In this document: in pieces, positions 1 to 64,000 of the stretch
Position numbering within the stretch: position 1 is the first letter of the stretch
Layout: the number at the start of each line of letters is the position of its first letter
Virus record (IMG/VR): IMGVR_UViG_3300022723_000184
Span: 128,001-192,000 of that record
Origin: a virus
Lineage: Duplodnaviria > Caudoviricetes
DNA: 64,000 nucleotides
Direction: 5' to 3' (one strand)
Translations under genes and position numbers: made by a program
Notes under the pieces: model-generated
Seen by the model: the letters and a program-made list of their open reading frames with translations, nothing else
Told to the model about the DNA's origin: nothing
The model's database searches: none

Positions 1-6
1 AACGCT

Positions 7-297
7 ATGTGTGCGCCCACGCACGACAAGGCTCCCGGCGACGACGGCCTCTTCAAATTCGTTCGGGTGAACGGCGAGTACCGGTTCACCCTCGCGATGT
101 TCGGAGGCCGCACCCACAAGTCCCTGGTCGGGGAAGGCGAGACCGCCGAATCGGCCGGGACCATGGACGTCCGGGAAGACTGTTGGAAGATGGCGGACTG
201 GCGGTCAATGACGCTGGGCATCGGCGTAGACGGCCAGACGGACATAGACAACCTCACCGAGTTGCTCGGTAAACCGTACCGGGACAGGTGGAGTTGA
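7..297 (+). CDS. hypothetical protein (may be 5'-truncated by window edge)
   Basis: ORF with genome-typical GC3 codon bias. Confidence 0.55.
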   Translation: MCAPTHDKAPGDDGLFKFVRVNGEYRFTLAMFGGRTHKSLVGEGETAESAGTMDVREDCWKMADWRSMTLGIGVDGQTDIDNLTELLGKPYRDRWS

Positions 298-302
298 CCT
301 AG

Positions 303-572
303 ATGAGCGCAGCCACGATACCCAACTACGGATGCTTCTCCGACGAAGCGAACCAGGACATCGACGAGATGATCGACGTTCTCATCGACAAGATCGAGGA
401 CGGCGAGCTGACGACCCCTGAGAGACTCGTGGCCGAGATGGCCATGCGAATGAGTGAGATCGGCGACGGTGCGTGCGATACCGTTGTCAAAGAAACTGTG
501 GCATACCACCTGCGAGATGCAATGGAAGAGCACAACATCCCTGAGTTCGGGATGCTCCTATACGGGTGGTGA
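303..572 (+). CDS. hypothetical protein
   Basis: ORF, codon bias, tight packing. Confidence 0.65.
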   Translation: MSAATIPNYGCFSDEANQDIDEMIDVLIDKIEDGELTTPERLVAEMAMRMSEIGDGACDTVVKETVAYHLRDAMEEHNIPEFGMLLYGW

Positions 573-635
573 CCAGAGTCCAGGGCAGGACGCCCGCGAG
601 GCCGTCCCAATGGACGGGAACAGGAAAGGGATGTA

Positions 636-875
636 GTGCTAGTAGAAGGGCACATTCCACAGCAGAGCGTCGAGGAAGACGTCGAAGCAGCTACCCGCAG
701 GGAAGCGGTCATCGAGTTCATGAAGCGCCACCCAGGTGTGTGCATAGAGAGCATCGATGGTGAAATGATCAGGGGTCTGTGCGAGAGCTGCAGCAAACCG
801 ATCATGGAGAGCGACACCGAGTTCAACTACGACTCCGAAGGTGTCTATTGGTGTAAGGATGACTGCGAAACATGA
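636..875 (+). CDS. hypothetical small Cys-rich protein
   Basis: ORF with CxxC pairs (CESC, WCKDC); stop overlaps next start. Confidence 0.55.
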   Translation: MLVEGHIPQQSVEEDVEAATRREAVIEFMKRHPGVCIESIDGEMIRGLCESCSKPIMESDTEFNYDSEGVYWCKDDCET

Positions 876-1351
876 GTCACGTTGTTGAGACCGAACCTGA
901 CGGCCCTGACCAGGGCATCAGAGACCTATACGTGTTGAAGAAGGCCGCAGAACGCTGCGGCCTTGTCTTTAACGAGGGACAGACGCATTTCAGAACTTGG
1001 GCCGACGACCACAACGGTCGTCTGGTCGGGGACTGGCCGCTGCCTGAGGGCCGGACGCTGGACGACGTGGGTAAGTGCGCCCACGCCCTTAGCCTGCCGA
1101 ACGCCGCCAAGTCAGGCGTCGACAGCTACGAGATCGGCGTGGTGGAGTCTAAGAAACATCCGGGCACCTATTCGTTGATGTACGACTTCTGGCGTGGTGC
1201 CCTGGAGAAGAAGGCCGGCAACTGGTGCGAGGACCTGCTGATGTACTACCAGATGGAGGCCGCGAAGCTCGCGGCCGAGGAGCAGGACCATACGTACGTC
1301 GAAGAACAGCTGGCGGACGGGACCTTCGTGGCCCGGGTAGAGGTGAACTGA
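872..1351 (+). CDS. DUF1257/Ycf35-like protein
   Basis: AAERCGLVF..GQ..F..W pattern and position upstream of a Ycf46-like AAA ATPase. Confidence 0.6.
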   Translation: MSHVVETEPDGPDQGIRDLYVLKKAAERCGLVFNEGQTHFRTWADDHNGRLVGDWPLPEGRTLDDVGKCAHALSLPNAAKSGVDSYEIGVVESKKHPGTYSLMYDFWRGALEKKAGNWCEDLLMYYQMEAAKLAAEEQDHTYVEEQLADGTFVARVEVN

Positions 1352-1545
1352 TGCCAGAGATCAAGTTCCACTTCCAGAAGGGCGGCAAGGTCAACATGGA
1401 GGTCAACGGGGTGAAGGGAGAAGGCTGCCGCACCCTGACCGCCGCGTACCGCGAGAAGATGCTCGGCATGGTGACGTCGGACGAGCCGACTGACGAGATG
1501 TACGAGGCCGAGACGGAAAACGAACAGGAGCACGAGCACGGATGA
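1351..1545 (+). CDS. DUF2997-like small protein
   Basis: GKVNMEVNGVKGEGC motif, acidic tail, TGATG coupling to upstream gene. Confidence 0.6.
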   Translation: MPEIKFHFQKGGKVNMEVNGVKGEGCRTLTAAYREKMLGMVTSDEPTDEMYEAETENEQEHEHG

Positions 1546-1615
1546 AGCTGTCTCGCCTTGTCTTGCCTTTAAGTCGGCGAGCTGCATTGTCCGTATTCTA
1601 CTCAGGTGAGTCTAG

Positions 1616-3139
1616 ATGAAACTTAAAAAAGCGATTGAGGAAGCGGTCTCTGCCGGCTATGGCGGGATCTGGGTCCGCTCCCCTGAACACGAAGACGCCA
1701 TCCGCCTGATCAGTGACGTGTGCAAAGAGTTCGGCTGGAACATGGCCATGTTCGACCTGGACCGTGGCTTCCGCATCGTTGGTGCGGAGGAGTCCCATGT
1801 CACCGAACCGAGCTTGGGCGCAGCGCTCAAGGCGTCGATCAAGTGGGTCGAGACGGCGGACGACGTGGAGACCGAGGACTCGCAGTACCTGCTGGTCGTT
1901 CGCAACCTTCACTTCAGTCTGAATAACAGCAAGACGATCCAGATCCTGCAGCACGTGATCGAGGAGGGCGCCGCCCTCGGCCTTCACGTGATCGGCCTGA
2001 CGCCTGAGGGCATCAAGCTGCCGCGGGAGCTGGACAATTACTTCTACCCCACGCACCACACGCTTCCGGACATGGGGGAGCTGTACGACCTGGTGCTTGA
2101 GGTGGACGACGAGATCAAGATGCCCGAGAAGGGATCCAAGGACGCTGAGCAGCTTTTGTCGAACGTGACGGGCATGACCCGTATGGCGGCAATGGGCGCC
2201 TACGGCATCTCCCTGGCCCGCCACAACAAGATGGACCCGGAGACGCTCAGCCAGGTCAAGTCCGAGACCATGGAGGCCGGCGGCCTGTTGTCGATCCACG
2301 AGTCCAAGCAGGGCTTCGAGGCGGTGGCCGGCTGCGACCACATCAAGGACTTCCTCAAAACCGGCATCCTCTCGCCGAATAAGACCGACGTCGTTCGGTT
2401 GCGTGCGGTGATGCTGCTGGGCTGGCCGGGCACCGGCAAGTCGTTCCTCACCCAGTGCCTGGGTAAGGAGACCACCCGGCCGACCGTGGAGGTCGACGTG
2501 GGGGCTCTCAAAGGGAGCCTGGTGGGCCAGACCGAGGAGAACACCCGCAGGGCCCTGGCGACACTGGACGCCATGGCCCCGTGCATCGCCTACTTCGACG
2601 AGATCGAGAAAGCGGTCACGACCAACGCCATGGACAGCGGGGCCAGCAGCGGACAGCTGGGGGCCCTTCTGACGTGGCTGAACGACCACACGTCAGACGT
2701 GGTCTGCGTGTTCACCTCGAACGACATCTCGCACCTGCCTCCTGAGTTCCTGCGGGCGGAGCGGATGGACGGGATCTTCTACTTCGGCCGGCCGACGCGT
2801 GAGGCGAAGGACCGGGCGTGGGAAATCTACGAGGCCAAGTTCGGTGTCTCGGGCGAGCGCCCGGACGACACGGACTGGACGCCGGCCGAGATCAAGACCT
2901 GTTGCCGGCTGGCCGCCCTGTTCGACCGGAGCCTGGTCGACTCGGCGAACCAGGTGGTGCCGGTCTATCGGACCAATGGCGAGAAGATCAACGCCCTCGA
3001 AGAGTGGGCCGAGGACCGATGCCTGAGCGCCGACTACCACGGCGTGTTCACGCGGAAGTCCCGTCCCAAGATGATCGAGCGGCCGGGCGGTGGCGAGAAG
3101 CCTCGCCGGAGGGTCCGCCGCAAGGCTGGGACCAAATAA
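1616..3139 (+). CDS. AAA+ ATPase, Ycf46-like
   Basis: Walker A GWPGTGKS, Walker B YFDEIEK, second region of homology PPEFLRAERMD. Confidence 0.9.
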   Translation: MKLKKAIEEAVSAGYGGIWVRSPEHEDAIRLISDVCKEFGWNMAMFDLDRGFRIVGAEESHVTEPSLGAALKASIKWVETADDVETEDSQYLLVVRNLHFSLNNSKTIQILQHVIEEGAALGLHVIGLTPEGIKLPRELDNYFYPTHHTLPDMGELYDLVLEVDDEIKMPEKGSKDAEQLLSNVTGMTRMAAMGAYGISLARHNKMDPETLSQVKSETMEAGGLLSIHESKQGFEAVAGCDHIKDFLKTGILSPNKTDVVRLRAVMLLGWPGTGKSFLTQCLGKETTRPTVEVDVGALKGSLVGQTEENTRRALATLDAMAPCIAYFDEIEKAVTTNAMDSGASSGQLGALLTWLNDHTSDVVCVFTSNDISHLPPEFLRAERMDGIFYFGRPTREAKDRAWEIYEAKFGVSGERPDDTDWTPAEIKTCCRLAALFDRSLVDSANQVVPVYRTNGEKINALEEWAEDRCLSADYHGVFTRKSRPKMIERPGGGEKPRRRVRRKAGTK

Positions 3140-3148
3140 GGAGGTCAC

Positions 3149-4360
3149 ATGACCACCATGACCCAAGACACCAACCTGTTCGACAAACCCCAGGTCTCCG
3201 AGAAATCGGTGGACGCGTCACCGAGCGAAAAGCTGCAGCAGGAGTGCTGCGGTTGCCGGCTGAGCTTCAGCTGGCTTGCCTCTAACAAGGGCCTGTCGGA
3301 CGCCGACAAGCAGGGCATGGCCCTGGCCCTGGGCGTGACGGACCGCAAGGCCCTGAGCGCCAGCAAGCGGCTCTTCGACTCGAAGCAGCCGTGGATCAAG
3401 ATGGCCAACGAGCTGCGGAATCGTATCAGCAACTACTGGTACGGCATGACCATCCCGCTGGCCCAGGCCCACACCGACGACGTCCGCCTGGAGGGCGGCG
3501 TCCGGCTGGTCCGCCGTGACCAGATCGAAGAGTTCCACAACCGGATGCTCGCTTACAAGAGCGAGGCCGAGACCGTCGAGCAGAAGCTCGTGGAGCATCG
3601 CGACGAGATCCTCGCGGCGTCCCGGAAGATGCTCGGCAACAAGTTCGAGGCGAGCGACTACCCGGCCCGGTTCCAGCTGTCCTTCCGCTGGGGCTTTCCC
3701 AGCGTGGAAATCCCCAGCTACCTGGAGGAGCTGTCGCCGGAGGTCTACCAGGCCGAGCTGCGGGCCGTGAAGCAGCGGTTCGAGGACACCTACGAACTGG
3801 CCACGAGCGTCATGCTCAGCGAGTTCCAGGCGGTGATCGCGAGCTGGGTCGCCCGGCTGGGTCCGGTGCTGAAGATCTACCCGCCCCGAGGTCACGAGCA
3901 CAACGCTCTGGCCGGGGCCAAGATCGACGAGCGTACCGACAACCCTGACGGCTCGATCACGCTCAAGTTGCGGCACAGGCCGCCGCACGAGAAGAAGAGT
4001 ACGGTCCACGAGATCACGGTCGCCGACGACAACGAGTACGCCTCGTTACGTGCGGCCAAGGACCCGACCGAGAAGCAGACCTTCAAGAACTCGACGGTCC
4101 AGAACCTGCTCGACCTGATCGGCAAGTTCCGGAACCTGGGCGGGACCATCTCGTCGAGTGTCGAGTTCGAGGGCCTGGTGGACCAGGTCTCCCAGCAGAT
4201 CCGTGGCTTCAACGACGCCGAGGACCTGGGCAAGGAGCTGCGGGACAGCAAGCGTTTCCGTGAGGACACGCACAAGCTGATGAGCGAGCTGTCGTCGAAC
4301 CTGGAGGGCCAGGTCGTCGAGTTCACCAAGAAGCGGCGGAAGATCCGCCGCATGAACTGA
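3149..4360 (+). CDS. hypothetical protein (DUF3150-like, companion of the Ycf46 cluster)
   Basis: 403-aa ORF with RBS GGAGG; helical/coiled-coil character. Confidence 0.6.
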   Translation: MTTMTQDTNLFDKPQVSEKSVDASPSEKLQQECCGCRLSFSWLASNKGLSDADKQGMALALGVTDRKALSASKRLFDSKQPWIKMANELRNRISNYWYGMTIPLAQAHTDDVRLEGGVRLVRRDQIEEFHNRMLAYKSEAETVEQKLVEHRDEILAASRKMLGNKFEASDYPARFQLSFRWGFPSVEIPSYLEELSPEVYQAELRAVKQRFEDTYELATSVMLSEFQAVIASWVARLGPVLKIYPPRGHEHNALAGAKIDERTDNPDGSITLKLRHRPPHEKKSTVHEITVADDNEYASLRAAKDPTEKQTFKNSTVQNLLDLIGKFRNLGGTISSSVEFEGLVDQVSQQIRGFNDAEDLGKELRDSKRFREDTHKLMSELSSNLEGQVVEFTKKRRKIRRMN

Positions 4361-4629
4361 TGAGCGGGACCGTCATTCGGTTCACGAAGGGTGGGGGCGT
4401 TCGTGCGATTTATCATGACTCCTACAAGTTCGGCGCGGTGCCACGGAGGGCATCTCGCGTCGAGCCGATCCAGTCGGGCTCGCAGGCCGGCCGGTGGTTC
4501 GTGGACATGAGCCCGCTGGGCGCCAGGTTTCAGTACTGCCTGCTGCAAACCCACGAGGCGAGGCAGGAGGCGCTCGCCGCAGAGGTCAAACACATCGAGG
4601 AGGTCTGGATCTATGCTGATCGGACTTGA
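4360..4629 (+). CDS. hypothetical protein
   Basis: ORF coupled to upstream stop; RRASRVEP motif. Confidence 0.65.
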   Translation: MSGTVIRFTKGGGVRAIYHDSYKFGAVPRRASRVEPIQSGSQAGRWFVDMSPLGARFQYCLLQTHEARQEALAAEVKHIEEVWIYADRT

Positions 4630-5197
4630 CCGACGACAACTGAACCACGTGATCTTCGCCCTCCGCTTCTTGCAGTCGCAGGTCGAGGTGGACGCGGAGG
4701 TCGAGGACATCCTGGCGGAGTCCGAGCTGATCAAGGGCGAGGACGTCGACCCCATGTCGATGGAGGAGATCGACGAGCTGTGTGAGCACGTCAACACCAG
4801 CAACTTCGGTCGCCTGTACAAGGGCGGCTCGATGTTCCTCCGCAACGCGATCGGCGACGCCAAGGGTAGCGACGGCGAGCACGACTACGAGCTGTCGACC
4901 GTGACGTTTGGCGACAACCCGCTGATCGGTAGCAAGTACTCGGGCTGCTACTGGGGCCCGTCCTGGGAGGACCTGGTCCTGATGGCCAGGGCGGCGGGCG
5001 TCGACGACAACAACTGGGCGCCAGGCGACAAGGTTCGATGGACGGACCCCGACGAGGGCAAGGCCTCGGACGACGGGGTCATCGAGAGCGTGCAGCACCA
5101 GGAGATGGACGCGGTGATCACGGTTAAGCTCAAGAGCGGCTCCGTGGTCGAAGCCCTTCCCCGGGAGCTGCGGTTTTACTGCAAGAAAGAAAAGTGA
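4613..5197 (+). CDS. hypothetical protein
   Basis: ORF, strong codon bias. Confidence 0.65.
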   Translation: MLIGLDRRQLNHVIFALRFLQSQVEVDAEVEDILAESELIKGEDVDPMSMEEIDELCEHVNTSNFGRLYKGGSMFLRNAIGDAKGSDGEHDYELSTVTFGDNPLIGSKYSGCYWGPSWEDLVLMARAAGVDDNNWAPGDKVRWTDPDEGKASDDGVIESVQHQEMDAVITVKLKSGSVVEALPRELRFYCKKEK

Positions 5198-5499
5198 CAC
5201 CGTACGAGCATGTTGGCCCGAAACAGCACGGAAGGAAAATGAAAATGACCGAAATCACTGAGATCAAGCCTGGCGACATCCTCTGGCAGGGCCACGGCCT
5301 ACTCGGCGGCCGTGATCACGACGACACGGCCACCGGCTACTACGCCACCGAGGCCGAGGCGCTGGCCGCCGTGGAATCGGAGTGGCTGGCGTGGCTGACG
5401 CCCAGCGAGCGAGAGCGCGCTGATACCTACGCTCGGCGATACCGCATCGAGGCCGTCGAGCCCGACGGCACGGTCGGCTCCGCGATCACGATCGACTGA
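5194..5499 (+). CDS. hypothetical protein
   Basis: ORF; true start may be a downstream ATG. Confidence 0.55.
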   Translation: MTPYEHVGPKQHGRKMKMTEITEIKPGDILWQGHGLLGGRDHDDTATGYYATEAEALAAVESEWLAWLTPSERERADTYARRYRIEAVEPDGTVGSAITID

Positions 5500-5568
5500 C
5501 CCCACCCCCGTCACTCTGCGGAGTGACGTGATGGACGGGTTCAAACACCAAACTGAAAGGAAAACGCT

Positions 5569-5829
5569 ATGAAGAAAATCATCGAAACAGACGAATCGGA
5601 AGGGCTTGAATCTCTACTCGGCGAGCAAGTCACGCTGTGGTGCGAGTGCTACATCTACGCCGGCAAGTTGATCGGCGTGAACACGCACGATGTGAAGCTC
5701 GCCGACGCAAAGATCGTCTACGAAACCGGTTCGCTCAACGAAGCCGGATTCAAGAATGCTCAGTCGCTCCCTGGCGAATCGTGGTATGTGCGCATCCCTA
5801 AAATCGAATCCTATGGGGTCATGAAATGA
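5569..5829 (+). CDS. hypothetical phage protein
   Basis: RBS AAGGA; motif TLWCECYIYAGKLIGVN...IVYETG. Confidence 0.7.
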   Translation: MKKIIETDESEGLESLLGEQVTLWCECYIYAGKLIGVNTHDVKLADAKIVYETGSLNEAGFKNAQSLPGESWYVRIPKIESYGVMK

Positions 5830-6020
5830 GCCTTGGCGCTGGCGGCAGAATGTCGTGGTCGCGGTCGCGGTCGTGGTCGCGGTCGTGGTCGTGGTCGTGG
5901 TCGCGGTCGTGGTCGGGGTCGCGGTCGTGGTCGCGGTCGTGCTCGGGGTCGCGGTCGTGGTCGCGGTCGTGGTCGCGGTCGTGGTCGTGGTCGCGGTCGG
6001 GGAGCGACAACAACCGATAG
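5826..6020 (+). CDS. Arg/Ser/Trp-rich low-complexity peptide
   Basis: ATGA overlap with upstream gene; encoded by the hexamer repeat. Confidence 0.5.
   Translation: MSLGAGGRMSWSRSRSWSRSWSWSWSRSWSGSRSWSRSCSGSRSWSRSWSRSWSWSRSGSDNNR
5852..6001. repeat. tandem hexamer repeat (GGTCGT/GGTCGC), about 25 units
   Basis: directly visible. Confidence 0.97.
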
Positions 6021-6034
6021 GAGTGTTTAGACCC

Positions 6035-6454
6035 GTGAAGCACGAAAACCAGTGCAGCTATTCCCGCTGCCGATACGAGTATGAATTGCGGCTGATTTAT
6101 GCCAACGTGCAGCTGTGCAACAAGCACTGGTCCCAGCTCTGCGACATCGAGCTGGACCTGGAAGGCCGCACGGCTGCCAAGGTCCTGCAAGCGGAGCGGG
6201 CCTGCCTCAAGTTCTTCGCCAAGTGCGGATCCCGCAAAGCCAAGCGCCTGCTGGACAAGCTGAACGCAGACCCGGACGCCTACACCCTGCAGCACGTAGG
6301 AACCAGGGGCCTGACCGTCGCGGAATACATCGCGTCGCTCGCCCGCCCCGTGGAAGAGCCTACCCCCGTCGAGGAGGACGAGGCCGATGACTCAGACGAG
6401 TTCGGCGGTATCTCCGGTTACATCGAAGATCCCGCGAGTGGTCCTGTTCTTTGA
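6035..6454 (+). CDS. hypothetical protein
   Basis: GTG start after AGGAG; C-terminal part of track ORF 5855..6454. Confidence 0.55.
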   Translation: MKHENQCSYSRCRYEYELRLIYANVQLCNKHWSQLCDIELDLEGRTAAKVLQAERACLKFFAKCGSRKAKRLLDKLNADPDAYTLQHVGTRGLTVAEYIASLARPVEEPTPVEEDEADDSDEFGGISGYIEDPASGPVL

Positions 6455-6887
6455 CGGGGCCTGCGAGCCAAAGAACCCGGGCGGCGTGCCGACCTGGGGT
6501 TACGTGATCTACCGGGCCGACGGCTCCCTGTGGTTTGAAGACTGTGGGGTGTCCAGGCTCAACAAGTTCCCCAAGACCAACAACGTCGCGGAGTACCACG
6601 CCCTAGGTCACGGCCTGCGTCGGCTACTCGACGAAGGTCACCAGGGCGACGTGATGGTCTACGGTGATTCGCAGCTGGTGATCAACCAGGTGTTCGGCGA
6701 GTGGAAGTGCAGGCCGGTACATCTGACCCAGCTCCGCCGCAGGATCCTCCAACTGGTCTCGGAGCTTAGGGGCCAGGTGATCGGGTCCTGGGTGCCCCGG
6801 GACCGCAACGAGTACGCCGACGCCCTGTCGAAAAAGGCTTACGTGCAGACGACGGGCAGGCAACCACCAGAACGAAGGAGACAGTAA
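6387..6887 (+). CDS. ribonuclease HI-like protein
   Basis: FDGAC, TNNVAEY, GDSQLV, RNEYADALS catalytic motifs; real start possibly GTG 6438. Confidence 0.88.
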   Translation: MTQTSSAVSPVTSKIPRVVLFFDGACEPKNPGGVPTWGYVIYRADGSLWFEDCGVSRLNKFPKTNNVAEYHALGHGLRRLLDEGHQGDVMVYGDSQLVINQVFGEWKCRPVHLTQLRRRILQLVSELRGQVIGSWVPRDRNEYADALSKKAYVQTTGRQPPERRRQ

Positions 6888-6890
6888 CGC

Positions 6891-7148
6891 ATGGCGAGCC
6901 GTGCTGAAGTGCAGATACAGTGGGCGGAGAAGGCGGCTGACATCTTGCTCGACCGAAGGATCGTGGAGATCCGCTACATGTCCGACTTCCACATGGCCCA
7001 GGAGATGTGGAGCGGACCCGCCCCGATCATCCTCGTCCTCGACGACGGGACCAAGATCTACCCGGCACGGGACCCTGAGGGCAACGGCCCGGGGGCGTTG
7101 TTCGGCGTGAAGAGGGACGGCGAGGACTTCTGCGTCCCGCCGGTCTGA
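6891..7148 (+). CDS. hypothetical protein
   Basis: ORF with LDDGT and DPEGNGPGALF motifs. Confidence 0.65.
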   Translation: MASRAEVQIQWAEKAADILLDRRIVEIRYMSDFHMAQEMWSGPAPIILVLDDGTKIYPARDPEGNGPGALFGVKRDGEDFCVPPV

Positions 7149-7160
7149 TAGGAGAGACAC

Positions 7161-8048
7161 TTGGCCAAACGCAAGTTCACGATGCACGAGCAGATGATCT
7201 TCGACGTAATCCGCAAACAGGCGGGCACGCTGTCGAAGGCGGCGTTGGAAGGCGTGATGAACGCCGTCGACGCCAACGCCTCCGAGATCAAGATCACGCT
7301 CGACGAGGGCAGGATGACCCTGTCCGACGACGGTAAGGGGTTCCGGTCCAAGAAGGAGATCGAAGACTACTTCGAGACCTTCGGCCGACCTCACACAGAG
7401 CAAGAGCAGAAGGTCTTCGGCAAGTTCCGTATGGGTCGCGGGCAGATGTTCGCGTTCGGCAGGAACCTGTGGGAGACCGGACGATTCCGGATGGACGTCG
7501 ACGTCAAGGACAAGGGCCTGGATTACGACCTGAAGGAGCTGTCCGAGAAGGAGCGGGCGCCCGGTTGCTCGATCACGATCGAGCTGTACGACCAGTTGCT
7601 GCCGAGTGACGTCGACAAGACGGTCAGGGACCTGGAGCTGTGGTGCAAGTGGGCGCCGCTCCGTGTGGTGCTCAATGACCGGGAGATCAGTTCGGATCCC
7701 GCTGCCCAGGAGTGGCAGTACGAGACGGACGAGGCCTACGTCAGTCTGACGGGTGTCGGCGGTCTGACGATCTACAACCAGGGCGTGTTCGTCATGGACA
7801 TTCCGGCCTACCGGTACGGGACGGGCGGCGAGGTCGTGACCAAGATGGGTCAGGATCTTGACGTCAACTTCGCCCGCAACGACATCCTGGCTTCGTGCCC
7901 GATCTGGAAGAAGGTCTCGCCCTTCATCGACCAGCGGGCCACGGAGAAGAACACCAAGAAGCGGGCCCTGGACGACGGCGCCCGCCAGAGGCTGGCCCAC
8001 CAGTTGAAGGCCGGCGAAGAGATCGAGTCTCATCTTCTAAACCGATGA
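7161..8048 (+). pseudogene. GHKL (HATPase_c/MORC-like) ATPase, 3' end replaced by an inverted CRISPR repeat
   Basis: EGVMNAVDA, DDGKGF, GKFRMGRGQ boxes; terminal residues SHLLNR and the stop codon come from the repeat at 8027-8062. Confidence 0.7.
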
Positions 8049-8062
8049 GCAGGTATTAAGAT
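8027..8062 (-). CRISPR. solitary CRISPR repeat, 35/36 identical to the array consensus
   Basis: minus strand reads ATCTTAATACCTGCTCATCGGTTTAGAAGATGAGAC. Confidence 0.95.
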
Positions 8063-8080
8063 CCTCGGTATTGTAGTCTA
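8063..8080 (-). promoter_or_regulatory. leader-like element with -10 box (TACAAT) upstream of the solitary repeat
   Basis: TAGACTACAATACCGAGG vs array leader TAGGTTATAATGCCGCGG (13/18), same 7-nt spacing to the repeat. Confidence 0.7.
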
Positions 8081-8139
8081 GCAAGAAGGACTTCGTGTTC
8101 GACTGGATCAAGAACATCATGCTCATTTAGGAGGTTGTT

Positions 8140-8406
8140 TTGAAAACCATTTGGAAATTCCCGCTCGAAATCGTCGACCAGCAAGAGGTCGAGATGCCTG
8201 CCGAAGCAGGCGGCATTCACGTGGAGATGCAGAACAACCAGCTGTGTTTGTGGTCGATGGTAGATCCCGAGGCGCCCAAGGTGTCCGTCAAGATCCGTGT
8301 CGTTGGTACTGGGCACCCTATCCCGGACGCCGACAAGCTGACGCACTTGGGCTCGTGCCTGATGGCCGGCGGTGCCCTCGTGTGGCATGTGTTCAAGAAG
8401 GACTAG
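8140..8406 (+). CDS. hypothetical phage protein
   Basis: TTG start after AGGAGG; IWKFPL..VVGTGHP pattern. Confidence 0.75.
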   Translation: MKTIWKFPLEIVDQQEVEMPAEAGGIHVEMQNNQLCLWSMVDPEAPKVSVKIRVVGTGHPIPDADKLTHLGSCLMAGGALVWHVFKKD

Positions 8407-9074
8407 AAGGGGTCGGATACGCGGCCTAACCAGTTTACCACCGTCGGGCCGAGGTGGTAGGCGGCGGTCTGCTCCATGTAGACCACGCGATCGCGTTCGG
8501 CCCACTGCTTCGCAAATTGGATGTCGCAGGTCTCGGCGGTCTGAAACCGTTCGGGGTACGGCTTCCGTTGCGAGGTGTGGTAGAGCTGGAAGTAGCCTCG
8601 GACCAGGCCGTGCTCGAAGGCGGCTGAGTCCGGGGGGATGTACGCCAGGCGGGTGTGATACGGGATGAACGGGTCGGCCTGCTTGATCGCATAGCGAGAG
8701 GGTACGACGAACCTTGGCGCCCCGTACAGCTTAGTAGGGTCAGGGACGACCCGGTGCAGTTGGTCGATCGTCTTCTCGGGGATCACGATGTCCGCGTCCA
8801 GGTGTAGTATCCAACCAGGGGACGCATCGAAGATGCCAGCGCACCGGCTTAGCAGGTGCGACAGTGCCTTGCCCTTGTTGAACGGTGCACCGCCCTCGTA
8901 GAAGGCGTCGGTGCGGACAAGAGAAAAGCCCAGGTCCTTGCAGACCTGGGCCGTGTGTTCGTCTTGGTTGTCGGTCACGACGACGACCCTGGGGGTCAGC
9001 CGCTTCCAGGACAGGCCGGCGATCTCCAGGGTGTCGGCGTAGTTGACGCTGACACTGACGATCGTCGGCTGCAT
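8403..9074 (-). CDS. glycosyltransferase (GT-A fold)
   Basis: FNKGKAL and LHLDADI (DxD) motifs; ATG at 9074 coupled to upstream stop. Confidence 0.75.
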   Translation of the reverse strand: MQPTIVSVSVNYADTLEIAGLSWKRLTPRVVVVTDNQDEHTAQVCKDLGFSLVRTDAFYEGGAPFNKGKALSHLLSRCAGIFDASPGWILHLDADIVIPEKTIDQLHRVVPDPTKLYGAPRFVVPSRYAIKQADPFIPYHTRLAYIPPDSAAFEHGLVRGYFQLYHTSQRKPYPERFQTAETCDIQFAKQWAERDRVVYMEQTAAYHLGPTVVNWLGRVSDPF

Positions 9075-10243
9075 CAGTAGGTGACACCCGCGGCGTGGAG
9101 CAGTTCGTCGGAGACCCGGTCCGGCTCGCTGGCCGCTTTGGTCATGATCGGGGCGATGCCCGCCTCGGTCGCGAGCTTGTCGAACAGCTCGGCGTCGTCC
9201 CGAGGCATGGTCTCGGCGATCTCCGCGAGCTTCTCGGCGTCGACGTTGTCCAGGCCCCCGGAGACCTCGTTGGCGACGTCGGAACCGAACAGGTTCTGGA
9301 TGTCGGCCAGCTTGATCTTGCCGAAGTCGTTCTTCGAGTAGATGTTGCCCGTAAGCATGGCGCAGGAGCCCTCGACCGCGGCCCTGGCCTCTTTGTAGGT
9401 GGCCTTGAAGATCACGTCCTCGGGCCGGGGCAGGGTGTCGGTGTACCGGCCGGCCAGGTTCATGGCCCGGTCCATGATGTCGACGGTCTCCGCCAGCTTG
9501 ACCAGGGCCTCGGGGACCAGGGCGTGACGGGGCTTGGAGGCCACGGTCTCCGCCAGCTTCATGATCGCCTCGCGGTGCTCGGCCGTCTTGGCCAGGCGGG
9601 CCCGGTTCGTCAGCATGGCGACCACGTCGTGGGGGTTGCACACCCCGTGGCCGGCCTGCTTCTCGATGAAGTTCTCGTGCTGGCCGAGGCCGGCGCCGTA
9701 CCGGGCGGCCTTCTCCAGGATCTTCTTGGCGATGACGTTGCGGTCGGAGAACGGCAGCTGGTCCCGGTACTGGGCCAGCCAGTCGGCGGCGGCCCGGACC
9801 TCCTGAGCGTTCTTGATCCGGAGGTTGCGGACCTTGGAGCCGTCGTCGCCCGTCCAGACGTAGGCGAAGTCCTCGTCCGGCAGCTGGTCGTCGGCGTTCT
9901 TGGTCAGCTCGACCTCGCGGGTGGCCAGCTCGTCGCAGGCCCCCTTGATGCCCCAGTACTTGGCGAAGTGATCAAGGCGTTGCTTGATGTGCGCCTGCTT
10001 CGTAGGATTGTACCCTGCCTTCTTATCGTGGAAGTACAGGTGGCTGAGCCAGGTCGACGCGGAATTGTGGCAAGGGTACCGCCTGTTCAGCTCGTCGCCG
10101 TAGACCGTCGGCGGGAGGTCCTGGGGCCGCATGGTCTGATCCATGTTGGCCTGTTTCACGAACCCGGGGATCGGGTAGAGTTTGGAGAGACGGTGAAGTT
10201 CTGCCCCGTTCGCGTCAGAGACGTGGTCGAAGGTCGTGCTCAT
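9074..10243 (-). CDS. hypothetical protein (possibly virion-associated)
   Basis: about 390-aa ORF with strong codon bias on the minus strand. Confidence 0.7.
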   Translation of the reverse strand: MSTTFDHVSDANGAELHRLSKLYPIPGFVKQANMDQTMRPQDLPPTVYGDELNRRYPCHNSASTWLSHLYFHDKKAGYNPTKQAHIKQRLDHFAKYWGIKGACDELATREVELTKNADDQLPDEDFAYVWTGDDGSKVRNLRIKNAQEVRAAADWLAQYRDQLPFSDRNVIAKKILEKAARYGAGLGQHENFIEKQAGHGVCNPHDVVAMLTNRARLAKTAEHREAIMKLAETVASKPRHALVPEALVKLAETVDIMDRAMNLAGRYTDTLPRPEDVIFKATYKEARAAVEGSCAMLTGNIYSKNDFGKIKLADIQNLFGSDVANEVSGGLDNVDAEKLAEIAETMPRDDAELFDKLATEAGIAPIMTKAASEPDRVSDELLHAAGVTY

Positions 10244-11906
10244 GGCTAAGGCACCTCGTAGTCTGAACATCCATGTTCCCTGGGCCGAGGTCGCCGAGGC
10301 TCTGGAGTTGCCCCTGAAGAGCCAGACACTCCCCGCTACGACCAGATGCCCATTGTGCGGCGGACGCCGCTTACGTATCTATCAGGATAGCACAAGCGGG
10401 GGGTCATGGCACTACTGCGGTGATTGTAAATCCCGCGGTGACATGATAACACTGGCCGGTTCCGTGTGGAAAACGGACGTCTACGAGACGCTCGACAGGC
10501 TGAGAGATGCTGGCATCGATCTGCCCGATACGCAGTTAGGGTCGCCCCAGGTCGTCAGTTACGCCGATCGACAGAAGCGACAGGCCACGATCAGCGAACT
10601 TTGGAAGCTGGCGCAGCGTCAATTGTGTGCCGGCCGGATGGGGGGAGTCGCTGACCTGCAGCGGAAGTACTATCTTCGGTTCAAAGGCGACCGTGAGCGG
10701 GTGGAGGACGGGCCGGCCAAGCTATACGGGGCCCTGACCGTCAAGCAGGCGGAGCGGGCGTTGTACAGCCCGGGGTCGTTGAACAAGTACGGGCGGACGA
10801 AGAACGCGCACCTCGCCTTCAAGGGCCGCAACTGGGGCGATGTCCTGGTCATGCCGTTCTACGACATGCCCCAGCGGATCTGTGCCCTCAGCTTTATGGG
10901 GCGCCGCGGCAATCCGAAGACCGACCAGGTGTTTTACACGACGCACACCAGCGCGATCGAGGCGGGCCTCGGCGGGCTGCCCTCGATCGAACTGGCTCAT
11001 GACCCGGACACGGTGATTGCCGTAGACGACTGGCTGTTCTACTTGCGGGCCCAGATCCGCCACTTCCGCAGCTCGTACATCCCGATGCCCATGGTCGTAT
11101 GGCGGGACGAGGGCAAGATCAGGACCCAGCGGGCGTGGAACGCGGTCAGTGACAAGAACATCGTGTTCTGGGGGTTTAACTTGGACGCCCGGATGATCCG
11201 GCACGCGATGGAGACCGACGGCATGATCTCGCTGCTCGGGCCCAAGGAGTTTGTCGACGACCAATCGGTCGGCCACTTCCTGCGGGACCACCGGGGCACC
11301 GACCTGCCCCGCGACGTCATCCGGGCCGCGAGGCCGTGGCGCAAGGCTCTGGCCCACTGGCTCTCGTGCAATAGGCCGGAGCACGGCCACAATCTGTTCA
11401 AGGCCCTCGAAGAGCTGGGCGAGGACGTCAGCCACATCCTGAACCAGATCGGCAAGGGCCCGACGACGATCGCCCGACCGGTCATGCGGAGGTCGGCCGA
11501 GGTCGGCCCCTACACGATCTCCGAGCGAGGCGGGTGCTGGTACCACGACAGGTACAGGACCCGGCCCGAGCTGATCATGGATGCGGTTCTCAGGGTGACC
11601 CATGCGATCAACGACCTGCGGTCGGGTGACCTATGGTACCGCGGGTTCATCGAGTACCGCGGGCAGCGGATCTATTTTCTGGAGCCGGCCAAGACCATGG
11701 AGGGCCGGACCCTGTTCTGGATCCGGGACAAGGTCAGCGCCGCGGGTCTCGGGCTGCTGCGGTACAGCTCGATCTGGTCACGGGGTGGGAGGCACAATCT
11801 GTACCAGGTGGCCGTGACCTTCGACGAACCGCGGTTTGTGAATGAAGACCTGGCCTTGCACGTGCAGGAGATGCGTGAAGCCGGGCACCTGATCGATCCG
11901 ATCTAG
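10242..11906 (+). CDS. protein with N-terminal primase-type zinc-binding domain
   Basis: CPLC...HYCGDCKSRGDMI motif; no clear TOPRIM motif seen. Confidence 0.55.
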   Translation: MAKAPRSLNIHVPWAEVAEALELPLKSQTLPATTRCPLCGGRRLRIYQDSTSGGSWHYCGDCKSRGDMITLAGSVWKTDVYETLDRLRDAGIDLPDTQLGSPQVVSYADRQKRQATISELWKLAQRQLCAGRMGGVADLQRKYYLRFKGDRERVEDGPAKLYGALTVKQAERALYSPGSLNKYGRTKNAHLAFKGRNWGDVLVMPFYDMPQRICALSFMGRRGNPKTDQVFYTTHTSAIEAGLGGLPSIELAHDPDTVIAVDDWLFYLRAQIRHFRSSYIPMPMVVWRDEGKIRTQRAWNAVSDKNIVFWGFNLDARMIRHAMETDGMISLLGPKEFVDDQSVGHFLRDHRGTDLPRDVIRAARPWRKALAHWLSCNRPEHGHNLFKALEELGEDVSHILNQIGKGPTTIARPVMRRSAEVGPYTISERGGCWYHDRYRTRPELIMDAVLRVTHAINDLRSGDLWYRGFIEYRGQRIYFLEPAKTMEGRTLFWIRDKVSAAGLGLLRYSSIWSRGGRHNLYQVAVTFDEPRFVNEDLALHVQEMREAGHLIDPI

Positions 11907-14860
11907 TCGAGATCCCAGTTCGGGTTCTCGGGATTCAACGCATCCATGATCGCACGGTCGATGCCGATGTTTTCGATCTCGGCAAGGTTCGGCCAGTTGC
12001 CAGTCGCCTGGTACAGTGTGATCAGGCCGAGGTTGGTGGCCTGGGCGAAGTCGTCGGACAGCGCAGGATCCCGGATGATCGTGTAGATGTCCTTACCCAG
12101 GCGGCTGTCGACCTTCTCCTCGACCAGGGCCAGGAACTCCCGGATGAGGCCGGGGTTCTCGGCGTCCTTGTAATCGTCTTGAAAGAACCGGAGCCAGCCG
12201 GTCTTGATCTGTTGGCAGGTGAGCTGCAGGGACCGGGGCTTGTCGACCAGGTAGTAGTCGCGGGGGTGGCGGTCCGTCCGGGGCTTGGGAACGATGATGC
12301 CGCCGACGGCCGCACGCTGCAGCTGGCAGGCGATGATCCGGTTGTAGGGGAAGCCGGCCTGATTGATGAACGTCTCCCGCAAGGAGCCGGCACCCGTGTA
12401 GTCGTGAGCCATCAGGTGACACTTGAACCGGGTGAGAAGGGCAATGGCCAGCCGGGCTTCCCGGGCATGGTCGTGGGGCGTCAGCGAACGCAGGGCGTAC
12501 AGGCAGTCCACCCGACCATCGGGCATCATGCCGAGGACCGAGTAGGTCGTGAAACTGATGCCCTGTTCGCCGCCGCCGCCCCAGTCCACGCCCAAACAGC
12601 GGAGGGTGTACTCGCCGATCTGTTTCTGGGCCTCTTCGACCTCGTTCTTCCACGGAAGGCACGCGGCCTTCATCAGGTCGGTGAGCGTCACGAGCTTCGA
12701 GCCGGTGTCGTAGCTCTCGCCGCAGACCTCGTTGTAGAACACATGGATCGGGGTGTTGCCCCGGCCCTCACGCTTGCCGAGAAGGACGTCCCACTTCTCG
12801 GCGTTGCCGTAGTGCATCGGCATGATGATCTGCGGCACGTGGTACCCGGCGAACGTCCAACGCTTTTCCGGGTGGGCATGAACCCAACGGCCGTGCAGCT
12901 TCGGGTGGATGGGCCTCCGGCACTTGGCGCAGATTACGGCCGGATTGTTGAAGGAGATGTCGTCACGCAACGGGCCGATCATCTTGTCGAGATCGTGGGT
13001 CATCGCCGGTACGTTATGGTAATTGCAGCGGTGACATTTGATGACCCATTCGGCCATCGAACTGTCTCGCCAAAGAGTTTCGATCGTGTTTTCGAGGGTC
13101 TTTGGAGTGCCCGCAAACGACTCGATGCCTCCGTACTTCGATCCGGACATCGTTTCCCGGATGATCGGGATGAAGTCTTTGTCGAGGTCCTGCACTTCGT
13201 CATAACAATTATGTGTCAGCACACCTTCAGCGAAGAAGCAGTGTTCTCGTTGCGTGTTGATGTCCCAAACCGGTTTGAGGTCAAGACGTTTTACGTGGAC
13301 TACGTGTACAAACGATGTCTCACTTTTCGACACTCTGGCCCGCAGACGGGATTCGATGCCGCAATCTGATGCTGCTTCGCTTCTATCGTTTTCCCGCACA
13401 TCGAACAGGCAATTTCGGGGCGAGGTTTCGCGAGCTTGTAAGACATCATCTTCGGGACGAACGCGGATACGTTTTCGGACAGTTTCCTGGAGTCCGCGGC
13501 CGGCAGGTAAACTAAGTGATAGAGCTTTCCTGTACGAGAGTTTATGGACGGGTGACGTTTGGCCGACAACAATTCTCGTCGCTGTAGGTCGGACGCGATG
13601 AGGTCCACTTCCCTTTCGGTGAACCCTTGCGTGTTGAAGTGGATAGTACTTCTTTGTCGTGCCCCGTCGTCCATGAGCTAGTAAGCGATTCCTCGCCAGT
13701 CGAGTCGTTCTAGCCAATCCTGACTGACGCGTTTCTTTCCTTCCGGACAGGTCAGCGCATACAGCGGAGCCAGCTCCACGGCGCTTACGGTGTTGAACAC
13801 GCAAGATACTTTGCCCCAGCCTTTGTTTTCTTTCACTCTTGGTGGTGTGGACACGTACTCGCCTAAGACTGCTGCCTTGTGTCGGCAGTACGCTTCTCGA
13901 GACCCGCCGTGGCGGAAGCATACCCGCGGGTTTGCTGTGTTGCTCGATTTTGACAGGCAAGCATCCCCGAGCAAACAGCCGAGTAGAAGTTGTTCTTGCT
14001 CGCAGGTCAACGGAGGCACCTTCTTCGGTTTTCTCCCCGGGCGAGAAAAGGGTCGACAAGCGGATCCATTCGCCCTCGGCGGTTTTGAACCGAGAGTCTT
14101 TTGTACACCTAAGGACCGAGCCATTGGAAAACCGGACTTCGTAGATCTGCTGGACGCCTTGGAAGATTTTTTCGGTAACGACATCGTCGACAACCTTTCC
14201 GTCGTTGTTGACGGCCGGCACGATGTCCCCAGTTCTGGCTTCGTCGATCCGGATACCGCCGCGGTTCCTGGTTTCGATTATTGTATCGCCTACGAAGCAG
14301 TTCTGGTCAGCGGAAATACCACGAGTACGTTCGGCGTCGAGGAACGCGAACGAGAAGATCATCTGGCTGTTGTTGCGGAAGGTACGTTGCAGCACAGAGC
14401 CAATCGTGTTCGTGCCGGTGAACACGTTGACCACGGGCGACTGCTCGATGAACGGTCGGATGTAGTTCTGGCTGAATCGCCGGATCATTTCAAACAAGGG
14501 CGTGACGTACAGCGTCGAGAAGTACGGCAGGCAGTTCGACTGCACGACGCCGCGACTTGCCAGGCTCGTCGACTTGGAGACTTGACGGCCTGTTTTGAGC
14601 AGCGACTTGCGGGCCATGCGAGTCCGGAAGAACGGCTCGAACGGGAAGTAGTTGTCGAGGCTGTACGGTTCGCCCTTGAGGTTGAGTAGCAGCGGGAGCA
14701 GGGGTTTCAAGGACGCCACCCTGCTTTTGCGCATGAGGTGGGCGGCCACCGTAAGTCGGCGGGTGTTGGCGTCCTCGAACCCCGATAGTTTTAGGCCGTC
14801 AAGGATCTTGGGCGAGACGTCGAGGCCCATTTCCTTGATGACGTCGGAGACAACTGACAT
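11903..14860 (-). CDS. terL: terminase large subunit with intein
   Basis: Walker A LKTGRQVSKS, Walker B split as ADQN|CYDEVQD, nuclease motif GVDWGGG, C-terminal DDFAQA. Confidence 0.88.
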   Translation of the reverse strand: MSVVSDVIKEMGLDVSPKILDGLKLSGFEDANTRRLTVAAHLMRKSRVASLKPLLPLLLNLKGEPYSLDNYFPFEPFFRTRMARKSLLKTGRQVSKSTSLASRGVVQSNCLPYFSTLYVTPLFEMIRRFSQNYIRPFIEQSPVVNVFTGTNTIGSVLQRTFRNNSQMIFSFAFLDAERTRGISADQNCFVGDTIIETRNRGGIRIDEARTGDIVPAVNNDGKVVDDVVTEKIFQGVQQIYEVRFSNGSVLRCTKDSRFKTAEGEWIRLSTLFSPGEKTEEGASVDLRARTTSTRLFARGCLPVKIEQHSKPAGMLPPRRVSRSVLPTQGSSLRRVRVHTTKSERKQRLGQSILRVQHRKRRGAGSAVCADLSGRKETRQSGLARTTRLARNRLLAHGRRGTTKKYYPLQHARVHRKGSGPHRVRPTATRIVVGQTSPVHKLSYRKALSLSLPAGRGLQETVRKRIRVRPEDDVLQARETSPRNCLFDVRENDRSEAASDCGIESRLRARVSKSETSFVHVVHVKRLDLKPVWDINTQREHCFFAEGVLTHNCYDEVQDLDKDFIPIIRETMSGSKYGGIESFAGTPKTLENTIETLWRDSSMAEWVIKCHRCNYHNVPAMTHDLDKMIGPLRDDISFNNPAVICAKCRRPIHPKLHGRWVHAHPEKRWTFAGYHVPQIIMPMHYGNAEKWDVLLGKREGRGNTPIHVFYNEVCGESYDTGSKLVTLTDLMKAACLPWKNEVEEAQKQIGEYTLRCLGVDWGGGGEQGISFTTYSVLGMMPDGRVDCLYALRSLTPHDHAREARLAIALLTRFKCHLMAHDYTGAGSLRETFINQAGFPYNRIIACQLQRAAVGGIIVPKPRTDRHPRDYYLVDKPRSLQLTCQQIKTGWLRFFQDDYKDAENPGLIREFLALVEEKVDSRLGKDIYTIIRDPALSDDFAQATNLGLITLYQATGNWPNLAEIENIGIDRAIMDALNPENPNWDLD
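13208..14299 (-). mobile_element. intein (364 aa) in terminase
   Basis: starts CFVGDT, ends VWDI...FAEGVLTHN followed by Cys+1. Confidence 0.9.
13300..14040 (-). pseudogene. LAGLIDADG homing endonuclease, out of frame with the intein and carrying a nonsense codon
   Basis: LLGCLLGDA motif, then GIAY*LMDDG (TAG at 13678-13680), then a CxxC zinc ribbon; start approximate. Confidence 0.75.
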
Positions 14861-15029
14861 GAAAGATCAGTCCTATCATCAAGCAGACCGGGACGAGGGC
14901 GTGGATTGGCTCGCCAACCTGCTCGAAGTCCTGTTCTCCAGCCTCTGGGCAGTCGTGGTCGTCGTTGCCACGGGCCTCTGGGGCCTGTTATGCTGGGCAC
15001 GTAAGATGTTGTCCAGCAAGAGCAAGTAG
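14859..15029 (+). CDS. small membrane protein
   Basis: one hydrophobic segment followed by a basic tail. Confidence 0.5.
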   Translation: MKDQSYHQADRDEGVDWLANLLEVLFSSLWAVVVVVATGLWGLLCWARKMLSSKSK

Positions 15030-15288
15030 GTTTCACTATAAGGTGCGGAGGCTAGGATGGCTACACACTCTCGCAGTGCCCGTAACTTCCTGGAGCGGAA
15101 CGGGGTTTACTCAACCCGCCGTTCACCGGTCACGCCGCGGCTCGACACCACGAAAGCCGGGCTCCGGGTGAACACCATCCCGTTACAGCAACCGTCGTTG
15201 AACCCAGATCTTTTGCTGGATAACAACGGTGCCCCTCCGACAGATAGGGGGATCACGGACCCCTGGCCTCCGCCGCAGGAGGTGTCTG

Positions 15289-15477
15289 ATGAGTCAGAGG
15301 AATAACGGAGCTGACGTCGTATTTCAGTTCTTCCTCTGGATTGTCGTGGGCGGCATGGTTTTTACCTACGTCTGCGACATCTGGTTGCACTGGGTGCCGA
15401 TCGGTCTAGCACTGCTTGTGTCCATGTGGACGGGGCAGTCGATGCAAAAGCAACGATCGGATACCCGAGACCCATAA
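15289..15477 (+). CDS. small membrane protein
   Basis: two hydrophobic segments; RBS GGAGG. Confidence 0.55.
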   Translation: MSQRNNGADVVFQFFLWIVVGGMVFTYVCDIWLHWVPIGLALLVSMWTGQSMQKQRSDTRDP

Positions 15478-15496
15478 CCGCACCAACCGAAACCTG

Positions 15497-15889
15497 ATGA
15501 CCGCAACCACCGCAACCTTGATAGCCGCTCTGGCCGTGTGGGAGATAGTCGAGATCTGGCACCACTCCCAGCTGTTCGCTGGGCGGCGTGCTTGGCTCGA
15601 AGCGCAGGACAACTGGCTGGCGGACCTATTGCTGTGTCCGTTTTGCCTGTCCGTATGGGTATCGCTCATCGTGCTCCTCACCGTGGGGACGAGCGTTCAC
15701 CTGGAGCAACACTGGCCCCGGTGGCTTTGCGACCTGGTACTTCTCCCGGTACTTGTCTTTGCAGTCGCACGCCTGGCCAACCTCTTCAACGACCTGACTC
15801 GAAAATACTGCAGGACCCCCAAGGACTGGACCCTGGGGGACGACAACGAGCATCAGGCGGAAGAAACCGAGCAAGGTGAAGAGCAGTAA
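15497..15889 (+). CDS. DUF1360-like membrane protein
   Basis: LLCPFCLSVW motif and transmembrane segments. Confidence 0.6.
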   Translation: MTATTATLIAALAVWEIVEIWHHSQLFAGRRAWLEAQDNWLADLLLCPFCLSVWVSLIVLLTVGTSVHLEQHWPRWLCDLVLLPVLVFAVARLANLFNDLTRKYCRTPKDWTLGDDNEHQAEETEQGEEQ

Positions 15890-16098
15890 TCTGACGACGC
15901 CCTCGTGGCGTAGAGCAACGCGGTAAGGGGCCAGGGTTTCCGGGCCCCCTCTCTGCAGGCGGGAAAAAGCGTAAGCGGGGCGAGGCTGGCCCACAGCCGT
16001 TTGAGTCCTGGAGTGGCCACACCACTGGTCCTGGCAAGCCTGCCGTCGGATTTTTCTTTTGGTCGCCTTCATGGGCCTCCGTGCCCGTGGGCCGATCT

Positions 16099-16112
16099 AA
16101 AAAGTACTTTTT
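16099..16112. promoter_or_regulatory. palindromic motif AAAAAGTACTTTTT
   Basis: exact copy, directly before the RBS of 16125. Confidence 0.7.
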
Positions 16113-16124
16113 GAGAGGAGCGTC

Positions 16125-16520
16125 ATGGCCGAAGACCAGATGCCCGAGGAACAAGAGAAACGGCTGCCGTTCGACGAGGAGATCGCGGCCAGGTTCAAGG
16201 ACACGATCCACCGCTGTCTGACCGACTTCCCGGAGCTGCGGTCGGTGATCGTGGCCTTCGACTGGGCGGGCAACCTGAACGATGCCCCGATCAAGGCGGG
16301 CGTCTGGCAGGGCGAGCGGGGAGGCGTCGACAGCGCGGCCGGCATCGTCGGCAGCATCCAGCAGACCATCAAGGTCATGGAGCAGCAGTTCCTGCGACTC
16401 CACAAGCTGGAGCAGGCGATGCGAGAAGAGCTGACCGTCATCGGTCAGGAGCTGGTCAGGAAGAAGGAAGAGCTGGCCAGGCTCAGCGAAGGAAGCAAGA
16501 ACCCCGATGCCGAAGCCTGA
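16125..16520 (+). CDS. hypothetical protein
   Basis: RBS GAGGAG; coiled-coil C-terminus. Confidence 0.7.
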   Translation: MAEDQMPEEQEKRLPFDEEIAARFKDTIHRCLTDFPELRSVIVAFDWAGNLNDAPIKAGVWQGERGGVDSAAGIVGSIQQTIKVMEQQFLRLHKLEQAMREELTVIGQELVRKKEELARLSEGSKNPDAEA

Positions 16521-17070
16521 GTTTTTTCAAGACGTCCTCGACCGGTTCAAGATCGATGAGTGGGACATGGTTCTGGTCGGGGACGGCAGCGGCTCCAAGT
16601 GGGGCTACCCCGTCGGCTGGGGCGTGACCGCCGTACTCAAGAAGCAGATGGATCGCCGGGTGTTTTACGGGGCTATGAACGATGGCACCGTGAACATCGC
16701 GGAGGTCATGGCCTACCTGCAACCACTGATGTGGTACATGGCGGAGGTCCGCAAACAGCGAAAACAGAAGGGCACCACTGCCCGCAAACACGTTGTCCAC
16801 ATCATCACGGACAGCGAGTACGCCCGGAAGGTGGGCGAAAAAGGTCACCTCGACTTCAACACCAACCAGCCCCTGTGGGCGGTGTTCGAGTTCGTCAAGC
16901 GTCAGGCCATCGAGCTGCACTGGCACTGGGCCGAACGCGAGGAGATCGCCCTCAACATCTACGCCGATGCCTTGAGCAAACGGGCACGGAAGCAGGTGAA
17001 AGAGAACGACCAGGTCCAGAGCCTGGCCGGAGACGGCTATTCGGCCGAGGAGTTCAATCCATGGGAGTAG
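16507..17070 (+). CDS. RNase H-fold protein
   Basis: VGDGS, NIAEV, ITDSEY, YADALSK motifs. Confidence 0.75.
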   Translation: MPKPEFFQDVLDRFKIDEWDMVLVGDGSGSKWGYPVGWGVTAVLKKQMDRRVFYGAMNDGTVNIAEVMAYLQPLMWYMAEVRKQRKQKGTTARKHVVHIITDSEYARKVGEKGHLDFNTNQPLWAVFEFVKRQAIELHWHWAEREEIALNIYADALSKRARKQVKENDQVQSLAGDGYSAEEFNPWE

Positions 17071-17453
17071 AGGAGGCCACCGTCCTCTCCAACCACGAGA
17101 ACCGGCTGAGGCTGATCCTCGACAACTACAAGAACTGGTTCAAGGCAGAGCACGACACCGACGCGATGGTCGTGTTGATGTCCGACGTGTTCATGCGCCT
17201 TGACGCCCTGGATATCGGTGAGCAGGACATCATCGACCAGGCCGACGCCGAGTCGCTGGCCCTGTACGAAGCCCTCAACGCCTTCTACGGAAAGAAAGGT
17301 CAGTTCGCGGCCGCGATCGACAACGACCACGTCCAGCTCGACCTCAAGCAGTCGCAGGTCGGAGATGCGTGCTCTCAAAGAGAAGATGCCGGCCAAGCCG
17401 GTAAAGCCGATGCTTCCAAAGAAGCGTCGCAAGAAGAGGAAAAGGAGTTCTAA
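17061..17453 (+). CDS. hypothetical protein
   Basis: ORF from ATG 17061 with typical codon bias. Confidence 0.6.
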   Translation: MGVEEATVLSNHENRLRLILDNYKNWFKAEHDTDAMVVLMSDVFMRLDALDIGEQDIIDQADAESLALYEALNAFYGKKGQFAAAIDNDHVQLDLKQSQVGDACSQREDAGQAGKADASKEASQEEEKEF

Positions 17454-17455
17454 GC

Positions 17456-17674
17456 ATGGCAAACCCTAACCAAGGACATCTCGTTCTCAGTCGCCAGCGC
17501 GACGAGAAAATCATGATCGGAGATGACATCATCGTGCAGGTCGTGGACATCCGGGGCGACAAGGTTCGCATCGGGATCTCGGCGCCGCCCAACGTCTCGA
17601 TCGACCGCGAGGAGGTCTTCCTCGCGAAGAAGCGTGAGCAGGAGGCAAGGGCCGATGTCCGCAGCAACCACTGA
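17456..17674 (+). CDS. csrA: carbon storage regulator CsrA
   Basis: LVLSRQRDEKIMIGDDI...VRIGISAP...IDREEV. Confidence 0.92.
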   Translation: MANPNQGHLVLSRQRDEKIMIGDDIIVQVVDIRGDKVRIGISAPPNVSIDREEVFLAKKREQEARADVRSNH

Positions 17675-18491
17675 GGTCAAGGACGGCGACCCCCGGGTCC
17701 GGGTCATCCGCGACTCGGGCCCGGAATCGCCACGAGATTGGGACAACCTTGGGACCATGGTCTGCTGGCACCGCAACTACAGTCTGGGCGACTTCGAGAA
17801 GACCGATAAGGGTCGTAGGGCGAAACCGAAGTATGAGACTTCGGCCTACATGTTCCTCGACATCCTGCGGGATGCCGAGGCGAGCCTGGAGGTGTTGCGT
17901 CCGGTCATCTTGCAGCTGATCAAGGACCCGGACAACCGCTGGCGATACAAGCAGTACTGGCTGGATGATGCTCGGGAGGACAAGCAGCAGGCTTGGCTCG
18001 ACTTCATCGACGACCGGATCACGTACGGCTACAACAGCAAAGAGCACCGAGCACTGGCCCAGGCCGCCTCGGAGGTGGCCTACATCCTGCCGCTGTACCT
18101 GTACGACCACAGCGGCATCACGATGAACACCAGCGGTTTTAACGACCGCTGGGACAGCGGGATGGTCGGGTACATCTTCCTCACACACAAGCGGTTCGAC
18201 GAGGAGACCAGCTGGAAGGACGAGACCCTTGAGGCCAAGAAGCAACACGCCGAACGGGTTCTCAAGGGCGAGGTCGAGACCTACGACCAGTATCTCCGCG
18301 GCGACATCTACGGGTTCGTCGCGGAGAAGGCATCGGTCTGCGAGTGTTGCAGTACCGTTGAATGGGAGGAGACCGATTCGTGCTGGGGCTTTTACGGCAC
18401 GGACGAAGACAACGGGATGAAGGACCACCTGAGCCCCGAGTATCATGAGGCTCTGAAGGCGGCTCTGGAGAACCCGGAGTACGGAAGGTAG
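17655..18491 (+). CDS. hypothetical phage/plasmid protein
   Basis: PRDWDNLG, LPLYLYDHSGITM and WDSG motifs. Confidence 0.7.
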   Translation: MSAATTEVKDGDPRVRVIRDSGPESPRDWDNLGTMVCWHRNYSLGDFEKTDKGRRAKPKYETSAYMFLDILRDAEASLEVLRPVILQLIKDPDNRWRYKQYWLDDAREDKQQAWLDFIDDRITYGYNSKEHRALAQAASEVAYILPLYLYDHSGITMNTSGFNDRWDSGMVGYIFLTHKRFDEETSWKDETLEAKKQHAERVLKGEVETYDQYLRGDIYGFVAEKASVCECCSTVEWEETDSCWGFYGTDEDNGMKDHLSPEYHEALKAALENPEYGR

Positions 18492-18494
18492 CGG

Positions 18495-18845
18495 ATGCTT
18501 TACAGCGTCGACAAAAAGCTGATGACAAAGGTCCCGCACGCGCAGGACTACGAGACGATCCGCGGTCGGATCTCCGACCCGGAGCTGGCTGCCTTGGAAT
18601 CGGCCATCAACATGGCCCTGAACACGGCCGACGTGTTCCGGGCCCGACAACTGACACCCAATCCGATTCAGGGCTCGGTGTACGAGCCGGTCTACAACGC
18701 GGTCGGGCAGCTCGTTGAGCCGTCGTCCAAGTGGATCGGTCTGTTGATCTGGCACGTCCTGATGGAGCGGGACGACAGCTGGATGTTCCAAAACGCGGAC
18801 CCCGACGACCCGGAAGCGGGCAAGGTCTACTGGAGGATGTTCTGA
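18495..18845 (+). CDS. hypothetical protein
   Basis: ORF, tight packing. Confidence 0.65.
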   Translation: MLYSVDKKLMTKVPHAQDYETIRGRISDPELAALESAINMALNTADVFRARQLTPNPIQGSVYEPVYNAVGQLVEPSSKWIGLLIWHVLMERDDSWMFQNADPDDPEAGKVYWRMF

Positions 18846-19393
18846 TGGGGATCGTGCTCAGCAACAAGTACGGGGGGAACCCTTCGATGAACCTGTGCTA
18901 CTACTGCCAGAAGGAGGTCAGCGACATTCTTCTGATGGGCCGGATGCGGGACGACGCCGAAGCGCCTCGACAGATGACTTACCACATGGACCCCTGCAAC
19001 AAGTGCAGGGAGTTCATGCAGCAGGGGGTCATACTGATCGAGGTCACGAGCGAAGAGGAGATGGTGAAGGTCGAGCAGGAGCAGCGGGAGTGGCAGAACC
19101 AGTATGGTTACCTCCCCGACCGCAAGAAACCGTTCCCCGGCTACTTCATACCGAACCCGACGAGAGCGGGCGGCTGGTGGGTGGTCAAGGACGACCTCAT
19201 CCGCCGCACCATCGGGCGGGAGATGGCCGACTACATCATCAAGCACCGCTGGTGCTTCTTGCCGACGGAAGCGGCCAAGGCCCTAGGCCTGCGAGACGAG
19301 GAAGGAGTCATTACGACGTGTTCAAACGACTCTGGCGAAAATTCACAGGAGCCGTCATCGGAGCCCGGCGAGTCTTCCTCGTCGACCGACTGA
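18845..19393 (+). CDS. hypothetical protein with CxxC pairs
   Basis: TGATG coupling; CYYC and CNKC. Confidence 0.65.
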   Translation: MGIVLSNKYGGNPSMNLCYYCQKEVSDILLMGRMRDDAEAPRQMTYHMDPCNKCREFMQQGVILIEVTSEEEMVKVEQEQREWQNQYGYLPDRKKPFPGYFIPNPTRAGGWWVVKDDLIRRTIGREMADYIIKHRWCFLPTEAAKALGLRDEEGVITTCSNDSGENSQEPSSEPGESSSSTD

Positions 19394-19444
19394 TCGTCGT
19401 TAAAAACAACAAGGTTGTCTACGACGGGCCGTTAGGAGTGCAGG

Positions 19445-20140
19445 ATGCTTTCAGGTATTGAGATCCAGGAGGCGGTGGTCCGCCAGAACGAGTTCGAGAT
19501 CGGAAAGGCCAGGCTCGACAAGGGCATTTGCCCGTTCACCGGCAAGAAGGTCGGTGAGTTCGTGCGCAGCGGTAGGGACCAAAGGCTGGACTTCCAAAAC
19601 CAGGTGAAGAACCGGCCGAGGATCAAGATCGATCCGTTCAACGCCGGCCAGCTGAACCCCAACAGCTACAACGTGCGGCTGGCACCGGAACTCCTGGTGT
19701 ACGACATTCCCCACCACAACCAGACGCTCGGCGGGTTTGAGGCCTACGTCTACCCGCTCGACATGAAGCGGGCCAACCCGACCCGGGAACTGACCATCCC
19801 GCGGAGCGGGCTGATCCTGGAGCCCGGCGTGCTGTACCTGGGCAGCACGATCGAATACACCGAGGCCCACAACGTGGTCCCCCAGCTCAACGGCCGGTCA
19901 AGCACCGGCCGCCTGGGTCTGGATGTCCATGCCACCGCGGGCTTCGGCGACGTGGGGTTCTGTGGGACTTGGACGCTGGAGATGAGCGTGATCCACCCGC
20001 TGCGTATCTACGCCGGCGTGGAGATCGCTCAGCTGGCCTACTTCGAGATCAGTCTCAGACACGAGACGTACAGGTCGAACAAGTACCAGGGCCAGCGAGA
20101 GACCCGCGCCAGCGGGATGCACAAGGACTTTGGTGGCTAA
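19445..20140 (+). CDS. dcd: dCTP deaminase
   Basis: QLNPNSYNVRL, GRSSTGRLGL, AGFGDVGFCGTWTLE, IAQL motifs. Confidence 0.92.
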   Translation: MLSGIEIQEAVVRQNEFEIGKARLDKGICPFTGKKVGEFVRSGRDQRLDFQNQVKNRPRIKIDPFNAGQLNPNSYNVRLAPELLVYDIPHHNQTLGGFEAYVYPLDMKRANPTRELTIPRSGLILEPGVLYLGSTIEYTEAHNVVPQLNGRSSTGRLGLDVHATAGFGDVGFCGTWTLEMSVIHPLRIYAGVEIAQLAYFEISLRHETYRSNKYQGQRETRASGMHKDFGG

Positions 20141-20475
20141 TGGCTCACTTCTATGGCACCGTCGATGGGCGGAGCCGGACGGAAGGGACCAGATGCGGGA
20201 CCCGGTCATCGGGTCTCCGGACGGTGGCCGCCAGCTGGGCGGGCGCCGTACAGGTCAACCTTTACATCGACGAGAACGGGGCCGATTGCTGCGAGATCCG
20301 CTTCATCCGCTGGGAAGGTTGCGGAACCGACAAGCTGGTCTACGACGGTCCGATCGACCCTGGTGATCAGATCTCCGACCTCCTCGACCAGATCAAGGAG
20401 GAGCGGACGCTGCATCACGAAGACATCAACAAGCCGGGTCCCCGGCGTAAGGTACGGAGAGGAGCGATCACATGA
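20140..20475 (+). CDS. hypothetical protein
   Basis: MAHFYGTV..ASW pattern; TAATG coupling. Confidence 0.65.
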   Translation: MAHFYGTVDGRSRTEGTRCGTRSSGLRTVAASWAGAVQVNLYIDENGADCCEIRFIRWEGCGTDKLVYDGPIDPGDQISDLLDQIKEERTLHHEDINKPGPRRKVRRGAIT

Positions 20476-20915
20476 GCGAGGACCACAACTGGAAAGTGTT
20501 GGAAGACGCGATCGACATTGCGGCGACCGGCCACCAGAAACAGATAAGGGCCGACGGTCGACCCTACATCGTCCATCCCGTAAGGATGGCGATGCGCCTG
20601 CTGCAGAAACACGGGCCGCTGCTGGCCGCGGTGGCCATGCTCCACGACGTCGTGGAGGACACCGACTACACGCTCGACGACCTGGCCGGGCTGTTCCCGC
20701 AGCACGTGGTTAAGGCGGTCGACAACCTGACGCGGCGTGACGGCGAGACATACGATGACTTCGTCGAGCGGTGCGGGGCCAACCCCTGGTCCCGCCTAGT
20801 GAAAATGCACGACCTGCGAGACAACATGCGGGACGTGGACGAGTTCAAGCCGTCGCTCCGCAAGCGATACGACAAGGCCCTCGGCCGCCTGGAGGAGATC
20901 GATGCCCAAACATAA
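20472..20915 (+). CDS. HD-domain hydrolase, SpoT/Mesh1-like
   Basis: H..Q.R..G.PYIVHP, LHDVVEDT, VKMHDLRDN. Confidence 0.85.
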   Translation: MSEDHNWKVLEDAIDIAATGHQKQIRADGRPYIVHPVRMAMRLLQKHGPLLAAVAMLHDVVEDTDYTLDDLAGLFPQHVVKAVDNLTRRDGETYDDFVERCGANPWSRLVKMHDLRDNMRDVDEFKPSLRKRYDKALGRLEEIDAQT

Positions 20916-21315
20916 GCCCGGGATCAACCCGGCCACCCTGCGGCCCTCCAAGACGGCGGCCGGCAACTTGCTGTGCCTGACGATCTCCAGGATGGTCATC
21001 GGGAACAAGGACCAGTTCGTGCGGCGAGTGCAGTTGTCGCTGTTCGACGAGAAGACCGAGTTGTCCGTAGGCTTCGCCATGTTCCCGGAGGACCAGTTCA
21101 TCGACGCCCTGGGACACCTGTTCCCTCGGGGCGAGTTGGACGGCGCCAACCTGGAAGACGGGCCGGAGGACGTCGAACAGCTCAACAAAGAGCTGGACGG
21201 CCTCAACGACCTGATCGATGGCAACGCCTTCAACAAGGACTCTGAGAGATACCGGGCCATGGCCCGGCAGGCCGAAATCCGCGAGATCCTGGCCGAACTA
21301 AGAGAAAACACATGA
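20902..21315 (+). CDS. hypothetical protein
   Basis: ORF overlapping upstream gene, codon bias. Confidence 0.6.
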   Translation: MPKHKPGINPATLRPSKTAAGNLLCLTISRMVIGNKDQFVRRVQLSLFDEKTELSVGFAMFPEDQFIDALGHLFPRGELDGANLEDGPEDVEQLNKELDGLNDLIDGNAFNKDSERYRAMARQAEIREILAELRENT

Positions 21316-21539
21316 GCCATTTTGTGGCTTTGGTGTTCACAGACCGTGAGCCCGACCAGCACAGGTTGCAGGAAAGCCGGTCGAGTTGGAGTTCGACGGC
21401 CACGGCGGCCCCGGGTCGGCCCTCGGGGGCTGGCGGATCCTGACCGAGGTCCTCTGATGACCCTGTTCTCGGAGCGGGCCACCCGAAGGGCCTACTGGGC
21501 CCTGGGTGGTCCGGAGAACAACCGCTGCTGGCGGCCGAG

Positions 21540-21575
21540 TCGCCAACAGGCTGCTCATCGACAAGAGGATGAGAC
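21540..21575 (+). CRISPR. degenerate solitary repeat upstream of cas12m
   Basis: CTGCTCATCG-(7 nt)-GATGAGAC vs repeat CTGCTCATCG-(8 nt)-GATGAGAC; 6-bp stem intact; ends 20 nt before the ATG. Confidence 0.7.
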
Positions 21576-21595
21576 AAAAAAAAAAGGAATAGCGC

Positions 21596-23365
21596 ATGGG
21601 ATTCAATAAGGACCCAGAGGCCCGCTGTGTGGTTTACCAGTACGGCGGCAAACATCCGACGGAAAACGAAGACGAAGCGATCAACCAGCTCGCCAAGGCG
21701 AACCGTTTTCGGAACCGGCTCGTTGAGTTGGAGCTACAACGACGTGAAGAATACCACGCTGCGTTCTCGGGTTACGGAGACCTGGCGGAGCCGTCAAATC
21801 AGCTTGAGACGCTCAACGAGCAGCTGACCGCTGCGGTGGCAGAACTTAAGGCGTGGAGACAATTGAACGGCACTCGAAGTCAACACCCGACGCTAACCCC
21901 GCAGATCGTTTCGCTACGGGCTCAGGCTCGCCAGCTACGGACACAGATCAAGTCGATCAAGGAAGCGGCCAAAGGCGATCCTACGGTGCAGGCGGCAATC
22001 GAAAAAGCAAACCAGCAGCACCGAGATCAGACCAAAGCTGCGTACGGCGCTGTAAGAGAATCGAACCCGGAGGCCGAGGACGCCAGAGACCGGCATGGGT
22101 TGTTCTGGGGAACGGCCCTCCTAGTTCAAAGGGCAGCGACACAGTTCCAGAAGGGCCCTCCCCCGAGGTACAAACGTTTCGACGGGACGGGAACTATCGG
22201 CGTGCAGCTGCAGAACGGGATGTCTGTGGAGGATCTGTTCACTCCGGGCGGCAGCGTCTGGATTGACCCCGTTCCTCCGGAGGCCTGGGACCCGCAGACG
22301 CCGAGAGGTCAAAGGCGAAAACTCGCAAGAACGATGCTACACATGCGGATCGGCGGGAAGCCGCAGGCCTGGGTGATTCTAAAGCTACCTGTCACCGTGC
22401 ACAGACCGCTGCCTGCAGGAAAACTTATCAAGTGGGTCACGGTCACTCGGCGTAAGTACGGTTCACAGGCGCGGTGGTATGTAAACGTCACGACGGATAT
22501 CAGGTCTGGTGGCACGCTTCACGATGATGTTGCGGCTGCCGGATTTGTGGGTGTCGACCTGGGTTTCAGGTTGTTCAAGCCCGCAGAAAGCAGCTCAGGC
22601 AAGCGATCGCTCCGAGTGGCTGTATGGGCCGGAGATGACGGGGAGACAGGCGAACTTCGCCTCGACGCGAGGTTTATGTCCTACATCTCAAAGGCCGACG
22701 GTTTGAGGTCGATCCGGGACAAGCGGCTTGATCAGATCAGAGCGGCGCTGCTTCCGTTGTGTGACGAGGCGGGTACGCCGGAGTGGTGGAAAGACGACAC
22801 TCAACACATGGCCAAATGGAGGTCTCCTCGAAAGCTGTATCACTTGCTCCACAAGTGGAAAGACAACAGGTGGGATGGCGACAAAACGCTGTTCGATCTG
22901 TTGGTTAAGTGGGTAGTTCAGGACCGTCACCTCCACGTGTGGGAAGCCAACAATCGCCGAAAAGTAGCGGCTCGTCGCCTGGACATGTACCGGAACCTGG
23001 CGGCCTCTTTGAGGCGCAAGTACGCGGTTATCGGGATCGAAGACATCGATTGGCGGATCTGGAGCAAGTTGGCCCTGCCCGAAGAAGAGGAGACCAAGTC
23101 AAAGAAGTTCCGTGTTCAAAAGAAACATGCGGCGGTCGGTCTGCTTGCAGAGACGCTGTCGAATTGCGGGGCACAGGTTGTACGTTTGGATCCCGCTTAC
23201 ACGACGAAGCGGTGCAACGCCTGCGGCAAGATCACCGAATTTGACGCTGACCGGCACCTGCGACATACGTGCGAACATTGCCATGCGGAGTGGGACCAAG
23301 ACTACAATGCGGCAAAGAACCTGCAAGACATGGCGAGCGGCAACGCCGTAACGCAAACCGCGTAG
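21596..23365 (+). CDS. cas12m: type V CRISPR effector, Cas12m (V-U1/V-M)-like, 589 aa
   Basis: RuvC-I GVDLG, RuvC-II IGIED, zinc finger CNAC/CEHC, RuvC-III DQDYNAA; RFDGTGTIGVQLQ and WRSPR motifs recalled from Cas12m; array 137 bp downstream. Confidence 0.85.
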   Translation: MGFNKDPEARCVVYQYGGKHPTENEDEAINQLAKANRFRNRLVELELQRREEYHAAFSGYGDLAEPSNQLETLNEQLTAAVAELKAWRQLNGTRSQHPTLTPQIVSLRAQARQLRTQIKSIKEAAKGDPTVQAAIEKANQQHRDQTKAAYGAVRESNPEAEDARDRHGLFWGTALLVQRAATQFQKGPPPRYKRFDGTGTIGVQLQNGMSVEDLFTPGGSVWIDPVPPEAWDPQTPRGQRRKLARTMLHMRIGGKPQAWVILKLPVTVHRPLPAGKLIKWVTVTRRKYGSQARWYVNVTTDIRSGGTLHDDVAAAGFVGVDLGFRLFKPAESSSGKRSLRVAVWAGDDGETGELRLDARFMSYISKADGLRSIRDKRLDQIRAALLPLCDEAGTPEWWKDDTQHMAKWRSPRKLYHLLHKWKDNRWDGDKTLFDLLVKWVVQDRHLHVWEANNRRKVAARRLDMYRNLAASLRRKYAVIGIEDIDWRIWSKLALPEEEETKSKKFRVQKKHAAVGLLAETLSNCGAQVVRLDPAYTTKRCNACGKITEFDADRHLRHTCEHCHAEWDQDYNAAKNLQDMASGNAVTQTA

Positions 23366-23489
23366 CCGATCGATCTGTAGTGTGTACAAGTAGTTGTGGC
23401 GGCTACGGAGGGCCGCTGCACTTCTGTCAAGGGTGCCGACGATCGAACCGCTCGAAAACGGCCTGATAACCATGTACGCACGTGTAGGT

Positions 23490-23495
23490 TATAAT
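23490..23495 (+). promoter_or_regulatory. -10 box of the array leader
   Basis: perfect TATAAT 7 nt before repeat 1; no consensus -35. Confidence 0.6.
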
Positions 23496-23502
23496 GCCGC
23501 GG

Positions 23503-24247
23503 ATCGTAATACCTGCTCATCGGTTTAGAAGATGAGACGCGGCATTGATTGCCTTCTTGAGTTGCTGCTCCAACATCGTAATACCTGCTCATCGGTTTAG
23601 AAGATGAGACATCGCCGCATCGCTGGAAGCGGGCGTGGCGTCGGCGGATCGTAATACCTGCTCATCGGTTTAGAAGATGAGACCTTTCTCTGTGTCCGAG
23701 ATAACGGGGTCACTAATGTCATCGTAATACCTGCTCATCGGTTTGGAAGATGAGACAAGCATCCGAGCAGCCGCTACAAGGACAAGATCGGCATCGTAAT
23801 ACCTGCTCATCGGTTTAGAAGATGAGACTAGTCGGGCAATTGCTCGAACGGCACAGAGATATCGTCATCGTAATACCTGCTCATCGGTTTAGAAGATGAG
23901 ACGCTTACCGGTGGCCGAGGCCAAGGCGCGATGGAGAACATCGTAATACCTGCTCATCGGTTTAGAAGATGAGACACGGTGGATCCGGTCGAGCGGCTGA
24001 TCCTTCACATCATCGTAATACCTGCTCATCGGTTTAGAAGATGAGACCCGGTGATCGACGCGGTCCTCGAGAACGCCGAGGACATCGTAATACCTGCTCA
24101 TCGGTTTAGAAGATGAGACAAGTGGATCAGGTTCTTCTCATCGTAATACCTGCTCATTGGTTTAGAAGATGAGACGCGGACTGCCCCGAGATGCGGCGCC
24201 GGCTGTGGGTAATCGTAATACCTGCTCATCGGTTTGGAAGATGAGAC
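23503..24247 (+). CRISPR. CRISPR array, 11 x 36-bp repeats and 10 spacers (36-38 nt, one of 20 nt)
   Basis: repeat ATCGTAATACCTGCTCATCGGTTTAGAAGATGAGAC with CTCATC/GATGAG stem; single-base variants in repeats 4, 10 and 11. Confidence 0.99.
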
Positions 24248-24302
24248 GAAGATGAAACAGAAGGCGAGACAACGACTTGATCGCTAAGGATGGAGAAAAT
24301 AG

Positions 24303-24878
24303 ATGACGACAACCAAAAAGACCCCGCGAGACATGTTGCGGGAAAGTCTGGCCAACCACAGGCTGGTTGAGCTAGTCCGGACGACGGAGGCCGTGGTCTT
24401 CTCGCTCCAACGCGAAGGGACCAGAAACATGTCGACGATGATCACGTTCACCCGCGAGGGGATCGTGCTCCAAGGAGACCTGACGCCTCAGACCTACGGG
24501 TCGGTTAGCGCCAAAGGCTACGGCGAGCGGTGGTTCGCTAGCAAGCTCAGCGTCAGCTATCTCTGCGAGAAGTTCTTGCAGCGGAAGTTCCGCCTGGAGC
24601 TGTTCAAGCATGCTCTTGGAGATTCTGGGTGGCGGTGCGCCGCGGGGATCTCCGAGGAGAACGCCAACCAAATCGCCAGCGAGACCGAGCTGGAATGCGG
24701 GTGCGACGCCTACGGGAAGCTAATGGACCTCGGCCTCGACCCTGATACCGTTCCAGGCGTCGGCTACGATCCTCGGGAGGCCGACGTCCTGTGCGAGATA
24801 CAACGGCGGTTCGCCGAGCTGCACCGAGAGATATACGGAGACCAGGTGCCCGAGATCCGGGTACCTGAACGATCATGA
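24303..24878 (+). CDS. hypothetical protein
   Basis: RBS GGAG; GIVLQGDL and YLCEK motifs. Confidence 0.7.
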   Translation: MTTTKKTPRDMLRESLANHRLVELVRTTEAVVFSLQREGTRNMSTMITFTREGIVLQGDLTPQTYGSVSAKGYGERWFASKLSVSYLCEKFLQRKFRLELFKHALGDSGWRCAAGISEENANQIASETELECGCDAYGKLMDLGLDPDTVPGVGYDPREADVLCEIQRRFAELHREIYGDQVPEIRVPERS

Positions 24879-25141
24879 ACCAAGAAAACCTGGCCCCATT
24901 CAGGGCCGTTATCGTGGCCGAGATCCGGACCACGCTTTCCGTTAAAGGTCTGAACGACCCACCAGAGGCCCTCGTCGACGAGCTGTTATCGCTTCCCAGG
25001 GTTGTCGAGACCAGTAACTACACGTCGCTCGACGTCGTGTTGAGCTATGTGGGAATCGGGGAGCTGGAGCTGCGCCTGACCTCGGACAAGGTCGATATCA
25101 TGAGGGTGATCCAGAAGCACGAATCTCGGGCCTCATCCTGA
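24875..25141 (+). CDS. hypothetical protein
   Basis: ATGA coupling. Confidence 0.55.
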   Translation: MNQENLAPFRAVIVAEIRTTLSVKGLNDPPEALVDELLSLPRVVETSNYTSLDVVLSYVGIGELELRLTSDKVDIMRVIQKHESRASS

Positions 25142-25213
25142 CGGGTGCTCGGGGAGAAGAGATTCCACTACAGGTGCTCGGGGAACATGAAGGCGGTGTA
25201 GCGACGCCAGGGA

Positions 25214-25330
25214 GTGGTCGCGAAGCGACCACCGGCTTCATGTTTATTTAGGACCTTAATACCAGCGCCCTGACGGGCTGGTGTTAGTATACTCTCTATC
25301 TAAGATAGAGAGTAGGTTTAATTAAACCTA
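25214..25330. other. cluster of inverted repeats in an AT-rich intergenic island
   Basis: GTGGTCGC-GAA-GCGACCAC; TACTCTCTATC-TAA-GATAGAGAGTA; palindrome TAGGTTTAATTAAACCTA. Confidence 0.85.
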
Positions 25331-25340
25331 TAGGGAGATC

Positions 25341-26165
25341 ATGGTCGACACACCTTTCACCTATAAACCTATGCCATACGTCGGTCTGGAGGCTGCCAGG
25401 GAGGCGGTTCTCAAGCCGATCTTGAAGGGCATACGCAAGGAGAAGGCCCTCAAACGCCCGCTCGACGAGCAGCACGCGATGCTTCAAAAGCTGTGGCGCC
25501 TTCGGGCCTTGGTCCTTGGAGAACACAACTGGTCCCGGGCCGAGCACGGCCGGGGCCTCCAGTACCTCCGCAACTGCCCGCCGTTCGGTGTCCACTACGG
25601 CGAGCGGAGCCGTGCCCGGCACTGTGGTGCGGTCAAGGTCTGCCCCAACTGCTTCGCGAGGCGCAATGTGATGGCCGCCTTCCGGTCAACCGAGTGGTTG
25701 TTCTATCTCAAGAACAACAAGCCGGTCATCGCCTACGACCTGGTGTGCATCCGCCGGACATGGGTTCGGGACGTGGAACTGAGCCAGGCCCTGGAGATGG
25801 GTCGGGCCAACCGGAACATGTACCTAGGCAAGTTCACGAAGCCGGCAGGGGGCATCACACTGACCACGCTGGAGCCGGCCAAGACCGGTTGGCAGCTGGC
25901 CCTGGCCACGATCGTCGCGGCCCGCGAAGAGGACCTGCCCGACCTGGGCCAGGCCGACGTCCAGCGTCTGGGTGTCGATCACATGACCAAACGCCGCATG
26001 GCCCGGATGATCGGATGGGCCATGCGCTACCCGCTGGGCATGATGTACGGCTCTGAGGGCCGGGCAGCCCAAATGCTGACCGTGGCCGGCGAGGCCCGAA
26101 CCCGTCAGCTGGTGTCTTCGGGCGCCATGCGGAACGAAGGAGTCCGGAAGATGTCTTTCCGGTGA
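25341..26165 (+). CDS. hypothetical protein with C-x5-CPxC motif
   Basis: HCGAVKVCPNCFARR; RBS GGGAG. Confidence 0.7.
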   Translation: MVDTPFTYKPMPYVGLEAAREAVLKPILKGIRKEKALKRPLDEQHAMLQKLWRLRALVLGEHNWSRAEHGRGLQYLRNCPPFGVHYGERSRARHCGAVKVCPNCFARRNVMAAFRSTEWLFYLKNNKPVIAYDLVCIRRTWVRDVELSQALEMGRANRNMYLGKFTKPAGGITLTTLEPAKTGWQLALATIVAAREEDLPDLGQADVQRLGVDHMTKRRMARMIGWAMRYPLGMMYGSEGRAAQMLTVAGEARTRQLVSSGAMRNEGVRKMSFR

Positions 26166-26169
26166 ATCC

Positions 26170-26183
26170 AAAAAGGACTTTTT
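26170..26183. promoter_or_regulatory. one-mismatch copy of the AAAAAGTACTTTTT palindrome
   Basis: AAAAAGGACTTTTT, intergenic. Confidence 0.6.
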
Positions 26184-26216
26184 AGATGTCGAATCAATAC
26201 AGTTGCCGGCCCGTCG

Positions 26217-26648
26217 ATGAAAGCGAGGCCCGAGATGGGTAAGCGGTCAAAATTGAAAAGACGAGTCGACGCTTGTCAAGGTGGCCAGACCTTGTTGATC
26301 TGGACCGAATCGTACAACCCGTTCCAGTTGGGTGGCTACGTTCATGGTCCGGTCGGGATCCATGTCAAGGTCGGCCAGCGACTGCCGTTGGGTAAGGGCT
26401 ACTACGGTTACCTCGTGGTCAACCCGTTGAACGGTGAGACCCACGTGGCTGAGGAGCTGACCGGGGCCCTTATAGGTCCTAGCCTGGCGTCGGTCCGTAA
26501 AGACGTGGCCGCGGGTGACGGTAGGACCATGAAGAACCAGATCGATGCGGCACTAGCTCGCAAGGCGGGGGTAGTAGTGGTCCAGGACGAAGAGGATTTT
26601 TGGCAGCGGCTGCAGCCGACTGTCGTCGACGAAAGTGAGGAGGAATAG
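26217..26648 (+). CDS. hypothetical protein
   Basis: ORF, tight packing. Confidence 0.6.
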   Translation: MKARPEMGKRSKLKRRVDACQGGQTLLIWTESYNPFQLGGYVHGPVGIHVKVGQRLPLGKGYYGYLVVNPLNGETHVAEELTGALIGPSLASVRKDVAAGDGRTMKNQIDAALARKAGVVVVQDEEDFWQRLQPTVVDESEEE

Positions 26649-27211
26649 TGGCCAACAACTATTGGGTCTTCAGCACCATGCTCCCGCTCGACAACAACGA
26701 GCAGAAGAATTGGTGGTTGGACCAAATGGAAGAAGTGTATTACACCGAGACCCGGGATGAGCAAGGGAAGCTCACGGAACTCGAACTGGTGGAGTGCGAG
26801 CAAGACGAGGTGCCTGAGCACGATACTGAGGTGCCCCGGATCGTTGGTGAAAGCGCACAGCGCGTTTTGACCGGCAACGGCGACGTCCACGACATCGACC
26901 TGATGGAGGCCCTGGAGTTCGGCCTCGACTTTCAGTGGAAAATGGAACAGGACGGCGACAAGCCGGCGGTCTGGATCTATTCGGACGACGGTGGTAATGC
27001 CTACCACGCGGCCCTGGTGGTCCGTAAGATGTTCCAGCACTTTGAGCTGCCCCGCAGTTGGTGGATGACCTGGGCCACGTACTGCTCTAAGCCCCGTGTG
27101 GACGAGCAGAGCGGTGGCGCCGTCGTCGTGACCCGCGAGGGTATCCATTGCATGGACGCCCAGACCTGGGCCAGGAACAAGGTCAAGGCCAGAGGAGAGT
27201 TCGATGGGTAG
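26648..27211 (+). CDS. hypothetical protein
   Basis: WATYCSKPRVDEQSGGA motif; RBS GAGG. Confidence 0.7.
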   Translation: MANNYWVFSTMLPLDNNEQKNWWLDQMEEVYYTETRDEQGKLTELELVECEQDEVPEHDTEVPRIVGESAQRVLTGNGDVHDIDLMEALEFGLDFQWKMEQDGDKPAVWIYSDDGGNAYHAALVVRKMFQHFELPRSWWMTWATYCSKPRVDEQSGGAVVVTREGIHCMDAQTWARNKVKARGEFDG

Positions 27212-27494
27212 ACTCAAGCCCCGTGGCCTCCCGCCGGAACCGGACGACGACTGGAATGAGCCGGAGCTGAGCTGGGAGGACGCCGCCGAACAGTGCCAAA
27301 CGATCTATGACAAGATCGAGGATGCCAGCCCAGGTCTGTGGGACCGGGCCTACGACTTTTTCGAGAGCATCCAGGAGAAGGTCAAGGACATGAAGGAGTC
27401 GATCGAAAGCCGGCGACGCGCTACGCCCAAGCAGAAGGCTGCGTTGGACAAGATGGAGGCGGGCGTCGATCGGTGGTTGGAAAACGATGAGTGA
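27204..27494 (+). CDS. hypothetical protein
   Basis: ORF overlapping both neighbours. Confidence 0.65.
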   Translation: MGRLKPRGLPPEPDDDWNEPELSWEDAAEQCQTIYDKIEDASPGLWDRAYDFFESIQEKVKDMKESIESRRRATPKQKAALDKMEAGVDRWLENDE

Positions 27495-28008
27495 AAGCAT
27501 CAACAGCCCCCCGTACCCCAGGATGACCGCTACCTCGGCGAGTCTCTATCGGAGGCTTAGCGAGTTGCGGGAGTGGGTGCTGGAGGAAATCGAGATCCTT
27601 CGGGAGGAGATCCCGGATCAGGTGGAGCGGTTGGAGGTCCCAGAGAAAATCCCTCCGACGACCGTGTGGGGTAACGTGAGCGTCGCCGACAAGTTCTCGG
27701 TGCTCACCCATGCACGGCACATCAGGGAGAGCTGGGACCACATCATCCGCGAGCACGAAGACGCGTGGAATTCGGCGTTGGCCCTCAAGAAAAGGGTGAT
27801 GTTGGTGAACAGCGCGATCACAGGTCTGAGCGAGGCGTTCGTCGACCCCGAGACGCGAGAGGCCAAGGAGCAGGAGTACTTCGACAAGACGCGGAAGCGG
27901 ATGAAGATCATCCGCCAGCAGATCGGTCGTGCACTGACACCTGAGGGGCTCTTCGAGGAAGATGACGAGGACAAAGACGATTTTACCGATCTTGGACCCG
28001 TCGGCTAA
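27487..28008 (+). CDS. hypothetical coiled-coil protein
   Basis: ORF, codon bias. Confidence 0.6.
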   Translation: MSESINSPPYPRMTATSASLYRRLSELREWVLEEIEILREEIPDQVERLEVPEKIPPTTVWGNVSVADKFSVLTHARHIRESWDHIIREHEDAWNSALALKKRVMLVNSAITGLSEAFVDPETREAKEQEYFDKTRKRMKIIRQQIGRALTPEGLFEEDDEDKDDFTDLGPVG

Positions 28009-28858
28009 GCAACAGCTGACGCTCCAGGATGCTGTGAAGCTCGGGCTACCGATCGTGCAGTCCCACGGCATCGGTGTGGACAGCACCGCGGTGACCGTGG
28101 GCATGGTGCAGCGAGGCATCCGTCCTGATCACATCCTGTTCGCCGACGTGGGCAACGAACTGCCCGAGACCTACGACTACATTCCGGTGCTCAACGAGTA
28201 TCTGGAAGAGAACGGCTTCCCGCAGGTGCAGGTAGTGAAGTACGTACCTAAGAAGTTCAAGGGCGAGCCGTACGACACGCTGGAGACCGACTGCCTGACC
28301 AAGTCGATGCTCCCGAGCCTGGCCTACGGGTTCAAGGGCTGCAGCAACAAATGGAAGATCGGCCCGCTCGACAAGCAGGTGAAGCAGGTTTACAAGGACC
28401 ACCTCAAGGGCGGCGGCCAGGTGGCCCGGCTGATCGGTTACGACGCGGGCCCCAAGGATTGTGCCCGAGGCACGCACGCCAAGGACTCGAAGCAGTGGCG
28501 GTTCGTCTACCCGCTCCGCGACTGGGGCTGGGACCGCGACGAGTGCCTGCGGCAAATCGAGAAGGCCGGGCTCCCAGAGCCTACGAAGTCGGCCTGTTTC
28601 TTCTGCCCCTCGACCAAGAAAGAGGAGCTGCGGTGGTTGGCGATCACCCATCCTGAGCTTGCCAAGCGGGCCGTTCAGATGGAGGACCGGGCGCAATCCA
28701 CGCTCAAATCGATCGAGGGTCTGTGGCGTAACGGCACCAAAGGCACCAGAAAACCAGAGGCCAAGAAGCCGGGCCGGTGGCGTAAGTACCTGGAACAGGA
28801 AGGCCTGCTGGAGCAGGTTATGATGTGTGGCGAGGAGTTCGACCCCGAGGACTTCTGA
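27962..28858 (+). CDS. PAPS-reductase-family (adenine nucleotide alpha-hydrolase) protein
   Basis: SHGIGVDST PP-loop, FADVGNELPETY, YPL..WGW..C, KSACFFCP. Confidence 0.8.
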   Translation: MTRTKTILPILDPSAKQQLTLQDAVKLGLPIVQSHGIGVDSTAVTVGMVQRGIRPDHILFADVGNELPETYDYIPVLNEYLEENGFPQVQVVKYVPKKFKGEPYDTLETDCLTKSMLPSLAYGFKGCSNKWKIGPLDKQVKQVYKDHLKGGGQVARLIGYDAGPKDCARGTHAKDSKQWRFVYPLRDWGWDRDECLRQIEKAGLPEPTKSACFFCPSTKKEELRWLAITHPELAKRAVQMEDRAQSTLKSIEGLWRNGTKGTRKPEAKKPGRWRKYLEQEGLLEQVMMCGEEFDPEDF

Positions 28859-29021
28859 TCCCCGTAGGCTGGCCAGGGAGGGCCCTGACAGGAGCCAGCT
28901 TTGTGTCGACAACCTAAAGGCCTAACAACACCGATCGTGTGGTCGGTGTTGTCGCGTCCATAGACAGGAGGACCGTGGCCATCAAAACAGCACCCATGTT
29001 AGGAGGCTTGCCTATTGAAGA

Positions 29022-29288
29022 ATGGGCGGGCCGACGGGTGATCTGGCACGGAGCCAAAAAGAGGCGGGAACCCGACTACTGAACTCCCAGTTCGTGGAGG
29101 TGAGCGGAAACCCGAAGCGGGCCGTTATGGCCAACCAGGCCAAATCCGCGTACAACACGGACGGCGGTGAGGAGGCTCGCAGGGAGGTGGGCAAGAACCC
29201 CGAGTGTTTCCCCAGCGTGTTCGCGTTCTACGAGCACCACACGGGCGACAAATACGTGCCCGGAGCGATCCGGGCGATAGGAGGCTAA
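29022..29288 (+). CDS. hypothetical protein
   Basis: ORF. Confidence 0.5.
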   Translation: MGGPTGDLARSQKEAGTRLLNSQFVEVSGNPKRAVMANQAKSAYNTDGGEEARREVGKNPECFPSVFAFYEHHTGDKYVPGAIRAIGG

Positions 29289-29289
29289 G

Positions 29290-29859
29290 TTGAGTACGGA
29301 GCTGCAGGACAACCTGTTGAACCTCCTGATCGACATCGAACGCCAAGACAAGCTCGCCGGCCTCGGCATCCGAGACGGTATGGGCCTGGGCGATGCGATC
29401 GACAGGATGAAGGAGATCGTGTCCGGGCCGCTACCGGTCTGGATCTACGCCGATCTCAGCACCTGCCACATAACCAAAGACGACTCGTACAAGTTCAGCT
29501 CGTGCGCCCAAGACACCAAAGGGCAGACGCCTTGCGTCGTGTACGAGTACGAAGAGGGTTTCTGGGTCTACGTTCCGAGCAAGCAGGAAGATCTGGACGA
29601 TTACATCAAAAACATGCTGGCCTTCGGGTTCAGTACGGCGGCCACGTCGCTCGTGCGGCTGGCCAACAGGCAGAGGCTGGCTTTCATCCGTCTTGACAGT
29701 GACGGCACCATTGTGTCTGACCTGGAGCATTACGAAACAGAGAACTGTGGTTCTGATCCACGCCCCTGCGGGACGTGCCCGGAGTGCAGTGCGACTTGCT
29801 ACAAGACGCCGTCCGGGATCGTTTGCGAGAACGGTCACGGCGGCGTCCTGCCAACTTAG
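29290..29859 (+). CDS. hypothetical protein with C-terminal zinc ribbon
   Basis: CPEC...CENGH. Confidence 0.6.
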   Translation: MSTELQDNLLNLLIDIERQDKLAGLGIRDGMGLGDAIDRMKEIVSGPLPVWIYADLSTCHITKDDSYKFSSCAQDTKGQTPCVVYEYEEGFWVYVPSKQEDLDDYIKNMLAFGFSTAATSLVRLANRQRLAFIRLDSDGTIVSDLEHYETENCGSDPRPCGTCPECSATCYKTPSGIVCENGHGGVLPT

Positions 29860-29868
29860 AGGAAACAC

Positions 29869-30993
29869 ATGGCTAGAAAACCTGTGGCGGTGATGTATGC
29901 CGACGGCCACCTGGCTGACAGGGCATGGTCCTGGCGCCCTATCGAGGGCGACTCGTACCACTCCCTGCACCAGATCATCACCGCAGCCCGCAAACGGGAG
30001 GTGCCGGTCATCGGGGCCGGCGACCTCATCGATAAGCATCGGAACACCGCTCGGCCGATTCACATGCTCCACCGGGAGCTGGATCGGCTGGCGGACAAAG
30101 GCCTGGAGTTCTTTTTTGTCCAAGGTCAACATGAGTTTGATGACGTGCCATGGTTCTCTGCGAACTCGCAGGCCTGCCACATCCACAAGAAAACGATCGA
30201 CGTCGGTCCTTTTAAGGTCTACGGCCTCGACTACCAGCCGGCCGGCCGGCTCCAACAGGAGCTTGACCAGATCCCGGCCGACACTGACATCTTGGTGGCT
30301 CACCAGGTGTGGGATCTGTTCATGGGAGACATTGCCGCCCCGCAGGGAGGCATCCACGACGTGCCCGTGGTCAGCACTGTGTTCACCGGGGACTTTCACG
30401 AGTTCAAAGAGGTCGACACCCGGGGCAAGGACGGCCAGGAGGTTCACGTGGTGAGCCCGGGGTCCGTGTGCATGCAGTCCATCGACGAACCACCCAAAAA
30501 GTACTTTTTGATTTTGCACGACGACGGGACCTTCGAGCGGCGCCGCCTAAATACTCGGCCTATGCTCGATGCTTCGATGTTGCTGACGCAGGACAACATG
30601 GACCACTTCGCCGAGACCATCCAGGGCGAGCTGGAGAAGATGACCGAGGAGGCAGCCGGGTTCAAGATGCCGGAGGAGGTCTGCAAGCCGCTGCTACGGG
30701 TGACGTACTCCTACCGGCTCAAGGACGTCAAACGGCGTGTCATGAATCTGGTGGGCGAGCGGGCCCACATCTTCTGGAAGGAGCTGCCGCCGGAGAAGCC
30801 GGAGGCGCAGGAACGTCGGAAGAAGCGGGTGGTGGGCCAGAAGCACGCCACTACCCTGGACACCAAGCTGGGCCCCTACCTGGAGGCCACGGACCAGAAG
30901 CGGCTGTTGGGGCCGTGTCAGAGGCTGCTGCAGGCCAACGATGTTGGGGCCGAGCTGCAACGTATGAGAGCGGAGGCCCTCGGTGAAGGATGA
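29869..30993 (+). CDS. Mre11/SbcD-like metallophosphoesterase nuclease
   Basis: ADGHL, GDLID, QGQHE, AHQ, GDFH, SPGS motifs; Rad50-like gene nearby. Confidence 0.85.
   Translation: MARKPVAVMYADGHLADRAWSWRPIEGDSYHSLHQIITAARKREVPVIGAGDLIDKHRNTARPIHMLHRELDRLADKGLEFFFVQGQHEFDDVPWFSANSQACHIHKKTIDVGPFKVYGLDYQPAGRLQQELDQIPADTDILVAHQVWDLFMGDIAAPQGGIHDVPVVSTVFTGDFHEFKEVDTRGKDGQEVHVVSPGSVCMQSIDEPPKKYFLILHDDGTFERRRLNTRPMLDASMLLTQDNMDHFAETIQGELEKMTEEAAGFKMPEEVCKPLLRVTYSYRLKDVKRRVMNLVGERAHIFWKELPPEKPEAQERRKKRVVGQKHATTLDTKLGPYLEATDQKRLLGPCQRLLQANDVGAELQRMRAEALGEG
30496..30509. promoter_or_regulatory. AAAAAGTACTTTTT palindrome inside the nuclease CDS
   Basis: exact copy, written with codons atypical for this genome. 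Confidence 0.5.
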
Positions 30994-31645
30994 CGGCATC
31001 GACTACAAGGTCGTGGACCTGGGCACGAAACTGGGCAGCTCGCTGGGCGTGTTCCTCGACAAGGGGAGCATGTACTACGGCAGCCACGTCAAGCAGATCC
31101 AGCCAGGCGAGTGCCTGGGCATCGATCTGAAGGACCAATACCAGCAGGATGTCGAGAAGCGAGGCTTCCAGTTCCGGGCCATGGACGTACTCAAGGACTT
31201 CCAGTATCCGGTGGCCGACTACTACCTGGCCTGGGACTTCCTGGAGCACCTGCCGAGCATCGAGGATTCGAACAATGTGCTCGGCGCGATGATCGATCAC
31301 GCCGTCAAGGGCGTGTGGCTCAAGATGCCCAGCTTCGAGCAGTGCGAGGAGGGCGAGGGCCAGCTCAGGGAGCACGGGCTCAGGTTTACCTGGACCTACT
31401 GGAAAGGGCACCCGTCGCATTACACGCTGGCTGACGCCACACGTGTCATCAGCCGCGTGGCGCCCGGGGCCCGCATCAAGCACAAGCACCAGCGGATCAT
31501 CCTTGATTCGTCGAGTAAGTTCGTCGTGCCAATCGACGCACCGATCGACACGAACGAGTACAAGCCGGAGCACGGGCCCAAGCCTTTCGTCAGGTTCGAC
31601 CCTCCGGTAATCGGCTGTCACGAGCTGATCGTTTACCTGGATTGA
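30983..31645 (+). CDS. class I SAM-dependent methyltransferase-like protein
   Basis: VVDLGTKLG motif I, LGID, AWDFLEHL. Confidence 0.7.
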   Translation: MKDDGIDYKVVDLGTKLGSSLGVFLDKGSMYYGSHVKQIQPGECLGIDLKDQYQQDVEKRGFQFRAMDVLKDFQYPVADYYLAWDFLEHLPSIEDSNNVLGAMIDHAVKGVWLKMPSFEQCEEGEGQLREHGLRFTWTYWKGHPSHYTLADATRVISRVAPGARIKHKHQRIILDSSSKFVVPIDAPIDTNEYKPEHGPKPFVRFDPPVIGCHELIVYLD

Positions 31646-31772
31646 GGTGGCCAGTGCTCAAAGAGAACGGGTTCTACACGCTTCTCAAGAAGACTAACCC
31701 GGAGCTGTGCGATAGCATCGAAGAGATGCGCCAGGTCGTTCGGCAGAAAGAAGCGAGGTCGAGACAAAGGTA

Positions 31773-34016
31773 ATGTGGATCAAGAAAGCAGTCTTCAAGA
31801 ACTTTGGCCGGCACGCGGTATTGGAGCTGGACTTCACCCAGGGCCTGATCGGGATTTTCGGGCCCAACGGGTCCGGCAAGTCCACGATCACCGACGGCAT
31901 CTACGCGGCCCTGACCAACGACTGGTCGCGGTTCGCCGGGGTGAAGACGGACAACATACGTGACACGGCCGACGAGAAAGACGAGTCGAGTGTGTATATC
32001 GAGGCCGAGCACGACGGTGTAGGTTTCAGTCTCCTTCGCAGCTTACGTCCCAACAAGAGCGAGCTGCGGATTGAGGGTCGAGAGAAAGGCATCCACAAGG
32101 CCACAGATATCCAGCACGAGCTGGAGCACAACCTGGGCGTGGATACCAAACTAATCGGTATTTACAGTTTTGTTCGTCAATGGGACATGTTCGCCTTCCT
32201 CAGCCAGACCCCGGGCGACCGGGCTCGCACCTACCAGCACCTGTGCGGTACGGGGAAGGCCGAAGAGATTTACAACGCCGTCGGCAAGATGCTCGACGAC
32301 GAAGAGTTCCCGACCGAGTTGGTGGACAACACCGACGAGATCCGGGCCAGCCTCGCCGCCCACCAGTCCAAGCTCAAGAAGCTGGAGGCGGAGATCGAGG
32401 AGGTCGAGGCCAAGCTGTTATCGGCCGACCAGACCAAGGCGGCCAAGGCCATCGTCCGGCGACGCGAGGAGCACACCAGGCTCAGCGGACTGCTGGAGGG
32501 TTGCCGGGACGCGGTCGCCGAGACCGATGCTGCCCTGACCAAGGCCAAGAAGACCGAGAAGGTCAAGGCCCAGCTGGTCGAAGACCTCAAGGAAGGGGTT
32601 GAGGAACTGCGTTCCGGCGCCGAGGAGGCGAAGACGCAGCTCAGCCAGATCGAGCGGTTCGAGAAGAACCAGGCCAGGCGCGCCGATCTCAAGGGGCGCC
32701 TGGACAAGTTGAAGCTGCCGGAGGAACCGGAGCTACACAAGGACGACGCGCAACTCGATTCGCTGGTGGAGCAACACGCCGAGCTGTTCCGTGAGGAAGA
32801 GAAGCTGCAGGAGCAGTTCGAGACCATGGCCGAGGGCGGGTCGGCGTTGCTCCGGCTCAACATTACGGCTGCGATCGACGACGACGGCACGCGCTTTTCG
32901 ATCCTCAAGGGTAGGGAGCCCATGGACGAGGGCGGCTACACCAAGGACGAAGCCGTCGACGCCGTGCGATCGGAACTGGACGATCTGGAGAGCAAGCTCG
33001 GCGACCCGAGAGAATTGGAGAAGGTCGAGGCGAAGCTGGTCGAGGCGTTCGAGAAGCGTAAGCCGATCACCAAGAAGATCTCCAAGATCCGTGAAGCGCG
33101 CAAGGCCCACGGCGAGTGGAGCCGGGAGCACGAGCGGATCGAGACCAAGATCGAATCCTTGAAGGAACAGCTGGACGCGGTCGAGGAGGTGGATTCGCCC
33201 GGCAACGGTCGGGAGGAGCTGGAGCAGCTGGTCGAGGATTTCAAGACCATCCAGAAGAACCTGGAGTCGGCCAAGGAGGTACACGCCGAGGCCCGCGAGG
33301 ATCTGGCCACGAAGCAGGCCGAAGCCAAGTCGGCGGCCAGCAAGCTCAAGGAGGTTGCCGACGGCCTGGCCGCCAACGAGGTGGACGAGGACGAGTTCAA
33401 GGAGGCCGACGTCAAGCTCGTTCAGCACCACCAGAACGAGCTGACGCTCTCGGCGATCCGGGAGCGGAAGAAGGTGATCGACGAGGAGATAGAGTCGGAC
33501 GAGAAGCAGCTGGAGAGAATGGAAGCACAGCTGGCCCGGCAGCAGAAGGTCATCAAGTTCGGCAAGATGCTGCGGGGCGTCCGCGAGGTCATGCACCGCC
33601 AGCGGCTTCCACAGGTGGTGGCCCAGGAAAACCTTGAGGACATGGAGGAAGATGTCAACGCCGTGCTCGGGAGCTTCGGCGATCCGTTCTGGGTCGAGGC
33701 GACCGCGGACCTCAGCTTCAAGGTGCACTTCCCTGGTGAGCCCACCAAGTCGGCTGACAGGCTATCTGGCGGGCAGAAGGGGGTCCTGGCCGTGGCCTTC
33801 AGATCGGCCGTTTCCTCTCTTTTCAGTGAGGAGGTCGGTATGATGTGCTTGGACGAGCCGAGTGCTGGTCTTGACGGCGACAACGTGGCGCACCTCGGCG
33901 AGGCGCTCGTCAAGTTCGCTTCGCAGGTCCGCGGCAGGAGGCAGATCATCATGATCACCCACTCCGAGGAACTTAAACCTGCGTTTGATCAGGTGATCGA
34001 CATTAAGGGTTCTTGA
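31773..34016 (+). CDS. Rad50/SbcC-like SMC ATPase
   Basis: GPNGSGKST, long coiled coil, LSGGQ signature, LDEPS, ITH. Confidence 0.93.
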   Translation: MWIKKAVFKNFGRHAVLELDFTQGLIGIFGPNGSGKSTITDGIYAALTNDWSRFAGVKTDNIRDTADEKDESSVYIEAEHDGVGFSLLRSLRPNKSELRIEGREKGIHKATDIQHELEHNLGVDTKLIGIYSFVRQWDMFAFLSQTPGDRARTYQHLCGTGKAEEIYNAVGKMLDDEEFPTELVDNTDEIRASLAAHQSKLKKLEAEIEEVEAKLLSADQTKAAKAIVRRREEHTRLSGLLEGCRDAVAETDAALTKAKKTEKVKAQLVEDLKEGVEELRSGAEEAKTQLSQIERFEKNQARRADLKGRLDKLKLPEEPELHKDDAQLDSLVEQHAELFREEEKLQEQFETMAEGGSALLRLNITAAIDDDGTRFSILKGREPMDEGGYTKDEAVDAVRSELDDLESKLGDPRELEKVEAKLVEAFEKRKPITKKISKIREARKAHGEWSREHERIETKIESLKEQLDAVEEVDSPGNGREELEQLVEDFKTIQKNLESAKEVHAEAREDLATKQAEAKSAASKLKEVADGLAANEVDEDEFKEADVKLVQHHQNELTLSAIRERKKVIDEEIESDEKQLERMEAQLARQQKVIKFGKMLRGVREVMHRQRLPQVVAQENLEDMEEDVNAVLGSFGDPFWVEATADLSFKVHFPGEPTKSADRLSGGQKGVLAVAFRSAVSSLFSEEVGMMCLDEPSAGLDGDNVAHLGEALVKFASQVRGRRQIIMITHSEELKPAFDQVIDIKGS

Positions 34017-34939
34017 TGGTCGCAGCTGAACCGGTACTACGCCTACACCAGTCACCAGACGGACGTCTCTGGTTTGGAGACGACCTTCGTGTGGCCTCCG
34101 ATTGCGGGGAGGACGTGAACCGATTCATCTGTGGCCCTGTAATCCGGGGCTACCCCAAGATTCGGTTGCTCGGGACCCCGGGCAACGCGGACCTGATCGA
34201 AAGACTGCACATCCTGCGGAAGAAGGCGGGGCTGCCCACTGATCAAAAGATCCAGGTGGGTAGCCCCGTCATCTGCAGGAACACCGATGACCCGATCGAG
34301 ACGCTCAGAGCCATGTGGCACTGGTCCGTGAACCAGGGCCTCGGCGGTCGGTGGGTCGAGTTGGAGGACAAAGACTTTGCCACGTATTCGCTGATCGCCG
34401 AGCTGCAGCGGACAGGGAACAAGACGAACGAGAAGGTTCGCCAGATCCTCCGGTACCACCCGGCCTGGCCTGCCCTCTCGTTCCTCCCCATCCTGAACAC
34501 CGACGTGGCGTGTCAGCTGGTGGCGACGATCGTCGACCCGAGGTGGTTCATCCACCCGGTTCGACCGAACCGCGCCAACAAACTTTTCAAGTACATGGGC
34601 CTTACACCTAAGAACGTCAGGCACCTGTTGCTGGATGAGGGTGAACCGGACCGGGGCTACTACCGAGCGGCCCTGGTTGTATCGACCTGGATGCACTCAC
34701 CACCGCCTCGACCAGATCTTGGGGACCCCCGAAGCTTCTTGCACAGGATCTTGGGGTCGTTCGACTGTCCAGCCCGAGGCTTTCTTGCGGCCAATAAGAA
34801 GTTCCTACGATTTATGCGAGAAGTATGGCTCCAGGGACTGACACCAGGACGCCGTGTCTTCTGTCCGTCGCTGTTCTTTCGGGAGCGGTACGAGGCAGAG
34901 GCTTACGAAAAGCACCTGACAATGCTATCGCGGAATTGA
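34013..34939 (+). CDS. hypothetical protein with IS110 (Transposase_20)-like C-terminal segment
   Basis: LSFLPILN..VACQLVATIVDPRWF...LFKYMGLTP resembles the IS110 HhH region. Confidence 0.45.
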   Translation: MMVAAEPVLRLHQSPDGRLWFGDDLRVASDCGEDVNRFICGPVIRGYPKIRLLGTPGNADLIERLHILRKKAGLPTDQKIQVGSPVICRNTDDPIETLRAMWHWSVNQGLGGRWVELEDKDFATYSLIAELQRTGNKTNEKVRQILRYHPAWPALSFLPILNTDVACQLVATIVDPRWFIHPVRPNRANKLFKYMGLTPKNVRHLLLDEGEPDRGYYRAALVVSTWMHSPPPRPDLGDPRSFLHRILGSFDCPARGFLAANKKFLRFMREVWLQGLTPGRRVFCPSLFFRERYEAEAYEKHLTMLSRN

Positions 34940-34964
34940 CGCTTTAATCGGCCAAAAGTAAGAT
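34936..34964 (+). promoter_or_regulatory. sigma70-type promoter
   Basis: TTGACG-17 nt-TAAGAT upstream of 34989. Confidence 0.65.
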
Positions 34965-34988
34965 GGCCTGCTGCTGCAGGATGCAAGC

Positions 34989-35525
34989 ATGCGAGAGCTA
35001 ACCGTAAGGATACGGTTCACGAGCCCGAGCCTGGGCAACGTGAGGAAAGAAGGCCCGCCCTGCGACAAATTCATGTTGCCGCGGGCCCCGAACGGCAGGA
35101 TCACGTACCTCGCCGCATGGCACTACGCGAATCTGACTCTCGCAGCGCAGCTTTTGAATCGCCACCACACGGTGGTCAAGGAGATCCTCTGGGACATCTT
35201 CATCGACGGCCTCCCTCCGAGGGGCGAGCGTCAGTGGCACCGCCGCTGGTTCACGAACTCCTCGAACAAGAAGAGGTATGCTGAGCACGAGTGCTTCCCT
35301 GCGGGTCACATCATCGGCATCAACTGTGCGGTGCCGAGCGCCATCACGGACGATGACATGCTGCAGCTCATGGGGGCTGCCGGGCGGTACAAGGGGTTGA
35401 GCCCTTGGAGCCCAAACGAATACGGCCACTTCGAGGTGGTCAGCATCAGGCCTCGGCGGTCACAACCGCGACCGGGGCCGCCGAAAGAGAAGGCGAACTC
35501 GGTGCTTGACAAGCAGAAAACCTGA
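34989..35525 (+). CDS. hypothetical protein, possible RAMP (Cas7-like) fold
   Basis: N-terminal VRIRFTSPSLG and C-terminal AGRYKGLSPW...YGHFEV Gly-rich loop pattern. Confidence 0.45.
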   Translation: MRELTVRIRFTSPSLGNVRKEGPPCDKFMLPRAPNGRITYLAAWHYANLTLAAQLLNRHHTVVKEILWDIFIDGLPPRGERQWHRRWFTNSSNKKRYAEHECFPAGHIIGINCAVPSAITDDDMLQLMGAAGRYKGLSPWSPNEYGHFEVVSIRPRRSQPRPGPPKEKANSVLDKQKT

Positions 35526-35535
35526 GCCAAGAGAA

Positions 35536-35568
35536 AAAGGCCCATCACCTGGTAAGTGATGGGCCTTT
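35536..35568. terminator. hairpin terminator
   Basis: 13-bp stem AAAGGCCCATCAC / GTGATGGGCCTTT. Confidence 0.75.
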
Positions 35569-35697
35569 CGTGCGGTGGTGGCCTTGGTGTGGTCTCGCCC
35601 TGTAGGTTGGCGAGCTGGCATTGTTAATGCCCAAGACCTGTGGTGGTCTTCACATCTTAGCGCCAGCCACCCACCAACGCAAGGAAAGTGGTGCGGC

Positions 35698-37239
35698 ATG
35701 GCCGAACCGACAACTATCACGCTGCTGAAATCCAGCAATCGAATCGTCGTAAATCCTACGACGAAGAAGGTCAACGATCTGCTGATTCCGAAGCTGTCGT
35801 TTCGGGAGAAGCGGTTCCTGTACGGCCAGGAGGCTCGGCTGGCGGGCACCCGGATTGAGATAACCGACTGGGGCTGTTACAGCCACGACCACAACCACCG
35901 CCTGGCCACGTCCTGGGGCTTCCATCACAGGATCAAGAAGACGCTCAAGCGGGCCGGGTACCGGGTGCGGGTCCAGGACCTGGATCCGCCTAAGGACCCC
36001 AAGATCTACCAGCCCAGGTGGGAGCGGTTGGTGGATTCCGAGGACATCGAACTCAGGCACAAGCAGGAGGAGTGCCTGATCAAGGTGCTCGGCAACTCGT
36101 GCGGGCGCATCGAGTGCCCGCCCGGCTGGGGCAAGTCGTTCGTCATCGGCATTCTGGCCTACCTGCTGCCCAAGGCCCGGATCGACGTGGCCACCAAGCG
36201 GGTGCCCGTCCTACGCGACCGGATCTACCCGGAGCTATGCGGGATGCTGCCGAGCGTGGGCATCGTCGGCGGGGGCAAGAACCGCCCCGGCCGTAGGGTC
36301 ATGTGCTACACGTTCGACTCGCTCAACCACAGCGAGGGCGACGCCGACTTCCTGTTCGTCGACGAATGCCACGAGGCCGCGGCCGATAAAGCGGCCAGAT
36401 CCCTGGCCAAGTACACCCGCTCCCGTAACTACGGGTTCAGCGCCAGCCAGGACATGCGGCTAGACGGCAAGGACCTGCGGGTCGAGGCCATGTTCGGCCC
36501 CATCCTGCTGAGCGTCCCGTACCAGGAGGCCCAGGAGCACGGCATGGTCGTGCCTATCGAGGTGCTGCTGTCCGACGTCGTGATGGACATGGACCCGTGC
36601 GAGGGCGAGCCGACCCACGAGAAGAAGCGGGCCGGCATCTGGCAGAACGCTTACCGCAACAGCATCATCCAGAAGGACGCCAACCGTTACGGCGACGACG
36701 TCCAGACACTCATCACGTGCGAGACGATCGAACATGCCATGGTGCTGCGCAAACGGCTGCCCAACTTCGAGGTCGTGTACTCGGTGGACGGCATCACCCC
36801 TCGCGACCGCCGATGGTACGTGAAGCACGGGCTTATGGCCGGCGACGAGCAGGTGATGACCCAGGAGAAGTTCAACAAGATCACCAAGCTCTTCGAGAAG
36901 GGCAAGCTAAAGAAGGCGATCGCTACCACCGTCTGGAACGTGGGCGTCGACTTTAAGAACTTGTCGGTGCTGATCCGTGGGGATGCCGGCGGCAGCCCGA
37001 TCAACGATATTCAGATTCCGGGCCGCGTGTCCCGCACGGGCGGAGATGGTAAGTCGGTCGGGATCATCCACGACTACAAGGACCAGTTCAACCGCGGCTT
37101 TCGCAACAAGGCGACGGGCCGCAGGAAGATGTACGAGAAGCAAGGGTGGAAGGTACGTGACCCCCGTGATTGGCAAGAGGGCCGGAAGAATAAAAACAAG
37201 CCAAAGAACCGGCAGTCGTACTTGTTCGACGAGGACTAG
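35698..37239 (+). CDS. superfamily 2 helicase (UvsW-like)
   Basis: PPGWGKS, DECH, FSAS, VWNVGVD, QIPGRVSR motifs. Confidence 0.9.
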   Translation: MAEPTTITLLKSSNRIVVNPTTKKVNDLLIPKLSFREKRFLYGQEARLAGTRIEITDWGCYSHDHNHRLATSWGFHHRIKKTLKRAGYRVRVQDLDPPKDPKIYQPRWERLVDSEDIELRHKQEECLIKVLGNSCGRIECPPGWGKSFVIGILAYLLPKARIDVATKRVPVLRDRIYPELCGMLPSVGIVGGGKNRPGRRVMCYTFDSLNHSEGDADFLFVDECHEAAADKAARSLAKYTRSRNYGFSASQDMRLDGKDLRVEAMFGPILLSVPYQEAQEHGMVVPIEVLLSDVVMDMDPCEGEPTHEKKRAGIWQNAYRNSIIQKDANRYGDDVQTLITCETIEHAMVLRKRLPNFEVVYSVDGITPRDRRWYVKHGLMAGDEQVMTQEKFNKITKLFEKGKLKKAIATTVWNVGVDFKNLSVLIRGDAGGSPINDIQIPGRVSRTGGDGKSVGIIHDYKDQFNRGFRNKATGRRKMYEKQGWKVRDPRDWQEGRKNKNKPKNRQSYLFDED

Positions 37240-38001
37240 ATGCGAGACCAGCAAGACACACCGCGAAGGCGCAGGAAGATGCGGACCGTTCCCGGCGAGG
37301 CCTACTCCGATGCCGAGCTTCGGGTGGCCACGATCCTGTACAACACGTACACGATCGAACGGCAGCGGCACATCAACAGCCAACGGCTGAGGGCCAACGC
37401 CTACAACCCAGCCAAGTGGAAGAGCGAGATCCGGGAAGACGTCTCGGAGAACGTCGAGGACGGGCAGTCGGCGAAGAAGTCGGACGAGTGGATCAGGCTG
37501 GCAAGGGCCATCCTGGCCCGCCAGATGGATCCCGAGTTGTTCATCCGCCGGCAGTTCCAGGTCCTCGACGTGGGACACCGGCCGCCGTGGCCTCGGGAGC
37601 TTGGTACGGCCAAGGCCTTGGACAACTACACCCGGGGCCAGGACGTGTCCCGCGATGAGATCCGGATCAAGTTCAAGACGCAGCTGGACACGGCGACGAC
37701 CAACATGATTGTCGCGCAGGCCGAGGGTGCCGAGGGTTCCGAGGCCTGGGACGATGTGCTCGGTGACGAGGACCTGTCGCTGTCGCCGCTGTTCCGATAC
37801 TGCTTGTCCCGCAACATCGCGAAGAACAGCGGAGACGAAAACTTTAAGGCCCTGGCTCGCCGCTTCCGTGAGGGAGCGGCTTTGCAGTATCTGCGGGATC
37901 CAGCGGCTTACGAGGAAGTTTGGGGTCGGGATTGGATCCCGGCCGGGTTCCAGCGCCGAGCGCAAGAGATCTACGACAAGGTCTACGGCCGAGAAGGGTA
38001 A
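37240..38001 (+). CDS. hypothetical replication-module protein
   Basis: ORF between two helicase genes. Confidence 0.7.
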   Translation: MRDQQDTPRRRRKMRTVPGEAYSDAELRVATILYNTYTIERQRHINSQRLRANAYNPAKWKSEIREDVSENVEDGQSAKKSDEWIRLARAILARQMDPELFIRRQFQVLDVGHRPPWPRELGTAKALDNYTRGQDVSRDEIRIKFKTQLDTATTNMIVAQAEGAEGSEAWDDVLGDEDLSLSPLFRYCLSRNIAKNSGDENFKALARRFREGAALQYLRDPAAYEEVWGRDWIPAGFQRRAQEIYDKVYGREG

Positions 38002-38004
38002 GGC

Positions 38005-39636
38005 ATGGCGAAGAAGAACAAGGAAGTGGCTAGGCGGGCAGCCGCAGACCCCGCCAAGAAAGAACGCATGATGGCGATCCTCATCCAGAACGATGAGGTG
38101 TACAACGCCGTGGCCGAGGCCCTCAAGCCGGAGCTGTTCCCGTCGCACGACATGATGTATTCCGTGCTCTGGGGCGTGGTGAAGAAGTTCAAGGAGGAGC
38201 ACGAGGATTTCCCCGACTACCAGCTGTTGCAGGCTGAGGTCTCGGACGTGCTCGGCGACGACCCCGACCTGTTGAACGACACGGAGATCGACGAGCTGAA
38301 CCAGTTCATCGACTTCGCGTTCGACAAGGACTCGTTTGACGACAACCCGGCGACGTCCTCGAAGTACGCCAGGTGGGCCATCAAGCAATTTCGGGCCTTC
38401 CTGGAAGAGCGAATCGCTCACGAGGCGAGGGATCAGATCTACAAGGACAACTCGGTGCCGGTGAACCTGCCCGACCTGCTGGACGACCTGCAGAACCGGG
38501 TCGAGCAGGTGCGGGCCGTGGCCGACGGTACTGTCAAGCCAGCGTTCCCCGAGGACTGGGACAAGAAGACGGCGCTGCAACTGTTCAGCACCGGAATCTC
38601 GTTCCTCGACCGGTTCCTGGGCGGCGGCCACGCCAACGGCGAACTGTACGGGATCCTCGGGCCGTACGGCAGCTGCAAGACCACGCTGGCCATCATGATC
38701 CTGGTCAACGCGGCCAAGGCCTTCCTCGCTCAGTCCAAGACCGGGGATAACCCCAAGAAGAAGATCGCCTTCATGGTCAGCTACGAGGCCCGCCTGCCTG
38801 AGATGCGGGCTCGTTCCCTGGGCTACGCCGCGAAGGTCCAGCGGAGCACGATGGAGAGCATGACGTCGAAGGACGACCTGTCGACGTCCGGTAACCTCCG
38901 CCCCTACGAGAAGCGGCTGTTCAAGAAGAAGATCGCCCAGGGCAAGAAGGTCAAGGGCGAGCGGGAGCGGATCGACGCTGCGACCGGGTGGATGAACGAG
39001 CACATCTCGTTCATCGACATGACCGGGTACGACGACGATCACCGCAAGGCCGGTGGCGGCGGCATCAAGGAAATCGCCCGCCGCATAAACCAGGTGCTGC
39101 GGGCCAACCCTGGCACCGAGTGCGGCCTCGTGGTCATCGACTACGTGGGCGCCATGGTCAAGCGACAGATGGCTGCCGAGGACCTGGACGACGCCGCTCG
39201 CCGGCATCTGATCTCCGACACGCCCCTCCTCACCAAGGCACAGATCGCGGACCAGTTTGACTGCCCCATCTGGTTCATGCACCAGATGTCGGGTGAGGCC
39301 AACGCCCGCGGTGAAGGCGCGAAGATGCACCACACGGACTCGGCGGAGGCCAAGAACTTCGCCGAGAACCTGGACTTCGCTTTTGTGTTGGGTAACACCA
39401 ACTCGGACAACCTGGCGACGCTGGCCTGCACCAAACGCAGACGCCAGCCGCCTAAGGACTCAACGATCATCAAGATCGATGGCGGCATGAACCGGGTGCT
39501 GGACATGGAGGACAGGTTCGTCCTCGACACCAGGACCAAGAAGATCATGTCGCACGATGAGCAGCATAAGCTGCCGCACGCTCCGGGCGAGCAGGCCGCG
39601 GCCTCAGCCCCGAGCCCCGTAATGCTGGATGAGTGA
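38005..39636 (+). CDS. DnaB-like replicative helicase
   Basis: GPYGSCKTT Walker A, VVIDY Walker B, HQ motif; adjacent primase. Confidence 0.85.
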   Translation: MAKKNKEVARRAAADPAKKERMMAILIQNDEVYNAVAEALKPELFPSHDMMYSVLWGVVKKFKEEHEDFPDYQLLQAEVSDVLGDDPDLLNDTEIDELNQFIDFAFDKDSFDDNPATSSKYARWAIKQFRAFLEERIAHEARDQIYKDNSVPVNLPDLLDDLQNRVEQVRAVADGTVKPAFPEDWDKKTALQLFSTGISFLDRFLGGGHANGELYGILGPYGSCKTTLAIMILVNAAKAFLAQSKTGDNPKKKIAFMVSYEARLPEMRARSLGYAAKVQRSTMESMTSKDDLSTSGNLRPYEKRLFKKKIAQGKKVKGERERIDAATGWMNEHISFIDMTGYDDDHRKAGGGGIKEIARRINQVLRANPGTECGLVVIDYVGAMVKRQMAAEDLDDAARRHLISDTPLLTKAQIADQFDCPIWFMHQMSGEANARGEGAKMHHTDSAEAKNFAENLDFAFVLGNTNSDNLATLACTKRRRQPPKDSTIIKIDGGMNRVLDMEDRFVLDTRTKKIMSHDEQHKLPHAPGEQAAASAPSPVMLDE

Positions 39637-40706
39637 TGGCTGAGTATTTGAATCCAAGTTTGCACCGCCGGCTCGTGCGGGACTTCGGGCACGTCAAGGT
39701 CTCCAACGAAGGGGAGAAGATGCTCGCTAAGTACAAGCGGGACTTCTTCTCAGGGGAAGACAAGCTCGACGTGATGTACCCGGGCGAGTACTACCAGGTG
39801 AACTGTCCCAAGTGCAGCGACACCCGGCACCGGCTTTACATCAACCACATGTGGGGCGTCCGCGACGAGCGAGGCCGCCGGAACCTGTGGCTGATGGTCT
39901 GCTACAACGAGGGGTGCTTCTCCTCGTACCGCGACCGGGAGGACCTGTTCGACCGGCTGGAAGAGCGCGCTGGCGTCCTGGGCAAGGCCAGGATCCACGA
40001 GGGCAAAGAAGTCGACCTGGACTCGATCGAGATCGAGCCGCCGGGCCCGATTACGCGGCTGGACAAACTGCCGCCTGAGCACCCGGCCAACCGATACTTG
40101 GTCAGCAGGTTTTACGATCCGGAGCGGCTGGGGAGGTGCTACGGAGTCGGTTACTGCCAAGAGAGCCTGTATTACCTGGCTCGAAACCGCGTGTACGCAC
40201 CGTTGTATTTCGGCGGAAAGCTGCGCGGTTGGCAGTGCCGGTACGTGGGCGAGATCGACAAGCGGAACGAAAACCCTCCGCCGAAGTGGTGGAGTTGTCC
40301 CAACATGAAGAAGTCCCACGTCATCTACAACTACGACCAGATGAAGAAGTGGCAGACCGGGGTGATCGTGGAGGGCCCCGGCGACGTCTGGGGCTTTGGT
40401 CCGATGGCCGGCGCTACGCTCGGCGCCACCATGTCTCCCCAGCAGCAGCGGCTGTTCACGGCCGCGTTCCGGAAGCAGGGCGGCGTGCTCCTCTACGACC
40501 CCGAGGCCATGGTGGCCAAGGACAAACACGGCAAGCTCAAGATGGAGCGGCTGGCTGAAAAGCTGTCGTCCGGCACCAAGCTGGGCGTGGCTCCGGTCAC
40601 CCTTCCGTACGGAGATCCCGGAAGCCTGGACCGACGGTTCATGCGAGAGTTCGTGACAAAGGAGGCCGCGTCGATGGGCGTGAAGGTCTCCTGGAAGAAG
40701 CGGTGA
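39633..40706 (+). CDS. DNA primase
   Basis: zinc site CPKC...CYNEGC; TOPRIM IVEGPGD, LLYD. Confidence 0.85.
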   Translation: MMAEYLNPSLHRRLVRDFGHVKVSNEGEKMLAKYKRDFFSGEDKLDVMYPGEYYQVNCPKCSDTRHRLYINHMWGVRDERGRRNLWLMVCYNEGCFSSYRDREDLFDRLEERAGVLGKARIHEGKEVDLDSIEIEPPGPITRLDKLPPEHPANRYLVSRFYDPERLGRCYGVGYCQESLYYLARNRVYAPLYFGGKLRGWQCRYVGEIDKRNENPPPKWWSCPNMKKSHVIYNYDQMKKWQTGVIVEGPGDVWGFGPMAGATLGATMSPQQQRLFTAAFRKQGGVLLYDPEAMVAKDKHGKLKMERLAEKLSSGTKLGVAPVTLPYGDPGSLDRRFMREFVTKEAASMGVKVSWKKR

Positions 40707-43700
40707 CGATGGCCAAGCAGAAACGACGCAAGGTGATCAAGGACCTGGATCGTCACCGCAGCCGCGGTAAGGCGAAGGAGGTCCAGGACGAGCTGGACGG
40801 GATCGGGATGTACCCGCTGGACGCTCCGGGTATGCCCATGCCGGGCCCGGATTTCCTGGAGAACGCTCGGAGGCTCGGGGACAAGAACAAGGAGCGGACC
40901 GACAAGGTCACGCTGCCCGATGGTCGGCGGAAGACCGTTAAGTCGATCGAGCCCGGCGAGTGGCTGGAGGTGTTGCACGCTCGGGCCCTGCGGGATCCTA
41001 ACTTCAACATGTCGATCCAGGTGAAGGCGGGCCTACGCAAGCAGGTCAATTTCGTGCCCGGTCACATCTGGGGCCAGCACCAGAAGGAGTACGCCCAGGG
41101 CATCGACCTGCCGGTGGACGGGCCGAGGCCGGCCGACATCATGGTCATTGGCAAGATGCCGGGCCAGACCGAGGTCCAGGAGAAACGCAACTTCGTGGGC
41201 GAGTCCGGGGCCCTGCTCCTGGAGGTGCTCCGGGATCTCAAGATCAAGGGCATGGGCAAGTGGTACATCACGAACCTGTGCAAGTTCCACCCGCCTGACG
41301 GGCAGTCGACGCTCAAATCGGGCTGGATCAAAGACTGCATGCCGTTGCTCCACCAAGAGCTGCGGATCGTCAGGCCCAAGTACATCTTGTGCCTGGGTGC
41401 CGATGCCTCGAAGGAGCTGTTGGGCAAGAAGAACAACGTCCACTACATGGACGGCCGGGTCGTGGAGCTGGAGTACCCGATCAACGTGGATGGTGAGGAG
41501 GTGCTGCACAAGTCGCACGTGATGACCGTGGTCCATCCGGCCGCGGTAGCCCGGGCGCCGGAGCAGCGACGCATGTTGGAGCGAGGACTTTCCCGCTTCG
41601 ACATGCTCACCAAGGGCATCCGCTGGGACCTGGAAGAGAAGGACATCGACCACCGGGCCATCCGTACGCTGGAAGAACTCAAGTCGCTTCTCTGGGAGAT
41701 CGAGAATGACCCAACCAAGAAAGACAGGGTCATCGCCGTCGACGCCGAGTGGCACGGCGAACACCCCGTCAATAAAGGAAGCTATGTACGAACGGTTCAA
41801 TTTGCGTGGCAAGAGAAGAGAGCTTGTGCGGTCGTACTTCGAGGTCCTGGCGGAAAGGTTACGTTCGTCGACGAGGACGGAAAGCCCGCCATCAAGCGAG
41901 GACTCAGGCTCCTAAGCAAGTTCTTCAAAAACAAGCGGGTGGTCGGCCACTTCTTTGTGGCTGACCTTGAGTGGTTGGTCGACATCGGCCTGGATCTTGT
42001 CCCGAGCTACCGCGTGCCCCTCCGGGACAAGCGGGTGGACCAGTTCAGCGGCCGACTCAAGCGGCGGTACGAGAAGCTGGGCTTCAGCGACCGCGACTAC
42101 GTTCCCGCTTGGCTCCGCACCAAGTACGAGGGCGGCGCCGACACCGGCCTCATGGCACACGCTATCGAGGAGACCGCCATGCTGGGCTTGGAAGGCCTGG
42201 CCATGCGGTACACGACCGTGCCCCGGTACGACATCCCGCTGCACGAGTGGCGGGAGCAGTTTTGCAAGGACCGCGGTCTCAAGTCGAAGGACTTGGAGGG
42301 GTACGGCGAGTGCCCCGACGAGATCCTGATCCCGTACGGCATCTACGACGCCGACGCTACCCTGCGGCTCTTCTACGCGCTGAACAAGTTGCTCGACTAC
42401 GACTACGAGGGCAACTGCTGCCGCGAGCCGTTCTGGGAGGCGATGATCGCGTGCCCCGCGATCTTGGAGATGCACCAGACCGGCATCCCCGTCCACAAGC
42501 CACGCATCGACTACCTCACCGAGGTGTTCATGGAGGCCCGGACGGAGATGGAGGCCAAGATCCGCACCTGGGCCAAGTGGTCGGAGTTCAACGTTCGGTC
42601 GGTCCAGCAGGTGCGGGAGTTCCTGTTCGGCGAGCAGCTGAATGGGAAGGTGACCAAGGACGGCGGGACCGTGAGGATCCGCCCCAAGGGCGCCAAGAGC
42701 CTGTACGTTGAGCCCCTGCTAGACACGGGCAAGCCTCCCACCCAGTGGTGGCAGGTCAAAGAGAAGGGCCTGGAGGGCGAACGCAGCCCGTCCACCAACA
42801 AGGCGGTGCTCGCCATCTTGGCCCAGGAAAACGAGGAGGCATCGGACCAGATCAACTGGCTCCGGGACTATCGCTTCCTCGACCAGGTGCTCAAGAGCCT
42901 TCTGAGACCGCCGGTCACCGATGACGACGGCAACTGGCTGATGGAGTCGGACGGCGATGGGCTGGGCGGCCTGCTGTTCGACGCCGGCCTGGCCAGCGTG
43001 GTCTGCAACGACGGTCGGGTCCGCACCCACCTCTATCCCACGACTGAAACGGGGCGGTGGCGTTCGGCTCGACCCAACCTGCAGAACATCAGCAAGCAGA
43101 GAGATGCCGACTACGTCCGGATGCTTGGCGAGAAGTACAAGCACAAGCTCCGCTCGATTCTCAAGGCCCCTCCCGGGTACCTGCTGATCGAGGCCGACTA
43201 CATCGGGGCCGAGCTGTACGGCATGGCCACGATGTCCGGCGACGAGGTGATGATCGACCACTGTCAGCGAAACCAGCTGCCGGAGGACGACCCCAACTTC
43301 TATGACATCCACTCGAACGTGGCGGTGTTCGCGTTCAAGCTGGACTGTCCGCCCACGAAGGCGGGGCTCAAGGCGATCAACAAGGCCCACCTGCGGATCG
43401 TGGCCAAGAGCGTGATCTTCGGCATCGCGTACGGACGTGGTGCCAAGGCCATTGCGCTGGCGGCCAAGGAGCAGGGCGTGGAGATCACGGCCGACGAGGC
43501 CCAGCAGGTGATCGACACGATCTTCGACATGTACCCTGGCCTCCGTCCGTTTTTCGAGGAGTGCAAGAGCCGGGCTATCAACGACGGCTGGCTTTGCCAC
43601 TGCTTCGGCCGGTTCCGCCGGTTCCCGCGGACGGACGACTACAAGCTCCAGGGCGAGTTCGAGCGGCAGGCGACCAACTTCCCGATCCAGGGGATGATCG

Positions 43701-44044
43701 CCAGCGCCGTGGACCGGGCGGTCGCCGAGATCTACGAGTACCGGCACGAGGTCGGGGTGCCCGACATGTACAAGATGGTCCTGCAGATCCACGACGCCGT
43801 GGTCCTGCTGGTCCCGTACGAGCACGCCGAGCGGGTGGTGGACGAGGTGCTGCCTGTTTGCATGCAGCAGCGGGTCCCCATCTACCCGACCAACCTGGCT
43901 GGCGTCCCCACCGGAAAGGGCCCCTATACCCTTGGCATCGACACCGAGGTCATGGTCCACTGGGGCGAACACGTCACTAAGGAACAGGCCGCCAAGTGGG
44001 GCGTGCCTAGCGTCACCGCGGGCGGCACGAAGCTGGTCGCTTGA
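40703..44044 (+). CDS. polA: family A DNA polymerase with N-terminal UDG family 4-like domain and 3'-5' exonuclease
   Basis: DAEW exonuclease, TGRW..RPNLQNI, ADYIGAE motif A, R..AK...FGIAYG motif B, QIHDA motif C; UDG-like GKMPG..E...FVGESG. Confidence 0.93.
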   Translation: MTMAKQKRRKVIKDLDRHRSRGKAKEVQDELDGIGMYPLDAPGMPMPGPDFLENARRLGDKNKERTDKVTLPDGRRKTVKSIEPGEWLEVLHARALRDPNFNMSIQVKAGLRKQVNFVPGHIWGQHQKEYAQGIDLPVDGPRPADIMVIGKMPGQTEVQEKRNFVGESGALLLEVLRDLKIKGMGKWYITNLCKFHPPDGQSTLKSGWIKDCMPLLHQELRIVRPKYILCLGADASKELLGKKNNVHYMDGRVVELEYPINVDGEEVLHKSHVMTVVHPAAVARAPEQRRMLERGLSRFDMLTKGIRWDLEEKDIDHRAIRTLEELKSLLWEIENDPTKKDRVIAVDAEWHGEHPVNKGSYVRTVQFAWQEKRACAVVLRGPGGKVTFVDEDGKPAIKRGLRLLSKFFKNKRVVGHFFVADLEWLVDIGLDLVPSYRVPLRDKRVDQFSGRLKRRYEKLGFSDRDYVPAWLRTKYEGGADTGLMAHAIEETAMLGLEGLAMRYTTVPRYDIPLHEWREQFCKDRGLKSKDLEGYGECPDEILIPYGIYDADATLRLFYALNKLLDYDYEGNCCREPFWEAMIACPAILEMHQTGIPVHKPRIDYLTEVFMEARTEMEAKIRTWAKWSEFNVRSVQQVREFLFGEQLNGKVTKDGGTVRIRPKGAKSLYVEPLLDTGKPPTQWWQVKEKGLEGERSPSTNKAVLAILAQENEEASDQINWLRDYRFLDQVLKSLLRPPVTDDDGNWLMESDGDGLGGLLFDAGLASVVCNDGRVRTHLYPTTETGRWRSARPNLQNISKQRDADYVRMLGEKYKHKLRSILKAPPGYLLIEADYIGAELYGMATMSGDEVMIDHCQRNQLPEDDPNFYDIHSNVAVFAFKLDCPPTKAGLKAINKAHLRIVAKSVIFGIAYGRGAKAIALAAKEQGVEITADEAQQVIDTIFDMYPGLRPFFEECKSRAINDGWLCHCFGRFRRFPRTDDYKLQGEFERQATNFPIQGMIASAVDRAVAEIYEYRHEVGVPDMYKMVLQIHDAVVLLVPYEHAERVVDEVLPVCMQQRVPIYPTNLAGVPTGKGPYTLGIDTEVMVHWGEHVTKEQAAKWGVPSVTAGGTKLVA

Positions 44045-44046
44045 CG

Positions 44047-44076
44047 TTGCAGAGAGGTAGGCCGCCGTGGTAAAAT
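44047..44076 (+). promoter_or_regulatory. possible sigma70 promoter with extended -10
   Basis: TTGCAG-18 nt-TAAAAT preceded by TG. Confidence 0.4.
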
Positions 44077-44240
44077 CAGGACCGCCGAAAGGCACCGCAA
44101 CCACCGTTGAACCGCACCCGAAGGCCGAGGATCTGATACCGCTCGCAAAGAAGGCAAGGTAGGCGTGCTCCGCATACCTGGCCGACTGCGAAGAGAAGTA
44201 TCAGCGGCGAAGAAAATGGAGGAAAAGGAACAGGATCCCT

Positions 44241-44717
44241 GTGCTCGCACTCTGCGGGTACGGCCGAGCCGGCAAGGACTACTCAGCAAAATACCTGTGT
44301 TCCCTGACCGCGATGCAGTACGGAGGCAGCACGTCTTCCGTCGTAGCGCCGTTGATCGCCAACGCTCTGAACCAGCCGGTTGATCAGACGTTCGCCGAGC
44401 GGCACGACAACCGGATGTTTTGGTTCGAGTTCTGCAACGCACTCCGCCTCCACGACCCGTCGATGTTGGCCCGTATGAACCTGGGCAGTGGCGACATGGT
44501 GGTCGGGATCAGGAGTGAGGTCGAGCTTCACGCGTGTGTTTCGCAAGGCGTGGTCGACTACACGGTCTGGGTCGATAACCCAAGGGCAGAGTTGGATCCG
44601 ACGGTTGAGTATGGCCAAGAAGACTGCCACCTCACCGTGAGTAACTGTGGGTCAAGGCTTCAGCTTTTCGAGAAGCTCGACAAGCTGTTGGACCTGATGA
44701 GCAAAACGTACTTTTGA
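44241..44717 (+). CDS. deoxynucleoside monophosphate kinase-like protein
   Basis: N-terminal P-loop CGYGRAGKD, GIR..E motif. Confidence 0.7.
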   Translation: MLALCGYGRAGKDYSAKYLCSLTAMQYGGSTSSVVAPLIANALNQPVDQTFAERHDNRMFWFEFCNALRLHDPSMLARMNLGSGDMVVGIRSEVELHACVSQGVVDYTVWVDNPRAELDPTVEYGQEDCHLTVSNCGSRLQLFEKLDKLLDLMSKTYF

Positions 44718-44733
44718 CAGGAAGGAAGCCATC

Positions 44734-46521
44734 ATGGCAAAACAACGAAAAGGAAGTCGGCTGAAGCCTCGCGGCGCCGGCCAGTACAGCAACAAGACAC
44801 ACGCCAAGGGCGACAGCTCGATGCCGCCCGACGACAGGTCGCTCAAGACCAACCTGGCCCGCGTCACCCTGGTCCGGCCCAAGTTCACCGGCGGCCCCCT
44901 GTGGTTCCGCCCGTGGCCGTGCCCGGACTTCGCCGATCCGGAGAAGCTGGTCCCCGGCCGCGAGTCCACCGAGGCCCGTGGCCAGAGCCAATGGATCGTC
45001 CGGGCCGAGATGGCCCCATACATCGGCCTCAACGATCCGGCCTGCGAGAAGGTGAGCTTCATCACCCGCTACCCGTGGGACCGTGAGGCCAAGCGGAACA
45101 ACCCGTACCGCGTCCTCTACTTCGCGGCCAAGGACGCTCACGAGGCCGGCTCCTTCGGGCCCGGCCGCAAGTGGGACTCCTACTGGAACAAGATCCTCAG
45201 CGGCAAGAAGGGGCGTGGCGCCGAGCTGGGCTCCCCCTCGCCAAAGTGGTTCGTTCAGGGCGTGGTGTACGCTAACGGCGAGAAGGACTACACGGCCGAT
45301 CGCGACCTGCCGCTGGGCATGGACCCGGCGGACGACCTGGTCGTCATCCAGATGTCGTCGAGCGCCGGCGGCAAGCTCCTGGACCTCCTTGACATCCCGA
45401 AGAAGAACTTCGACGGGGATCCCGAGGAGACCCCTTGGGCGGCGTACAAGTACGGCGACTCTTGCGGCATCGTGAACCCGAAGACCGGGGGCATCGATGG
45501 CGGCCTGATCATGGGCCTGTTCAACCCGGAGAAGACCAAGGACATCGTGAAGAACACGTCCTGGGATCCGGACGAGAAGGACCGTGACATCAAGGGCTAC
45601 GAGGCGGCCATCAGGGCCAGCTTTAAGGGCGCGGACGGCGACGTCTACAAGCCCTCGCTCGACGCCGCCCAGGTGCAGCACATCGGCGAGAAGATACAGT
45701 TCTGGTGGGACGACGTCGACGAGGCCGGCAACATCCAGTCTCCCGGCCTCCTGTGGGTCCCGTCGATCGAGGAGCAGTGCGTCCTGATCGCCAAGGCCTT
45801 CCGCACCGTCCCGCGGCTCCTGCAATACGCCTGGGCCGACTTCGAGGACGAGTTCCTCACCGACGACGTGCGTGGTGTGCTCAACGCCCGCAAGTCGGCG
45901 GTCATGCCGGGCACGGACGGCGACGAGGACGACGATGATGACGACGGCTTCGAGGATAAGAAGCCGCCGAAGCGTGGGGGCGCCAAGCAGGATCCCACAC
46001 AGGCCTCGCAGGACGACGACGATGACGACGAGTTCGAGGACGAGGGTGAAGAGGAGTCCGAAGCCGAAGCCGAAGGCGACGAAGGCGAAGAGGAGGGTGA
46101 CGACGATGGCGACGACACCTTCCCCGACGACACGGTCGACGACGGCGAGGGCGAGGAAGAGCCCGAGTCCGAGGACGGCGACGACGAGGGCCTCGAAGAC
46201 GATGACGACGAGGACTTCGGCGAAGACGACGAAGACTTCGGCGAGGACGCTGGCGAGGAGGAAGGGGAGGAAGAGCCCGAGGGCGACGACTCCGACGACT
46301 CTGAGGACGAGGACGGCGAAGAGGAGGAAGACTCTGAGAAGGCCATGAGGGCCTCGCTCGACGCCGCCAAGGCCCGCCAGGCCAAGCGTGCCACGAAGGC
46401 CGCCCCGGCCAAGAAGTCGACGTCGAAGAAGACGACCGCCAAGAAGACGGGCTCCAAGAAGGCCACGTCGAAGAAGACGACGAAGAAGACCTCGGCCAAG
46501 AAGACCAAGGCCAAGGGCTGA
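44734..46521 (+). CDS. hypothetical protein with long acidic tract and basic AKKT tail (possible ssDNA-binding protein)
   Basis: composition directly visible; SSB role inferred from position before the recA-like gene. Confidence 0.7.
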   Translation: MAKQRKGSRLKPRGAGQYSNKTHAKGDSSMPPDDRSLKTNLARVTLVRPKFTGGPLWFRPWPCPDFADPEKLVPGRESTEARGQSQWIVRAEMAPYIGLNDPACEKVSFITRYPWDREAKRNNPYRVLYFAAKDAHEAGSFGPGRKWDSYWNKILSGKKGRGAELGSPSPKWFVQGVVYANGEKDYTADRDLPLGMDPADDLVVIQMSSSAGGKLLDLLDIPKKNFDGDPEETPWAAYKYGDSCGIVNPKTGGIDGGLIMGLFNPEKTKDIVKNTSWDPDEKDRDIKGYEAAIRASFKGADGDVYKPSLDAAQVQHIGEKIQFWWDDVDEAGNIQSPGLLWVPSIEEQCVLIAKAFRTVPRLLQYAWADFEDEFLTDDVRGVLNARKSAVMPGTDGDEDDDDDDGFEDKKPPKRGGAKQDPTQASQDDDDDDEFEDEGEEESEAEAEGDEGEEEGDDDGDDTFPDDTVDDGEGEEEPESEDGDDEGLEDDDDEDFGEDDEDFGEDAGEEEGEEEPEGDDSDDSEDEDGEEEEDSEKAMRASLDAAKARQAKRATKAAPAKKSTSKKTTAKKTGSKKATSKKTTKKTSAKKTKAKG

Positions 46522-46534
46522 TCGCAGTCGGTGG

Positions 46535-46569
46535 GGGGAGGGCCGAACAACCGGCCCTCCCCTATTTTT
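46535..46569 (+). terminator. rho-independent terminator
   Basis: GGGGAGGGCCG / CGGCCCTCCCC stem followed by TATTTTT. Confidence 0.8.
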
Positions 46570-46581
46570 GACCGCTGGGGA

Positions 46582-46617
46582 GTCGTAATGTCCGCTCACC
46601 GGCTTGGAAGATGAGAC
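46582..46617 (+). CRISPR. solitary degenerate CRISPR repeat upstream of the recA-like gene
   Basis: GTCGTAATGTCCGCTCACCGGCTTGGAAGATGAGAC, 30/36 to repeats 4 and 11; 11 nt before ATG 46629. Confidence 0.88.
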
Positions 46618-46628
46618 GAAGGAACCCG

Positions 46629-48158
46629 ATGGCTAAAAGAAAACCCCGTAAGCCGACACCGAAGCCGGACGTTGAGGGCGACGACTTCGACGAGTTCCCG
46701 GACGAGGTTCGGGAGCAGTCGGAGCCCAGGGCGTCCAAGAAGGCGGCCGAGAAGAAGTCCGCCAAGAAGGCGGCGAGCAAGAAGCGGGTGGCCCGAAAGG
46801 ATCCCCGCGATCAAGAGCAGAAGGGCGAGCAGCGTGGCGAGGTCTCCGACAAACGTGCGCCCAGACCCGCAAGACCCACGGTGAACCTCGACAAACGCAA
46901 GCTGACCAAGAAGCAGAAGGGGCAGCTCGAAGAGTGGCGGGGCAACACGAAGGGCAAGAAGCTCGACAGCTATTTCGCTGGCCAGGTGGAGCAGGCCCGC
47001 AAACAGTTCGGTCACCGAGCGGTCATGGCCGCGACCGAGGCCGCCAACCTGGTCATCGTGATCCCGTGCCCGAGCCTTGCGTTCGAGTACCTGATCGCCC
47101 AGGACGGTTTCCCGCTTGGACTGGTGCTGCACCTGGCGGGTCCTCCTGGCTCGCTCAAGTCGTCGCTGCTCTTGGAGTTCATCCGCTGGTTCCGCATGGC
47201 GGGCGGCGGTGGCATCCTGATGGAGAACGAGACCAAGTACAGCCCGGACCTGCCCAAGTCGATCCTCGGCTACGAGGACGCCGAGGTGGGTTTGATCCTC
47301 AACCGGTGCGTTTCGGTCGAAGACTGGCAGGACAAGCTGACCTACTGGATCGACACCCAGAAGAAGGGCCTCATCGGCACGAAGGAAGAGCCCGGCCCCG
47401 GTCGCACGGTTCCGATTCTGTTCGGCGTCGACTCGATCATGGGCAAGGCCAGCTACGAGACCCAGGAGAAGGTGGCCAAGGAAGGTCACGCCGAGCGCAG
47501 CTTCCCCGTGGAAGCAATGAAGATGACCACCTACATGAAGTCGGTCCCGCAGTGGATCGACGAGTGGCCCTTTGCCCTCGTCCTCAACAACCATCTCAAG
47601 ATCGGCAAGGATGACACCGGCCGCGAGGTGAAGAGGACGGCTGGCGGCGTGGGCGTCAACTTCCAGGAGTCCTGGGAGCTGGAGCCCAGCGTGGTCAAGA
47701 GCAAGATCGGCTCAGCGGACTGGGACGGCGTGCAGATCCGCATCCGTTGCCGCAAGAACTCCATGGGCCCCACGCACCGGCAGATCGAGACCCGGATGCT
47801 CTGGTGGGAAGAGGAGAACAAGGAAACGGGCGAGTGGGAGCAGATCACCGTCTGGGACTGGGACTGGGCGACGATCAAGATGCTCAGCACCCTCAAGAGC
47901 CGCCCAGCGGCCCGGCTCAAGGACGCGGGCTTTCACCTGCAGACGCCCAAGGTCAGCGACGTGGAAAACACGGCCTGGTCCTCGAACCTCGGCATGAAGG
48001 CGAAAGACGCCAAGCCGTGGCAGGAGGTCGGCCGCATGATCCGTGAGGACGATCAGCTGATGGAGACGCTCCGCACGTGCCTGTCGATCAAGCGGCGGCC
48101 GTTGCTGGATGGCGATTACCTGGATCAACTTGAGAGCTTGAGGAAGGACTTGCCGTGA
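46629..48158 (+). CDS. RecA/UvsX-like recombinase
   Basis: GFPLG...AGPPGSLKSS Walker A variant, FGVDSI Walker B, LNNH, AGGVGVNF; long charged N-terminus. Confidence 0.82.
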   Translation: MAKRKPRKPTPKPDVEGDDFDEFPDEVREQSEPRASKKAAEKKSAKKAASKKRVARKDPRDQEQKGEQRGEVSDKRAPRPARPTVNLDKRKLTKKQKGQLEEWRGNTKGKKLDSYFAGQVEQARKQFGHRAVMAATEAANLVIVIPCPSLAFEYLIAQDGFPLGLVLHLAGPPGSLKSSLLLEFIRWFRMAGGGGILMENETKYSPDLPKSILGYEDAEVGLILNRCVSVEDWQDKLTYWIDTQKKGLIGTKEEPGPGRTVPILFGVDSIMGKASYETQEKVAKEGHAERSFPVEAMKMTTYMKSVPQWIDEWPFALVLNNHLKIGKDDTGREVKRTAGGVGVNFQESWELEPSVVKSKIGSADWDGVQIRIRCRKNSMGPTHRQIETRMLWWEEENKETGEWEQITVWDWDWATIKMLSTLKSRPAARLKDAGFHLQTPKVSDVENTAWSSNLGMKAKDAKPWQEVGRMIREDDQLMETLRTCLSIKRRPLLDGDYLDQLESLRKDLP

Positions 48159-48721
48159 GCGATCCCTTTGCTGACCTCAACAAGAATCGGAGCCAGGAAC
48201 AGATCCGGGCTGCGAACGAGGCTCAGTGGGAGGAGGCTGTCGTCAAGCGGACGCTTAAAGAGTTCAGTCTTGGTCCGTCAACCCGACGAGAGATGGCCAA
48301 GATCTGGCACGATGAGCACGGTTCCTTCGCGTTGAAGTTCTCGGTCTTTAACGCTATGTTCGCCGACTTCCCGTTCGTGCTGGGCACCACCAGGCTGGAC
48401 GGGAAGCACGTACATCAGGACCCCAAGGCTACCGAGCCCGCAAGGTTCGAGCGTTTCTCACAGGTCCCCTTTGTCGAGGCTTACCGAGAGTTCTACCAGG
48501 ACGTCTATTGCGAGGCCAATCTGCGTAAGGTGGGTCTGGTCTTTCCCCGCAAAGGCTTCCGCTACGGCATGGTGATCCACAACGACGACTCCGAGGACTA
48601 CTGGTCCTCAGGCCTGTGCTGGGTTTACAAAGCGAAGCAAGGCGACCGGCTGTACATTCAGCCGTTCAGCTCGCTACTCGAAGGAATCAAGAAGAGCCGC
48701 ACATGGCGGCCCGAGACCTAA
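48155..48721 (+). CDS. hypothetical protein
   Basis: GTGA coupling. Confidence 0.65.
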   Translation: MSDPFADLNKNRSQEQIRAANEAQWEEAVVKRTLKEFSLGPSTRREMAKIWHDEHGSFALKFSVFNAMFADFPFVLGTTRLDGKHVHQDPKATEPARFERFSQVPFVEAYREFYQDVYCEANLRKVGLVFPRKGFRYGMVIHNDDSEDYWSSGLCWVYKAKQGDRLYIQPFSSLLEGIKKSRTWRPET

Positions 48722-48738
48722 AAAGTACTTTTTAGGTC
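48715..48738. promoter_or_regulatory. 24-bp perfect palindrome containing AAAAAGTACTTTTT
   Basis: GACCTAAAAAGTACTTTTTAGGTC. Confidence 0.75.
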
Positions 48739-48762
48739 ATGGATGAGTGAAGGAGAACTGTC

Positions 48763-49656
48763 GTGGCAAAAAAGATACTCACCCCCGTTCAGAAGAAGCG
48801 TCAGCAGGTGCTTCAGGAGATGACCCCGGCCCTCAAGAAGGTCGCGGCCAACTTCGACACGAAGATGACCAAGGCGGCGGTCGGCAACCTGACGATCGCC
48901 TACAACATCGGCAAGATCGTCACGAACGTGCTCGCCAGCGAGACCAAGTACGGCGCCAACGCTGTCGAACAGCTCGCGGCCTACATGGGCCACGGCTGGT
49001 CGGCGACCAAGCTTTACGCGTACCGTGACCTGGCGTCCGAGTACACGGAGGCCAAGATCAAGCAGCTGGCCAGGGCCAAGATGGCCGACGGCGGTCACGT
49101 CACCGTGAGCCACTGCCTGGCAATCATCAAGGTCAAGGGCAAGGCCGAGCGGCAGAAGCTCTGGAGGCGGGCCTTCGATGAGGGCCTGAGCGCCGAGAGC
49201 CTCAAGATGGAGATCGCGGCCACCGAGGAGAAGCGGAACACCCGCTCCGGCGGTCGCAAGCCCTCGGTGCCCAAGTCCGTGATGGGCGGCGCCCAGGAGA
49301 TCTTCAACCTCGGCCAGAAGATCAACAACAAGTTCGAGATCTGGGACGAGCACGTGACCGGCGAGGTGATGCAGAAGCCGGCCACGGAGATCAACGACGC
49401 CCTGGTCGAGAAGCTCAGTGCCGCCGAGTCGCAGCTGGAGTCCATGGAGGACAAGCTGATGACCTATCGGCCGAAGCTCCAGAAGGCGATCGATCGGGCC
49501 CAGAAGATCCTGGCCGAGAACAAGAAGGCCGCGGCCCAGGAGAAAGCGAGCCAGACGCGTGTGATGAACGCCGGCCCGTCTCAGACCAAGAAGAAGGTCA
49601 CCAAGAAGAAGTCGACCAAGAAGAAGGTCGTCAAGAAGAAGACGACTAAGAAGTAA
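48763..49656 (+). CDS. DUF1016-N-like protein with Lys-rich tail
   Basis: YNIGKIV..YGANAVEQLA..GWSATKL..SH pattern; tail KKKVTKKKSTKKK. Confidence 0.55.
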   Translation: MAKKILTPVQKKRQQVLQEMTPALKKVAANFDTKMTKAAVGNLTIAYNIGKIVTNVLASETKYGANAVEQLAAYMGHGWSATKLYAYRDLASEYTEAKIKQLARAKMADGGHVTVSHCLAIIKVKGKAERQKLWRRAFDEGLSAESLKMEIAATEEKRNTRSGGRKPSVPKSVMGGAQEIFNLGQKINNKFEIWDEHVTGEVMQKPATEINDALVEKLSAAESQLESMEDKLMTYRPKLQKAIDRAQKILAENKKAAAQEKASQTRVMNAGPSQTKKKVTKKKSTKKKVVKKKTTKK

Positions 49657-49685
49657 AGGGCGAAGGGGGAGCTGAGATCCCACAG

Positions 49686-49723
49686 CCGGCGGCGTTGGAA
49701 TCATTCCGGCGCCGCCGGTTTTT
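49686..49723 (+). terminator. rho-independent terminator
   Basis: CCGGCGGCG / CGCCGCCGG stem followed by T5. Confidence 0.65.
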
Positions 49724-49734
49724 AGGAGGCGGCC

Positions 49735-50517
49735 ATGCAAGTGCCTGGCTTCACGGTGTGCGTTCTTTGCTACGGGGACCACACGGACCTAGCCCAGCGA
49801 TGCCTGGGCAGCATCAGCCGCACGCTCGACAAGCAGCACGTCGTCGATCTGCGGGTGGGGCTCAACGACGTGTGTCCTGGGACCAGGGAGTACGTGTTCG
49901 ACGTGCTCCGTTCAATGGATCTGCTTGACCCTCCCCTGATCTACGAGCCCGAGAGGAACGTCCACAAGTACCCGCTCATGCGGCGGATGTTCTACGACAA
50001 GCTGCGGCCCGTTCAATCGACCCACCTGATGTGGTTCGACGACGACAGCTGCATCACCGACGGCCCCGACTGGTGGGCCAAGACCTGGGCGAAGGCCCAG
50101 CAGTACACGATGATCGGCGACATTTGGTACGTGCCGTACCGGGGTCACACGGAGTGGGTCCGCCGCCAGTCTTGGTACACGGGCAAGCCGTTCCACAAGA
50201 TCCGGGGCCGGGAGGCAATGAAGTTCGCGACTGGCGGCTGGTGGGCGGCGGAGTTCTTGCCGATCCGCAGGTGGAGCTACCCGTGGCAGGAGCTGAACCA
50301 CCGGGGAGGCGACTGCAGCCTGGGCGAGATGCTCAACCAACAGGGCTACACTCTGGGGAAGCACAAGGACGGGCTCTGGATCAACGCGGACGACCGCGGC
50401 AAGAACTCCGGGGCCCCACGAAGGGGTTACGACGAGCGGCCCGTGTGGTACGATTACCGCCCAGAGCCGGACCTGAGCCATCACCGTTTTGATTACCAGG
50501 TCCACGAGGCGACATGA
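49735..50517 (+). CDS. glycosyltransferase family 2-like protein
   Basis: VCVLCYG start strand, LMWFDDDS motif, GGD. Confidence 0.7.
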   Translation: MQVPGFTVCVLCYGDHTDLAQRCLGSISRTLDKQHVVDLRVGLNDVCPGTREYVFDVLRSMDLLDPPLIYEPERNVHKYPLMRRMFYDKLRPVQSTHLMWFDDDSCITDGPDWWAKTWAKAQQYTMIGDIWYVPYRGHTEWVRRQSWYTGKPFHKIRGREAMKFATGGWWAAEFLPIRRWSYPWQELNHRGGDCSLGEMLNQQGYTLGKHKDGLWINADDRGKNSGAPRRGYDERPVWYDYRPEPDLSHHRFDYQVHEAT

Positions 50518-50565
50518 CGGGCCAGATCCCGGCCTGGCCCGCGGTCCAAAAGTCCTGGAGCACCG

Positions 50566-51009
50566 ATGGACTTCACAATTCGGTGGGTCGATGTCTCGGC
50601 CAATCTTCAGACGGGTAAGCAGCCCGTGCTGGTGTTGGAGAGGCCACTTGCCCACGGCAACGACAAACGCGGTGGGCTGTTCTCTGCTGCCGAGGTAGCA
50701 CGTGAGGGTACCTACTGGGTCCCCAGTAACCCGCTCGTCGGTAGCGGCGATCACGGTTGGACGGTGACCAAGAGCGGGCAGTACGTCCGCATCCCTATCC
50801 ATGCCTATCTAACCGCTGAACGGGCCAAGGCCCAGCTTGTGGCGACCGGCATCGAGATCGGGACCCGGGGCATCCTGGAATACACACAGAAAATCGGAAG
50901 CGCACCGAAGGAGTTGGTGTTGGCCCTGGGCACGCAGGTCGATGACCTGGCGCCTGAGGGCAGGAGTCACTTTCGCTGCTACGTGGGTGTGGCGGCGAGG
51001 GTCGAATAG
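50566..51009 (+). CDS. hypothetical protein
   Basis: ORF with RBS GGAG. Confidence 0.6.
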   Translation: MDFTIRWVDVSANLQTGKQPVLVLERPLAHGNDKRGGLFSAAEVAREGTYWVPSNPLVGSGDHGWTVTKSGQYVRIPIHAYLTAERAKAQLVATGIEIGTRGILEYTQKIGSAPKELVLALGTQVDDLAPEGRSHFRCYVGVAARVE

Positions 51010-51017
51010 GAGGCACC

Positions 51018-51362
51018 ATGAGCGACCAAGAAACTGTTGACGTGCCTGCCATGATCCAGCAGCTGTCGAATCGGGTGATCCACCTGCAGAAGCACGCGCT
51101 GGCCTACGGCGGCCTGATGAACGGGCACACACCGATCATGTCGTGGCCAGCCCAGCTGGGCGACAGCCCCGTCGAGATCATGACCGACCTGAGCCTGCTG
51201 CCTGAGCCCAACCGCGAGGCGATCCTCCAGAACATCGCCGCGGTCCACGCTGACGGGATCAACCAGGCCCTGAACCAGGTCGAGGAACTGACGAAGACGC
51301 TCAAGGGCGTCATGCAACCCGGGAAGCAGGAGGCCCCTGCGGAGCCGGCCGGTGGATCCTGA
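51018..51362 (+). CDS. hypothetical protein
   Basis: RBS AGGAGG. Confidence 0.7.
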   Translation: MSDQETVDVPAMIQQLSNRVIHLQKHALAYGGLMNGHTPIMSWPAQLGDSPVEIMTDLSLLPEPNREAILQNIAAVHADGINQALNQVEELTKTLKGVMQPGKQEAPAEPAGGS

Positions 51363-51948
51363 AGAACTCTTACAGGGCGTTGAGGCTACGGACGGCCTGC
51401 GTGTGGTCGAGGTCAACCTCGGTCAAGGGGCCAACGTGAGCCTGCACTTCGCCTTCCGGCAGGGTGGCGAGTTGGTCAGCCCCAACCTGCTGGACACGGG
51501 CGAGAACAGGGACAGCGTCGAGTTCTGGGAAAGGCGAAACCTTGGCCCACGGCAGATGGGCGAGAAGACCAGGGTCCGGGAGCTTGCCGAGGCGGTGTGT
51601 CGATTCCTGAACACCGGCGGCCAGCTCCAAGAGTTGCAGGGCATTTCCAGCTTGCTGGGTTTGCTGCTGCAAGGTAACTGGTCGCTGTCGATCCCCGGCT
51701 ACTACCTACTCGAAACGCACGTCAACGAGGACGGCGACTACGAGCACCTGTTCGCCCCGGAGAGCGGGATCAAGGGCATCCGGTGGGTGGAGGGCTCGTT
51801 CATCGAGCCGGTGGACCTGACGGACGTCCTGAACGAGCTGCGTGCTGAAGAAGGAAAGGAGATAACTCTAGGTGTTGACAAGGTGGAAGCACTCCCTGCA
51901 GAAGGTGCTCGACCTTCGCAGGTCTCTGAGGGAGAACCTTCTCCCTGA
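51352..51948 (+). CDS. hypothetical protein
   Basis: ORF, codon bias. Confidence 0.6.
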   Translation: MDPEELLQGVEATDGLRVVEVNLGQGANVSLHFAFRQGGELVSPNLLDTGENRDSVEFWERRNLGPRQMGEKTRVRELAEAVCRFLNTGGQLQELQGISSLLGLLLQGNWSLSIPGYYLLETHVNEDGDYEHLFAPESGIKGIRWVEGSFIEPVDLTDVLNELRAEEGKEITLGVDKVEALPAEGARPSQVSEGEPSP

Positions 51949-52762
51949 TTTCGTAGACAAGGTGAAGGAAGGCGAGGACTTCGAGATCTTCGTCGAAGAG
52001 GTACTACGGTGGTTACCCAAGTCGGTGTCAAAAGACTGTCTGTTCGAGTCGCTGCGGCACCTGGCCGGCGAGAAGCTGACCAGGGAACTGCTCGACGAGA
52101 CGTGTTGGCGGATCGCCGGCAACCTGGACCGACTCAAGGGCAGGATGGCGGTGTTCCCCTGGAGCCACCAGCCGGAAGAGGAGTGGGTGCCTGTCCAGAT
52201 CCTCTCGGCCCGCCGCCGGCGCGGCGGTCGTGGGAAGCCGGGGTGGCAGTTCACGTTCCACATCCTGGCCGGGCTCAGCTGCACGCTGAAGATCCAGAAG
52301 TTCTGGTCGACCCGGTTCTGCAACTTCCTGGCCAGGGACATGGGGTTCAACACCCGGTACCCGAGCGATCGATCGTCGCGGGTCCCGGAGTACATGTACC
52401 TGCACCCCACCGAGTTCATCAACATGCGGTTGCTGGTCTTGATCGACCCGAAGCAGTCGAAGACGGAACCTGTCTTCGCCCAGACGGGCATCACTCCCCA
52501 GTTACTGGAGTGGAACCGGGAACAGATGCGGTACCGGGACAGGATCAGGCCGGGCTACGTGTGCCCCAGGAACTACCCGGTCAACGTCAAGTGCTACAGG
52601 TGCCCTGCCGGCTACAAGTCGTGCAGGGCCGGCACCCACAAAGAGGACTACCTCATCGACCACTGCGAGTACTGCGGGTTCGATGACGCGGCCTACGACC
52701 CAGACGTCTCCACGGAGATGTGTCTGAACTGCTACAACCATCGCGCCCTGAAGCGTGATTAG
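51872..52762 (+). CDS. hypothetical protein with Cys-rich C-terminus
   Basis: CYRC, CEYC, CLNC; start uncertain. Confidence 0.65.
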   Translation: MLTRWKHSLQKVLDLRRSLRENLLPDFVDKVKEGEDFEIFVEEVLRWLPKSVSKDCLFESLRHLAGEKLTRELLDETCWRIAGNLDRLKGRMAVFPWSHQPEEEWVPVQILSARRRRGGRGKPGWQFTFHILAGLSCTLKIQKFWSTRFCNFLARDMGFNTRYPSDRSSRVPEYMYLHPTEFINMRLLVLIDPKQSKTEPVFAQTGITPQLLEWNREQMRYRDRIRPGYVCPRNYPVNVKCYRCPAGYKSCRAGTHKEDYLIDHCEYCGFDDAAYDPDVSTEMCLNCYNHRALKRD

Positions 52763-52774
52763 AGAAAGGAAGCC

Positions 52775-53596
52775 ATGGGAACCCTAGTCAAACCCAGCGT
52801 CTACTTCGTGGGCGCCACCACCGTCGACGGCAACGAGATCGCCCGCTACCTCCAGGAGACCGGCCAGTCGGAGTTCCTCCAGGACTTCGAGCACGCGATC
52901 ACCGTCGACAAGCTGCATCCGGGCGAGGCCCTCTGCAGCATGTTTGCCAAGATGTGCTACAAGAGTCTGGTCCTGGGCAAGAACGAGAACATCTCCAAGA
53001 CCCGGGACATCAAATCCAACCTGGCCGGCTGCTTCGACCACGGCCACGGCTCGGTCTTCGAGCACGTGCAGCTGAACTTCATCATCGCCAACTGCAGCCG
53101 CGTGTTCACGCACGAGCTGGTCCGCCACCGGGTGGGCACGGCCTTCAGCCAGACCTCCGGCCGCTACGTCAAGGGCAGCGAGGTCGACATCGTCTGGGAC
53201 CCGATTCTCGACCCGGTGCTGGGGCGGGCCGGCAAGCTCGTCAAGCACATCGAGGAGGAGTACGCGGCGATGTGCGAGGAGCTGGGCCTCAACAAGGAGG
53301 GCCTGGACTTCGCCAAGAAGAAGCAGATGACCAGCGCCCTCCGCCGGTTCCTGCCCAACGGCCAGAGCAACGAGATCGCCTTCTCGTGCAACTTGCGGAT
53401 GATCCGCCACCTGGTGATGCTGCGGACCAGCCGCTTCGCCGAGTGGGAGATCCGACTGGTGTTCGAGCAGATCTACAGCCAGGTCAAGGACCACTTCCCG
53501 ATGCTGTTCTACGGGGCTACCGAGGAAGTGGTCGAAGGTATCCTGGAGATCTCCGGGATGAAGATGCAGCCGTACGAGCACGCCGAGGAGAAGTAA
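52775..53596 (+). CDS. thyX: FAD-dependent thymidylate synthase
   Basis: HGSVFEH, FTHELVRHR...SQTSGRY, R.FLP motifs. Confidence 0.95.
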   Translation: MGTLVKPSVYFVGATTVDGNEIARYLQETGQSEFLQDFEHAITVDKLHPGEALCSMFAKMCYKSLVLGKNENISKTRDIKSNLAGCFDHGHGSVFEHVQLNFIIANCSRVFTHELVRHRVGTAFSQTSGRYVKGSEVDIVWDPILDPVLGRAGKLVKHIEEEYAAMCEELGLNKEGLDFAKKKQMTSALRRFLPNGQSNEIAFSCNLRMIRHLVMLRTSRFAEWEIRLVFEQIYSQVKDHFPMLFYGATEEVVEGILEISGMKMQPYEHAEEK

Positions 53597-53599
53597 GCC

Positions 53600-54109
53600 A
53601 TGCCCATCCAGGCTCGCCTATCGCAAGACGATCCGCGGTTCTACAACGTGAACCGCGACGTCGCCCATTGTTTCGAGTCCATCGCCACCGAGGTGGCCGC
53701 CAGGCTCGAAGACGGCCGTTGGCCGGTGTTGAAACGGTACCTCGACGAACACGGGGTCACCGACGAACAGCTGGGAGAGGTCTGCGTGGCCTTCTGCAAG
53801 TTCGTCCTGGGCACTTGCGACGACCCTGCCGAGGGGATGGGCGAGTTGCTGGAGCGGGTCGGATGGCACAACGTCCCGGAAGAGGCCCAGGTGGCTCTGT
53901 GCGCCATCCTGGGCACGGTCATGATGGGCGTGTTCTTCCGGGGAGCGAGGGACGTGACCATGGGGTTCGATGGACCCTGTGCGAACATGAAGCACCTCGC
54001 CGAAGCGGGCCGCCAGGCCCACAAGTGGCTGACGATGCCCCGGTGGAAACGCTGGGTGCTGAGGAAGCTATTGAGGAAGAAGGGCTCCGATGGAAGCAAC
54101 GGCGACTGA
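53600..54109 (+). CDS. hypothetical protein
   Basis: ORF, codon bias. Confidence 0.65.
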   Translation: MPIQARLSQDDPRFYNVNRDVAHCFESIATEVAARLEDGRWPVLKRYLDEHGVTDEQLGEVCVAFCKFVLGTCDDPAEGMGELLERVGWHNVPEEAQVALCAILGTVMMGVFFRGARDVTMGFDGPCANMKHLAEAGRQAHKWLTMPRWKRWVLRKLLRKKGSDGSNGD

Positions 54110-55028
54110 AACAGGATCGCTGCAGGGCACACGGATGATCATCAGCCACTGGTCTCAGGATTTTCGTAATCAGTACGGGGACAGGTTCCCCGTCGATTAC
54201 ACGTGCTTTGACACGGAGACCACCGGCTTCAGCCGGGACAGCGATCTGATCGTTGAGTGGGGCCACTGCATCGTGCGGGACAGGGAGGTCACGGACAGAC
54301 TCAACGTCATCATCAACTGGTTCGGTGCGGGCCTGGTGCCCGACGAGTGGATCAGTACGGCGCTCAAACGGGTGGCCCGGAAGGTAAAGCTCAACACGGG
54401 CAACACGTTCCACGTCACCGAAGAGAAGATGAAGAAGAAGGGCGTGCCCGTCGACGAGGCGCTGCCTTGGATCCACGAACTGTTGACCACGGTCATCGAC
54501 AACGGTGAGTTCCTGGTCTCGCACAACGGCTGGAACTACGACTTCGAGATGATCCATGCCCACTTCCGTGACTTCATGGAGGTGGAGTTCGACATCCCGC
54601 CCAACCAGATGATCGACACCGGGGCCGTCGAGAAGGCCTCGCAGATGGTCGAGGATGACCGGATCCACCCAAAGCCGGGCGAGACGCTCAAGGCGTACTT
54701 TAAGCGGGTGGCGTACTTTCGGGCTCCGGGCGTTACCTGGAACCTGGGCGACTGGTGCTTCCACAAATACCGGCTCGGCGAGAAGTACGGCGCTGACCCG
54801 TCCAAGGCCCACCAGGCCGGCTACGACGCGTGGATGCTCCACCTGCTGATGGAGGAGTTCCGCGGCATGATCGAGATCCCGACGGAGCCCGAGGCCCCAA
54901 GGATCCAGCCGGCCCTGAAGACCAGGAACCCGAACGTCTCGAAGACCAGGCGTGCGGTGAAGAGGGAGGCCCAGCAGGGCATCCAACAGGCGGGCAAGAA
55001 GCGCCGCCGCAGGCAAAGGAATCGCTGA
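54090..55028 (+). CDS. DEDDh 3'-5' exonuclease (DnaQ-like)
   Basis: FDTETTG, SHNGWNYD, HQAGYDA. Confidence 0.88.
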   Translation: MEATATETGSLQGTRMIISHWSQDFRNQYGDRFPVDYTCFDTETTGFSRDSDLIVEWGHCIVRDREVTDRLNVIINWFGAGLVPDEWISTALKRVARKVKLNTGNTFHVTEEKMKKKGVPVDEALPWIHELLTTVIDNGEFLVSHNGWNYDFEMIHAHFRDFMEVEFDIPPNQMIDTGAVEKASQMVEDDRIHPKPGETLKAYFKRVAYFRAPGVTWNLGDWCFHKYRLGEKYGADPSKAHQAGYDAWMLHLLMEEFRGMIEIPTEPEAPRIQPALKTRNPNVSKTRRAVKREAQQGIQQAGKKRRRRQRNR

Positions 55029-55651
55029 TGGGCAGAAGAAGGTTTCACATCGAAGACCCCATCGAGCACCTGACCAAGGCGATCAAAAAGCTGGGGGACA
55101 ACCAGCTGTTTATCGGGATCGACCCGGGCAAGGACGGGGCCATCGCGTTCCTCCCCGACACGAGCAAGATCGTGCCGTGGGTGCTCGACATCCCGACGGA
55201 AAAAGAAGTCAAGAAGTCTACGGTCAAGGACCCGAAGAACCCCGGCAAGAAGAAGCGTAAGACGTCGACCCGCCGGTTCTACGACTACCACATGATCAAC
55301 CGCCTGTTCGACCCGATTATCGACCGGGTCCATGATGGCGACGGCCCCGTCCACGTGGCCCTGGAGCGCCAACAGCCCAGGGCCTCGGACTCGGGTGTCA
55401 CCGCGTTCTCCGTGGGCGTGGGATTCGGCATGTGGCACTTGTTCTTCACGTCCTTCAACATCCCGTGGGAGGAACCGCTTCCGTCTGTGTGGAAGCGGAA
55501 GATGGGCCTGCTCAAGACCGACAAAGACGCGTCTCGACGAAAGGCAAAGCAGCTGTTCCCGAAGGCCGCTCAGTTCTTCGAGCTGGTGGGCGACCACAAC
55601 CGTGCGGAGGCCGTACTGCTGGCCGAGTCTGTGCGGAGGGGCTTTAAGTGA
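55028..55651 (+). CDS. RuvC-like Holliday junction resolvase
   Basis: IGIDPGKDGA, VALERQ, WKRKMGL, DHNRAEAVL. Confidence 0.85.
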   Translation: MGRRRFHIEDPIEHLTKAIKKLGDNQLFIGIDPGKDGAIAFLPDTSKIVPWVLDIPTEKEVKKSTVKDPKNPGKKKRKTSTRRFYDYHMINRLFDPIIDRVHDGDGPVHVALERQQPRASDSGVTAFSVGVGFGMWHLFFTSFNIPWEEPLPSVWKRKMGLLKTDKDASRRKAKQLFPKAAQFFELVGDHNRAEAVLLAESVRRGFK

Positions 55652-56181
55652 TCGGTACCGAAGAACGGCAACAGCTCCACGAGAAGGTCCGCAAGCGTGT
55701 CGTCGGCAGGATCGGCGAGCGGTCTGCGGACAGCTTGTGCCTCTACTGGGCCCACTATGGGCTGCAGGTTTTGAAGGAGGCAGGGATCGAGGTGTGCCTC
55801 CAGGCGGGCTCGGCGTACTGGCCGAGAGTCGACAACCCGCGGGAGACGCCCGAACACGTGATGACCCACTTCGGGTACAAGTGGGAGCCCGACAGCAACC
55901 TGAGCAGGCTGTCCGTCAGGCTCGGCCACTTGCCCGAGATGCACATCTGGCTGGGCATCGTTGAGACCCAGGAGCTGGTGGACTTCTCCACCGGCACCTG
56001 GCCTCAGGCGTGCCGCGACCGGATCGGAGAGTGGGAGACGCAGGACCCGCCGCCCTATTACTGGGGACCGCCCGGGAACCTGCCAGAGGACGTGGTCTAC
56101 GAGCCGCACGCCAAGGCCACCATCCTGGCCGGTCACATCATCGACCGGCTGGAGGCTGTGCTGGGAGGAGTTGGAAAATGA
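55648..56181 (+). CDS. hypothetical protein
   Basis: GTGA coupling; PEMHIW..VDFSTG. Confidence 0.65.
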   Translation: MIGTEERQQLHEKVRKRVVGRIGERSADSLCLYWAHYGLQVLKEAGIEVCLQAGSAYWPRVDNPRETPEHVMTHFGYKWEPDSNLSRLSVRLGHLPEMHIWLGIVETQELVDFSTGTWPQACRDRIGEWETQDPPPYYWGPPGNLPEDVVYEPHAKATILAGHIIDRLEAVLGGVGK

Positions 56182-57023
56182 CGGTGGAGGCGAAAACCTA
56201 CAAGCAGGACTGCGTCCAGGGTCTGGCCCAGCGGGTGAAGGCCGGGACTGCGAACTTCGTGTTCGCTGACCCGCCTTACAACATCGGCCAGGAGTACGAC
56301 GCGTACGACGACAAGAAGGGGCGCAACGAGTACATCACCTGGTCCCGCATGTGGATCGACAAGGTGGCCGACGCCCTACACCCGCACGGGGCGTTCTGCC
56401 TGATGATCGGCGACGCGTTCGTGTCCGACATGGACATGCTTGCCCGCGAAAACAAGCTGTACAAGCGGCAGCACATCATCTGGCACTTCACGTTCGGCCA
56501 GCACAACGCGAACGGCCTGGCCCAGTCGCACGTCCACATCCTCTACTACACCAAGCACAAGACCAAGAGGACGATGAACGTGGACGACCCTGAGGTGCGT
56601 GTGCCCTCGGCCCGCCAGCTCAAGTACAACGACAAGCGGGCTAACCCCAAAGGCAAGCCCCCGGCCTCGGTCTGGGCCCTGCTCCCTGAGCAGCTGCCCG
56701 AGGGTTTCGATCCCTGCAGCAACACTTGGCTGTTCAGCCGGATCTGTGGGACGTTCAAGGAAAAGAAGAAGGGGATGCCCAACCAGCTGCCGGTTCCGCT
56801 TGTCGAGCGGTGCGTGCGGCTGTTCAGCAATCCCGGGGATCTCGTGGTCGATCCGTTCCTGGGCACTGGGACGACGGCCGTCGCCTGCCTGAACTCGGGT
56901 CGCAACTTCGTTGGGTTCGATATCAGCGCCAAGTGTGTGAAGGTGGCAAGGGATCGGATCAAGGAAGCAGCCGGCCGGCAGGCCAGGAAGAAGGACGATG
57001 ACAAAACTCTCTTTGACAGCTGA
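56178..57023 (+). CDS. N4/N6 DNA methyltransferase (beta class)
   Basis: DPPY catalytic motif precedes DPFLGTGTT SAM-binding motif. Confidence 0.92.
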   Translation: MTVEAKTYKQDCVQGLAQRVKAGTANFVFADPPYNIGQEYDAYDDKKGRNEYITWSRMWIDKVADALHPHGAFCLMIGDAFVSDMDMLARENKLYKRQHIIWHFTFGQHNANGLAQSHVHILYYTKHKTKRTMNVDDPEVRVPSARQLKYNDKRANPKGKPPASVWALLPEQLPEGFDPCSNTWLFSRICGTFKEKKKGMPNQLPVPLVERCVRLFSNPGDLVVDPFLGTGTTAVACLNSGRNFVGFDISAKCVKVARDRIKEAAGRQARKKDDDKTLFDS

Positions 57024-57327
57024 GGACTACAACAACCTGGTGGCGGGAAAGGTCGTCAAGAGGGACGGCGTTGAGATCGCTCTCCAGGACATCGGCTTTG
57101 CCAAGATGCGTTACGGCATCGACGCTGCCGAACAGTTCGCGAGCACGGAAACCACGCGGTTCCAGACGATCGGCATCGACCACGGTGCTCCGGATGGCGA
57201 AAGGGGCGGCCGGATGGTCGCGTGCCCCTGCGGCCAGGTCACGGGGATCGATCGACTGCACGCGCTGAACATGATCAACGGTCAGACCGTGACGTGTCCG
57301 GCTTGCGGCAAGACCGGCAGCATCTAA
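56998..57327 (+). CDS. hypothetical protein with zinc ribbon
   Basis: CPCG and CPAC. Confidence 0.6.
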   Translation: MTKLSLTAEDYNNLVAGKVVKRDGVEIALQDIGFAKMRYGIDAAEQFASTETTRFQTIGIDHGAPDGERGGRMVACPCGQVTGIDRLHALNMINGQTVTCPACGKTGSI

Positions 57328-57339
57328 AAAGTACTTTTT
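57326..57339. promoter_or_regulatory. AAAAAGTACTTTTT palindrome
   Basis: exact copy; 20-bp context ATCTAAAAAGTACTTTTTGA identical to 16095-16114. Confidence 0.7.
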
Positions 57340-57352
57340 GAAAGGCAGGGCG

Positions 57353-58582
57353 ATGCAGTACGCCATTTACAACAAGGATCCCGACGGCAACCCCGTGGAC
57401 CGCGTGGAGAACCCGGAGGGCGGCGAGCTGGTCTTCGACGAGTACGAGGCGGCAACGGCCTGGTTGGTCGAGGCCGCCCGGACCAAAAAGATCCCGCTCA
57501 AAGTCGCCGGTTACTCGATCCAGTGCGTCGACAGCGAGGGCAACCTTGTCGAGGCGGTGCCCGAGGGCGACGCCAAGGCCGCCGGGAACCAGGCCAACGA
57601 GCTGCTGGCCTCTAACAAGGACGTGCGGCAGGCAGTGGCCACCATGATCGCCGGCCGCCAGATGTACGCCGTGGCCGTCACCGAGCTGGAGAGGGTGCTG
57701 GACAAGCTGGAGGACGTCCACCCGTTGGTGGCCGACGTCCTGGTCCAGACGGCGGCCCAGACCGCGTCCGAGCCCTTCGACGAGACGATCTTGTTCCAGG
57801 GCCTGGTCGAGACCGTGTTTCCCTGGATGCAGGAGGTTTGCAAGAAGCACACCGACGAAGAGGTCGAAGAGCGAAAGGCCGAGGCCCAGGTCAACGAGGA
57901 CCGTCGCCGCAAGTGCAGAGTCCCGATCGGCGTGTACCTGGACCGAGGCCAAGACGAGTACTTGACCCGCGGCACGCACGTGGTGTTCGTCGGTTACGGC
58001 CCGGCCATCCGGGTGGTGCTCGACCACATCACGACCCGGACCCTTGCCGCGGTTTCCGACGAACACCCCAACGCCGTTTTTACCGTCCTACGCCTCGCCG
58101 ACAAGGCGACCAAGGAAGACGCCCACGAGCGGCTGGTCCGGTTGGGTAAGGGCGACTGGGAGGACTGCGCCAAGAACGGCAAGTCGTTCCCCCGCCTCGT
58201 CGGTGAGAAGATCCTGCCGATGCTGCCGGCGATGCCCGACCTGTTGGTGTGCGACGACATGGCGCACGCTCACACCGGCATCCACAACTCCCGGGAAACG
58301 ACCCGGGCCAACGAGACCCTTCGCCGCCTGGGCAAGTGGTCGAGCGACGACGCCGGGTGTGCGTTCGTCGGGGCCATCCCGCTCAATAGCAAGGCCCCGC
58401 CCGTGCTTATGGGCTCTGAATGGGAGAGGCTTAAGGCCCATTCCGTCATCCGACCGGTCACCGTGACCACGGACGGCGTGGAGGAGGGCAAAGCCAAGAT
58501 CACGATCGGCCGCGACGCTTTCGAGCTGGTGGTCGACCAAGAGCTGTTGCAGGGCAAGAACAAGATCGTTCTGTCCGACTAG
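57353..58582 (+). CDS. hypothetical protein
   Basis: long ORF with strong codon bias. Confidence 0.7.
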   Translation: MQYAIYNKDPDGNPVDRVENPEGGELVFDEYEAATAWLVEAARTKKIPLKVAGYSIQCVDSEGNLVEAVPEGDAKAAGNQANELLASNKDVRQAVATMIAGRQMYAVAVTELERVLDKLEDVHPLVADVLVQTAAQTASEPFDETILFQGLVETVFPWMQEVCKKHTDEEVEERKAEAQVNEDRRRKCRVPIGVYLDRGQDEYLTRGTHVVFVGYGPAIRVVLDHITTRTLAAVSDEHPNAVFTVLRLADKATKEDAHERLVRLGKGDWEDCAKNGKSFPRLVGEKILPMLPAMPDLLVCDDMAHAHTGIHNSRETTRANETLRRLGKWSSDDAGCAFVGAIPLNSKAPPVLMGSEWERLKAHSVIRPVTVTTDGVEEGKAKITIGRDAFELVVDQELLQGKNKIVLSD

Positions 58583-58590
58583 GAGAGATC

Positions 58591-59259
58591 ATGCCTCAGA
58601 AGCTGATCATTGCTTACCGTACTCGACCGGCCGAGGTCGAGGTTCCGATGCCCACGTTCAAGGCCCCGTCCCAGTACAAGGCCCAGGACAAGATCGACGC
58701 GTACATCGCGGACAAAGAGGCGGCCTTCCTCGCCTCGCTGAAGGACAAGCCGTACACCGGGACCTTCGACGAGGTGAAGATCTTCGACACGGGCCATGAG
58801 GAGATGGTGACCTACAAGTACCGGGCGCCGGACAGCGACAAGCCGCCGGTCTGCCTCGCCATCCGCGACTGGCTGCTCAAGCGGTACCCGAAGGCCTGGC
58901 CCAACTCCACCAACTTCAAGGGCCTGCCCGAGGCCGTGTTCATCGGGTTCAACCCCAGGCTGTTCGTGAAGATGTTGGGCATCGAGTGCAGCCTGCCCGA
59001 GAACCAGCCGATGAAGGAGGGCGAGCGGGACCCGTCGAAGACCAACGCGCTGCCCCTGTCCATGTGGTACGGCCAGTCCGACTACCGGGACATCGAGGAG
59101 GCGGCCAAGCCCAAGGAGTTCGACCTGAGCTGGGAGATCGTGCTCGGCGCCCGCGGCCTGAGCTTCCCGGGCTGGGCGGGACCGGGCACGGACCCTGAGA
59201 CGGATCTCAAGATCGCCATCGAACTGGCCAGCCAGCTGGGGATGCTGACGGAGGCCTGA
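58591..59259 (+). CDS. hypothetical protein
   Basis: RBS AGGAG. Confidence 0.7.
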   Translation: MPQKLIIAYRTRPAEVEVPMPTFKAPSQYKAQDKIDAYIADKEAAFLASLKDKPYTGTFDEVKIFDTGHEEMVTYKYRAPDSDKPPVCLAIRDWLLKRYPKAWPNSTNFKGLPEAVFIGFNPRLFVKMLGIECSLPENQPMKEGERDPSKTNALPLSMWYGQSDYRDIEEAAKPKEFDLSWEIVLGARGLSFPGWAGPGTDPETDLKIAIELASQLGMLTEA

Positions 59260-59945
59260 TGGCGGACGACCCGCAACAAGAAGGGTTCTCGGGGCAGGCA
59301 CGCCGGATCATTGGCGAGCCGATCGAGAAGTACGAGATGAAGTTCGGCGCCGCCGAGGGCCTTTACAGGTTCACGGACCAGGTGCGGTTCTTCACCCCGG
59401 CCCTTCTGTATTTGCACGGGCGGTTCACGGACGAACCGCTCGTGCAATTTTGCGACGAGCAGGACATCGACCTGCAACTCATGCACCGCCGGTTCGAGCA
59501 GCCGATCTTCCAGGGCCTACACACCCCGGACGGCGACCCCGACTGGAACTACGTGCTGTGGGGTGTGGTCGATGAACACTACGAGCGGTTGGAGAACTAC
59601 ATGCTCTCCATTACGCTGACCGACGCCAACAGCGGCTGGGTGTCCCGGGTTGGTGCCGCTGACCTGGAGATCGTCGACCCGCTGTGGTTGGACAGAAACA
59701 GGCTGATCACGCCGACGGCCCCCCGCATCCCTGCGGTGGCCTGGGGCGTCGATAGCACGGCAGGTGCTCTGTCTCTGGAGGCTCCCCCCGGTGAGGTGTA
59801 CGAACTACCTCGCCTCAAGCGGCATCCTCCACAGCCAGAGACCCTGGCGTTCGCCGAGGCCCTGAGGACAGGGCGTAACCCGTTGGCCGCGAGAGAAGCA
59901 TCTCTCCGCGAGCAAGAAGGAGCAGACGATGCGAGTGATACTTGA
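59259..59945 (+). CDS. hypothetical protein
   Basis: TGATG coupling. Confidence 0.65.
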   Translation: MADDPQQEGFSGQARRIIGEPIEKYEMKFGAAEGLYRFTDQVRFFTPALLYLHGRFTDEPLVQFCDEQDIDLQLMHRRFEQPIFQGLHTPDGDPDWNYVLWGVVDEHYERLENYMLSITLTDANSGWVSRVGAADLEIVDPLWLDRNRLITPTAPRIPAVAWGVDSTAGALSLEAPPGEVYELPRLKRHPPQPETLAFAEALRTGRNPLAAREASLREQEGADDASDT

Positions 59946-60216
59946 GCCGTGCCCCGGCGCCGTGATTACGGGGAAGGACAAAGAGGGCAACGAGGTTCAG
60001 TTGGAGAGCGTGGCGGTCACGCCGTTCTTCTCCAGCGCCCAGGGCCATGGTGGCGTGGTGCTTGGAAAGGCCATAACCCAGCAGGGCAAGGCCGTCGACT
60101 CGTTCATGATCCGGGCCAGCGGGACTACGGGCAAGATTACGAAGGGCGAGCGGCCCAGCGGCAAGAGCGTGATTCCGGCGGTCGACAAGCCGAGCAGCAA
60201 GGACCCTGGCAAGTGA
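59929..60216 (+). CDS. hypothetical protein
   Basis: RBS AAGGAG. Confidence 0.6.
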   Translation: MRVILEPCPGAVITGKDKEGNEVQLESVAVTPFFSSAQGHGGVVLGKAITQQGKAVDSFMIRASGTTGKITKGERPSGKSVIPAVDKPSSKDPGK

Positions 60217-60623
60217 GCGGCATCGTTCCTTCCAGGCTATACCGCGTGAAGGTGTTCGAGTCCCGCGAGCGATTTTCGTGGGACGGCACGAACGAGGGCT
60301 GGATCAGGGACAAGCGGTCGGACGCTATCCTTGAGCACCAGATCAACGAGTGGATCAGCGAGACCAAGGCCCTGGTCGTTGGAACCGGGCCCATGAATCT
60401 GGTTACGCACCCCACGGACAAACGGACTCGGTACGAGTTGAGATCAGTGGCTATCATTTACGTGCCACCAGTGGAGCAGGGCGATCATGTCTACGGAGAG
60501 CAACCGAAAAAGCAAGGACAGGGCCAGCAAGTTCGTCAGCAGCCTGAGCCCGGCAGCGCAATGCCAACTCGCCGGGTCAGCGACGGCCACCTCGGCGGCG
60601 GGGGACGGTCGGCGGGCGGCTGA
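60213..60623 (+). CDS. hypothetical protein
   Basis: GTGA coupling; overlaps the next ORF by about 137 bp. Confidence 0.45.
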   Translation: MSGIVPSRLYRVKVFESRERFSWDGTNEGWIRDKRSDAILEHQINEWISETKALVVGTGPMNLVTHPTDKRTRYELRSVAIIYVPPVEQGDHVYGEQPKKQGQGQQVRQQPEPGSAMPTRRVSDGHLGGGGRSAGG

Positions 60624-61113
60624 GAAGTTGATGGCCGGGCTCCCAGAGGCCACGAGGCTCGCCCTTGAGGCGGCAGAGCCCCAGGAGTTCGAGCTGCCCG
60701 AGGACACGGTGCCCGGTTTCTGTATGGTCGAGTGTCACGAGGGTGAGTTCCCGCTGCTCCGGATCTTCGCCACCCTCGAAGGCCTGGTCGCTCGCATGGC
60801 CAAGTTGGAGGGTCAGGACGTTACGGTCCATCCGTTTTGGGGAATTCCTCTACCCTTCAGCACGGCCCCTAACCGGGTGCTTCTGTTGCCCGGGGACAAG
60901 GCGATCGGCATCAACAAGTCGCAGAGGCCGGTGGACGTCAGTGAAAAGACCCTGGAGGTCCAGGAGGACTGTTTCCTGGGCATGCCCGAGCTTTCGATTG
61001 CACCGCCCAGCTATATCAAGGAAGATGCGGCCAGGGCGGAGGCCTTGGCCGCTGCTGCCGACGCGGACGATACGTTCGACGATGACGACGAAACTTTATC
61101 GTCACCTAAATAA
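60487..61113 (+). CDS. hypothetical protein
   Basis: ORF, codon bias. Confidence 0.6.
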   Translation: MSTESNRKSKDRASKFVSSLSPAAQCQLAGSATATSAAGDGRRAAEKLMAGLPEATRLALEAAEPQEFELPEDTVPGFCMVECHEGEFPLLRIFATLEGLVARMAKLEGQDVTVHPFWGIPLPFSTAPNRVLLLPGDKAIGINKSQRPVDVSEKTLEVQEDCFLGMPELSIAPPSYIKEDAARAEALAAAADADDTFDDDDETLSSPK

Positions 61114-61353
61114 CGGCTCAAAACGCGTCAAAATACATGCAGGCAACTTAGCCTGCTCAATCAGGACCCCGGAAGGCTCCGTCGGGCATTTCTGCTCGGC
61201 GGGGTCTTTTTCTTTTCACATCCATGGAACAGACCCAGTACCAGATGAGCCGACCTTCGGGTCACCTGAGACGGGACCGGTCTGTTCCCTGGATCTGAAC
61301 CACGTGGCGGCCGGAGCCGCCGAAACAAGACACCTCTCAAGTAGGAGAACGTC

Positions 61354-62970
61354 ATGGGAAAACCTTTCATCCAACGCCGTCCGAAGACTCCGCGGCACCT
61401 GCAGTGGGACAAGCTCAAGAAGGCCCGTTCCAAGGTCCGCATGGACGAGGTCCAGTTCTCGGGGTTCCTCGGGTTCTCGGCCATCCTCGATGACCCGACG
61501 ACCAACCTCGACCGGCTCGTGCCTTCCGACCAGATCAGGTTCGCCTGCGTCCGGTACACGAAGGTGGGTGCCTTCCCCAACCTCGGCAAGCCTAAGGAAG
61601 GCCACCTGGCCTCCTACGGTCGTGCGCGGCTCGCCTACAACATGCCCCTCATCGATCTGACCGATGCCAGGAACCTCGTGAACTTCCGGGACCGCCCGGA
61701 CAGTGAGCTGAGGGGCCACCCGGTTTCCCAGTACGACAACCTGCTGAACCACGAGCTGTACGATCGTGAGTTCGGTGTCTACAACGCCATGGTGGCCGAC
61801 GTCGACCGCCGGGCCTTTTGCGGCGTGGACTCCAAGGGCAAGCCCATTCGCCCTTCATGGTTTTACCGTCGTCCCAAAAACCTCAAGGACAAGATCAAGA
61901 TCGAACATCGCCCCGAGGTCAACATCGAGGCGTTCGTCGGCGTGGACCGTGACGATCTGGATCTGCTCTACAACATGGCGACCGAGAAGTCAGTGGACCG
62001 TCAGCTGCGGTATGCCTGCCCCAAGTGCAACGCCAAGCACCGGGCCGAGGAGTTCACCCGCCGCAAGTTCAAGACCCAGTGGTTCGAGGACGGCAACTTC
62101 GTGGCCACGTGCTCCAAGTGCCGGACGCGGCGGAAGTATTTCGTCGACAACGCCCTGCCCGAGCGGGAGCACCGCTCGTTCAACATGGCGTTCAAAATCG
62201 GGTTCTGCGAGTGGGTGGCCGCCGGCGGCCCGTTCGTGATGCGCCACTACGCCAAGTACGTCGAGTCATGTGACGTGCCGGGCGAGTGCTACGGGCCCGA
62301 CCTCACGATGCACGGGTTCACCGACGGCGACCTGGAGTACGACATCTTCATGCCGCCCAAGATCGCACCCCACTTCGAGCCGGGGATGCTGATGCGGCCT
62401 GGCGACGTGTTCGCCAACGTCGTGACGCTCTCCAGCGAGAAGCTCAGGGCCTGGGCCAAGCAGTCGCTCAAGGACCGCTGGCTCAGCCTGCCCGATGTGT
62501 TCGGCGGTAAGGACATGCTCGGCTTCGTCCAGAAGCTGTGGTTCGACAACCAGGCGACGCCTGTCGACACCGGCAGCGGCCGGCACGTTTACGCCTTCCC
62601 CACCTCGCTGATCGGTCAGGCCGCCGGTAAGATCCGGACCCACGGCCTGTGGTGGGATCTGAGCGCGGCCAAGAAACATCTGCGTCCGGAGCTGGGGGCG
62701 ATCGTCTTCCCCTCGATTCGGATCAAGCAGTGGGACCAGTTCCAGGTGGACCTGCCCGGGCAGATCCGTCTGGATGCTCGGGTCGATGACCCGAGATTCG
62801 ATCCGGAGTGCACCATGCTCGACGAGATCAAGAAGGAGCAGGCGCGTCGTCACCGCCCCAAGCGGGACCGCAACAAGCCCAACACCAAGGACAACGAGGT
62901 GGTGGGCTTGACCGACGACGGCACGCATGAAGTCGTGGAACTCGGCGGCGGTTACAAGAAGGCCGACTGA
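61354..62970 (+). CDS. hypothetical protein with zinc-ribbon motifs
   Basis: RBS AGGAG; CPKC and CSKC; 538 aa. Confidence 0.75.
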   Translation: MGKPFIQRRPKTPRHLQWDKLKKARSKVRMDEVQFSGFLGFSAILDDPTTNLDRLVPSDQIRFACVRYTKVGAFPNLGKPKEGHLASYGRARLAYNMPLIDLTDARNLVNFRDRPDSELRGHPVSQYDNLLNHELYDREFGVYNAMVADVDRRAFCGVDSKGKPIRPSWFYRRPKNLKDKIKIEHRPEVNIEAFVGVDRDDLDLLYNMATEKSVDRQLRYACPKCNAKHRAEEFTRRKFKTQWFEDGNFVATCSKCRTRRKYFVDNALPEREHRSFNMAFKIGFCEWVAAGGPFVMRHYAKYVESCDVPGECYGPDLTMHGFTDGDLEYDIFMPPKIAPHFEPGMLMRPGDVFANVVTLSSEKLRAWAKQSLKDRWLSLPDVFGGKDMLGFVQKLWFDNQATPVDTGSGRHVYAFPTSLIGQAAGKIRTHGLWWDLSAAKKHLRPELGAIVFPSIRIKQWDQFQVDLPGQIRLDARVDDPRFDPECTMLDEIKKEQARRHRPKRDRNKPNTKDNEVVGLTDDGTHEVVELGGGYKKAD

Positions 62971-63000
62971 ACGACAACGAATAACCCCTGGAGGAGGGGT

Positions 63001-63034
63001 GGGTAGGGGCCTTCGGGCCCCTACCCCTTTTTTT
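63001..63034 (+). terminator. rho-independent terminator with UUCG loop
   Basis: GGGTAGGGGCC-TTCG-GGCCCCTACCC followed by a T run. Confidence 0.92.
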
Positions 63035-63085
63035 AGCTATCAAAAGCACTTATACTTCTTCAGACCTTTTTTGAAGGAAATTGTC

Positions 63086-64000
63086 ATGACTCAGGTTCCT
63101 GCTGTGCCCCCCGGCGCCGCCTCGTGGTGGAAAGGGGGAACTGGGGAACCGCCGACCGTTGCGCACACTCCCAACCCTGCTGCGTATCACATGGCTGATT
63201 CGCGACAGGTCGAGCGTGGCGGTACAGGCACGGTGATCCCGCGTGCCAGGAACGACGGCGGCTCCATGGGATTTGACGGGACGAAGCCGGGCATCGTGCA
63301 TGTGGACCCGGACGCACCGGACGGCGGGGCCCGGGTCGACCTGACCAGGCTCCAGAAGGCCGACCTCCAGAAGGCCCTGTCCGAGTCCAGCGACCCTCAC
63401 GAGGTTTATTACAAGATCAGCACGGGCCCCGCCCCGAAGCCGGTAGCCGCACCGCCCACGACACGGGCCGCCTCGCTCCCGGTCAACCCGGTAATGCCCG
63501 GCAGCTACGTGACGCCGGCGGCGAACACCGACGGCACGCAGATCGCCCCGCAGCCCGGCAACCAGACGCTGGGCTTCCAGGCTCCGGTCGCCTCGCCGGC
63601 CGTCGCCCCACTCCATCAGGAGGAACCCATGTCCCAGGCGCCGACCACCCCGCAACCCGTACTCGAACCGGCGCCGGCCGTGGCCCCTCAGACCACAACG
63701 CTGCCCCCGGTCCAGAACACCTCGCCGCCGCCCCAGCCCGTGGCGTCGCCTGCCCCTGCCCCTGCCCCTGCCCCTGCCCCTGCCCCTGCCCCGCCGGTCG
63801 ACTACGGCCTGATCGGTCATATGATCAAGCAGGCCGTGGCCGAGGCCGTGCCCGCGGCTCAGCCCATGACCCCGGCACCGCCCGTCCCGCCGCCCTCGGC
63901 CCCCGAGGGCCTGCCTTCGGCTGCCGCCCCGCCCACCGGGCCAGCCGTGCAACCGGTCGAGGACTGGCAGCGGTTCGGCCAGGAGCAGGAGCAACAGCAG
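63086..64000 (+). CDS. Pro/Ala-rich protein, runs off the window end
   Basis: ATG after AAGGA; open frame containing a (CCTGCC)n Pro-Ala repeat. Confidence 0.65.
   Translation, partial: MTQVPAVPPGAASWWKGGTGEPPTVAHTPNPAAYHMADSRQVERGGTGTVIPRARNDGGSMGFDGTKPGIVHVDPDAPDGGARVDLTRLQKADLQKALSESSDPHEVYYKISTGPAPKPVAAPPTTRAASLPVNPVMPGSYVTPAANTDGTQIAPQPGNQTLGFQAPVASPAVAPLHQEEPMSQAPTTPQPVLEPAPAVAPQTTTLPPVQNTSPPPQPVASPAPAPAPAPAPAPAPPVDYGLIGHMIKQAVAEAVPAAQPMTPAPPVPPPSAPEGLPSAAAPPTGPAVQPVEDWQRFGQEQEQQQ

Follow-up and report, generated by a model that had tools for sequence, protein, structure and literature searches.

The window analysed here is the whole stretch of 64,000 nucleotides that covers positions 128001-192000 of a 201,946-bp IMG/VR virus record with a CheckV completeness of 90%. 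On its plus strand, an ORF call, a profile search and an alignment delimit a cas12m gene (21596..23365; 589 aa, ATG start, D-E-D type), which is followed by a leader of exactly 137 nt between its stop codon and the first repeat (23366..23502) and by a CRISPR array of 11 36-nt repeats and 10 spacers, found by repeat detection (23503..24247). ORF and domain calls place the gene and the array in a phage context of terminase and replication genes. The large terminase gene, which contains an intein, lies near the cas12m locus on the minus strand (11903-14860), and the other neighbours include primase-like, dCTP deaminase, HD hydrolase, SbcC-like and helicase genes, as well as a DnaB-like gene, a DNA polymerase and a UvsX-like recombinase. 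Cas1, Cas2 and Cas4 were not found with Pfam at E<=1 anywhere in the whole 202-kb record, and control genomes did match. The locus is a compact type V-M (Cas12m, formerly V-U1) CRISPR-Cas system on a phage genome, without adaptation genes. An earlier note, made from the letters of the window, had described a RuvC and zinc-finger protein of 589 aa, with 11 repeats of 36 bp beginning 137 bp behind its gene, set among phage replication and packaging genes, with a lower GC3 than its neighbours and no cas1, cas2 or cas4 in the window; each of these points held, and the last of them now extends to the entire record.

The GC3 of cas12m is 0.67, the seventh lowest among 138 predicted genes with a length of 150 aa or more (mean 0.826, sd 0.076), and the lowest-GC bin of the window is the one at 22001-24000 (GC 0.561). 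The loci of the two nearest homologues show no synteny with this one besides cas12m itself and a weak HD-domain match. With a GC3 about 2 sd under the genome mean and homologue neighbourhoods that are otherwise unshared, it is plausible, judging from composition and gene order, that cas12m was acquired horizontally.

Over its whole length, the protein is a Cas12m (type V-M), a family for which we took an effector of about 540-620 aa, full-length Cas12m homology and a RuvC site of the D-E-D, H-D-D or N-D-D type as defining. The PADLOC Cas12u1 profile matches it over residues 11-580 (E 1.8e-98), and the best match in a phmmer search against solved structures was Cas12m 23vw (E 5.9e-67, residues 14-578), followed by Cas12m2 8hhl (E 1.5e-26) and GoCas12m 8pm4 (E 2.5e-19). 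An AF2 model (pLDDT 86.6) has long helices at residues 25-154, corresponding to a helical REC insertion that is absent in TnpB and Cas12f, and the best Foldseek matches of this model were again 8hhl and 8pm4 (TM 0.65). Cas12f (V-F) effectors are 400-550 aa, dimeric and tracrRNA-dependent; we rejected this assignment, as the phmmer match to solved Cas12f chains is confined to about residues 521-578 and the fold reaches a TM of at most 0.41. One PADLOC model named Cas12f matches the protein over its full length (E 2.4e-94), which we read as an overlap in naming. An IS200/605 TnpB would be about 350-450 aa, match a TnpB model over its full length and belong to a transposon with an omega-RNA and ends. 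It was rejected because the NCBIfam guided_TnpB model reaches 50.5 bits, below its cut-off of 100, and covers residues 452-577 only, TnpB structures reach a TM of at most 0.35, and a CRISPR array is present; solved TnpB chains, too, match in phmmer only within the last ~55 residues. The earlier note had called the protein Cas12m-like and had proposed structure prediction and comparison with TnpB as checks. PADLOC, phmmer, Foldseek and the phylogenetic tree all place it with Cas12m.

The RuvC triad of the protein is D321/E482/D569 and its zinc ribbon is of the CCCC type (C540/C543/C559/C562). The triad aligns onto the H-D-D positions of Cas12m2 and is invariant throughout the closest clade. In the tree, the phage protein and the D-E-D plasmid enzyme MsCas12m fall in one clade (support 100/95), and MsCas12m has been reported to bind DNA without cleaving it and to process its own pre-crRNA (PMC11013384). 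From the behaviour of such orthologues (PMC11013384, PMC10442227), we infer PAM-dependent DNA binding without cleavage for the phage protein as well. Because the D-E-D triad is intact, the protein could also be viewed as an RNA-guided nuclease that actively cuts DNA and so destroys competing elements, like CasPhi of other huge phages. The invariance of D321/E482/D569 in the closest clade is consistent with this, and Omura et al. regarded DNA hydrolysis by D-E-D clades as an open possibility (PMC10442227). However, Bigelyte et al. tested four D-E-D orthologues, all of which bound DNA and did not cut it (PMC11013384), among them MsCas12m, which shares a clade with the phage protein, and conversion of HDD to DED in Cas12m2 did not restore cleavage (PMC10442227). 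We therefore consider a nuclease improbable.

All 11 repeats of the array end in GAGAC, and eight are identical, while repeats 4, 10 and 11 have one substitution each. Because these are the variant repeats, we take the leader end of the array to be the one facing cas12m. The ten spacers are all different; nine are 36-38 nt long and spacer 9 is 20 nt. Within the leader, a stem-loop lies directly after the cas12m stop codon and a TATAAT box (23490-23495) lies 7 nt ahead of the first repeat. The leader showed no -35 element, and a sigma-70 promoter scan predicted no full promoter there or in the solitary repeat units described below, only the -10-like hexamer. When folded, the array repeat forms a 6-bp stem with a flanking G...A and a terminal C. 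The residues H269/R270, which contact the crRNA, are invariant in the alignment of 16 relatives, and their equivalents in Cas12m2 read the C(-1) and the G:A pair (PMC10442227). The 5' AA-NNN segment of the repeat can form a pseudoknot with the first loop bases, and this pairing covaries over 20 viral Cas12m repeats, with at least 3 bp formed in 80% of own pairings vs 23% of cross pairings. As for a tracrRNA, the locus has no reverse-complement copy of the repeat core nearby at up to 6 mismatches in 26 nt, a threshold that a weaker anti-repeat would escape, and Rfam gave no match.

Transcription of the array probably starts from the -10-like box of the leader, and Cas12m, if it acts as its characterised orthologues do, would cut the precursor within the repeats to leave crRNAs that consist of a pseudoknot handle (...G-stem-loop-stem-AC) and about 17-20 nt of spacer. 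The complex would then bind PAM-flanked double-stranded DNA tightly without cutting it, and transcription or replication of the elements matched by the ten spacers would be blocked. We assume that the array has a role in interference, for which the likeliest targets would be competing phages and plasmids, or genes of a GC-rich host. Since the record contains no adaptation module, the spacers would either stay fixed or be supplied in trans by machinery encoded elsewhere. The spacers gave no protospacer in the phage's own genome, only chance-level matches (all E>=0.2) in GenBank phages and PLSDB plasmids, and no match in 68 fetched loci; a search of IMG/VR with 22-nt PAM-proximal seeds from five spacers (1, 3, 4, 5 and 7) gave no match, and no spacer strand bias was seen relative to inferred coding frames. 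A search for the repeat hairpin pattern in 185,579 species genomes and JGI metagenomes returned single copies expected by chance and never an array (7 in GTDB species genomes vs ~17 expected; 42 in JGI metagenomes). One of these single matches, L050, resembles a related solitary unit. The earlier note had supposed that host Cas1-Cas2 supplies the spacers, for which nothing in these genome and metagenome searches provides support.

The less ordinary part of the locus is not cas12m with its array; it is a set of nine solitary repeats that lie outside the array, across 170 kb of the same phage genome. All nine retain the stem and the G...AC, and the pseudoknot is mostly kept. Three are in sense orientation and end 11, 12 and 20 nt before the ATGs of the UvsX-like gene, a 119-aa gene (at genome position 72799) and cas12m, respectively, while the other six are antisense copies at gene 3' ends, each with a leader-like -10 box. 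The copy in the cas12m 5'UTR (21540..21575, plus strand; repeat-pattern search and folding) keeps the G, the CTCATC/GATGAG stem and the AC tail, has a different loop without pseudoknot pairing, and ends 20 nt (A10 GGAATAGCGC) ahead of the cas12m ATG. Another copy, on the minus strand (8027..8062), equals the array repeat at 35 of 36 positions and has a TACAAT box 7 nt upstream; the stop codon of a GHKL-ATPase-like gene (7161-8048) falls inside this repeat, and the sequence that follows the repeat runs antisense to the 3' end of that gene. A diverged copy on the plus strand (46582..46617) is preceded by a terminator-like hairpin, and 11 nt separate its end from the ATG of the UvsX/RecA-like recombinase; the diverged subtype retains its pseudoknot through a compensatory change from ACC:GGT to GCC:GGC. 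The guides of the solitary units have no self-target: those of the six antisense copies match their own locus only, where the PAM position is the GAC at the end of the repeat, and one 29-nt promoter-like duplicate carries two seed mismatches. Similar scattering occurs in four other Cas12m viral contigs (G002, G003, G004 and G006), with zero hits in reversed-pattern controls, and gene starts are enriched 9-22 nt downstream of solitary copies (6/35 vs a 4.2% background, P=0.003). With a looser criterion, the start-codon test fell short of significance (P=0.15), and this enrichment is modest and dependent on the criterion.

The locus could also be an inert relic, an acquired cas12m-array cassette whose function has been lost and whose solitary repeats are recombination debris. 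The low GC3 suggests a foreign origin, the adaptation genes and spacer targets were not found, and one spacer has shrunk to 20 nt, all of which would fit such a history. Against it, the 589-aa frame is uninterrupted and contains every family-invariant residue, eight of 11 repeats are identical, and the solitary copies preserve their structure by compensatory change rather than decaying at random. They also sit at ordered positions with conserved -10-like boxes, and the architecture is conserved in distant phages, which makes a relic very improbable.

Another explanation is that Cas12m mainly regulates the phage's own expression (translation, processing or stability, its own synthesis included) by binding the repeat fold in phage mRNAs and in antisense RNAs with promoters of their own, with the array being secondary or vestigial. 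The retained fold of the nine solitary units, the sense copies just ahead of three start codons, the recurrence of scattering in four other contigs, and the failure of the spacers to match an outside target in the databases searched are all in keeping with this. On the other hand, Cas12m is known as a DNA binder and its action on mRNA is unreported, the near-identical repeats and all-different spacers are those of a working array, and the start-codon enrichment is of the limited kind noted above. In addition, G001, a large contig of a Cas12m phage, combines a 24-repeat array with zero dispersed copies under the pattern used. We regard this explanation as rather unlikely.

Instead, we favor the view that this is a bona fide V-M module of a jumbo phage of ~202 kb, with an array arm that would act by DNA binding and a probable binding of the solitary copies, and assign this a probability of roughly 0.6. 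In this module, Cas12m very probably also binds the nine solitary copies in the phage's own transcripts, and the conserved RNA features and positions of these copies suggest a second, self-directed regulatory role. More tentatively, and with somewhat less than even confidence, we propose that Cas12m has been co-opted by large phages to regulate their own genomes, with the handle placed in the 5' leaders of chosen mRNAs and in antisense units that lie at gene ends and have separate promoters, and the array retained against rivals. In those leaders, including that of cas12m, a ribosome-binding site would take the position of the guide, and Cas12m could bind, trim or mask the RNAs and thereby set the timing or level of phage expression. 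If this holds, a CRISPR effector would have a native, post-transcriptional and self-directed function that is conserved over unrelated phages. The combination of a probably binding-only effector with ordered lone repeats makes it possible to test directly whether a CRISPR protein acts on self transcripts, and a compact 589-aa D-E-D Cas12m with a defined handle is of use for tool development.

As a kind of locus this is not new, and it adds one more phage-borne type V-M system to the set already in public data: phage-borne V-U/Cas12m loci that lack adaptation genes have been documented before (PMC7162821; preprint 10.64898/2026.09.14.751636; KX853510), including the MvCas12m locus of myxophage MV-1 (preprint 10.64898/2026.09.14.751636). 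We found no close relative at the DNA level among GenBank phages and none in IMG/VR with single-protein patterns. Homologues in IMG/VR were found with a pattern from a 6-sequence alignment, the 16-sequence alignment being too divergent for pattern search, and an array adjoins the homologue in at least 10 of the 16 IMG/VR contigs that have one. The preprint's phrase “first Cas12m in a phage” thus understates how frequent they are. The order of cas12m then array also occurs in L003 (46% identity) and in Virus Rctr197k (GenBank KX853510).

The closest comparison is with the V-M systems of plasmids and bacteria, namely MmCas12m2, GoCas12m and MsCas12m (PMC10442227, PMC11013384), which the phage protein resembles in its size of about 590 aa and its full-length match in sequence and fold. 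Also held in common are the WED-REC-RuvC-zinc ribbon layout, the H269/R270 crRNA contacts, and a 36-nt repeat with its stem, G:A pair, terminal C and pseudoknot, along with the lack of adaptation genes. In contrast to those systems, the identity to the plasmid enzymes is only 24-30%, the carrier is a jumbo phage, and nine solitary repeats are present. The MvCas12m locus of MV-1 and that of Rctr197k likewise have an array directly after cas12m, no cas1/cas2/cas4, a D-E-D site and no spacer targets found. Rctr197k shares 33% identity and no further neighbourhood gene, and it has one solitary repeat copy, whereas the parts of the MV-1 preprint available to us (10.64898/2026.09.14.751636) do not describe dispersed solitary repeats. 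A small type V effector with a short array and no Cas1/2/4 is also typical of the compact CRISPR systems of huge phages (CasPhi/Cas12j; Al-Shayeb et al. 2020, PMC7162821), for which use against competing phages or host genes has been proposed. CasPhi differs in that it cuts DNA and processes crRNA in its RuvC site, while Cas12m orthologues bind without cutting.

Solitary repeats have precedents as well. Some solitary repeat units of viruses act as RNA anti-CRISPRs, and Cas12k transposons have delocalised crRNAs. An RNA anti-CRISPR is a lone repeat that mimics the CRISPR repeat of a host, on an element without a cognate cas gene; we rejected this for the present copies, as this phage encodes the cognate cas12m and the 185,579 species genomes and JGI metagenomes contained no array with the repeat hairpin. 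Also similar are the standalone repeat-like elements and cr-like regulatory RNAs of Shmakov et al. (2023, 10.1101/2023.03.03.530964), in which single repeats outside arrays keep the effector-binding fold, and, as in those elements, one single repeat here lies directly upstream of the effector gene. However, the standalone repeats described so far are either inside cas loci, where they guide the effector to cas promoters, or are mimics of host repeats on elements without a cas gene. In this phage, the cognate cas gene is present, the copies are spread genome-wide, and the sense copies place a ribosome-binding site at the guide position.

The cas12m gene (window 21596-23365, +) encodes a 589-aa protein that we assign firmly to Cas12m (type V-M), the family proposed in the earlier note. 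The PADLOC Cas12u1 model covers residues 11-580 (E 1.8e-98), and there are full-length sequence matches to solved Cas12m proteins (23vw, 5.9e-67; Cas12m2 8hhl, 1.5e-26; GoCas12m 8pm4, 2.5e-19); Pfam finds the C-terminal zinc-ribbon (TNB) domain only. An AlphaFold2 model built with 16 homologues is confident (pLDDT 86.6), and the predicted fold lies closest to Cas12m2 and GoCas12m (TM 0.65). D321/E482/D569 form the RuvC triad and C540/C543/C559/C562 the zinc ribbon. H269 and R270, which align to the Cas12m2 residues that recognise the G:A pair and the final base of the repeat, are invariant in 16/16 relatives. Two other identities were considered and rejected: TnpB, for which NCBIfam models match residues 452-577 only and below their cut-offs, and Cas12f, whose solved chains, like those of TnpB, align to the last ~55 residues only; structural comparison gives TM <=0.41 for both. 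In a maximum-likelihood tree, the sister sequence is a metagenomic homologue with 46% identity, and the clade around the protein (support 100/95) contains every one of the 17 viral sequences together with MsCas12m, a plasmid enzyme, separately from plasmid enzymes of Mycobacterium, Pelobacter, and Methylomonas. Because relatives of the query are over-represented in this tree, we do not read a viral origin from it.

Re-measurement reproduced the reported locus anatomy exactly. Exactly 137 nt separate the gene from the array (window 23503-24247), which comprises 11 direct repeats of 36 nt, each with a GAGAC 3' end, and its spacers are 36-38 nt long in nine cases and 20 nt in one. Eight of the 11 repeats are identical, and repeats 4, 10, and 11 differ by one base each, suggesting that the leader end faces cas12m. 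The short spacer is spacer 9 (window 24120-24139), and since its length is about what Cas12m actually reads, it may still be working.

The surroundings are those of a phage, with no sign of a bacterial chromosome or a chimera. The IMG/VR virus record (201,946 bp, of which the window is 128001-192000) has a CheckV completeness of 90% and an even composition, and 189 of its 226 predicted genes share one strand. Around the locus are genes for an intein-bearing large terminase, primase-like proteins, dCTP deaminase, an HD hydrolase, an SbcC-like protein, helicases, a DnaB-like helicase, DNA polymerase, and a UvsX-like recombinase; no tRNA genes were found within the 64-kb window. The large terminase subunit (window 11903-14860, -) has 985 aa, including the intein splicing domain. 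A 2248-aa ORF elsewhere (genome 46858-53604, +; L071:2858-9604) contains Hint and three LAGLIDADG domains, a combination suggestive of several inteins; it also resembles helicase and primase families weakly. The GC3 of cas12m is low, as had been noticed (0.67 vs. a genome mean of 0.826, sd 0.076; seventh lowest of 138 genes), and the gene neighbourhoods of its nearest homologues are otherwise unrelated. Both observations are consistent with the horizontal acquisition suggested earlier, with no date implied.

The lack of adaptation genes extends beyond the window: Cas1, Cas2, and Cas4 profiles had zero matches across the whole 202-kb record, while control genomes matched. The earlier note had host Cas1-Cas2 supplying the spacers. 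In 185,579 species genomes and the JGI metagenomes, the repeat hairpin was not found as an array, and as only single chance-level matches were recovered, supply by a host system sharing this repeat is unsupported here, though the host may be absent from the sampled genomes. A 2.5-kb metagenome contig (L050:2270-2340) holds a single same-family repeat unit (AATGCCAG + stem + AC); an ATG that has an AGGAGG site lies 33 nt downstream. The spacers had no match in the phage's own genome or the retrieved loci and nothing above chance in GenBank phages or PLSDB plasmids, and five searched against IMG/VR had none. Most contain an open, GC3-rich reading frame, and they therefore resemble fragments of coding sequence of GC-rich genomes; a strand preference relative to these frames was not seen.

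The characterised D-E-D, H-D-D, and N-D-D Cas12m enzymes all bind PAM-flanked DNA without cutting it. The silencing of plasmids and phages by these enzymes works through a block to transcription or replication; they also mature their own pre-crRNA, and ~17-18 bp of the guide are read (PMC11013384, PMC10442227, preprint 10.64898/2026.03.26.714355). MsCas12m, from the same tree clade as the phage protein, is among those tested (PMC11013384). Given this shared behaviour, binding-only interference with rivals or host genes would be the most likely function of the array. For this Cas12m we infer expression, PAM, targets, and lack of cleavage, and the mechanism first proposed is only partly supported.

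The array repeat folds into a 6-bp stem that closes two bases from the 3' end. It was compared with 19 others from viral-contig Cas12m loci, and in all 20 repeats the stem is preceded by a G and followed by AC (or GAC). Downstream of a conserved AA, the 5' segment base-pairs with the opening 3-5 bases of the loop in varied sequences (AAGA/TCTT, GCT/AGC, CCCC/GGGG, GAGT/ACTC, GGC/GCC, and others), and pairing of >=3 bp occurs in 80% of own combinations vs. 23% of cross combinations. This pairing is the pseudoknot handle known from Cas12m2 and GoCas12m.

Nine extra copies of the repeat lie outside the array. Two are near-identical to it (genome 136027-136062, window 8027-8062, -; genome 124139-124174, outside the window, -). 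Six are diverged: 53583-53618, 46773-46808, 7620-7655, and 5222-5257 (genome, all -) and 72751-72786 (genome, +), all outside the window, and genome 174582-174617 (window 46582-46617, +). This subtype keeps the pseudoknot through a compensatory change (ACC:GGT to GCC:GGC). The ninth (genome 149540-149575, window 21540-21575, +) is degenerate, with the stem and G...AC kept and the pseudoknot lost, and ends 20 nt ahead of the cas12m ATG; the other plus-strand copies end 11 nt before the ATG of the UvsX-like gene and 12 nt before that of a 119-aa gene. A TAYAMT box ends 5-8 nt before the repeat in the array and in 6/6 minus-strand copies, and box and repeat are all that is shared, as the downstream sequence differs in every copy. 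The minus-strand copies sit where plus-strand genes end, and in three cases the stop codon of the gene lies inside the repeat, so that a putative post-repeat transcript would run antisense to the 3' end of the gene. The 2248-aa ORF has its stop codon within a solitary repeat. The would-be guides had no match elsewhere in the genome. A 29-nt AT-rich promoter-like sequence occurs twice (28/29 identical; genome 124103-124138, window 61125-61153), each time upstream of a plus-strand gene, and one copy is the "guide" of the solitary repeat at genome 124139. In the array leader of the closest homologue (L003:11880-11922; 46% identity), a TACAA-type box and CCGAGG abut the first repeat (compare window 23486-23502), as in the solitary units of this phage, and the leader-repeat junction seems conserved.

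Scattering of solitary repeats is general among the Cas12m viral contigs searched, G001 excepted. Searching whole records with each phage's own array repeat-hairpin pattern, we found, in IMG/VR contigs, ~15 dispersed copies in G002 (176 kb; L056), 10 in G003 (L057), four in G004 (complete, 103.5 kb; L066), six units in G006 (complete, 152.9 kb; L067), some followed by a variant repeat to form mini-arrays, one in the GenBank virus Rctr197k (175442-175466), and none in G001 (194 kb); reversed-pattern controls gave zero matches. In G006, an array was not seen within 4 kb of cas12m. Among solitary or array-terminal units of four genomes, 6/35 are followed at 9-22 nt by the first start codon of a >=60-aa ORF, vs. 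4.2% in the background (P=0.003); under a looser criterion the result was not significant. Our literature search found no description of such dispersed repeats. We read the solitary units as putative functional Cas12m-binding RNA elements, at which binding may lead to translational masking, processing, extra guides, or other outcomes, and it is these repeats that make the locus worth an experiment.

The locus itself adds to phage Cas12m loci already known. Type V-U variants of huge phages were described by Al-Shayeb et al., who also noted that nearly all CRISPR systems of phages are without Cas1/2/4 (PMC7162821), V-M is enriched in plasmids and also present in some prophages (review, PMC11656645), and a September 2026 preprint describes a myxophage Cas12m and array without adaptation genes, termed the first in phage (10.64898/2026.09.14.751636). 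Rctr197k (KX853510), whose deposited record includes CRISPR features, contains a homologue at 33% identity with ~21 repeats after it; a second annotated CRISPR beside a "transposase-like protein" (L002:1-900; Rctr197k 119281-121176) is possibly a second small RNA-guided system. In IMG/VR, 16 contigs of 5-194 kb encode full-length homologues, with an array directly downstream in at least 10 of them. The cas12m-array locus is thus ordinary for large phages.

Follow-up and report, generated by a model that had tools for sequence, protein, structure and literature searches.

The DNA analysed here, a stretch of 64,000 nucleotides hereafter called the window, belongs to a 202-kb jumbo phage that encodes a large terminase, PolA, a primase and a UvsX-like protein, and whose terminase is matched, among the 12 of 108 records listed, by those of Vibrio phages and of Salmonella phage Arash (27-32% identity). 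The window contains a cas12m gene with a CRISPR array directly 3' of it on the same strand; Cas1 (PF01867) was not found in the 202-kb virus record. The features of this locus, in window coordinates, are the following.

21539..21575, plus strand: worn repeat copy in the 5' leader of cas12m, in which the CTCATC/GATGAG stem and the 3' AC are kept
21596..23365, plus strand: cas12m, type V-M effector, an ORF of 589 aa identified by sequence and fold matches
22400..22405, plus strand: H269-R270, crRNA 3'-end recognition pair, aligned with His269/Arg270 of Cas12m2 ('vhr' on 'vhr', 8hio)
22556..22558, plus strand: D321 of RuvC motif I (GVDLG), on H317 of Cas12m2 and D316 of 23vw_A; D in 143 of 163 homologues
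23039..23041, plus strand: E482 of RuvC motif II (IGIED), on D485 of Cas12m2 and E469 of 23vw_A; E in 140 of 163
23213..23281, plus strand: CCCC zinc finger of the TNB domain (C540, C543, C559, C562), from conservation and PF07282
23300..23302, plus strand: D569 of RuvC motif III (DQDYNAA), codon GAC, on D579 of Cas12m2 and D560 of 23vw_A; D in 162 of 163
23366..23502, plus strand: leader that separates cas12m from the array; its TATAAT box (23490-23495) is 7 nt upstream of the first repeat
23503..24247, plus strand: CRISPR array of 11 repeats of 36 nt (ATCGTAATACCTGCTCATCGGTTTAGAAGATGAGAC) and 10 spacers

The 589-aa ORF is confirmed as a full-length type V-M (formerly V-U1) Cas12m, and the family assignment made in the initial annotation is borne out both by homology to characterised Cas12m proteins over the whole length and by the fold. 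A phmmer search of the PDB returned as best match chain 23vw_A, 'CRISPR-associated DNA-binding protein Cas12m' (E 5.9e-67, aligned over residues 14-578 without large indels), followed by Cas12m2 (8hio/8hhl; E 1.5e-26), UnCas12m4a (23vu; E 9e-22) and GoCas12m (8pm4; E 2.5e-19). We take 23vw_A to be TfCas12m of Thermoanaerobacterium fracticalcis (QNB45423.1; D306/E459/D550) because the two sequences, 577 and 567 aa long respectively, are separated by a constant offset of +10 at the three triad residues; no paper describing entry 23vw was found. With this assignment, the best solved match has in common with the phage protein a D-E-D triad, a WDQDYNAAKNL motif and the HR pair, and is the effector of a single-effector V-M locus with a crRNA as the only guide; however, only about one third of the residues are identical, and TfCas12m is bacterial, not phage-borne. 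The AlphaFold2 model of the phage protein (pLDDT 93.5, pTM 0.89), with long helices at residues 25-55, 64-91, 100-125 and 129-154, displays the bilobed Cas12m fold (WED, REC1, coiled-coil REC2, RuvC and zinc-finger TNB). Its top Foldseek matches are Cas12m2 (8hhl, TM 0.76) and GoCas12m (8pm4, TM 0.77), and the next best are Cas12f structures (TM at most 0.41). Fold and domain order are those of GoCas12m and of Cas12m2 from Mycolicibacterium mucogenicum (MmCas12m2; 8hhl/8hio), at 22-23% identity in the structural alignment.

The three motifs from which a canonical RuvC site had been proposed, GVDLG (aa 319-323, nt 22550-22564), IGIED (aa 479-483, nt 23030-23044) and DQDYNAA (aa 567-573, nt 23294-23314), indeed lie in this one ORF, all between 22540 and 23330. 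In the AlphaFold2 model D321 is within a beta strand (317-327), E482 ends a strand (478-482) and D569 starts a helix (568-580), and this strand, strand-end and helix-start layout is the usual placement of three acidic residues in RNase H/RuvC folds. Since whole-protein alignment puts D321, E482 and D569 on H317, D485 and D579 of MmCas12m2, which are the RuvC triad positions by cryo-EM (PMC10442227), the comparison of sequences confirms these residues as the predicted catalytic positions by homology rather than as chance motifs, in keeping with the original proposal. The zinc-finger cysteines C540, C543, C559 and C562 are found in 158, 163, 163 and 161 of the 163 homologues, respectively, and the HR pair is similarly constant (H in 159, R in 160 of 163); in Cas12m2 this pair, located in the WED domain, recognises the 3' end of the crRNA repeat (PMC10442227). 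The phage protein is thus D-E-D and has none of the non-canonical triads of the Cas12m type members (H-D-D, N-D-D, HEK), in contrast to the H-D-D triads of MmCas12m2 and GoCas12m (H322/D497/D590). This state does not bar it from the Cas12m family, because the published clades 3 and 4 are D-E-D (PMC10442227) and four D-E-D members have been characterised as Cas12m (PMC11013384). The published work also agrees with the initial annotation in assigning an H-D-D site, and DNA binding without cutting, to the Mycolicibacterium enzyme (PMC10442227), and justifies its suspicion that D-E-D members were already known, as such clades were described in 2022 and four orthologues have since been assayed (PMC11013384).

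Among the nearest homologues, which share about 35% overall identity, the D-E-D triad is found in 139 of 163 (85%), and it is also present in 33 of the 42 IMG/VR viral Cas12m loci; these loci were retrieved with a profile built from a 10-row alignment, the search of viral contigs with the phage protein as single query having given no match. On the family tree, from which MsCas12m and TfCas12m are absent as they fall outside the representatives used, 24 of 161 proteins have another triad, and at least 15 changes of triad state are needed. Because D-E-D prevails in both sets and the state has changed so many times, the phage protein represents the majority state and not a special intermediate; the idea that it stands between TnpB and a dead Cas12m is therefore weak, the non-canonical triads being scattered among D-E-D proteins. 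The frequent replacement of the triad among close relatives, together with the retention of 13-repeat arrays by two viral DND variants, indicates that the family is able to do without a canonical RuvC site.

The spacers of the phage array comprise nine of 36-38 nt and one of 20 nt. Its repeat (ATCGTAATACCTGCTCATCGGTTTAGAAGATGAGAC) folds into a 6-bp stem that encloses a 9-nt loop and is followed by a 3' AC. This layout is the same as that of the crRNA of the H-D-D Cas12m2 (36-nt repeat, 6-bp stem, 3' AC; PMC10442227) and is also that of GoCas12m. Solitary copies of the repeat with a conserved fold, nine to ten in number, are dispersed over the 202-kb genome, several of them preceded by a TATAAT-type box similar to that of the leader; a full sigma-70 promoter was not found in the promoter scan. 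In six solitary copies G:C replaces A:U at positions 28 and 15 counted from the 3' end of the repeat, positions which match a first-stem pair of the PmCas12m crRNA (preprint 10.64898/2026.03.26.714355), and in one copy the main stem itself is altered by compensatory changes. Three immediately precede an ATG with its Shine-Dalgarno sequence. The worn copy at 21539..21575 is in the cas12m leader, with an A-run, AAGGA and, at 21 nt, the ATG downstream of it; it folds into the 6-bp stem plus AC at -12.3 kcal/mol (z -2.4). No anti-repeat was found near the cas12m locus; on the reverse strand the window has a single copy, a solitary repeat that is complete and lies 15 kb away, at 8027-8062. A comparison of the 10 spacers and the nine 'guides' following solitary repeats with the genome of the phage itself gave short chance matches apart from one guide; the latter, after the repeat at genome position 124139, matches 189125-189153 of the genome (28/29), but this is part of a longer paralogous intergenic region and not a clean protospacer. 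The array had no match in GenBank phages (distant mode), two spacers used as exact patterns had none in IMG/VR, and Rfam gave no match. The repeat pattern was absent from IMG/VR and from the metagenome contigs searched, sets from which the record of the window itself may have been excluded. The first 22 nt of spacer 8 occur in 24 GTDB genomes, but the flanks there are unrelated and the other 14 nt show 6-12 mismatches; these hits were judged to be due to chance in GC-rich coding sequence.

We consider it probable that the phage Cas12m is an RNA-guided binder which silences its targets without cutting them, as part of an adaptation-free V-M module consisting of the effector gene, the leader and the 11-repeat array. 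This binding without cutting is proposed for the phage protein because the D-E-D relatives assayed bind DNA but do not cleave it. Six of eight Cas12m variants showed PAM-dependent DNA binding, and none of the D-E-D orthologues, four in number (Ms, Ap, Tf and the IMG/VR-derived Un), cleaved dsDNA (Bigelyte 2024, PMC11013384). The conserved HR pair, the conserved G...stem...AC arrangement of the repeat and the lack of Cas1 in the 202-kb record are in line with this reading. In the same study TfCas12m interfered with a plasmid only when the target was at the origin (PMC11013384). By analogy with these relatives, Cas12m itself would most likely process the array transcript into crRNAs of about 50-56 nt, whose repeat-derived handle would be the 6-bp stem ending in AC, and the guided protein would bind PAM-flanked dsDNA and block transcription or replication of the target without cleavage. 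D321, E482 and D569 have probably been retained because they bind Mg2+ and keep the displaced non-target strand in place within the RuvC pocket, a role played in Cas12m2 by the H-D-D site. The integrity of the nuclease site is therefore real but ordinary, an intact D-E-D triad being the normal state in this branch of Cas12m. Nevertheless, 85% retention is strong conservation for a supposedly non-catalytic site, and it weighs against the protein being a pure binder, as does its limited similarity to TfCas12m, with which it has about one third of its residues in common.

A rival reading is a working RuvC nuclease or nickase, in which the two-metal D-E-D site would cut the displaced strand or both strands and so destroy competitor or host DNA. 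In its favour, the protein has lost neither a catalytic residue nor a cysteine of the CCCC zinc finger, the triad is kept in 139 of 163 homologues whose overall identity is about 35%, and Omura et al. expressly allowed for DNA hydrolysis by members of clades 3 and 4 (PMC10442227). Moreover, all assays of D-E-D members have so far been carried out outside phage-infected-cell conditions, and three of the four orthologues were assayed solely in cell-free extract, at a single temperature and on a single kind of substrate (PMC11013384). On the other hand, the four D-E-D orthologues without dsDNA cleavage include the presumed closest solved relative, TfCas12m, and one from a viral contig; purified MsCas12m cleaves neither DNA nor RNA in cis or in trans and thus lacks collateral activity (PMC11013384), restoration of DED in the HDD site of Cas12m2 does not bring back cutting (PMC10442227), and the nearest relatives have undergone at least 15 replacements of the triad. 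We therefore regard a cutting or nicking function, as first suggested for this protein, as unsupported and unlikely. A variant of it, quite improbable in our view, is that RuvC catalysis has been kept as strand nicking or slow cleavage and acts together with cassettes made of a promoter and a single repeat, guided by their own flanks, in a TnpB-style homing or exclusion directed against related phages that lack the cassettes. That the ORF is itself a transposon-type TnpB or a Cas12f/Cas12n nuclease lying beside an array by chance can practically be dismissed. The NCBIfam model 'guided_TnpB' and the Pfam family Cas12f1-like_TNB (PF07282, aa 518-576) do match the C-terminal part, but the former (NF040570), with a cut-off of 100 bits, scores 50.5 and is confined to residues 452-577, the sequence match to Cas12f and TnpB structures is limited to the TNB zinc finger (E ~4e-6; Cas12f, aa 523-576), and the TM scores of these structures normalised to the query are 0.32-0.41, against 0.76-0.77 for Cas12m. 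In addition, TnpB proteins are about 400 aa long and devoid of REC2, whereas the phage protein is 589 aa long, contains a coiled-coil insertion and has a CRISPR array directly 3' of its gene; the full-length Cas12m alignment and the fold refute a TnpB, Cas12f or Cas12n identity. The phmmer alignment with AsCas12f places A551 of the phage protein under the Arg of the 'NRIGQ' stretch of the AsCas12f TNB domain, in a column that is mostly A or Q and in which R is outside the eight commonest residues of the family. Cleavage by Cas12f would require an Arg of this region, a lead that is given no weight in the present argument.

The dispersed repeats suggest a further role, namely that Cas12m would mainly handle the phage's own RNAs or genes through them, by autoregulation or by processing or occluding ribosome-binding sites, the triad being either irrelevant or used for trimming RNA. 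The number of fold-conserved copies, the pairing-preserving exchanges in their stems and the position of three of them just ahead of a translation start (Shine-Dalgarno sequence plus ATG), and of one in the leader of cas12m itself, all speak in favour of such a function. However, the intact 11-repeat array with its diverse 36-38-nt spacers points to an ordinary use of guides, RNA targeting or mRNA binding is not known for any Cas12m, and MsCas12m and GoCas12m left RNA uncut (PMC11013384). As the main function of the protein this role is possible but rather doubtful; it could nonetheless coexist with DNA silencing.

The D-E-D triad of Cas12m has already been published, structurally solved and biochemically tested, and the phage protein is a further divergent, phage-borne example of it. 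The puzzle concerns the subfamily as a whole: about 85% of the nearest homologues hold a perfect two-metal site, yet the tested D-E-D members all fail to cut. The selective reason for this retention may be metal-mediated anchoring of the strand or another activity, and a phage D-E-D Cas12m surrounded by cognate solitary repeats is a reasonable candidate for probing why the triad persists.

V-M systems are enriched on plasmids and some are found on prophages (PMC11656645), and several virus-associated relatives resemble the present one. UnCas12m (IMG/VR scaffold Ga0104756_100012943; D304/E457/D548) and MvCas12m of myxophage MV-1 (D305/E463/D555; preprint 10.64898/2026.09.14.751636) are both D-E-D and encoded beside an array without adaptation genes; their lengths are 583 and 610 aa, and both come from other viruses and are distinct from the present protein, with which they are compared here by description. 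The lack of dsDNA cleavage by UnCas12m was recorded in the cell-free assay used for all eight variants (PMC11013384). In the 197-kb phage record of virus Rctr197k (KX853510.1), the product of Rctr197k_108, annotated as 'similar to transposase', is a Cas12m homologue (33% identity, 98% coverage) with the D-E-D triad, the HR pair and the CCCC finger, and its gene adjoins an annotated CRISPR region of 1.5 kb; the repeat sequence is unlike ATCGTAATACCTGCTCATCGGTTTAGAAGATGAGAC, and Rctr197k is not among the 12 of 108 terminase matches of the carrier phage that were listed. The nearest homologue, with 47% identity and a sister position in the tree (support 100), is a D-E-D protein (P0002) encoded at locus L009 on JGI contig Ga0309935_100041, which also carries phage-like small genes on the same strand. 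The array that accompanies it has 10 repeats, whose sequence (GTATCAATGCTAGCTCATCAGCTTGAAAGGTGAGAC) is related to that of the phage repeat. No solitary repeats were seen in the 21.7 kb read of this contig, and its locus has a GC content of 38%, as against 62.5% here.

The three RuvC motifs that the initial annotation had noticed in a Cas12m-like protein at 22540-23330, namely GVDLG (aa 319-323), IGIED (aa 479-483) and DQDYNAA (aa 567-573), do lie there, within a single ORF that is followed directly by a leader and a CRISPR array:

21596-23365, plus strand: cas12m, ORF of 589 aa
directly after cas12m: leader of 137 nt between gene and array
23503-24247: CRISPR array, 11 repeats of 36 nt and 10 spacers (nine of 36-38 nt, one of 20 nt)

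When all PDB chains were searched with phmmer, aa 14-578 of the protein matched chain 23vw_A, a 'CRISPR-associated DNA-binding protein Cas12m' (E 5.9e-67), followed by Cas12m2 (8hhl/8hio; 1.5e-26), UnCas12m4a (23vu; 9e-22) and GoCas12m (8pm4; 2.5e-19); matches to Cas12f, TnpB and Fanzor were confined to its C-terminal zinc finger. Residue counts along these alignments put D321, E482 and D569 opposite H317, D485 and D579 of Cas12m2, the RuvC triad positions of its cryo-EM structure (PMC10442227); they are thus the catalytic columns. UnCas12m4a, a second D-E-D structure, has IDLGFR, IGVENF and DRDTNAARNI at these columns. In the AlphaFold2 model, built with 92 homologues as input (mean pLDDT 93.5, pTM 0.89), D321 lies within a strand, E482 at the end of one, and D569 where a helix begins. 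Foldseek matched the model best to the full R-loop complex of Cas12m2 (TM 0.76) and to GoCas12m (TM 0.77), followed by Cas12f structures (TM at most 0.41, normalised to the query). About one residue in three is shared with each characterised Cas12m; within the D-E-D part of the family, the protein is new and fairly divergent.

The crRNA side of the locus is as expected for type V-M. The repeat forms a hairpin with a 6-bp stem (CTCATC/GATGAG) and a 9-nt loop, with AC after the stem and a G directly 5' of it; the Cas12m2 handle has a non-canonical G:A pair, a stem of 6 bp and, as the last nucleotide of the repeat, a C read by His269 and Arg270 (Omura et al., PMC10442227). The phage protein has H269-R270 at the aligned position; of 163 homologues, 159 retain the His and 160 the Arg.

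The alignment of these 163 sequences combined the best 150 matches of a HMMER search run exhaustively over 1.84 billion representatives (3560 matches, 1654 below 1e-30) with those of a word-index search. D-E-D is the majority state of the subfamily (139/163), the other 24 sequences having NDD, NGD, HDD, HGD, DND, NED and similar triads. On an unrooted FastTree phylogeny of 161 of the 163 sequences, from which the three triad columns had been taken out, the D-E-D/non-D-E-D state changes at least 15 times, versus 21-24 in the first five label shuffles, and the nearest neighbours of non-canonical members are mostly D-E-D. The scattered non-D-E-D triads are most simply explained by repeated losses, since repeated regain of all three residues is implausible. 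D-E-D is probably also the ancestral state, and the suggestion of an evolutionary intermediate is therefore not a useful label for this protein.

Members with a D-E-D triad were, as the initial annotation had suspected, already known. In the division by triad of Wu et al. 2022, as given by Omura et al. (PMC10442227), the family comprises four clades, with DED, DND or NED in clade 4. Four of the eight variants chosen by Bigelyte et al. 2024 (PMC11013384) are D-E-D: MsCas12m (D274/E429/D518), ApCas12m (D353/E516/D602), UnCas12m (D304/E457/D548; from an IMG/VR scaffold) and TfCas12m (D306/E459/D550). Chain 23vw_A has 577 residues and its triad at 316/469/560, each number being 10 higher than in TfCas12m; from this constant offset we infer that it is TfCas12m, which would be the closest solved structure to the query. 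A literature search found no paper describing PDB 23vw.

Whether such a protein cuts or nicks DNA, as had been proposed, has to be weighed against these precedents. Omura et al. left DNA cutting by clades 3 and 4 as a possibility (PMC10442227), and 85% of the subfamily keeps a perfect two-metal site, so that residual or conditional activity is conceivable. However, an adapter-ligation assay detected dsDNA cleavage in none of the eight variants, the four D-E-D ones included, while six showed PAM-dependent DNA binding; purified MsCas12m and GoCas12m left target DNA, target RNA and collateral substrates uncut, MsCas12m D274A retained pre-crRNA processing, and TfCas12m gave plasmid interference only with a guide aimed at the origin (PMC11013384). 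Moreover, conversion of HDD to DED in Cas12m2 did not restore cleavage (PMC10442227). We thus find cutting or nicking unsupported and quite improbable here. By analogy, the mechanism with most support is PAM-dependent binding of dsDNA under crRNA guidance, which would block transcription or replication of the target. Metal-mediated contact with the displaced strand, demonstrated for the H-D-D site of Cas12m2 (PMC10442227), is probably the reason why the acidic triad is retained. Given the tested members and the failed rescue, cleavage seems to have been lost before the triad decayed.

The nearest homologue, also D-E-D, pairs with the query on the tree (support 100; 47% identity) and lies on the 87-kb JGI contig Ga0309935_100041, in a locus of 38% GC with small same-strand genes and an array of 10 copies of a related repeat, the last degenerate. 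Phage carriage of Cas12m is not rare. In IMG/VR, a pattern-limited scan located relatives at 42 loci, many of them on 100-210 kb contigs; 33 are D-E-D, and a crude detector found runs of at least three regularly spaced repeats at 19, in most cases shortly after the gene. Arrays of 13 repeats accompany two DND variants. V-M systems are enriched on plasmids and found on some prophages (2024 review, PMC11656645), and a 2026 preprint terms the D-E-D MvCas12m of a myxophage the first phage Cas12m (10.64898/2026.09.14.751636). That claim looks too strong beside the IMG/VR scaffold of UnCas12m (Bigelyte et al.) and phage Rctr197k (KX853510.1, 110803-114219), whose D-E-D homologue, with no annotation beyond 'similar to transposase', adjoins an annotated 1.5-kb CRISPR region. 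The Rctr197k record is older than the preprint's claim.

Neither the phage's own genome nor GenBank phages yielded a protospacer; the same holds for IMG/VR, searched with two spacers, and for GTDB genomes, searched with one, whose matches were judged to be chance. The repeat also occurs in nine to ten solitary copies scattered across the phage genome, and a degenerate copy precedes cas12m:

window 8027-8062, minus strand: solitary repeat
window 46582-46617, plus strand: solitary repeat
genome 5222, 7620, 46773, 53583, 72751, 124139 and 125944: solitary repeats
window 21539-21575, plus strand: degenerate copy in the cas12m 5' leader (GTCGCCAACAGGCTGCTCATCGACAAGAGGATGAGAC), then an A-run, AAGGA and ATG

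A TATAAT/TATACT-like box lies 7-9 nt before most of the solitary copies, as one does in the array leader. In six copies, A:U has changed to G:C between positions 28 and 15 from the repeat 3' end, two positions that match a first-stem pair of PmCas12m crRNA (preprint 10.64898/2026.03.26.714355); in one, the main stem shows compensatory changes. Copies on the minus strand adjoin the 3' ends of plus-strand genes, and those on the plus strand immediately precede a Shine-Dalgarno sequence and ATG. The leader copy could let Cas12m bind its own message. The 'guide' after the repeat at genome 124139 (genome 124103-124138) recurs with 28/29 identity in a second intergenic region, at genome 189125-189153 (window 61125-61153). 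We rejected this as a clean spacer-protospacer pair, because the likeness runs on at both sides (GTGAAAAGAAAAA..., TTATTTAGGT); the two look like paralogous regulatory regions.

The record (201,946 bp; ~90% complete by CheckV), of which the window covers positions 128001-192000, is that of a jumbo phage, as genes in the window specify a large terminase, a family-A DNA polymerase that includes a UDG domain, primases, an SbcC-like ATPase and a UvsX/RecA-like protein; Cas1 (PF01867) was not found across the whole record. The GC content of cas12m is 0.579 against a genome mean of 0.625, and its GC3 is 0.673 against a mean of 0.84 for phage genes of at least 300 aa, which, with the 38%-GC locus of its nearest relative, weakly suggests horizontal acquisition from a lower-GC source. 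Known terminases align with about half of the large-terminase ORF (11903-14860, minus strand, 985 aa), in two separate pieces; an intein or other insertion may be present. In this 62.5%-GC genome, an AT-rich palindrome is probably a phage promoter or operator; its ~14 copies lie mostly just upstream of gene starts, and three adjoin solitary repeats:

window 16100-16111, 30497-30508, 48721-48732 and 57327-57338, and ~10 further genome sites: palindrome AAAAAGTACTTTTT

Follow-up and report, generated by a model that had tools for sequence, protein, structure and literature searches.

INTRODUCTION

The effectors of type V-M CRISPR systems, Cas12m, are DNA-binding silencers which in the known systems need no tracrRNA (PMC10442227, PMC11013384). 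They process their own pre-crRNA within the repeat (PMC11013384). The crRNA scaffold of MmCas12m2 and GoCas12m is built from a 36-nt repeat with a 6-bp helix, the 3′ strand of which occupies positions −8 to −3 and is followed by AC, and with a second short helix, a pseudoknot, between the 5′ part of the repeat and the loop (PMC10442227, PMC11013384). [quoted passage not shown]

Single repeats in intergenic regions of viral genomes have been described as solitary repeat units (SRUs) and RNA anti-CRISPRs (Racrs) (Camara-Wilpert et al. 2023, PMC10651486, where the SRUs of Faure et al. 2019 are cited). SRUs as described so far lack an association with cas genes and imitate the system of a host, and phage units of this kind can act as RNA anti-CRISPRs (PMC10651486). 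A Cas12m effector with an array has also been reported from the myxophage MV-1, as the first in a phage; it is compact, lies next to its array and is accompanied by no adaptation genes, and its spacers have no identified targets (preprint 10.64898/2026.09.14.751636). The same report covers the effector and the array and does not mention dispersed solitary repeats.

Here we analysed a window of 64,000 nt, bases 128001–192000 of the 201,946-bp record of an uncultured phage in IMG/VR (62.5% G+C, judged to be ∼90% complete). The original prediction had placed a solitary CRISPR repeat between a terminator and the ribosome binding site of a recA-like gene in this window, in a phage with an array and an effector gene of its own. 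All positions refer to the window unless they are given as genome positions. Degenerate repeat-derived RNAs, such as CreA of CreTA, crlRNAs and the long-form tracrRNA, reportedly recruit an effector for gene regulation rather than for immunity. Such crRNA-like regulators act in trans, using a partly matching guide on promoter DNA, whereas the unit described below would act in cis, on the mRNA of which it is part.

RESULTS

Location of the repeat unit

The + strand holds nearly all genes of the phage and all elements of this locus. The gene for a 595-aa acidic/basic protein is followed by an intrinsic-terminator-like hairpin of 12 bp, 10 of them G-C, at 46534–46563, with a T tail (ATTTTT) up to 46569; it was found with the terminator scan and is visible in the sequence. 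Next comes the leader-like stretch GACCGCTGGGGA (46570–46581), which we recognised in the alignment of cassette flanks, and then the repeat unit itself (46582–46617), assigned to the Cas12m (type V-M) repeats by identity scan, fold and covariance model. The segment in guide position (46618–46628) contains GAAGGAA, with the Shine-Dalgarno (SD) sequence GAAGGA at +1 to +6 after the repeat, and the AUG of the downstream gene (46629–48158, 509 aa) occupies +12 to +14. Thus the unit starts 12 nt after the terminator and ends 11 nt before the ATG, and both distances agree with those originally given.

The downstream gene encodes a UvsX/RecA-like recombinase. Its product matches Pfam RecA with 27.8 bits (cut-off 27) and the UvsX-like recombinases of PHROG 97 with an E-value of 1.3e-13, which supports the recA-like annotation. 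As the homologues begin with MAKK, we placed the start at the ATG at 46629 and not at the in-frame ATG at 46611 within the repeat. A blastn search against GenBank phages returned low-complexity matches in the acidic protein gene only, and single-protein pattern searches of IMG/VR with the recombinase and with Cas12m gave no close relative.

We also looked for a promoter. The scan for sigma-70-type promoters around the unit found none. The terminator tail TATTTT (46564–46569) also fits a TANNNT −10 box and may have a promoter role, which we infer from this fit. With a terminator upstream and no clear promoter, transcription of the unit would need either read-through or this weak box. Together with the preceding T, GACCGCTGGGGA resembles the TGACCG/TGACCAGG stretch by which the −10 box is separated from the repeat in the antisense cassettes described below. 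Similarity to the end of array spacer 10 is seen in the last six bases of GACCGCTGGGGA.

Identity and fold of the repeat unit

The unit agrees with the array consensus at 29 of 36 positions and with array repeats 4 and 11, which both carry a G at position 25, at 30 of 36; our repeat comparison thus reproduced the match that had been predicted. The last 14 nt at the 3′ end of the unit are identical to those two repeats. In addition, the 18-mer TTGGAAGATGAGACGAAG, which the original prediction had listed as common to the unit and to the terminal repeat plus trailer, is present at both sites. In order to judge whether such a degree of identity could arise by chance we counted the windows in the genome with at most seven mismatches to the consensus. 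There are 19 of them, at an analytic expectation of 1.7e-6, and the best random match in 30 simulated genomes still had at least 12 mismatches. The unit reaches 47.2 bits with the covariance model R1, a score for a sequence that was itself in the training set.

The unit has the 36-nt length of the known Cas12m scaffolds and could form their helix before the terminal AC as well as their pseudoknot. It differs from them by a loop of 9 nt (8 nt in the known scaffolds) and by one C·A pair in the stem. Five of the six stem pairs are kept and the broken pair, which had been noted before as C-A, falls on alignment columns 18:30. The pseudoknot helix retains all three pairs, one of them as G·U. The C·A is the only broken stem cell among the 16 distinct repeat variants that we aligned; it falls on the most variable stem pair, where the functional-looking array of the Cas12m-type locus L069 has U·G. 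For the free RNA of the unit the minimum-energy fold is not the canonical hairpin. An alternative RNA structure joining the unit to the start codon (46570–46650) did not do better than shuffled sequences (z = +1.07).

Taken together, we regard it as close to certain that the unit is an inserted copy of the phage's own Cas12m repeat. Since it contains the sole broken stem pair of the 16 variants and has a non-canonical minimum-energy fold, the copy may be weak or decaying.

Effector gene and array

The cas12m gene (21596–23365, + strand) encodes an effector of 589 aa. Its product aligns over nearly the full length with solved Cas12m structures (PDB 23vw_A, Cas12m, E-value 5.9e-67; 8hhl, Cas12m2, E-value 1.5e-26) and also matches the Pfam family Cas12f1-like TNB. 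In the CRISPR array at 23503–24247 (+ strand) 10 spacers alternate with 11 repeats, each 36 nt long, and the leader contains a TATAAT box whose end is 7 nt upstream of repeat 1. The effector gene and the array with the matching repeat thus lie 23 kb upstream of the recombinase unit in the same genome; as in MV-1, a compact Cas12m is located next to its array and adaptation genes are lacking.

We compared the array spacers and the segments behind the repeat units with the relatives and found no protospacer from which the PAM of the phage Cas12m could be derived. The best match of spacer 8 to the polymerase gene of L066 (23 of 36) was rejected as chance, given that the phage's own polymerase gene scores equally.

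Dispersed repeat family

The whole genome was scanned by mismatch counting and subsequently with a covariance model built from the 16 distinct variants. The scan with the model yielded 27 units, the 11 repeats of the array and about 16 dispersed repeat-like units. The recombinase unit was originally described as solitary. This is correct for its neighbourhood, where the covariance scan detected no second unit within 10 kb, but about 16 dispersed copies exist in the genome, the recombinase unit among them.

The members of the family share the fold given above, with a 6-bp helix that has its 3′ strand at −8 to −3 before the terminal AC and a short helix (pseudoknot) between the 5′ part and the loop. 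In the alignment of the 16 variants 97% of the cells are paired and six of the nine pairs change on both sides; none of 500 shuffles reached these values. Units which are too diverged to be detected by identity keep fully compensated stems (CGCACC/GGTGTG, CATATC/GATATG and CCCGCC/GGCGGG), which points to selection for the fold throughout the family. Alignment columns 1–5 are poorly conserved, in agreement with the disorder of the first seven repeat nucleotides in the Cas12m2 complex.

Seven units are in sense orientation and lie directly in front of genes (genome positions 67849, 72751, 100873, 101887, 125944, 149541 and 174582, the last being the recombinase unit). Their ends lie at distances of 11, 12, 16, 16, 17, 20 and 24 nt from a start codon; an SD is located in between, and for six of the seven this SD falls within +1 to +15 after the repeat. 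The unit at genome position 67849 has exactly the layout of the recombinase unit, i.e. terminator, unit, SD and ATG. The unit at genome position 149541 precedes the effector gene: it is a degenerate repeat-like hairpin (21541–21575, + strand, 30.3 bits) which ends 20 nt before the ATG of cas12m and is a candidate for autoregulation. The genes behind the sense units are those for baseplate J, the recombinase, Cas12m, a small membrane protein and proteins of unknown function. Assuming uniform placement, we estimate from the coordinates a probability of ∼1e-4 that the seven sense units lie so close to a start codon, and perhaps 1e-2 after allowing for the constraints on insertion.

The nine antisense units are directed against neighbouring genes. 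Most of them have a −10-like box 5–8 nt before the repeat, as in the array leader, and we refer to these units as cassettes. The motif TAYAMT[GA]MC[CG] occurs nine times in the genome, and in seven of these cases it lies directly before a repeat. For example, the unit at 8027–8062 (− strand), with one mismatch to the array repeat and its own TACAAT box, runs antisense into the end of a + strand gene. A diverged unit with a compensated stem at 8826–8862 (+ strand) faces the 3′ end of one of the rare − strand genes, and another at 35592–35627 (− strand) has the compensated stem CTCGCC/GGCGAG. The sequence that follows the promoter-led unit at genome position 124139 recurs with 28 of 29 positions at 61125–61153. 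We did not retain this second site as a target: it is flanked by GATTGAG, it has no adjacent T/C-rich PAM, and the two loci share further motifs and a terminator. In our view the match reflects duplication of an intergenic module and does not prove a target.

Comparison with relatives and origin of the insertion

We compared the intergenic region with that of 14 syntenic relatives, of which three are metagenome contigs (58–71% protein identity) and 11 are IMG/VR genomes (31–54%). All 14 have the same gene order and the same junction, consisting of stop codon, hairpin, a short T/C-rich tail, SD and ATG, and in none of them does a repeat occur at this position. The intergenic length is 56–68 nt in the three closest relatives compared to 107 nt here. 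This excess of 39–51 nt fits an inserted repeat together with a short leader.

The 11 IMG/VR relatives, six of which are at least 90% complete, were scanned over their whole length and contained neither cas12m nor any match to the repeat model. As positive controls, the same search returned 27 matches in the phage itself and 13 in another Cas12m-type phage contig. In the Cas12m-type phage contig G001, for which 30% of the genome was available, we detected an array and nearby units and no dispersed ones. Given 14 relatives without the repeat, 11 of them without cas12m or units, we conclude that the insertion of the recombinase unit is specific to this lineage and accompanies the CRISPR locus. 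The original prediction had named an equal presence of the unit in relatives that never carried the locus as the finding that would speak against it, and the 11 genomes scanned whole showed the opposite, having neither the unit nor cas12m.

The source of the copy is less clear-cut. The flanks resemble those of array repeat 11, both in the six bases before the repeat (TGGG.A) and in the four after it (GAAG), for which our own estimate with uniform base frequencies gives ∼1e-4. The body of the repeat is closest (32 of 36) to a dispersed subfamily at genome positions 5222 and 7620, above any repeat of the array, and four of the six differences from repeat 11 are common to this subfamily and the recombinase unit. 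The common origin with repeat 11 that had been suggested is therefore plausible for the flanks, but the body is nearer to the subfamily. The terminal repeat of an array is usually the oldest one, and repeat 11 still has the G at position 25. A comparison of these sequences would be consistent with the G+C-richer subfamily preserving an older state of the array repeat, and at this older stage the end of the array or a leader cassette may have been the source of the recombinase unit.

We searched one genome each of 185,579 species with the repeat pattern and found no cellular array with a matching repeat. In metagenomes the pattern gave 55 matches, nearly all of them chance and among them one recurrent gut sequence; the only true look-alike was L061. 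The L061 unit apparently falls within the 3′-terminal part of an ORF, and this ORF overlaps the following gene.

DISCUSSION

A possible cis-acting handle on the recombinase mRNA

The locus combines features of two known arrangements and departs from both. As with the described SRUs, a single repeat lies in a viral intergenic region, and the sister units that follow directly on a −10 box are SRU-like in this respect as well. However, the repeat is matched by an effector and an array in the phage itself, many units stand in sense orientation just before ribosome binding sites, and the search of species genomes revealed no host system with this repeat. The recombinase unit itself has neither the −10 motif at cassette distance nor a sigma-70-type promoter, and an SD and a 509-aa ORF follow directly. 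Compared to the repeat-spacer units of a Cas12m array, the repeat stands alone in an mRNA leader, and SD and AUG take the place of the spacer and the next repeat.

Our best reading, which we think quite possible, though short of probable, is that the unit serves Cas12m as a handle in cis on the recombinase mRNA, for translational or processing control. Cas12m would recognise the stem and pseudoknot scaffold in the mRNA leader as it does the handle of a crRNA, and it may trim the RNA 5′ of it. The following ∼15 nt, with the SD at +1 to +6 and the AUG at +12 to +14, would then be held in guide position, so that the initiation region would be occluded and the level of Cas12m would determine translation initiation or mRNA fate. 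The unit before cas12m would provide autoregulation by the same means, a point of likeness to CreA/CreTA. To our knowledge Cas12m has been known as a DNA binder and its regulating an mRNA in cis has not been described.

Of the options raised in the original prediction, placing the recombinase under effector control is the one best supported, on grounds of anatomy: the sense orientation, the near-intact fold, the SD and AUG in guide position, six sister units with equal layout, one of them before cas12m, and the restriction of the units to the genome that bears cas12m. The covariation in the sister units and the co-occurrence with cas12m point the same way. The closeness to the ATG is modest evidence at the recombinase locus, as there are few sites at which an insertion would leave both terminator and RBS undamaged. 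Transcription through the unit, binding of Cas12m to the leader and an effect on translation would all be needed for this control. The genes behind the sense units share no functional theme, which counts against the handle.

A regulator acting in trans would need a second site. With the 40 nt after the unit we found no second match in the genome beyond 13 of 14 nt and no DNA target with a PAM. Given about 16 scattered copies, the recombinase unit among them, the phage may use Cas12m on its own mRNAs. We tentatively extend the handle to a wider reading, one that we would sooner doubt than assert, in which Cas12m is an RNA-binding regulator with a regulon of its own: handles before the ribosome binding sites would gate translation or processing in cis for the recombinase, baseplate J, the small membrane protein gene, cas12m and others, and the promoter-led antisense units would form a second arm.

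Alternative explanations

Several other readings have to be weighed against the handle. The insertion could turn the start of the recombinase gene into the guide of a crRNA that silences related competitors without the insertion, with their T/C-rich tail serving as PAM and the repeat end protecting the phage's own copy. A Cas12 crRNA consists of repeat and guide only and Cas12m effectors bind DNA beside T- and C-rich PAMs (PMC11013384), such a tail lies directly 5′ of the RBS in the relatives, and the antisense units with their own −10 box read into gene ends, which would suit the production of guides. We nevertheless consider this unlikely, as no target turned up in any collection searched, the guide-like 18-mer is absent from IMG/VR and even in the closest relative the homologous site agrees with the guide at only 8 of 17 positions (our own count). 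Different cassettes have no common motif on their 5′ side and no PAM of the effector emerged from the spacers; the recurrence behind the unit at genome position 124139, at first sight favourable, is better seen as the duplicated module described above, and the unit before cas12m is left unexplained. A neutral or decaying footprint, i.e. a cassette or terminal array unit that was copied in by recombination, persists only because terminator and RBS were left intact and is now without function, strikes us as similarly unlikely. It would account for the sole uncompensated stem mismatch among the 16 variants, for a canonical fold that is not the minimum-energy one and for flanks like those of repeat 11 and of the cassette leader, which suggest a copy-paste origin; the location is moreover largely dictated by what an insertion can spare. 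On the other hand, far more diverged sister units keep their stem by compensatory changes, the mismatch falls on the most tolerant pair, the pseudoknot helix is kept through a G·U pair and the 3′ 14 nt are intact.

The unit might instead help expression, if the weak TATTTT promoter, a 5′ end protected by Cas12m, or both freed the message from the terminator hairpin and stabilised it. There are 12 nt between the end of the TANNNT box and the repeat, promoter-led cassettes have the TGACCG stretch as well, the effectors cut pre-crRNA within the repeat (PMC11013384), and with a terminator directly before the gene in all relatives a new start point could be of use. But the promoter scan found nothing, the box is 12 nt from the repeat compared to 5–8 nt in the other cassettes, and the relatives express the recombinase gene without such a module, so that we hold an activating 5′-end module to be improbable. 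Still less credit is due to a Racr-like decoy, an RNA mimic that soaks up the Cas12m-type effector of a host or buffers that of the phage, which had been among the functions first proposed. SRUs are a precedent for it (PMC10651486) and several units in the genome have promoters of their own; the repeat, however, matches the phage's own array and effector, the recombinase unit sits in an mRNA leader without a strong cassette promoter and is not a small-RNA gene, and the species genomes and metagenomes offered no cellular array and a single look-alike, all of which makes the decoy very improbable. Hardly credible at all is the further proposal that the unit is a relic of an array once located at the recombinase gene. 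The 18 bases shared with repeat 11 and its trailer and the similar six bases upstream would agree with it, yet the junction of terminator, RBS and ATG is uninterrupted in the 14 syntenic relatives, the proposal would have to cover about 15 further dispersed units as well, and neither a spacer-like remnant nor a second repeat is found nearby; synteny thus contradicts it.

Significance

So far solitary repeats of phages have been known as decoys against host immunity, and Cas12m as a DNA-binding silencer. New is a phage which bears the effector and also a structure-conserving family of its own repeats before ribosome binding sites, including that of the effector gene. If the units make guides from phage sequence, this would be a new way for a phage to arm itself against close relatives without spacer acquisition. 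If Cas12m binds the leaders, nature would provide an example of a CRISPR effector that acts on mRNAs from the genome encoding it, and with it a ready-made compact system for programmable translational control. Should the regulon exist as proposed, it would place a CRISPR effector in the post-transcriptional control of a virus's own genes.

Neighbouring genes and tandem repeats

The solitary repeat unit at window 46582-46617 (+ strand), just before the RBS of the UvsX/RecA-like recombinase gene, lies downstream of the gene for a 595-aa acidic protein (window 44734-46521). This protein is extremely acidic with a long Asp/Glu run and a Lys-rich tail, and no family match was found for it. Both the position of the gene and the Lys-rich C-terminus are conserved in all relatives examined. 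A single ORF (window 40703-44044) encodes a family A DNA polymerase of 1113 aa together with a uracil-DNA glycosylase superfamily domain at the N-terminus and a 3'-5' exonuclease domain, and the polymerase of the related phage L067 shows the same fusion. We also observed a run of ∼190 nt of tandem GTCGYG-type hexamers (repeat family D3) at window 5828-6019.

Array irregularities and the unit at genome 124139

Spacer 9 of the CRISPR array (window 24120-24139) is only 20 nt long, compared to 36-38 nt for all other spacers. In the adjoining repeat 10 a C-to-T change results in a G.U closing pair.

Outside the array, the promoter-led unit at genome 124139 is followed after 64 nt by a second, degenerate repeat with a score of 20.9 bits. 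Because of the second repeat, the locus (genome 124039-124174, - strand, ∼3.9 kb before the window) looks like a two-repeat mini-array with a TATAAT box of its own. The sequence 3' of this unit recurs with 28/29 identity on the - strand at window 61125-61153 (genome 189125-189153), which is intergenic and directly past a gene ending at 61113. The copy is flanked by GATTGAG, and there is no adjacent T/C-rich PAM. Since the GTTATTTAGGT motif and a terminator ending in TTTTTCTTTTCAC are common to both loci, the copy may have arisen by duplication of an intergenic module, or it may be a self-target.

Related repeats on other contigs

The IMG/VR phage contig G001 (105,713 bp) contains an array with a related 36-nt repeat and, ∼110 nt past it, one promoter-led solitary unit (L009 5950-5985) immediately preceded by TATACT. 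No dispersed units were seen within the 30% of this genome that was scanned. The metagenome contig SDBT01226636.1, an unrelated contig with 54% G+C, carries a lone repeat (L061 2270-2305) closely resembling this phage's diverged ATGCCAGC...CGGCTTACAAG subfamily. The repeat appears to lie within the 3' end of a 102-aa ORF that overlaps the next gene, and an AGGAGG-ATG follows 34 nt downstream.

A palindrome near the cassettes

A palindrome with the pattern AAAAGTACTTTT (alternatively AAGTGCTTTTGA) occurs at genome 46834, 53646, 125931 and 29724 and at about window 63051 (- strand). Two of these sites are without any repeat. In two antisense cassettes the palindrome is located immediately 5' of the -10 box, and it also adjoins the 5' side of the sense-class unit at genome 125944. 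The palindrome may be an operator bound by a phage repressor.
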